A DNA stretch of 29,743 nucleotides from Macrostomum lignano (Eukaryota). The stretch lies in NCBI GenBank assembly GCA_002269645.1, contig NIVC01004974.1, positions 1-29,743 on the forward strand. Reading direction: 5' to 3'. Below, piece after piece: positions 1-29,743 of the stretch (its first letter is position 1; each line of letters starts with the position of its first letter). Position numbers and translations under genes: made by a program. The notes beneath the pieces are model-generated. The model had not been told where the DNA came from. It searched no databases and was given only the letters and a program-made list of their open reading frames with translations.

Positions 1-75
1 GAAGTAGAGTGCGCAGGGAATTCCGCTGAGCTACACGATGACGAAGTGCCGACAATGGAGAGCGGAATGAAGAAG
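1..75 (+). CDS. Probable upstream exon of gene 1, truncated by the window start (EVECAGNSAELHDDEVPTMESGMKK)
   Basis: Frame 1 is open for 25 codons while the other two frames hit stops. It ends at a good donor, AAG|GTAATT (GT at 76-77). Its phase (0) does not match the long ORF of the next exon (see findings). Confidence 0.45.
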
Positions 76-184
76 GTAATTACTTTCATTCCAATAAGCA
101 ATATTGCCTTCTTGTGCGGGATTTGGGTACTGGAACCGGAACAACTCTCAGAAAAACAAACTTTTAAGCATAGAGGTATTGGTC

Positions 185-660
185 GTAGATCTGGGCGACA
201 GTCGAACCGCAGCTAGGTAGGAGGACTGGCAGTCCTGCCCATTCCGCTGAGGCCTGAGCGCGCATTCGAATTTGACTTGACTCAGCTGCAGGGGGTTCCG
301 GGTATCCGGATACAGCGGGGAGGCGTTGAGCGCCCCATTCTTGCCATCCGGAGAGTCCAGGTGGATGGTTGCTCTCCCCGGTAGTCCTTAGGTAGCAGAT
401 GAGCTGGCAGAGATTCTCGGGTCCTTAAACGTCGGGAAGGCCGAGGTAACAGTAGGTGAGCCTGTCCTGAGTAAAGGCGTGGCATTCACAGATGAAGTGT
501 TCCGCGTTCTCAATACGGGAGAGCAAAATGAGATTTCCTCGCTACGGATTCCTCCCTGGAGGTGGCACGCGCTCACATATGGTGTACAAGCATCCAAGGT
601 TCACGGGATCAAACCTGGGGTACTATAGCGCGAGAGTCAGACCCGTTATCTCTGAGCTAT
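185..660 (-). mobile_element. Decayed 3' end of a non-LTR retrotransposon (ORF2 C-terminus plus 3' UTR; resembles R1/LOA/I-group elements)
   Basis: The minus strand reads HLQGGIRSEEISFC, then after a frameshift ENAEHFICECHAFTQDRLTYCYLG (from 511 down), an in-frame stop at 425-427, then GPENLCQLICYLRTTG (424-377). This resembles the CxxC...ExxxHxxxxC...R..LG...L.FL..TG C-terminus of LINE ORF2. The stop and frameshift indicate a dead copy. Boundaries approximate. Confidence 0.55.
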
Positions 661-742
661 TAGAAGTCAAACAACAGTTTTTCATCCGTGAAATAGTGCT
701 AAGATCTGTATAGAATTCCACATAAATCAACTTGTTTTGCAG

Positions 743-1369
743 AAGAAAGAGAGAAAGAAGAGGAGGAGGAATGCGGCCACAATGCGAAGAAGATGCCGAA
801 GAATACGATGTCGGCGACGAGCAAGACGAAAGAGACGGGGATTATGATGATCAGGAGGCGGAGGAAGCGGATGAAGATTTTCACGAAGCCGAAGAGTCGC
901 CTTTCGATTCCTTATCGGGGGATGAACGCCGTTGGACCAGCCGCAGCGCCAACTGGGAGGATGTGGTGGCAGCCGATGAGAAAGCCAAAGCTGACTCCGC
1001 CGCCGCTGCTGAGGCACTGAAGAAGACTGAGCGATCGTCTGACGGCGCGTCGCCTCAGACAACTCCTAAGCTGGCCAGTCCGGCTCCGCCTGCGGCTACT
1101 AGCAGCCGATTCAATGGCTGGCAATATAACGTATTAAAGAACACCCTACAGAAACGGGCAACTAGTCCCGACACTACTGCCGCTGCCGCCGCAGACGCTT
1201 CGACGAGGCACGTTCAACCAGCGACTGGACAGCAGCCGCGTCAGCAGTCGCCGATGACTGGGGACAGTCGAGGAGGAGGAGCAGGACTTCGTCAACCGCG
1301 CCGGGATGAACGCGGCGGAGGCGGCTTTCGAGGCGGAGGCGACAGAGGGCCTGGCACTAAGCGTTCCGG
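743..1369 (+). CDS. Gene 1 exon: acidic tract, Ala/Pro/Ser-rich linker and RGG-rich segment of an unidentified low-complexity protein
   Basis: Acceptor cttgttttgcAG at 741-742; long GC-rich ORF (732-1373); donor GG|GTAAAT at 1370 (phase 2), which joins in frame to the exon at 1994. Confidence 0.75.
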
Positions 1370-1579
1370 GTAAATGCGGTGTTTAATCCTTTATTCCTTT
1401 GATTTACTTCTACAGCACTTTTTAGTCAAGTCTTTAACTAGGGGTTTGGAGTGCCTTTAAGTTTGATTTCCAGTGTTATGCGTGATTAATTATTGGGAAT
1501 CGAATTGTTTAAGATCACGTAAATTGAAAGCTAGCACGGTCACGTAAAAGTCACCATGGGAGTCACGTGAGGGTCACTG

Positions 1580-1866
1580 GTCACATACGTGCTATGTGTA
1601 GGTCATGAATTCGTGTAGGTCTCAGACGAGTTATGTGTAGGTCACATACGAGTTATGTGTAGGTCACATACGAGTTATGTGTAGGTCACATGCGTGTTAT
1701 GTTTAGGTCACATACGTGCTATGTGTAGGTCACAGACGAGTTATGTGTAAGTCACATACGAGTTATGTGTAGGTCACATGCGTGTTATGTTTAGGTCACA
1801 TACGTGCTATGTGTAGGTCACATGTTTGTTATGTGTAGGTCACATACGAGTCACATGTAGGTCACC
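1580..1866 (+). repeat. 22-bp minisatellite (GTCACATACGAGTTATGTGTAG), about 13 copies, intronic
   Basis: Units start at e.g. 1641 and 1663; edges are degenerate, with GTCACC(C)ATGG on both flanks. Confidence 0.95.
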
Positions 1867-1993
1867 CATGGAACCAACCATTCTAAACTTTAATTATGCG
1901 GGATTTGGGTGTTTGTGTTTCTTAAATAGAAACAAATTGCTTCTCACTTCTATCAACTCATCTCTCTCAACTGTTTGGCGGCTTTCTTTTTAG

Positions 1994-2176
1994 CGGTGGA
2001 AAACAGCAGCGCAATATTGATCGGCCCGCATCTGGCGTTGGCGGCGGCAACAGCAAAAGGGTTTCAGGACCATCGAGCGCCGTTGGAGTGCCGCCCGTCG
2101 TTTTTGGCCGAGCTGCTGCCCCTACTGCGCCCAGATTAATGGGCACCAGCGGCGGTCGCTTACCACCTGCTAAAGG
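1994..2176 (+). CDS. Gene 1 exon (GGKQQRNIDRPASGVGGG...GGRLPPAKG); below the ORF-track cut-off
   Basis: Acceptor ctttctttttAG at 1992-1993; 183 nt, stop-free in the frame set by the previous phase-2 donor; donor GG|GTGAGC at 2177, again phase 2. Confidence 0.75.
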
Positions 2177-2289
2177 GTGAGCGAAAGCAAATATCTGCTT
2201 TTAAGTTTTAACCTGAGATCAAATGCGGGTGCAGTTTTTTACACCCTGGTGCATTGCAATCAAAACCCCAGCTCCAAAAGCTATCAACA

Positions 2290-3070
2290 CTAGCTCCAGG
2301 TTGTCAGAACCCTAGCTCCAGAGAGTCAGAACCCTAGCTGCAGGGTGTCAGAATCCTAACTCCAATATGTCAGAACCCTTAGCCTCAAGTTGTCAGAACC
2401 CTAGCCTCAAGATGTCAGAACCCTAGCTCCAGGGTGTCAGAACCCTAGCTCCAAGTTGTCAGAACCCTAGCCTCAAGTTGTCAGAACCCTAGCTCCAGGG
2501 TGTCAGAACCCTAGCTCCAAGTTGTCAGAACCCTTAGCCTCAAGTTGTCAGAACCCTAGCCTCAAGATGTCAGAACCCTAGCTCCAGGGTGTCAGAACCC
2601 TAGCTCCAAAGTTGTCAGAACCCTAGCCTCAAGATGTCAGAACCCTAGCTCCAGGGTGTCAGAACCCTAGCTCCAAGTTGTCAGAACCCTAGCCTCAAGT
2701 TGTCAGAACCCTAGCTCCAGGGTGTCAGAACCCTAGCTCCAAGTTGTCAGAACCCTTAGCCTCAAGTTGTCAGAACCCTAGCCTCAAGATGTCAGAACCC
2801 TAGCTCCAGGGTGTCAGAACCCTAGCTCCAAGTTGTCAGAACCCTTAGCCTCAAGTTGTCAGAACCCTAGCCTCAAGATGTCAGAACCCTAGCTCCAGGG
2901 TGTCAGAACCCTAGCTCCCAAGTTGTCAGAACCCTAGCCTCAAGATGTCAGAACCCTAGCTCCAGGGTGTCAGAACCCTAGCTCCAAGTTGTCAGAACCC
3001 TAGCTCCAGGGTGTCAGAACCCTAGCTCCAAGATGTCAGAACCCTAGCTCCAGGATGTCATAACCCTAGA
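2290..3070 (+). repeat. 22-23-bp minisatellite (TGTCAGAACCCTAGCTCCAGGG, with ...CCTCAAGA/T variants), about 35 copies, intronic
   Basis: Obvious tandem units with three or four variants recurring in semi-regular order. Confidence 0.95.
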
Positions 3071-3111
3071 TCTATTGGTCTCAAACCACTGCACCTACTC
3101 ATCACACACAG

Positions 3112-3341
3112 GTTGGCTCCAGTTGACAAGCCCCATCAGCCTCAACAACAACAACAACAGCAGCAGCAGCAGCAAAACTCCTGTGGCAATTGCGGTTTGC
3201 CGACGTCGCACTGCCTATGCCAGATGGCCTCGGCCGCGGCCAGCGCACAGGAGGCGGCGGTGGCAAGAAGAGCGGCAGGCCTAAAAGTGGCCGAGGACAA
3301 AACCGGTCTGACAGGAGACCGTCGAATTCCGATATTAAGAG
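3112..3341 (+). CDS. Gene 1 exon: poly-Q, CGNCGLPTSHCLC Cys/His cluster, Ala-rich helix
   Basis: Acceptor acacAG at 3110-3111 accepts the phase-2 join into ORF 3113-3349. Donor AG|GTGAGT at 3342, with an alternative GT at 3346. Confidence 0.75.
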
Positions 3342-3351
3342 GTGAGTGAGA

Positions 3352-4010
3352 TCTCAGTGAGATCCTCGATTGCTGGGCCAGCCTCCCAGATCCTCGATTG
3401 CTGGGCCAGCCTCCCAGATTCTCAGTTGCTGGGCCAGCCTCCCAGATCCTCAGTTGCTGGGCCAGCCTCCCAGATCCTCAGTTGCTGGGCCAGCCTCCCA
3501 GATTCTCAGTTGCTGGGCCAGCCTCCCAGATCCTCGATTGCTGGGCCAGCCTCCCAGATTCTCAGTTGCTGGGCCAGCCTCCCAGATCCTCGATTGCTGG
3601 GCCAGCCTCCCAGATTCTCAGTTGCTGGGCCAGCCTCCCAGATCCTCAGTTGCTGGGCCAGCCTCCCAGATCCTCAGTTGCTGGGCCAGTCTCCCAGATT
3701 CTCAGTTGCTGGGCCAGCCTCCCTGATCCTCAGTTGCTGGGCCAGTCTCCCAGATTCTCAGTTGCTGGGCCAGCCTCCCAGATCCTCAGTTGCTGGGCCA
3801 GTCTCCCAGATTCTCAGTTGCTGGGCCAGTCTCCCAGATTCTCAGTTGCTGGGCCAGCCTCCCAGATCCTCGATTGCTGGGCCAGCCTCCCAGATCCTCA
3901 GTTGCTGGCCCAGCCTCCAAGATCCTCAGTTGCTGGCCCAGCCTCCAAGATCCTCAGTTGCTGGCCTAACCTCCCAGATCCTCAGTTGCTGCGCCAGCCT
4001 CTCAAATCTT
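3352..4010 (+). repeat. 28-bp minisatellite (GTTGCTGGGCCAGCCTCCCAGATCCTCA), about 23 copies, intronic, abutting the donor
   Basis: Tandem units; the three overlapping ORFs here are translations of the repeat. Confidence 0.95.
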
Positions 4011-4133
4011 CAGGTCCTTGGACCTTGGGGCCAATTGTAAAATATTATTTTGTATTGCAGTTCCTTTATCCAGTGAAATGCTGTATTTGGCTACTAACAG
4101 TAGTTGAAAAGAAAAAATTCTTCACTATTGCAG

Positions 4134-4206
4134 GAGTGGCGGCAATCTAGCTCCTGTGCAGTCTCCCTCTGCCAGCAACCTTGTCACTGACGAATGGGAG
4201 TCCTAA
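4134..4206 (+). CDS. Gene 1 terminal exon (either GVAAI* ending at 4150, or ESGGNLAPVQSPSASNLVTDEWES* ending at 4206)
   Basis: Acceptor ttcactattgcAG at 4132-4133; followed by AT-rich 3' UTR-like sequence with ATTAAA at 4511. The frame depends on which donor is used. Confidence 0.55.
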
Positions 4207-4753
4207 CGATTCAGCCGGAAGCTTGATATTTTTACCTGGTTATTTTTCAATCTGAGACTAAATTTTTATTGGATTCTTTGTTTTCGCGATTTTTTGTCTT
4301 TTTCTGTTTTAAGAAAGCTAAGAAGTTGTTTCCATCTAAAAATTTCCCTGTTCCGTTGACATGCAGTGTTTTTTGTATTAGTTAGTCTGTTGCAGATTCC
4401 TATATCTATGCCTATTCACTGATGGCTACTCCCTCGCGTTGCGATAATACCATATTATGGTGCGCATTTATTTAATATGTGTATAATATTTGTATTATAT
4501 CTATATTTATATTAAAAACAGAAAAATTTCTTTCAAATTACCAAAATCGATGGACTATTCTGTGTGCAAAGATACGCGTCTCTGTAATGTACTTGTGTGT
4601 ATATAAATATCAATGCAGTGCATCATATTAGCGATCTCAGTGTATGAACAATTGCTGGTTGAACGTCTGCGTTTTGTTATACATATTTTTGTCACCCGGT
4701 TTTTAATGCGCGGAATTGGGTTAACAGAATTCTTTAACGTGCCCACTACTTAA

Positions 4754-5482
4754 GTGCAGCACCTGTCTCATTAGTGCATCTCCTGTCCCATTAGTGCATC
4801 ACCTGTCCCATTAGTGCATCACCTGTCCCATTAGTGCAGCACCTGTCCCATTAGTGCATCACCTGTCCCATTAGTGCATCACCTGTCCCATTAGTGCAGC
4901 ACCTGTCCCATTAGTGCATCTCCTGTCCCATTAGTGCATCACCTGTCCCATTAGTGCATCACCTGTCCCATTAGTGCATCACCTGTCCCATTAGTGCAGC
5001 ACCTGTCCCATTAGTGCATCACCTGTCCCATGATTGCATCACCTGTCCCATTAGTGCATTTCCTGTCCCATTAGTGCATCACCTGTCCCATTAGTGCATC
5101 ACCTGTCCCATTAGTGCATTTCCTGTCCCATTAGTGCATCTCCTGTCCCATTAGTGCATCACCTGTCCCATTAGTGCATTTCCTGTCCCATTAGTGCATC
5201 ACCTGTCCCATTAGTGCATCTCCTGTCCCATTAGTGCATCTCCTGTCCCATTAGTGCATCACCTGTCCCATTAGTGCATTTCCTGTCCCATTAGTGCATC
5301 ACCTGTCCCATTAGTGCATCACCTGTCCCATTAGTGCATTTCCTGTCCCATTAGTGCATCACCTGTCCCATTAGTGCCTCACCTGTCCCAGTAGTGCATC
5401 ACCTGTCCCATTAGTGCCTCACCTGTCCCAGTAGTGCATCACCTTCCGCAGTAGTGCATCACCTTCCGCAGTAGTGCATCAC
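4754..5482 (+). repeat. 20-bp minisatellite (CACCTGTCCCATTAGTGCAT), about 36 copies
   Basis: Near-perfect tandem units that decay at the right edge. Confidence 0.97.
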
Positions 5483-6159
5483 TTGATCCTGTACAACATT
5501 TGTTCTTGGCAGCACCTATTACATCACGTGTCACAAATCGAAAAAAATTGCACCTTAATCCACCTTTCTATAAAAATTGCCATTAGCGTTTTCGAGTTTG
5601 TATGTTAATGTATTTAAAATATTTCTGTAGTTGATATATTGCATCTGTTCAATAACTATTATTTTATGTTCAATAAGTTAAATAAGTAAATTTAGTAGCG
5701 CATATATTCTAGACTATAGTTCATTAAATATTTCTTACATTTTACAACGATAATTTTGTAATTTAAAATTTCAACAATTGAAAGGCCTCTTTGTGAACGT
5801 ATTTTGATGCAAGTCTTAGCGCCTGTCTGGTTTATATTTTACTTAACCAAAGTCCAACGTTAATCTTGTAATTAAAATATACCTTTATTCAATTTTATAT
5901 ATATTAGTTATTGTATAGCTATAGATTCCGGTAAACTTTCAATTGTTGTCCTTAGTATGGGAGCTTAATTGCAGTCACAGTCTCGTTATATAGTTTTTCT
6001 TAATTTTATTCCCCTCGGTTGAGAAAAGCGCCCTTAAATCCACCATGCCTGTCTTTATTAACAGCTTTACATGCTTGATATGTGCTTCTAATTCAAAACT
6101 TCACTTATAAATTTTCGACCCCAATTAAAGGCCTTACCTGGCCCTTCAATAGCCCCGAC

Positions 6160-6560
6160 CACCCCCTGTTTAACCTCTACCCCTCTTAACACCTACCCCT
6201 CCCTCTGTGTACAGCATCTCTCACTTTCCCGACCAACCCTACTTTTAACCCCTACCCTCCCTCAGTGTACAGTATCTCTCACTGTCCCGACCAACCCCAC
6301 TTTTAACCACTACCCTCCCCAGTGTACAGTATCTCTCACTGTCCCGACCAACCCCACTTTTAACCACTACCCTCCCCCAGTGTACAGTATCTCTCACTGT
6401 CCCGACCAACCCCACTTTTAACCCCTACCCTCCCTCAGTGTACAGTATCTTTCACTGTCCCGACCAACCCCACTTTTAACCCCTACCCTCCCTCAGTGTA
6501 CAGTATCTTTCACTGGCCTGACCAACTAACTCAACCCCTACCCGTCCTTCAGTAATCTTT
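6160..6560 (+). repeat. About 58-bp C-rich tandem repeat (CCCTACCCTCCCTCAGTGTACAGTATCTCTCACTGTCCCGACCAACCCCACTTTTAACC), 6-7 copies
   Basis: Units recur near 6249, 6309, 6366, 6424 and 6481. Confidence 0.9.
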
Positions 6561-7369
6561 CTTGACCGTCCCGACCCAATCAAACCTCAGCAAACCTACT
6601 CTAATGTTTTAATTAATTTTATATTAATTTTAACACTTTTAGCCTAATTTAAATTTCTTTACTTTGAAAAAACGTCGGTTCTAAAACTTTTGTTCTCATG
6701 TGCAAAACTTAAAAACCTTGTATAAAATGGTGTGTATTTTTAAAGAAAGATCGAGTGTTTGTTTAACATTCGTTTTTTGTTTATCAACTATAAATATTTG
6801 TTTTTTCTTAAATTTTCCTTCTCTATAATGCTTCTGTGTGTATTTGATAGCGTTTTTTCTGTTTGTTTGACCAAATGTGTGTGTTTTTTCAAACGTCAAA
6901 TTTCTTTTTTGCCTTGGTTATTGCATGCACCAGTGTTCGATGCTTTTCTGAGAAACGCAAGAAATCTGTTGTAAAGTAGCGGCAACTTCTGTTGCCAGCA
7001 ATGATGATGGAGTTTATCCTCTAGCTCTAGCTCGTATCTATTCGATTTGCTATAAATCGTGCGCGCGTTAATGCTGAATTATTGCTGTAATTAAACTCTT
7101 GCGTATACCTGCATACATATATTATATATGAATTTTAATATCTTTTTTTAAAGCCTAGCAGTGCTGTAGCAGTGTAATATAATACCATGGAAAAATATAT
7201 AATAGCTTTCGCACTTGATTAATGCGGTTATTTAAGCATTTGCGGAAATCTTGTCTATTTTTAGCTTCCTTATTATGATAATGCAATTCTATTTCTGCCT
7301 GGGGTTGTCCAGTTAATGGTAATTTTTATATTTTTATAGAGTTTGTGTAGGTAATGTATCCGACCTGTT

Positions 7370-7950
7370 TGGCTGTCTGTCTGTCTATCCTTAGTGTCTG
7401 CTTGTCTGTATATCTGTCTACCTGTCTTTCTGTCTCTGTCTTGTGTCTTTTGACCATGTTTTAGTGTCTCTTAGGATCTGTTTGCGTCTGTCTTAGTGTA
7501 TTTCTAGGTCTGTCTGTCCGTTTTAGTATCTGTCTGCATGTCTCAGCGTCTTTTAGTGTCTCTCTCCGTCCCTCACTGTCTGCCAATACCATATTGTGTC
7601 CTTTCGGGTCTGTTAGTGGTCTGTCTGTCTTTCCCAGTGTCTGTTTGTATGTCTGTCTGTATGAATGTATGATGTATGTATGTATCGTATTGCCTGTCTG
7701 CCTGCCAGCCTGCCTGTCTGTCTGTCTGTCTGTCTGTCTGTATGTATGTATGTCTGTCTACCTGTATGTCTGTCTCTGCCTGTATGTCTCTGTCTGTATG
7801 GTGTATGTATGTATGCCTGTCTCTCTGTCTGCCTTTCTCTCTGTCTGTCTGTCAGGTCTTTCGATCTGTCTGTCTGTTTCTCTCTCTTCGTCTGGTATTG
7901 CCTTTCGTAGTTTCGTAGTTTTCGAGTCTGTCTACCTGTCTGTCAGCAGT
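7370..7950 (+). repeat. Degenerate (TCTG)n/(TGTA)n microsatellite upstream of RCL1
   Basis: Tetranucleotide low-complexity tract. Confidence 0.9.
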
Positions 7951-8053
7951 CATTTAGACAATATCATATTGTGTTGCTGTATACATTAATTTTGCAGTAC
8001 ACGCATAGATAGTCAAAAGCTCCCCTTGCTCGGCTTGCTGGTGCCGCACTGAG

Positions 8054-8608
8054 ATGTCGAATTCGTCTGCCGCGGCCCCAGCTGAGCTATTAAAGTTCGT
8101 TGGCTGTTCAGAATTTCGCAGCCGAATCGCCCTGTCAATCCTCACTGGTAAGCCGGTGAAAATCTCGTCGATTCGAGCTAAGCTAGAGAATCCCGGCGTG
8201 CGCGAATTCGAGATCAGCTATCTGCGCTTGATTGAGCAGATTACCAATGGCACTGTGGTTAGAATTAGCGAGACAGGCACTGTTGTGCTGGTCAGGCCGG
8301 GTATACTTACTGGCGGCGAGTTCGAATTCGATTGCTGTGCTGAGCGGGGCATTGGCTACTATCTGGAGCCGCTCATGCTGCTTGGCCCGTTTGGCAAGCG
8401 GTCGCTTAGCGTTAAACTGACTGGCGTGTCAAACAACTCTATGGATCCCAGCGTTGAAGCTGTTAGTTACTCTTGCCTACCGTTGCTGCGGCGATTTCTT
8501 GGCCGCGATTCGGGCTCCGAGTTGAGTCTCGAACGGCGTGGTTGCCATCCGGTTGGCGGGGCCGAAGTTCGATTCCAGTGCCCGACCGTGTCCAAGCTCA
8601 AACCGTTG
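8054..8608 (+). CDS. RCL1: RNA 3'-terminal phosphate cyclase-like protein, exon 1 (185 aa)
   Basis: FVGCSEFRSRIALSILTGKPVKI, IRAKLENPGVREFEISYLRLIEQITNG, RGIGYYLEPL and RRGCHPVGGAEV are typical RCL1/RTC-family segments. ATG at 8054; donor TTG|GTAAGT at 8609, phase 0. Confidence 0.95.
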
Positions 8609-8694
8609 GTAAGTGGTCTGCAGTCTAAAAAGGCTTTTCAAGTTGCCGCAACACTTTCTGCGAAGGTTCTACTATATTCTAAGTAGATCTGAAG

Positions 8695-10660
8695 GTATTC
8701 AAGGTCACTCGAGACATTCAAAGTCACTCCAGGAAATTCAAAGTCACTCCATGACCTTCAAAGTCACTCCATGACATTCAAAGTCACTCCATGACATTCA
8801 AAGTCACTCTATATCATTCAAAGTCACTCCATGACATTCAAAGTCACTCCATATCATTCAAAGTCACTCCATATCATTCAAAGTCACTCCATGACATTCA
8901 AAGTCACTCCAGGACATTCAAAGTTACTCCATATCATTCAAATTCACTCCATGACATTCAAAGTCACTCCATATCATTCAAAGTCACTCCATAACATTCA
9001 AAGTCACTCCATGACAATAAAAACTCACTCCATGACATTCAAAGTCACTCTAGGACATTCAAAGTCACTCCATATCATTCAAAGTCACTCCATAACATTC
9101 AAAGTCACTCCATGACAATAAAAACTCACTCCATGACATTCAAAGTCACTCTAGGACATTCAAAGTCACTCCATATCATTCAAAGTCACCCCATTTCATT
9201 CAAAGTCACTCTATGACATTCAAAGTCACTCCATATCATTCAAAGTCACTCCATGACATTCAAAGTCACTCCATATCATTCAAAGTCACTCCATAACATT
9301 CAAAGTCACTCCATGACAATAAAAACTCACTCCATGACATTCAAAGTCACTCTAGGACATTCAAAGTCACTCCATATCATTCAAAGTCACCCCATTTCAT
9401 TCAAAGTCACTCTATGACATTCAAAGTCACTCCATATCATTCAAAGTCACTCCAGGAAATTCAAAGTCACTCCATGACATTCAAAGTCACTCCATGACAT
9501 TCAAAGTCACTCCATGACATTCAAAGTCACTCCATGACATTCAAAGTCACTCTATATCATTCAAAGTCACTCCATGACATTCAAAGTCACTCCATATCAT
9601 TCAAAGTCACTCCATATCATTCAAAGTCACTCCATGACATTCAAAGTCACTCCAGGACATTCAAAGTTACTCCATATCATTCAAATTCACTCCATGACAT
9701 TCAAAGTCACTCCATATCATTCAAAGTCACTCCATAACATTCAAAGTCACTCCATGACAATAAAAACTCACTCCATGACATTCAAAGTCACTCTAGGACA
9801 TTCAAAGTCACTCCATATCATTCAAAGTCACTCCATATCATTCAAAGTCACCCCATTTCATTCAAAGTCACTCTATGACATTCAAAGTCACTCCAGGACA
9901 TTCAAAGTTACTCCATATCATTCAAATTCACTCCATGACATTCAAAGTCACTCCATATCATTCAAAGTCACTTCATAACATTCAAAGTCACTCCATGACA
10001 ATAAAAACTCACTCCATTACAATAAAAAGTCACTCCATGACATTCAAAGTCACTCCATAACATTCAAAGTCACTCCATATCATTCAAAGTCACCCCATTT
10101 CATTCAAAGTCACTCTATGACATTCAAAGTCACTCCATATCATTCAAAGTCACTCCATGACATTCAAAGTCACTCCATATCATTCAAAGTCACTCCATGA
10201 CATTCAAAGTCACTCCATATCATTCAAAGTCACTCCATGACATTCAAAGTCACTCCATGACATTCAAAGTCACTCCATATCATTCAAAGTCACTCCATAT
10301 CATTCAAAGTCACCCCATTTCATTCAAAGTCACTCCATGACATTCAAAGTCACTCCATATCATTCAAAGTCACTCCATATCATTCAAAGTCACTCCATAT
10401 CATTCAAAGTCACCCCATTTCATTCAAAGTCACTCCATGACATTCAAAGTCACTCTATATCATATAAAATCACTCAAGGACATTCAAAGTCACTCCATAT
10501 CATTCAAAGTCACTCCATGACATTCAAAGTCACTCCATAACATTCAGTCACTCCAGGACATTCAAAGTCACTCCATATCATTCAAAGTCACTCCATGACA
10601 TTCAAAGTCACTCCATAACATTCAGTCACTCCAGGACATTCAAAGTCACTCCATGAAATT
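8695..10660 (+). repeat. 20-bp minisatellite (ATTCAAAGTCACTCCATGAC/ATC), about 98 copies, RCL1 intron 1
   Basis: Tandem units with a higher-order block duplication: the block at 8791 recurs at 9534. Confidence 0.97.
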
Positions 10661-11047
10661 GATAATCACTTCATGATGATGATAGGCTAAAAATCACTTA
10701 TCTCATAAAATTAGTCTTTATTTTAAAAAAAGGACAATGAAGTCTTAGTTAAGCATAAAAAAGAGAAATGCTAATTCGTAGGGTTCTTAATCAAGTTCTA
10801 TCATGGATCGCAAGCGCGCCATGAGTTGCAGAATCGTAGAAGAGTAGCGAAAGAGTCATCCAATAATCTTTGTGTTGGCGCTTAACTTTCTACTAACTCA
10901 GTAGGCTAGTTAGAGTGCAATTGAAGCTCAATATGCTACACGGGGTGTTTATTGCGTAACTGTGTACCTCTGACTCTGTGATGCTAAAGCGCTTCTTCTG
11001 CGACTGCAGAATGCCGCTGAAATGCGTTCAGAGATGTAACTCTAATG

Positions 11048-11264
11048 CAGGGGTCGGCAAACCACATGCGGCCCGCGAATCCTCTCTAGCCGGCCCTCGG
11101 GTCCTTTGAAACTTCACAATAGCAATCCGGCCCGCTCAAGGTTTCTTTTCTCAGCTCCCTAGTTGAATCTACTCTCTATTCTCCTCTCTTTTCCGTCCTC
11201 TGGCTCGCAGTCATGCGCTAGGTTCTCTATCTGGCCTTGAGCTGAAAGAGTTTGCCGACCCCTG
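11048..11264. mobile_element. 217-bp non-autonomous DNA transposon (MITE), hAT/Charlie-like
   Basis: Perfect 15-bp TIRs: CAGGGGTCGGCAAAC (11048-11062) and GTTTGCCGACCCCTG (11250-11264). Subterminal GCGGCCCGCG. The 8-bp flanks CTCTAATG and CTCAAATT match at 6/8, consistent with a decayed hAT-type TSD. Confidence 0.85.
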
Positions 11265-11540
11265 CTCAAATTCATCAAGCGATGCAAATTGCGCTTTGAA
11301 CACAACTCTGTGACTCTAAGCACGTAAAGTAATAAACGTAGCACGTCTCAAATACGACTCTACGGCCCCAGAGTCGGTTCAGAGTTGGAGATAATAAAAT
11401 TCTTTAAAATAATTCTTGACGACTTTTTGGCGACTTCTGGCGTACCCTGACATCTGGCAAGTGACACTCTGGGACGCTTCTTGGCCTGTGTACCATTTTT
11501 ATCGGGATAGTTGGATATTTTTCAATTGCTCCCCCTTCAG

Positions 11541-11864
11541 GACCTGACACAGCCGGGCAAAATCCATCGCATCCGCGGCATGTCCTTCACCTGCAAAGTG
11601 TCGCCCGGCATGAACGGCCGCCAGATTGTCTCGGCCAAGGAGCTGCTTCGCCGACTGGTGCCAGACGTGTTGCTTACAGCGGACCATTGCACCGGCGCCA
11701 GGGGCGGCCAGTCGCCCGGCTTTGGCGTCACCCTGGTGGCCGAGACTCGCGACGGCTGTCGCTACGTGGCCGAGTGCATGAGCCGGCCGTCCGGAGTGGC
11801 CGTCGCCGAGGCCTCCGTGCCCGAGGATGTCGGGCTGACCGCCGCCCAGCTGCTCTGCGAAGAG
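11541..11864 (+). CDS. RCL1: RCL1 exon 2 (108 aa)
   Basis: Acceptor cccccttcAG at 11539-11540. Encodes GKIHRIRGMSFTCKVSP, GQSPGFGVTLVAETRDG and PEDVG...LLCEE. Donor GAG|GTCTAA at 11865 is weak but is required by homology. Confidence 0.93.
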
Positions 11865-11969
11865 GTCTAATAAGTCAAAACGATTATATGTATCCTTGAA
11901 ATATTATGGTTTAAGAGATGCAAGAACTCCGCTTCCTGCTAGGGATATACTGCTCTACATATATAGCTC

Positions 11970-12218
11970 TGCAGCCTAGTCGTTAGAGCGTCGGACTCAC
12001 GACTGAAAGTCGGGGGTTCGATTCTCGACCCATTCGGAACCTTAACTCTGCATTGCTTCAGTTCACCCAGCTGTAAAATTTATTAGCTGGGGTAATTAGG
12101 GTGTGTGTGGCGACCCCCAGTCCTTGGACTGAACAGCCGTACGCAGCCTTCAAATGCGCCGCGCAATAGCTGCGGCTGAGCTGTCGGCTGCACGTCTGGC
12201 AGGTGTAATCAATTAGTA
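11970..12218 (+). mobile_element. tRNA-derived SINE, copy 1 (RCL1 intron 2)
   Basis: A-box-like CAGCCTAGTCG and B-box GGTTCGATTC; aligns along its length with the copy at 23446; followed by a (TAG)-rich tract. Confidence 0.85.
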
Positions 12219-12514
12219 TCTGCAATTCGGTTGCATAGAGCATTATTTGCAGTAGTAGTATTAGTAGTAGTATAATGGGAGTAGTAGATTGGCATGTGTA
12301 GATTACAGAAGTAGCAGTAGTAGCAGTAGTATTCGTAAAAAAATCACGCATGCCGTCCTCTAAATAATGAGCTTTTGAAAGTCTCGCTCCTTTCCGCTTT
12401 TTAATTAACAATGTATTGGCATAAGTATGGATGGTTTCAGTTTTATAGAATTCATCTTTTCGATTTCAGGTTTTGCCTATACTTCTACTGTAAGTAGAGT
12501 TGCACAAATTTCAG

Positions 12515-12778
12515 ATCTATCGCGGCGGCTGCGTTGACTCAATTAGTCAACCGCTGGCCTTGGCTTTGATGGCCCTGTGCGATCGGGATGCCAGCAGATT
12601 GCTAACTGGCCCATTGACTCCGCACAGTGTCCGCTTGCTGCGACTGTTGCGCCAGTTTCTTGGCGTCACGTTTCGATTGCAATCGCGACCGGCTGGCGAC
12701 GACGGACTGGGCGGCGACAAAGTGCTGTGCACCTGCGTTGGCTCCGGGTTTGCCAATCTCAGTAAACTGGTGCGATAG
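12515..12778 (+). CDS. RCL1: RCL1 exon 3 (87 aa plus stop)
   Basis: Acceptor aatttcAG at 12513-12514. IYRGGCVDSISQPLAL...GPLTPHS...GGDKVLCTCVGSGFANLSK matches the RCL1 C-terminus; GGCVDS replaces the catalytic-His motif of RtcA. Total about 380 aa. Confidence 0.95.
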   Translation: MYRGGCVDSISQPLALALMALCDRDASRLLTGPLTPHSVRLLRLLRQFLGVTFRLQSRPAGDDGLGGDKVLCTCVGSGFANLSKLVR

Positions 12779-12829
12779 TGTACTGGCAGTCTGCTGCTTC
12801 CACAGCATCGGCTTCTTCCAGCTTTTCCT

Positions 12830-13250
12830 ACTTTTCTTGTCTTCCTCGCCTGCTTCTGCTCACCTCTCTCCTTTGTTCTATTTATTTATCTTCGTCCCTT
12901 CTTGCCCTCTGCACTTTCTCCCCCTCTATATCCTCTCCTCCCCTCCCTCTCCTTCTCCTCCCCTCTATATCCTCTCTCCTTTCCTTCTCTCTATATCCTC
13001 TCTCCTTTCCTTCTCTCTATATCCTCTCTCCCTCTCTCCTTTCCTCTTTATCCTCCCTCTCCCTCTCTCCCCCATCTAGAGTCTAACATCTCTCCCTCTC
13101 TCCTCCTATCTATATCCTCTCTCCCCTCTCCTCCCCTCTCGTCCCCTCCCTCCCCCTCTCCTCCCCTCTATATCCTCTCTCCCCCTCCACTCCCCTCCTT
13201 CCTCTTTCTCATTTCTCTCAACTTTTCCCACCATTTTTCTTCCGATTCTT
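12830..13250 (+). repeat. CT-rich low-complexity tract in the probable RCL1 3' UTR
   Basis: Pyrimidine tract with a recurring CTCTCTATATCCTCTCTCC motif. Confidence 0.9.
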
Positions 13251-13441
13251 CCCTTCTAATTGTTTTTATCTTTTTCCCTATGATCCGCATAATGTACGCA
13301 TAATCAGTGCAGGCCGCTTTGGAGCATCTTGACCCGTAGTAAAGTAGCATCTGTGTCGGTTTATTGCGAACACATTTGAATGCTCACCCAGTCCCGGGCA
13401 TCTGTGTACCAATCGCATACAGTATAGACTGTCGATATGCA

Positions 13442-13447
13442 AATAAA
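13442..13447 (+). terminator. Candidate RCL1 polyadenylation signal
   Basis: AATAAA followed by a GT/T-rich stretch. Confidence 0.4.
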
Positions 13448-13621
13448 TGTGCTTTTGCATTTTTAATGCTATGTTTGTTCTTGCTCTGCCACTTGGCAAA
13501 TGACGACATCAATTTTGAGCGGGCGTTGCATCTTATAATTGTTTTATATGTGCATTATGCTACATGTAGTAGGGTGTGCCAGCGTGTCAAGTCAGCATTC
13601 AATTGTGCCGTCAAAATACAA

Positions 13622-13797
13622 CTCCGACACATCATACCTCCGACACTTGGTATCTCCGACGCCTCAGATCTGACACCTCATATCTGACAAACTTGGCAAC
13701 GGACTTCATACATGTATCTCCGTTAGGTTTTGTGTTTAGCTTGTCGGAGATATGAGGCGTCTGAGATACGAAGTGTCAGAGGTATGGAGTGTCGAAG
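13622..13797. repeat. Imperfect inverted repeat, 50-bp arms, about 76-nt spacer
   Basis: 13622-13671 matches the reverse complement of 13748-13797 at 43/50 positions without gaps (counted by eye). Confidence 0.9.
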
Positions 13798-15185
13798 ATA
13801 CGAGCTGTCAGAGATGAGAGCTGTCGGAGGTATGGAGTGTCTGAGATATGAAGCGTCGGAGCTACGATCTGTCGGAGATATGAGCTGTCGAAGTTATAGT
13901 GTCGGAGATATGAGCTGTCGAAGATATTAAGTATCGGAGATATGAGCTGTCGAAGATATAGTGTCGGAGATATGAAGTATCGGAGATATGAGCTGTCGAA
14001 GATATAGTGTCGGAGATATGAGCTGTCGGAGATATAGTGTCGGAGATATGAGCTGTCGAAGATATGAAGTATCAGAGATATGAGCTGTCGGAGATATAGT
14101 GTCAGAGATATGAGCTGTCGGAGATATGAGCTGTCGAAGATATGAAGTGTCAGAGATATGAGCTGTCAGAGACATGAGCTGTCGAAGATATAGTGTCAGA
14201 CATATGAAGTAATCGGAGATATGAAGTAATCGGAGATATGAAGTATCGGAGATATGAGCTGTCGAGATATAGTGTCGGAGATATGAAGTAATCGGAGATA
14301 TGAAGTATCGGAGATATGAGCTGTCGAAGATATAGTGTCGGAGATATGAGCTGTCGAAGATATGAAGTATCAGAGAAATGAGCTGTCAGAGATATGAGCT
14401 GTCGAAGATATAGTGTCAGACATATGAAGTAATCGGAGATATGAAGTATCGGAGATATGAGCTGTCGAAGATATAGTGTCGGAGATATGAAGTATCGGAG
14501 ATATGAAGTATCGGAGATATGAGCTGTCGAAGATATAGTGTCGGAGATATAGTGTCGGAGATATGAAGTAATCGGAGATATGAAGTATCGGAGATATGAG
14601 CTGTCGAAGATATAGTGTCGGAGATATGAAGTAATCGGAGATATGAAATAATCGGAGATATGAAGTATCGGAGATAGGAGCTGTCGAAGATATAGTGTCG
14701 GAGATATGAAGTATCGGAGATATGAGCTGTCGAAGATATAGTGTCGGAGATATGAGCTGTCGGAGATATGAAGTATCGGAGATATGAGCTGTCGAAGATA
14801 TAGTGTCGGAGATATAGTGTCGGAGATATGAAGTAATCGGAGATATGAAGTAATCGGAGATATGAAGTATCGGAGATATGAGCTGTCGAAGATATAGTGT
14901 CGGAGATATGAGCTGTCGGAGATATGAAGTATCGGAGATATGAGCTGTCGAAGATATAGTGTCGGAGATATAGTGTCGGAGATATGAAGTAATCGGAGAT
15001 ATGAAGTAATCGGAGATATGAAGTATCGGAGATATGAGCTGTCGAAGATATAGTGTCGGACATATGAAGTAATCGGAGATATGAAATATCGGAGATATGA
15101 GCTGTCGAAGATATAGTGTCGGAGATATGAAGTATCGGAGATATGAGCTGTCGAAGATATAGTGTCGGAGATATGAAGTGTAGGA
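13741..15185 (+). repeat. Composite minisatellite of 14-17-bp units (ATATGAGCTGTCGRAG, ATATGAAGTA(A)TCGGAG, ATATAGTGTCGGAG)
   Basis: Tandem mixture of related units with higher-order blocks; the 307-aa minus-strand ORF is a repeat translation. Confidence 0.95.
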
Positions 15186-15857
15186 AATTATATGTCGTAG
15201 ATATGACGCCCCGTAACTTTCTGATTTTCAGGCATCTATATGCTTTTAGGTCGGTTGGCCCTCTTGAACTAAAATCGCACGACAGATTTTTCAAACCGAA
15301 TATTGTTGAATTATTGGGCATGCACATTCGAGCTGCCAATGGCTAAACTAAGCTGGAAGAAGTTGGGCCGTTAAGGACATATATGAAGCTGTAGTGCATA
15401 CAAATGGCATTATAAATAATTCCATATTTTTATTCCACCAAGCAAAGCAATCGACAGCGCTTCGCTCCAATCTTATACTCATAGCTGACAGGCCTGTTCA
15501 GTGCGCGCGAGGCAAAACAGCTGCACAGCTTGCATATTTAATCCTGTCTACACCCGCATAGCTGGATTTTACTGAGCTGCCAATCTAAACTGCATGGTCA
15601 TGGCAGATATTTGCCCGCCCGTAGCTGTCGTATTTTTCTAGTAAATCCGACTCAATCTACACTTAGTTAATTTGTGCGGTCAGATAGTACTAAATTTATG
15701 TGATGTCTGAGAGACACGATTATAGGAGTTCATATCATTTATGCCATCCATGCTAATTGTTTGCTCTGTGTACATACGGGCGTTTTACTTAATTGGCTTT
15801 TTCTCGGTTTGGGTGTTTGGGTGAGTCGGAATTGGGGAGTCAGGGGTTGGATAGATG

Positions 15858-17720
15858 AGTGTCAGCAAGAATCGGATTGGGGTGTCAGCAAGAATCGAAT
15901 TGGGTGTCAGCAAGAGTCAGATTGGGTGTCAGCAAGAGTCGGATTGGGGTGTCAGCAAAAGTCGGATTGGGTGTCAGCAAGAGTCGAATGGGGTGTCAGC
16001 AAGAATCGAATTGGGTGTCAGCAAGAGTCGAATGGGGTGTCAGCAGAATCGAATTGGGTGTCAGAAAGAGTCGGATTGGGTGTCAGCAAGAGTCGAATGG
16101 GGTGTCAGCAAGAGTCGGATTTGGGTGTCAGAAAGAGTTGGATTGGGGTGTCAGCTAGAGTCGGATTGGGTGTCAGCAAGAGTTGGATTGGGGTGTCAGC
16201 AAGAGTCGGATTGGGTGTCAGCAAGAATCGAATTGGGTGTCAGCAAGAGTCAGATTGGGTGTCAGCAAGAGTCGGATTGGGGTGTCAGCAAGAGTCGGAT
16301 TGGGTGTCAGCAAGAGTCGAATGGGGTGTCAGCAAGAATCGAATTGGGTGTCAGCAAGAGTCGAATGGGGTGTCAGCAAGAGTCGGATTGGGTGTCAGCA
16401 AGAGTCGAATGGGGTGTCAGCAAGAGTCGGATTGGGGTGTCAGCAAGAATCGAATTGGGTGTCAGCAAGAATCGAATTGGGTGTCAGCAAGAGTCGAATG
16501 GGGTGTCAGCAAGAGTCGGATTGGGTGTCAGCAAGAGTCGGATTGGGTGTCAGCAAGAGTCGGATTGGGGTGTCAGCAAGAGTCGGATTGGGTGTCAGCA
16601 AGAGTCGAATGGGGTGTCAGCAAGAGTCGGATTGGGGTGTCAGCAAGAATCGAATTGGGTGTCAGCAAGAATCGAATTGGGTGTCAGCAAGAGTCGAATG
16701 GGGTGTCAGCAAGAGTCGGATTGGGTGTCAGCAAGAGTCGGATTGGGTGTCAGCAAGAGTCAGATTGGGGTGTCAGCAAGAGTCGGATTGGGTGTCAGCA
16801 AGAATCGAATTGGGTGTCAGCAAGAGTCGAATGGGGTGTCAGCAAGAGTCGATTGGGTGTCAGCAAGAGTCGAATGGGTGTCAGCAAGAGTCGGATTGGG
16901 GTGTCAGCAAGAATCGAATTGGTGTCAGCAAGAATCGAATTGGGTGTCAGCAAGAGTCGAATGGGGTGTCAGCAAGAGTCGGATTGGGTGTCAGCAAGAG
17001 TCGGATTGGGGTGTCAGCAAGAGTCGGATTGGGGTGTCAGCAAGAGTCGGATCGGGTGTCAGCAAGAGTCGGATTGGGGTGTCAGCAAGAGTCGGATTGG
17101 GGTGTCAGCAAGAGTCGGATTGGGGTGTCAGCAAGAGTCGGATTGGGGTGTCAGCAAGAGTCGGATTGGGGTGTCAGCAAGAGTCGGATTGGGGTGTCAG
17201 CAAGAGTCGGATTGGGTGTCAGCAAGAGTCGGATTGGGGTGTCAGCAAGAGTCGGATTGGGGTGTCAGCAAGAGTCGGATTGGGGTGTCAGCAAGAGTCG
17301 GATTGGGGTGTCAGCAAGAGTCGGATTGGGGTGTCAGCAAGAGTCGGATTGGGGTGTCAGCAAGAGTCGGATTGGGGTGTCAGCAAGAGTCGGATTGGGG
17401 TGTCAGCAAGAGTCGGATTGGGGTGTCAGCAAGAGTCGGATCGGGTGTCAGCAAGAGTCGGATTGGTGTGTCAGCAAGAGTCGGATTGGGGTGTCAGCAA
17501 GAGTCGGATTGGGGTGTCAGCAAGAGTCGGATTGGGGTGTCAGCAAGAGTCGGATTGGGGTGTCAGCAAGAGTCGGATTGGGGTGTCAGCAAGAGTCGGA
17601 TTGGGGTGTCAGCAAGAGTCGGATTGGGGTCAGCAAGAGTCGGATTGGGTGTCAGCAAGATTCGAATCTGGTGTCAGCAAGAGTCGGATTGGGGTGTCAG
17701 CAAGAGTCGGATTGGGTGTA
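15858..17720 (+). repeat. 21-22-bp minisatellite (GTGTCAGCAAGAGTCGGATTGG(G)G), about 85 copies
   Basis: Tandem units; the 500-660 aa ORFs in three frames are repeat translations. Confidence 0.97.
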
Positions 17721-17985
17721 TCTTCGAACTAAAATCATCGTGTCACCCTTAATAAATGGTTCAATATTTGGCGCATGTTTTTCTGCCTAATTCCTTAACA
17801 AAAATAGACTACTGCATGCACAGAAGTAACAAATATCTACTTGCCAACTGCAACTTGGAATGTTAATAAAATCTTTGTAGGATAGAGCTGCTTGCTAGCT
17901 TTCTTGTCTGACAAATAAATAGTTTTCTGCATGTTTCGGATCAATTCAGTCTGTTAATTTGCGAGATAGCGCAGCGTTATTTTCG

Positions 17986-19597
17986 ATTCTAATAGCTAAT
18001 AGCGGCTTGTGAATAGTCAGCCTCACAATTCTAATAGCTAATAGCGGCTTGTGAATAGTCAGCCTCACAATTCTAATAGCTAAGAGCGGCTTGTGAATAG
18101 TCAGCCTCACAATTCTAATAGCTAATAGCGGCTTGTGAATTGTCAGCCTCACAATTCTAATAGCTAAGAGCGGCTTGTGAATAGTCAGCCTCACAATTTT
18201 AATAGCTAATAGCTGCTTGTGAATAGTCAGCCTCACAATTCTAATAGCTAATAGCGGCTTGTGAATTGTCAGCCTCACAATTCTAATAGCTAATAGCTGC
18301 TTGTGAATAGTCAGCCTCACAATTCTAATAGCTAATAGCGGCTTGTGAATTGTCAGCCTCACAATTCTAATAGCTAGTAGCGGCTTGTGAATTGTCAGCC
18401 TCACAATTCTAATAGCTAATAGCGGCTTGTGAATTGTCAGCCTCACAATTTAATAGCTAGTAGCGGCTTGTGAATTGTCAGCCTCACAATTTTAATAGCT
18501 AGTAGCGGCTTGTGAATTGTCAGCCTCACAATTCTAATAATAGCTAGTAGCGGCTTGTGAATTGTCAGCCTCACAATTTTAATAATAGCTAGTAGCGGCT
18601 TGTGAATAGTCAGCCTCACAATTCTAATAGCTAATAGCGGCTTGTGAATAGTCAGCCTCACAATTCTAATAGCTAATAGCGGCTTGTGAATAGTCAGCCT
18701 CACAATTCTAATAGCTAAGAGCGGCTTGTGAATTGTCAGCCTCACAATTCTAATAGCTAATAGCGGCTTGTGAATTGTCAGCCTCACAATTCTAATAGCT
18801 AATAGCGGCTTGTGAATTGTCAGCCTCACAATTCTAATAGCTAGTAGCGGCTTGTGAATTGTCAGCCTCACAATTTAATAGCTAGTAGCGGCTTGTGAAT
18901 TGTCAGCCTCACAATTCTAATAGCTAATAGCGGCTTGTGAATTGTCAGCCTCACAATTTTAATAGCTAGTAGCGGCTTGTGAATTGTCAGCCTCACAATT
19001 CTAATAGCTAAGAGCGGCTTGTGAATAGTCAGCCTCACAATTGTAATAGCTAATAGCGGCTTGTGAATTGTCAGCCTCACAATTCTAATTGCTAGAGCGG
19101 CTTGTGAATTGTCAGCCTCACAATTCTAATAGCTATAGCGGCTTGTGAATTGTCAGCCTCACAATTCTAATAGGCTTTGTGAATAGTCAGCCTCACAATT
19201 CTAATAGCTAATAGCGGCTTGTGAATTGTCAGCCTCACAATTCTAATAATAGCTAGTAGCGGCTTGTGAATTGTCAGCCTCACAATTCTAATAATAGCTA
19301 GTAGCGGCTTGTGAATTGTCAGCCTCACAATTCTAATAATAGCTAGTAGCGGCTTGTGAATTGTCAGCCTCACAATTCTAATAGCTAGTAGCTTGTGAAT
19401 TGTCAGCGCTAGTAGCTTGTGAATTGTCAGCCTCACAATTCTAATCAGCCTCAGTAGCGGCTTGTGAATTGTCAGCCTCACAATTCTAATAAGTAGCTAG
19501 TCAGCCTCACAATTCTAATAATAGCTAGTAGCGGCTTGTGAATTGTCAGCCTCACAATTCTAGTAGTAGCTAGAGGCTTGTGAATAGTCAGCCTCAC
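17986..19597 (+). repeat. 42-bp minisatellite (TTGTGAATWGTCAGCCTCACAATTCTAATAGCTARTAGCGGC), about 38 copies, with an internal palindrome
   Basis: The period equals the 14-aa repeat in the minus-strand ORFs; each unit contains TTGTGA-N10-TCACAA. Confidence 0.97.
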
Positions 19598-20379
19598 TGT
19601 TGCCGGTCAGGTCCTCAGTCCACTCTCGAACTCCGAACTGAGCCGAGTCTCTTTTCTACCTGTCCTAGTCAGCCTCGGGCCAAATCAGGTCTGACTTTCA
19701 CTGACACTAGTTTCTCTTTCCCCTACTAGCCATTCAGCTTCTGTCAATGCTGCTGCTTTGTCCGCGCGAACCGTCCCACCAGCAACTGTTTGATCCGATC
19801 TGCTCTCGCATCTCTACCCCCCCCCCAAGACGACCTTGTCATTCAATCTTCCTCACTCGCGCTCTCACTCGCCGTCTGCCCCCCTTCGCTCATCGCACCC
19901 AACTATCCAGCGCTCCCGGGCTTGTCGTCCGTCCCCTTTCCCTGGAGCAACTCGGAGCACTCCTCACCTCCCCTTTCAGCTCGATTCCGACAGTCTCTGC
20001 TGCCTCCTTTTTAAAAAGAAAGCAAGCCAAGCAAGCCTTTATAATCCCTTTAGGAAGGATTCGCGGAAGCCACTCGGCGTATTGCAATATTCAATCTGCT
20101 CCCCCCGGGAGAGCACACTGGCTGACTAGAAGAACTCCATACTGCTGCTACTGACTGCCGAACCAATTTACTTAGGTCGCTAAACTGCCCACAAGGAAAA
20201 TAGAAAGCGAGGAAAAGAAACAGAGCGGCAAAAGGGGAGGAGAGAGGAAGAAGAAGAGAGTCTAAAGCCAAGCCACTCTACTCGCGCAGAAGAATACCAA
20301 TCGATTTTCTGCCCGGACTCCAGTCCCCCGAAAAATCTCTCTCTCTCAGGCTCAGCTAGGGTCTCATTCCCGCCTAATC

Positions 20380-20490
20380 CCCGCCAGCCACCCCCAAGTT
20401 CCGCCCCCCCCCCCCCGGTTAAGCGTGTGTGCGGAGTGTGCCAGAAGGGCAGACCGGTTCCCCTGTTGTGTGCGCGCGGGTATAAATCCC
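20380..20490 (+). promoter_or_regulatory. Possible promoter or 5' region of the PKA regulatory subunit gene
   Basis: C-run and GC-box-like tract at 20380-20418; TATAAAT at 20481-20487; CpG-rich. The TATA is only about 30 nt from the ATG, so the region may instead be 5' UTR. Confidence 0.25.
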
Positions 20491-20511
20491 ATAGCAGCTG
20501 GTGAGAGAGCC

Positions 20512-21153
20512 ATGAGCAGCTCAGCTGACTCCAGGCCCTCTGCTGCCACTCGTCGACAGCCCCAAGTGCCGGCCGGATTTCGCGAACTCCTGCAGGACTT
20601 CGCCGTTGCCGTCCTGCGCCAATCGCCCGACGATGCTGTAGAATTTGCGATCGAATATTTCACCAGATTGCGAATAGGCCGAATGTCCAGCCAGAAACCA
20701 GTTGAAGCCTCCTTGGCGCCGCCAGCCGAGAAGGAGCAACAGGACTCGGAGACGCCGATGTCACCGAAAGACGTCGACGAAGACGAGCCGCCGATTACGG
20801 CGCCTCCGCCTCGTCGCGGCACTCGCCGGGTGGCGGTGGCCGGCGAGAGCTTCGACCCGGAGAAGGAGGACCCGGCCGATGCGGCCAGGCCCATTGTGAC
20901 GCACCCGAAGTCCGACGAGCAGCGACGTCGGCTCAACCAGGCCGTGTCTCACATTGTGCTGTTCCAGTGCCTCGACGAGGACCAGAAGCGTGACGTCATC
21001 AACGCCATGTTCGAACGGCGCAGCGAGCCTGGCGACCGGATCATCACTCAGGGCGAGGACGGCGATAATTTCTACGTGATCGAGTCCGGGGTGTACGACA
21101 TCTACGTGCTGATCGACGGGAAGGACACTAAAGTTGGGCAGTACAATAACCAG
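20512..21153 (+). CDS. PRKAR2: cAMP-dependent protein kinase type II regulatory subunit, exon 1 (214 aa): D/D domain, linker and inhibitor site, start of CNB-A
   Basis: [35 protein letters not shown] is an RII-type dimerisation/docking domain. Also [25 protein letters not shown] and [14 protein letters not shown]. Donor CAG|GTGAGG at 21154, phase 0. Confidence 0.95.
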
Positions 21154-21204
21154 GTGAGGCCTGACGTCTCAGCTGATTTACAGTGCGGGGGTTACATATA
21201 GTCT

Positions 21205-21990
<786 letters not shown>

Positions 21991-22235
21991 GTTGCGCAGT
22001 CGAGTTAGTGCCATAAATTATTCATAAACAAAACCATCATCAAATCAAATCATTAAAAATACATACTTCTATAAAGAAGTTTACAGAGCAACACAATATT
22101 TTGTGTCCAAGTCGTGTGTGATCGCACAAGCTACTGCTCGATGGCTGCGTGCCTTTAGCACCCGCCAGGCTTGAAATCGATATAGCGATATAGTGGCGCC
22201 ATGATCAAGTTGATAACCTAATGCACATCCCCCAG

Positions 22236-22826
22236 GGCTCCTTCGGCGAGCTCGCTCTGATGTACAACGCGCCACGCGCGGCCACCATTGTCTGCGCCGA
22301 GCCGGGCAGCCTGTGGGCCATGGACCGGGACACCTTCCGGCGTCTAGTGCTGAAGAAGGCCTTCCAGAAGCGCGTCATGTACGAGACTCTGCTGGAATCG
22401 GTGCCCCTGCTCAAGCAGCTCGCTCCGTACGAGCGGATGAGCGTAGCGGACGCTCTTAAATCGAAAAGCTGCGCCGACGGCGAGAGAATCATCGCCCAAG
22501 GTGAACTTGGCAACGAGATGTTCTTCGTTGAAGATGGCGAAGTTCGAATCACTTGCCGTCGCGGGGACGGCGGCGAGGAGGTGGAGATCTCGCGGCTTGG
22601 CAAAGGCGGCTACTTCGGCGAGCTGGCCCTGCTGACTAAACAGCCTCGAGCCGCCAGCGTCTACGCCTGCGGCGGTCGATGCAAAGTCGCCGTGCTGGAC
22701 GTTGGTTCGTTCGAACGCCTGCTCGGGCCGTGCCTGGACATCATGCGGCGGTCAATCGACACCTACCAGCAGCAGCTCGCCACCATATTTGGCAGCCTGG
22801 AGTCTGTCCCGGACCTGAGAGACTGA
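22236..22826 (+). CDS. PRKAR2: PKA type II regulatory subunit, exon 2 (196 aa plus stop): phosphate-binding cassette A and CNB-B
   Basis: Acceptor catcccccAG at 22234-22235. GSFGELALMYNAPRAATI, YFGELALLTKQPRAASVYA and FERLLGPCLDIMRRSIDTYQQQL keep both cAMP cassettes (Glu and Arg) and the RII-type C-terminal Tyr. Confidence 0.96.
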   Translation, partial: GSFGELALMYNAPRAATIVCAEPGSLWAMDRDTFRRLVLKKAFQKRVMYETLLESVPLLKQLAPYERMSVADALKSKSCADGERIIAQGELGNEMFFVEDGEVRITCRRGDGGEEVEISRLGKGGYFGELALLTKQPRAASVYACGGRCKVAVLDVGSFERLLGPCLDIMRRSIDTYQQQLATIFGSLESVPDLRD

Positions 22827-23445
22827 CCAGTCTCAGGGAGTTATGAAGATAGCTCCAGACTCAATTGATATAGCAGACTGTGGATGCCGATGAAACTGTT
22901 TCTGTTGTTCGCTTGCAACAGCCTATAAGATATTTTCAAGGTTCCGCCGTACTCGACTTATAGTTCGATACTCCGTTACTTTATTGGTCCCACCGTACTA
23001 AAATTGACAGTAACTAAAATTACAGTTTCTCAGTAGAAGTAATGATGTGCTCTATTTTATTTCTTAGCTAAACCCTTATTCGTTAATTAATTAAAGTTCT
23101 TCAAGTAGGACATCACCTAAGCAGTCAGGTAAATTGGCTTCTTTCTCAGTTGTACCGCAATGTTAGGTTCTGTTTTTTTGTTTCCATAATGCTCGCTTTA
23201 GTTAATAACATCTTTCATGTTATAATTCTCTTTGAGTCTCATCATTTTTATCAAGTAGTTCCTATGCATAGCCTGGAAAATATGATTTTGAGTTTGCACT
23301 GGCTGGTTTCGGGTTCCTTCAATGCTGGTGTTTCTGAAGTCCCCCTGTCTTTTATTCTTACTCGCTGTGTTTTTTTACTTTTTTAAGTCACTACTCAAGC
23401 TTAACTAGTCACTAATTGTATACTCGTGCTTTATAAAGTTAATTT

Positions 23446-23659
23446 GGGGTTGTAGCCTAGTGGTTAGAGCGTCGGACTCACGACTGAAAGGTCGAGGGTT
23501 CGATTCTCGACCCGCTTCAGTTCACCCAGCTGTTAGCTGGGGTAACTGAGGGTGTCTGTGGCGACCCCCAGTCCTTACAGCCGTACGCAGCCTTCAGATG
23601 CGCCGCGCAATAGCTGTGTCGGTTGCACATCTACCCATTAGGGCAGGTGTGCGTAATCA

Positions 23660-23692
<33 letters not shown>
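23446..23692 (+). mobile_element. tRNA-derived SINE, copy 2, with (TTA)n tail
   Basis: A box TAGCCTAGTGG and B box GGTTCGATTC; body matches copy 1; ends in GTAATCAA(TTA)n. Confidence 0.88.
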
Positions 23693-23693
<1 letters not shown>

Positions 23694-24109
23694 CAAGTAG
23701 AATTTGTGATTCGTCCGCGCTGATCTGATTTGCACTGTGCAATTTCCATCGATCGTCTTGCCTGCACCGTCTCTTTAGGCAGTGAAGAAGAAGTCAGCTG
23801 TTGCTTTGAAAACAAAAGCATGATAAAATAATAAAAGTGCTAAGTTCATCGTTTAAAGATGAAATGCTTCGCTAAAATACTGTTTTTCACTGTTTGAATT
23901 TTGTTTGAATATAACGATATTAAGGAGCTCCTACTAAATAAACTCAAATGTGTCATTTCTACTCAATGTCTACCCTTTAAATTGATCAATCTACCAATGA
24001 TGTACTCCAATTCTACACATTGTCTACTAGTAACAATCAGCCTACATATTCTATACTCCCACCTATACATATCGATTATATTCTATATAGATTATTTTAC
24101 AGCTAGTAT

Positions 24110-24530
24110 TTTCAGTCTATACAGTGTCTACTCTCAGTCTATCCAGTGTCTACTCTCAGTCTGTCCAGTGTCTACTCTCAGTCTATCCAGTGTCTACCCT
24201 CAGTCTATCCAGTGTCTACCCTCAGTCTATCCAGTGTCTACTCTCAGTCTATCCAGTGTCTACCCTCAGTCTATCCAGTGTCTACCCTCAGTCTATCCAG
24301 TGTCTACCCTCAGTCTATCCAGTGTCTACTCTAGTCTTCCCATTGTCTACTCTCAGTCTGCCCATTGTCTACTCTCAGTCTGCCCATTGTCTAGTCCCAG
24401 ACTACCCATTGTCTACTCTCAGTCTGCCCATTGTCTACTGTCAGTCTACCCATTTTCTACTCTCAGTCTACTCTCAGTCTATCCATTGTCTACTCCCAGT
24501 CTAGCCATTATCTACACTTAGTCTACTCAT
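24110..24530 (+). repeat. 22-bp minisatellite (GTGTCTACYCTCAGTCTATCCA) grading into ...CTGCCCATTGTCTACTCTCAGT
   Basis: Tandem units with degenerate edges. Confidence 0.93.
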
Positions 24531-25034
24531 TGTTTACTCGCAGCCTACACCTAAACGTGATTTTCTCCTTCTGCCGGTCCCATAGAAAGCGAGAATTGCT
24601 CAAATTGAGGAAATTTGCATTCGCTATGCTTGTCCCCGTCGTCAGTCTGTCTCAGCCTTTTCTTCAGTTCAGCGACTCCCTTTTCATTTTCATTTCGCTT
24701 TTCCCGCAGCTCTGCAGTACAAACCCATCGATTATATTGCAGTTTTCAGCAAGCAAGAGCTGAACAAATAGAAAGAGCTCTGGGGCTCTTGTAAAATAGG
24801 GTAAAGAGCCGAAACGATGGGAAAAGTCGGTTGTTCGGGGCTTCTTTAGTGCAGTGCTCTGCTAAATATTACTCTTTGTGTTCTGCGACTGTTGCTCAGT
24901 GTTTGCCTGTGAAAGGCAGGCTTTCGGTCTTGGAGAAAACTGCAAAAATACCAACTCAATTCAGACTGTTATTATTTGGTTTTTTGCAGGTAATAACTGG
25001 CTCGATGTGTGTTTTTCTAACTCACTACAGTTCC

Positions 25035-26290
25035 ATTCCTCTCTCCCTTCCTCCCTTCCTTCCTCCCTCCCTTCCTCTCTCCCTTCCTCTCTCCCTTCCT
25101 CTCTCCCTTCCTCTCTCCTTCCTCTCTCCCTTCCTCTCTCCCTTCCTCTCTCCCTTCCTCTCTCCCTTCCTCTCTCCCTTCCTCTCTCCCTTCCTCTCTC
25201 CCTTCCTCTCTCCCTTCCTCTCTCCCTTCCTCTCTCCCTTCCTCTCTCCCTTCCTCTCTCCCTTCCTTTCTCCTTTCCTTTCTCCCTTCCTCTCTCCCTT
25301 TCTCTCTCCCTTCTTCTCTCCCTTCTTTCTCCTTTCCTCTCTTCCTTCCTCCCTTCCTTCCTCCCTCCCTTCCTCTCTCCCTTCCTCCCTTCCTTCCTTC
25401 CTCCCTCCCTCCCTCCCTTACTCTCTCCCTTTCTCTCTCCCTCCTTCTCTCCCTTCCTCTCCCCTTCCTCTCTCCCTTCCTCTCTCCCTTTTTCTATCCT
25501 TTCTTTTCTTCCTTCCTCTTTTCCTTCCTCTCTCCCTTCCTCTCTCCCTTTCTCTCTCCCTTCTTCTCTCCCTTTCTCTCTCCCTTCTTCTCTCCCTTCT
25601 TTCTCCTTTCCTCTCTTCCTTCCTCCCTTCCTTCCTCCCTCCCTTCCTCTCTCCCTTCCTCCCTTCCTTCCTTCCTCCCTCCCTCCCTCCCTTACTCTCT
25701 CCCTTTCTCTCTCCCTCCTTCTCTCCCTTCCTCTCCCCTTCCTCTCTCCCTTCCTCTCTCCCTTTTTCTATCCTTTCTTTTCTTCCTTCCTCTTTTCCTT
25801 CCTCTCTCCTTCCTCTCTCCCTTTCTCTCTCCCTTTCTCTCTCCCTTCTTCTCTCCCTTTCTCTCTCTCCCTTCTTCTCTCCCTTCTTTCTCCTTTCCTC
25901 TCTTCCTTCCTCCCTTCCTTCCTCCCTCCCTTTCTCTCTCCCTTCTTCTCTCCCTTCTTTCTCCTTTCCTCTCTTCCTTCCTCTCTCCCTTCCTCTCTCC
26001 CTTTCTCTCTCCCTTCTTCTCTCCCTTCTTTCTCCTTTCCTCTCTTCCTTCCTCCCTTCCTTCCTCCCTCCCTTCCTCTCTCCCTTCCTCCCTTCCTTCC
26101 TTCCTCCCTCCCTCCCTCCCTTACTCTCTCCCTTTCTCTCTCCCTCCTTCTCTCTCTTCCTCTCCCCTTCCTCTCTCCCTTCCTCTCTCCCTTTCTCTAT
26201 CCTTTCTTTTCTTCCTTCCTCTTTTCCTTCCTCTCTCCCCCTTCCGCAGTCCCTTCCTCTCTTAACTCTCCTATCTTCCTATCTTTACCT
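25035..26290 (+). repeat. Polypyrimidine satellite based on a 12-bp CCTTCCTCTCTC unit
   Basis: Almost purine-free; the marker words CCTTACTC and CTATCCTTTC each recur about 430 bp apart, indicating block duplication. Confidence 0.95.
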
Positions 26291-27139
26291 CTCACTTGTT
26301 TACTTGAACCCTCGCTGAATTCCGTCGCAGCCCCTGCCTGCGAGCTCACACAAAAACAACAGCCTGCATGTCATCCTCCATCCCTTCGTCTCTCGTCCCG
26401 CGTCTCCTTCGGTCAGGCCGAATTCGCTAATGAGGAGGAGATCAGGGAGCGGCCGGGAGCCCCGGGGCTGCAAAGAAGCAGCGGAGTTGGGCCGCCTGTG
26501 CAATTTGCTACTCAAAGAGAAAGTCCCAGCTTGCCGAGAGCGCGGCCTGAAACTGGGGAAGCTGGGTTGTAATTTTCCCAAATATGCCGCTCGCGAAATT
26601 CGCATCCTGTCTTTTTTTACCTATAGATACTCGTATTTTTTAAGGAAGTCAATGCTGGGGCGGGCGCATCAGTTCCCGCTCCTCTACATTTTTGTCCCCT
26701 CGGGGCAGGGATGCCGAAACGCAAGCTTCACGCGTCCTGTGCAGCGCTCAGCCAAAGAAAACGAGCCAGTGTGCCGAATAGTCAGAGTCCGTTGAATGTT
26801 TAGCATTTTTCTGCTTTTGATTAATATAATGCAGGTGCATAGAAATGACTGCTTTGTGAATAATTGGATTGAAATTCTTAAATACGTTGTCGAACTGAAG
26901 AAATCTAAGTGACATTCAGAATAATGCATGATTAATTATTAGAGAAAAAGAGAAAATTTCATGAGAGTTCATCTGTTTACGTGACTTGAGACATAAATAA
27001 AATCTTACTAGTACTACTTACAGTAGAGTGATAAAAGCTTGCTAAATTTTGTATACTTTTTATGAGAGTTGGGCAACTACAGAACTCTTTTAGAAATACG
27101 AGCGTACAAAGAAATATACCATCCATCTCATGCACTCTC

Positions 27140-28300
27140 CTCTCCACACACCGTCTCTCTTCTCTCCTCTGCCTTCCCCTCTCCCCTCTCTACACCCTCT
27201 CCCTTCCTCTCCTCTCACCTCACCTCACCTCCTCTCCTCTCCTCTCCTCTCCTCTCACCTCACCTCACCTCCTCTCTCCTCCTCTCCTCTCACCTCACTC
27301 ACCTCACCTCACCTCCTCTCTCTCCTCTCCTCTCACCTCACCTCACCTCCTCTCCTCTCCTCTCCTCTCCTCTCCTCTCACCTCACCTCCTCTCCTCTCC
27401 TCTCCTTTCCCCTGCTCTCCTCTCCTCTGCTTCCTCTCCTCTCCTCTCCTCTCCTCTCCTTTCCTTTTCTCTGCTCTCCTCTCCTCTACTCTCCTCTCAC
27501 CTCACCTCCTCTCCTCTCCTCTCCTCTCACCTCACCTCACCTCACCTCCTCTCCTCTCCTCTCCTCTCACCTCACCTCACCTCCTCTCCTCTCCTTTCCC
27601 TGCTCTCCTCTCCTCTGCTTCCTCTCCTCTCCTCTCCTCTCCTCTCACCTCACCTCACCTCACCTCCTCTCCTCTCCTCTCCTCTCACCTCACCTCACCT
27701 CACCTCCTCTCCTCTCCTTTCCCCTGCTCTCCTCTCCTCTGCTTCCTCTCCTCTCCTCTCCTCTCCTCTCACCTCACCTCACCTCACCTCACCTCCTCTC
27801 CTCTCCTCTCCTCTCACCTCACCTCACCTCCTCTCCTCTCCTTTCCCCTGCTCTCCTCTCCTCTGCTTCCTCTCCTCTCCTCTCCTCTCCTCTCACCTCA
27901 CCTCACCTCACCTCCTCTCCTCTCCTCTCCTCTCACCTCACCTCACCTCACCTCCTCTCCTCTCCTTTCCCCTGCTCTCCTCTCCTCTGCTTCCTCTCCT
28001 CTCCTCTCTCCTCTCCTCTCCTCTCCTCTCCTTCCTTTCTCTGCTCTCCTCTCCTCTACTCTCCTCTCCTCTCACCTCCTCTCCTCTGCTTCCTCTCCTC
28101 TCCTCTCCTCTCCTCTCCTCTCCTCTCCTTTCCTTCCCCTGCTCTCCTCTCCTTCCTCTCCTCTCCTCTCCTCTCCTCTCCTCTACTCTCCTCTCTCTCA
28201 CCTCCTCTCCTCTGCTTCCTCTCTCTCCTCTCCTCTCCTCTCCTCTCCTCTCCTCTCCTTTCCTTCCCCTGCTCTCCTCTCCTCTTACTCTCCTCTCTGT
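27140..28300 (+). repeat. (CTCCT)n/(CTCAC)n pentamer satellite
   Basis: Pentamer units punctuated by TTTCCCCTG and CTGCTTC. Confidence 0.95.
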
Positions 28301-29044
28301 TTAGTTTTTGCCTTGGCTCTCTTATCACTTTTGCACCGAAGCAATTATTAAGAAGATATTAAAATGCATTTATTAAAATGCATTTATTAACTTCCCAGGC
28401 ACACTGACTGATACAATGCCTGCACTGGACAAAGGCCTTAGCTCTATCAAAAGATTTAACGTAGCTTACTATAATTTTTAATAAACCACACTTCAACTAT
28501 CATTGTGCCTGCCTAATATTTTGCGCAGGCTATGAACAGCATGCGGCTTCTCAGATTGGTATGGATCTATCCACCTCAATAGCCATCAATGCTCCATTCA
28601 AAGCTTCTCTGTCTCCCACTCTTCCATTTTCTGCCTTAGAGCTGACAGCTTTGGGCCTGTTTTTTCAAAAAAGAGATGAATAAAACCCCGCATTCATATC
28701 GGAGTCCAGACTCCAAGCGGTTTTGCTGCGCTGAGAATATAATGGAGTAGAGGAGATGCAGTTTCTAATAAGCAGGCAAAACTCTATCCAAGGACATCTG
28801 ACAAAATCTGGACTAGTAGCTCGTAGAAGTCTGTACCCCAACGCTAAGTCTTGCCAAATTTGCCCACACAAGAGGAATTGACGAAATTAGAGGGACACCT
28901 TCACTGATTATGAACTACTTCAAAACGACGCATGACCCCTACTTTAGCGTCTAATGTAATTGTACCGTAGAAAAAATTCTAAACCGTTTATAACAAGTTG
29001 AAAAGTTTCGAATATAAAGTCACTGCAATGCTGTTTTTTACCGT

Positions 29045-29535
29045 CTTCTCCTCTCTTCTCTTCTCCTCTCGTCTGCTCTCCTTTCCTCTCGTCTGCTCTG
29101 CTCTCCTCTCCTCTCCTCTACTCTCCTCTCACCGCACCTCCTCTCCTCTGCTCCTCTCCTCTCCTCTCTTCTCCTCTCCTCTCCTTTCCCCTGCTCTCCT
29201 CTCCTCTGCTTCCTCTCCTCTCCTCTCCTCTCCTCTCCTCTCTTCTCCTCTCCTCTCCTTTCCCCTGCTCTCCTCTCCTCTGCTTCCTCTCCTCTCCTCT
29301 CCTCTCCTCTCCTCTTCTCTCTTCTCCTCTCCTCTCCTTTCCTTTCCCTGCTCTCTCTCCTCTCCTCTCCTCTCCTCTCCTCTCTCTCTCATCCATTCAT
29401 CCACTCATTTAATACCATTTCCTATCATCGTCTCATTTTATTTTATCGCATCTAATCTAATTTAATCTCATCTCATCTCATTTATCGCATCTCATCTCAT
29501 CTCATCTCATCTCATCTCATCTCATCTACTCATTT
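29045..29535 (+). repeat. (CTCCT)n tract (to about 29390) followed by (ATCTC)n (about 29460-29535)
   Basis: Same pentamer family and punctuation motifs as the 27140-28300 array. Confidence 0.92.
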
Positions 29536-29743
29536 CGTTTCATTCCCTCTCTCTTTCATTCTTTTCTATTCTATCTTTTTATCTCATCTAATCTTTCTTC
29601 GTCGCATGTCATCTCCTCTTTTATTGCGCAGGATTTTTATGTGGGTACAGGTCTACTTCCAGTCCAGATAATTCAGATGTCCCCGGCAAAAGCCACACTG
29701 CACTGCTCTTTCATCTAGCTAGTCTCTCTCTCTCTCTTTCTCC

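Follow-up and report, generated by a model that had tools for sequence, protein, structure and literature searches.

The Macrostomum lignano window (the whole stretch of DNA analysed, 29,743 bp) contains an intact gene for a regulatory (R) subunit of PKA. The encoded protein groups with type II (RII) subunits and has alanine at the P-site of its inhibitor segment. Textbooks define the two PKA holoenzyme types by a difference at this site, which is a substrate in RII but a pseudosubstrate in RI. We consider it probable that the gene is one copy in a flatworm-wide RII group (group A), that the site became a pseudosubstrate before macrostomorphs and parasitic flatworms diverged, and that the subunit inhibits by a non-phosphorylatable mechanism.

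The R-subunit gene and its setting

The gene lies on the + strand and comprises two exons, 20512-21153 and 22236-22826, encoding a protein of 410 amino acids. Its features are as follows.

20512-21153, + strand: exon 1, residues 1-214, from the first ATG of the open frame to the donor CAG/GTGAGG at 21153/21154
20566-20670, + strand: RII-type dimerisation/docking (D/D) domain, residues 19-53 (Pfam PF02197 RIIa, E=2.6e-12)
20812-20850, + strand: inhibitor (pseudosubstrate) segment, R101-S113; R102 is P-6, R105/R106 are P-3/P-2 and A108 is the P-site
20833-20835, + strand: P-site codon GCG (Ala108), replacing the autophosphorylated Ser of other animal RII
21154-22235, + strand: single GT-AG intron of 1,082 bp, about 70% of it a (GTTA)n microsatellite
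22236-22826, + strand: exon 2, residues 215-410 plus the TGA stop at its end; acceptor side CCCCCAG
22236-22286, + strand: phosphate-binding cassette A, GSFGELALMYNAPRAAT, with the canonical Glu and Arg
22608-22658, + strand: phosphate-binding cassette B, GYFGELALLTKQPRAAS, with RII-type PRAAS (PRAAT in RI)

Exon 1 specifies an N-terminal extension, the D/D domain, the linker, the inhibitor site and the beginning of cAMP-binding domain A. Exon 2 supplies the remainder of that domain, together with domain B and a C-terminal tail of RII type. Indel-free colinearity of the product with intronless paralogues validates the splice junction. Across the junction the protein reads VGQYNNQ/GSFGELAL, compared with VGQYDNQGSFGELAL in those paralogues. 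Residue numbering assumes that the first ATG is the start, although the frame stays open 5' of it as far as 20425. For the sister locus, the NCBI model carries a 'partial' mark. A TATAAA motif at 20481-20486, 26-31 nt 5' of the assumed ATG, would leave almost no 5' UTR. It is preceded by a run of about 15 C (20403-20417).

The codons at 20812-20838 are CGT CGC GGC ACT CGC CGG GTG GCG GTG. Translation gives the linker R101-RGTRRVA108-VAGES, with Ala108 encoded by GCG, exactly as the earlier note on this DNA had written it. One transversion separates GCG from TCG.

The best database match is M. lignano BOX15_Mlig010423g1 (99% identity), and same-species paralogues are 74% and 71% identical. Alanine is encoded at five more M. 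lignano loci, L001-L005, in assembly GCA_002269645.1. The codon is GCC at L001-L004 and GCG at L005. L005 (NIVC01000075.1) is a copy of the window locus, with 92-94% DNA identity where 19501-23500 was compared; it has the same intron at a different length. The two loci fit diverged duplicate or homeologous copies, as judged from sequence, rather than alleles of one locus. Paralogue P0003 is encoded at L001 (3001-4164) and paralogue P0004 at L002, L003 and L004 (3001-4161), all without introns. P0004 is encoded identically on its three contigs. One lineage may have gained the intron; alternatively, the intronless P0003 and P0004 may be retrocopies. An eIF4E gene lies upstream in L001.

Tandem repeats make up about 48% of the window (14,378 bp of positions 1-29743) and comprise at least 14 different mini- and microsatellite arrays, which yield long spurious ORFs. 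The (GTTA)n microsatellite in the only intron of the R-subunit gene spans 21206-21959, with about 189 copies and 92% matches. The 42-mer satellite in the flank and the repeat in the intron are common to the window locus and L005. On the same strand, 5' of the R-subunit gene, is a second gene. Its segments match Pfam RTC positions 2-171, RTC_insert and RTC positions 172-220, and it looks like a gene of RCL1/RtcA type from its sequence. The first intron of this RTC gene contains the 2-kb 20-mer array. A further candidate ORF gave no Pfam match. Repeats and other genes in the window are listed below.

732-1373, + strand: candidate ORF of 213 aa, with an acidic N-terminal half and a Gly/Arg-rich C-terminal end
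8054-8686, 11511-11870 and 12500-12778, + strand: second gene, three ORF segments matching RNA 3'-terminal phosphate cyclase
8697-10676: 20-mer, 99 copies
13742-15206: 16-mer, 92 copies
15859-17719: 23-mer, 83 copies
17986-19407: 42-mer, 34 copies
25032-26262: 12-mer, 103 copies
27154-28298 and 29044-29390: CT-rich arrays

RII descent and the alanine P-site

The protein was assigned to RII using its domains, database scores and phylogeny. The D/D domain matches PDB chains that consist of the RIIalpha D/D domain only (E ~1e-10), and 25 of 37 residues are identical to RIIalpha 5-41. Pfam found PF00027 cNMP_binding twice (E=4.1e-40), and the cassettes GELALMYNAPRAAT and GELALLTKQPRAAS are both canonical. 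The best match to solved RII structures has E=1e-117. In a phmmer search of all PDB chains, RIIalpha scored 394 bits over residues 18-402 and RIIbeta 362 bits; RIalpha scored 237 bits over residues 77-393 only. The C-terminal tail LATIFGSLESVPDLRD, of the FGS...DLR type, and a YERM motif match invertebrate RII, whereas RI ends YNSFVSLSV. Finally, we built a neighbour-joining (NJ) tree from 58 sequences and 279 columns, leaving out the inhibitor-site columns. The tree was rooted on RIalpha/RIbeta sequences taken from PDB alignments, the RI query used for these being 100% identical to 6NO7_B. It places the window protein well inside RII, with RI as outgroup.

The D/D domain, both cAMP cassettes, the C-terminal tail, the bit scores and the tree all bear out the earlier note's assignment to RII. 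Its reading of the inhibitor site as a non-phosphorylatable RRxA sequence like that of RI is also correct: the site is RRVA108V. However, to call the subunit a 'hybrid' overstates the case, as nothing in the protein beyond the P-site residue is RI-derived. There is no RI-type D/D domain, no PRAAT in cassette B, no RI C-terminus and no grouping with RI. Since only the P-site residue is RI-like, the protein is RII by descent and architecture. The autophosphorylated RRxS site of classical RII is absent, and the site conforms to the RRx[A/G] of RI (RRVAV). On its sequence, therefore, the protein is of the RII clade by evolution and lies outside the classical biochemical definition of type II.

Tyr279, at the position of RIalpha W260, was considered as a second RI-like feature. 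It is uninformative; all aligned non-vertebrate RII have Tyr or Phe here. AKAP anchoring is plausible, given that 25/37 residues match the RIIalpha D/D helices. At the position of RIIalpha Ile3, a determinant of AKAP binding, the window protein has Pro17.

Two other accounts of Ala108 were weighed. Alanine at the P-site could stem from an error of sequencing or assembly, from a private mutation or from decay of this gene copy. GCG is only one base from TCG, tandem repeats fill 48% of the window, and the genome has many near-duplicate loci. Against this, alanine recurs at the five other loci with differing synonymous codons (GCG and GCC). With a single amino acid encoded by two synonymous codons over six loci, sequencing error and private mutation are ruled out, and we rejected both. 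Furthermore, the frame is intact, every conserved motif is present, the splice sites are canonical, and all 36 retrieved sequences with the group-A motif, from across the phylum, have Ala or Gly. We regard the chance of an artefact as negligible. Only slightly less improbable is that the protein is in truth RI, or a chimera produced by RI/RII recombination. Textbooks give RRxA/G as the inhibitor motif of RI, and Pfam RIIa matches RI D/D domains too. However, the protein scores 394 bits to RIIalpha against 237 to RIalpha, and its D/D domain matches chains that hold the RIIalpha D/D domain alone. PRAAS in cassette B and the FGS...DLR tail are those of invertebrate RII and not the YNSFVSLSV of RI. 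The tree places the protein within RII even though inhibitor columns were left out. The context flanking the site is also shared with Ser-type flatworm RII and is unlike the AISAEVYTEED of RI.

Group A and the other flatworm RII groups

Every named flatworm orthologue of group A has the motif RRx[A/G]VA[A/G]ES[FYW]DPEK. They come from Macrostomum, tapeworms (Taenia, Mesocestoides, Spirometra), flukes (Opisthorchis, Calicophoron, Fasciolopsis, Echinostoma, Paragonimus, Schistosoma, Heterobilharzia) and monogeneans (Protopolystoma, Cichlidogyrus), and all have Ala or Gly at the P-site. Across 28 flatworm orthologues, R105, R106, V109, A110, E112 and S113 are invariant. The 36 retrieved sequences with the motif, many of which are transcript contigs, divide into 26 with Gly, 10 with Ala and none with Ser or Thr. 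By comparison, Ser or Thr occupies the P-site in 213 of 260 single-length R subunits with a recognisable inhibitor motif. The other animal RII retrieved have RRxS nearly throughout. Among the matches listed, Ser is found in all named RII of molluscs, annelids, nemerteans, arthropods, echinoderms, hemichordates, amphioxus, corals and sponges.

Scored with a group-A profile, full-length members reached 614-715 bits, above the 576 bits of P0019, the next RII that is full-length and single-domain. Among named non-members of this kind, the best was from the annelid Owenia (572 bits). Scores between those of the members and P0019 belong to a few multi-domain proteins and to group-A fragments truncated at the N-terminus. 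A search of 1.84 billion representatives, with a cut-off of about 248 bits so that RI was not reached, exposed second flatworm paralogues and a jellyfish case. A second Protopolystoma paralogue, P0276, has Gly at the P-site. The jellyfish protein, P0221 of Sanderia malayensis (EukProt), is RII-like and includes a D/D domain; its inhibitor site, RRQAVAAES, has Ala as the P-site residue. From its sequence, P0221 is apparently an independent loss of Ser outside flatworms. Together, the Gly of P0276 and the Ala of P0221 indicate that the switch between substrate and pseudosubstrate occurred more than once.

The earlier note viewed the subunit as a single case, one base from normal. This does not hold; Ala or Gly is fixed across the flatworm-wide orthologue group and every M. 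lignano copy seen. The note also allowed that Ala-site RII subunits might already be common and characterised in this lineage. They are common, being fixed group-wide, but we found no evidence that they have been characterised. Within group A the P-site flips between Ala and Gly and does not become Ser, although Ala to Ser takes a single base. This looks like selection for a small, non-phosphorylatable residue. RIalpha (RRGAI, Ala) and RIbeta (RRGGV, Gly) use the same repertoire of two residues.

Some further features of inhibitor sites were noted. Ser113 (20848-20850) is the P+5 residue in AES[FYW]DP and is invariant in flatworm groups A, B and C (the latter two are described below). At this position, other aligned animal RII are variable (R/T/A/H/G/P). 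Protist proteins of 560-750 aa (P0008, P0036, P0053, P0061, P0074 and others) have a tandem-duplicated R-subunit core, and each half has its own RRx[A/G] inhibitor site. Far larger multi-repeat proteins extend to 3,779 aa (P0147, with six matched stretches).

Parasitic flatworms also have Ser-type RII. Group B has a D/D domain and the site RRHSVAAESFNPA or RRQSVAAES, with members from Schistosoma, Heterobilharzia, Clonorchis, Paragonimus and Calicophoron. In group C, which is without a D/D domain, the site is RRQSVAAESFDPEK; members are from S. mansoni (P0312), S. japonicum, Heterobilharzia, Calicophoron and probably Cichlidogyrus. Hence, trematodes have Ser-type RII paralogues and a monogenean probably does too. 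No group B or C member from Macrostomum or tapeworms was among the matches listed, up to 120 per list. In the NJ tree, groups A, B and C form a single flatworm clade within RII. Bootstrap support is modest for group A (64%) and for all flatworm RII (A+B+C, 53%), and 100% for group B. Group A has the shortest branches and is closest to the RII of other animals, whereas the branches of groups B and C are longer.

The simplest reading of these sequences is that flatworm-specific duplications were followed by the change of one copy to a pseudosubstrate. Parasitic flatworms retain two Ser-type RII groups, and so the autophosphorylation switch has been partitioned among paralogues, not lost. More tentatively, early flatworms may have split the ancestral RII role between an anchored, pure-pseudosubstrate RII (group A) and subunits that keep the autophosphorylation/phosphatase cycle (groups B and C), and some lineages may have the pseudosubstrate form alone. 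We see this as an open possibility that falls a little short of probable. If true, such lineages would have a natural type II PKA whose termination is phosphatase-independent. They would also allow the contribution of P-site autophosphorylation to anchored PKA signalling to be tested directly.

We found no paper on pseudosubstrate RII in flatworms, or on the missing Ser, in the openly accessible full-text literature. A 2025 survey describes RRxS as entirely conserved in metazoan RII (PMC12608923). A phylum-wide conserved RII orthologue with Ala or Gly contradicts this generalisation. The survey required >60% identity to reference sequences, and we suspect that this threshold filtered flatworm RII out. 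Flatworms and inhibitor sites are absent from a paper on AKAP and R-subunit evolution (PMC12083921), and the S. mansoni kinome paper lists six PKA-R genes without further treatment. The sequences are public, and many are annotated 'type II regulatory subunit'. What is new is an RII-clade subunit with a conserved pseudosubstrate. The surprise is only moderate, because switches have recurred in R subunits (RI/RII, protists, the jellyfish P0221) and work on S-to-A mutants already exists. In schistosomes PKA is essential (PMC2724707), and parasite-specific holoenzyme regulation may interest helminth pharmacology.

Predicted holoenzyme cycle and known systems

The likely behaviour of the window protein can be extrapolated from mammalian RII and RI. 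Briefly, the dimer would dock via its D/D domain and RRVAV would fill the catalytic cleft, with the P-6 Arg helping. Binding of cAMP at the two canonical cassettes would then free the catalytic (C) subunit. As the P-site could not take phosphate, the holoenzyme would skip the autophosphorylation that type II PKA carries out in a single turnover. Once freed, the R subunit would never be phospho-blocked and could recapture C without a phosphatase. MgATP would probably stay bound and unhydrolysed, as in type I, and tight R:C binding itself would stay nucleotide-independent, as in RII. By analogy, the window protein is likely an RII-style inhibitor that cannot be phosphorylated and re-inhibits without a phosphatase.

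In the mammalian RIIbeta holoenzyme, the P-site is autophosphorylated in a single turnover and the phosphate slows reassociation ~60-fold in MgATP (PMC4497662). Hence, a phosphatase is part of the cycle. Reassociation requires dephosphorylation (PMC5987717). An alanine site removes the autophosphorylation step, and so re-inhibition should depend on cAMP clearance alone. The flatworm protein also provides a natural experiment in anchored PKA signalling where the autophosphorylation/phosphatase step is predicted to be absent. The cellular outcome may be less simple. In mouse dentate gyrus, overexpressed RIIbeta-S112A raised, and did not lower, PKA substrate phosphorylation (PMC7921646). It follows that the cellular outcome of losing Ser cannot be predicted from kinetics alone.

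Two further proposals bear on this scheme. One builds on the earlier note, in which RRGT may be a relocated phospho-site: autophosphorylation would have moved one turn upstream, to Thr104 in R101-R-G-T, and the switch would be restored. RRGT does fit R-R-x-T, and [RK][RK]x[ST] lies directly upstream of the RR pair in 5/36 group-A sequences against 0/213 Ser-type sequences. However, this excess is due to a PPRR prefix and not to a conserved Thr. The paralogues P0003, P0004 and P0091 have Pro in place of Thr104, as does P0006, and over the 36 group-A sequences the residue varies widely (T7, A7, G7, S5, P4, R3, K2, Y1). Ser or Thr at this position (P-4) is equally common in group A (12/36) and Ser-type RII (67/213). 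The PKA consensus prefers a hydrophobic residue at +1, where Thr104 would have Arg. Furthermore, Arg102 aligns with the conserved P-6 Arg of RII (NRFxRRxS) and so is an ordinary P-6 Arg. The 410-aa translation holds no RRx[ST] site besides RRGT104; RRS171 and RRS387 are wrongly spaced. Failing on both conservation and consensus, a relocated site is very unlikely. In the other proposal, alanine at the site gives the holoenzyme full type I behaviour, with MgATP required for tight R:C binding. High affinity in RIalpha is the joint effect of the pseudosubstrate, ATP and two Mg ions, and with Ala in the site ATP would not be consumed. Against this, the regions outside the P-site are RII-like in the window protein, and RIIbeta binds C with a KD of 0.14-0.39 nM in MgATP, MgADP or EDTA alike (PMC4497662, Table 1). 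As this affinity is nucleotide-independent, that of the RII scaffold comes from contacts outside the P-site, and tight binding by the window protein is expected to be nucleotide-independent and not RI-like. Hence, the earlier note's hint of an RI-like need for MgATP is not implied by the alanine, and we judge it unlikely, if less so than a relocated phospho-site. From the RII-like scaffold and the RIIbeta data, we predict instead a high-affinity holoenzyme without MgATP.

The closest comparison is with mammalian and invertebrate RII subunits (RIIalpha and RIIbeta; PDB 3J4Q, 3TNP, 2QVS). Like the window protein, these have a D/D domain, the P-6 Arg, RR at P-3/P-2, two cassettes and an RII tail. 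They differ at the P-site, where the window protein has Ala instead of Ser and so would not be autophosphorylated, and at the RIIalpha Ile3 position, where it has Pro. Mollusc and annelid RII are 52-56% identical to the window protein. RIalpha and RIbeta (PDB 6NO7, 4DIN) have in common with it a pseudosubstrate with a small P0 residue, whereas their D/D domain, post-site context (AISAEVYTEED), cassette B and C-terminus all differ. Flatworm groups B (RRHSVAAES in Schistosoma, Clonorchis and Paragonimus) and C fall in the same NJ clade and share the VAAES[FY][DN]P context. Unlike the window protein, they keep a phosphorylatable Ser and have longer branches, and group C is without a D/D domain. 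PKI, the heat-stable inhibitor of PKA, likewise presents a pseudosubstrate: its P-6 residue is Arg, P-3/P-2 are RR and P0 is Ala. However, it has no cAMP-binding domains and no D/D domain, and cAMP cannot release it. Engineered RIIbeta S112A (PMC7921646) has the same change at the same position of an RII scaffold. That mutant is artificial and was expressed over a wild-type background; the flatworm protein is natural and long conserved, and its surroundings have co-evolved.
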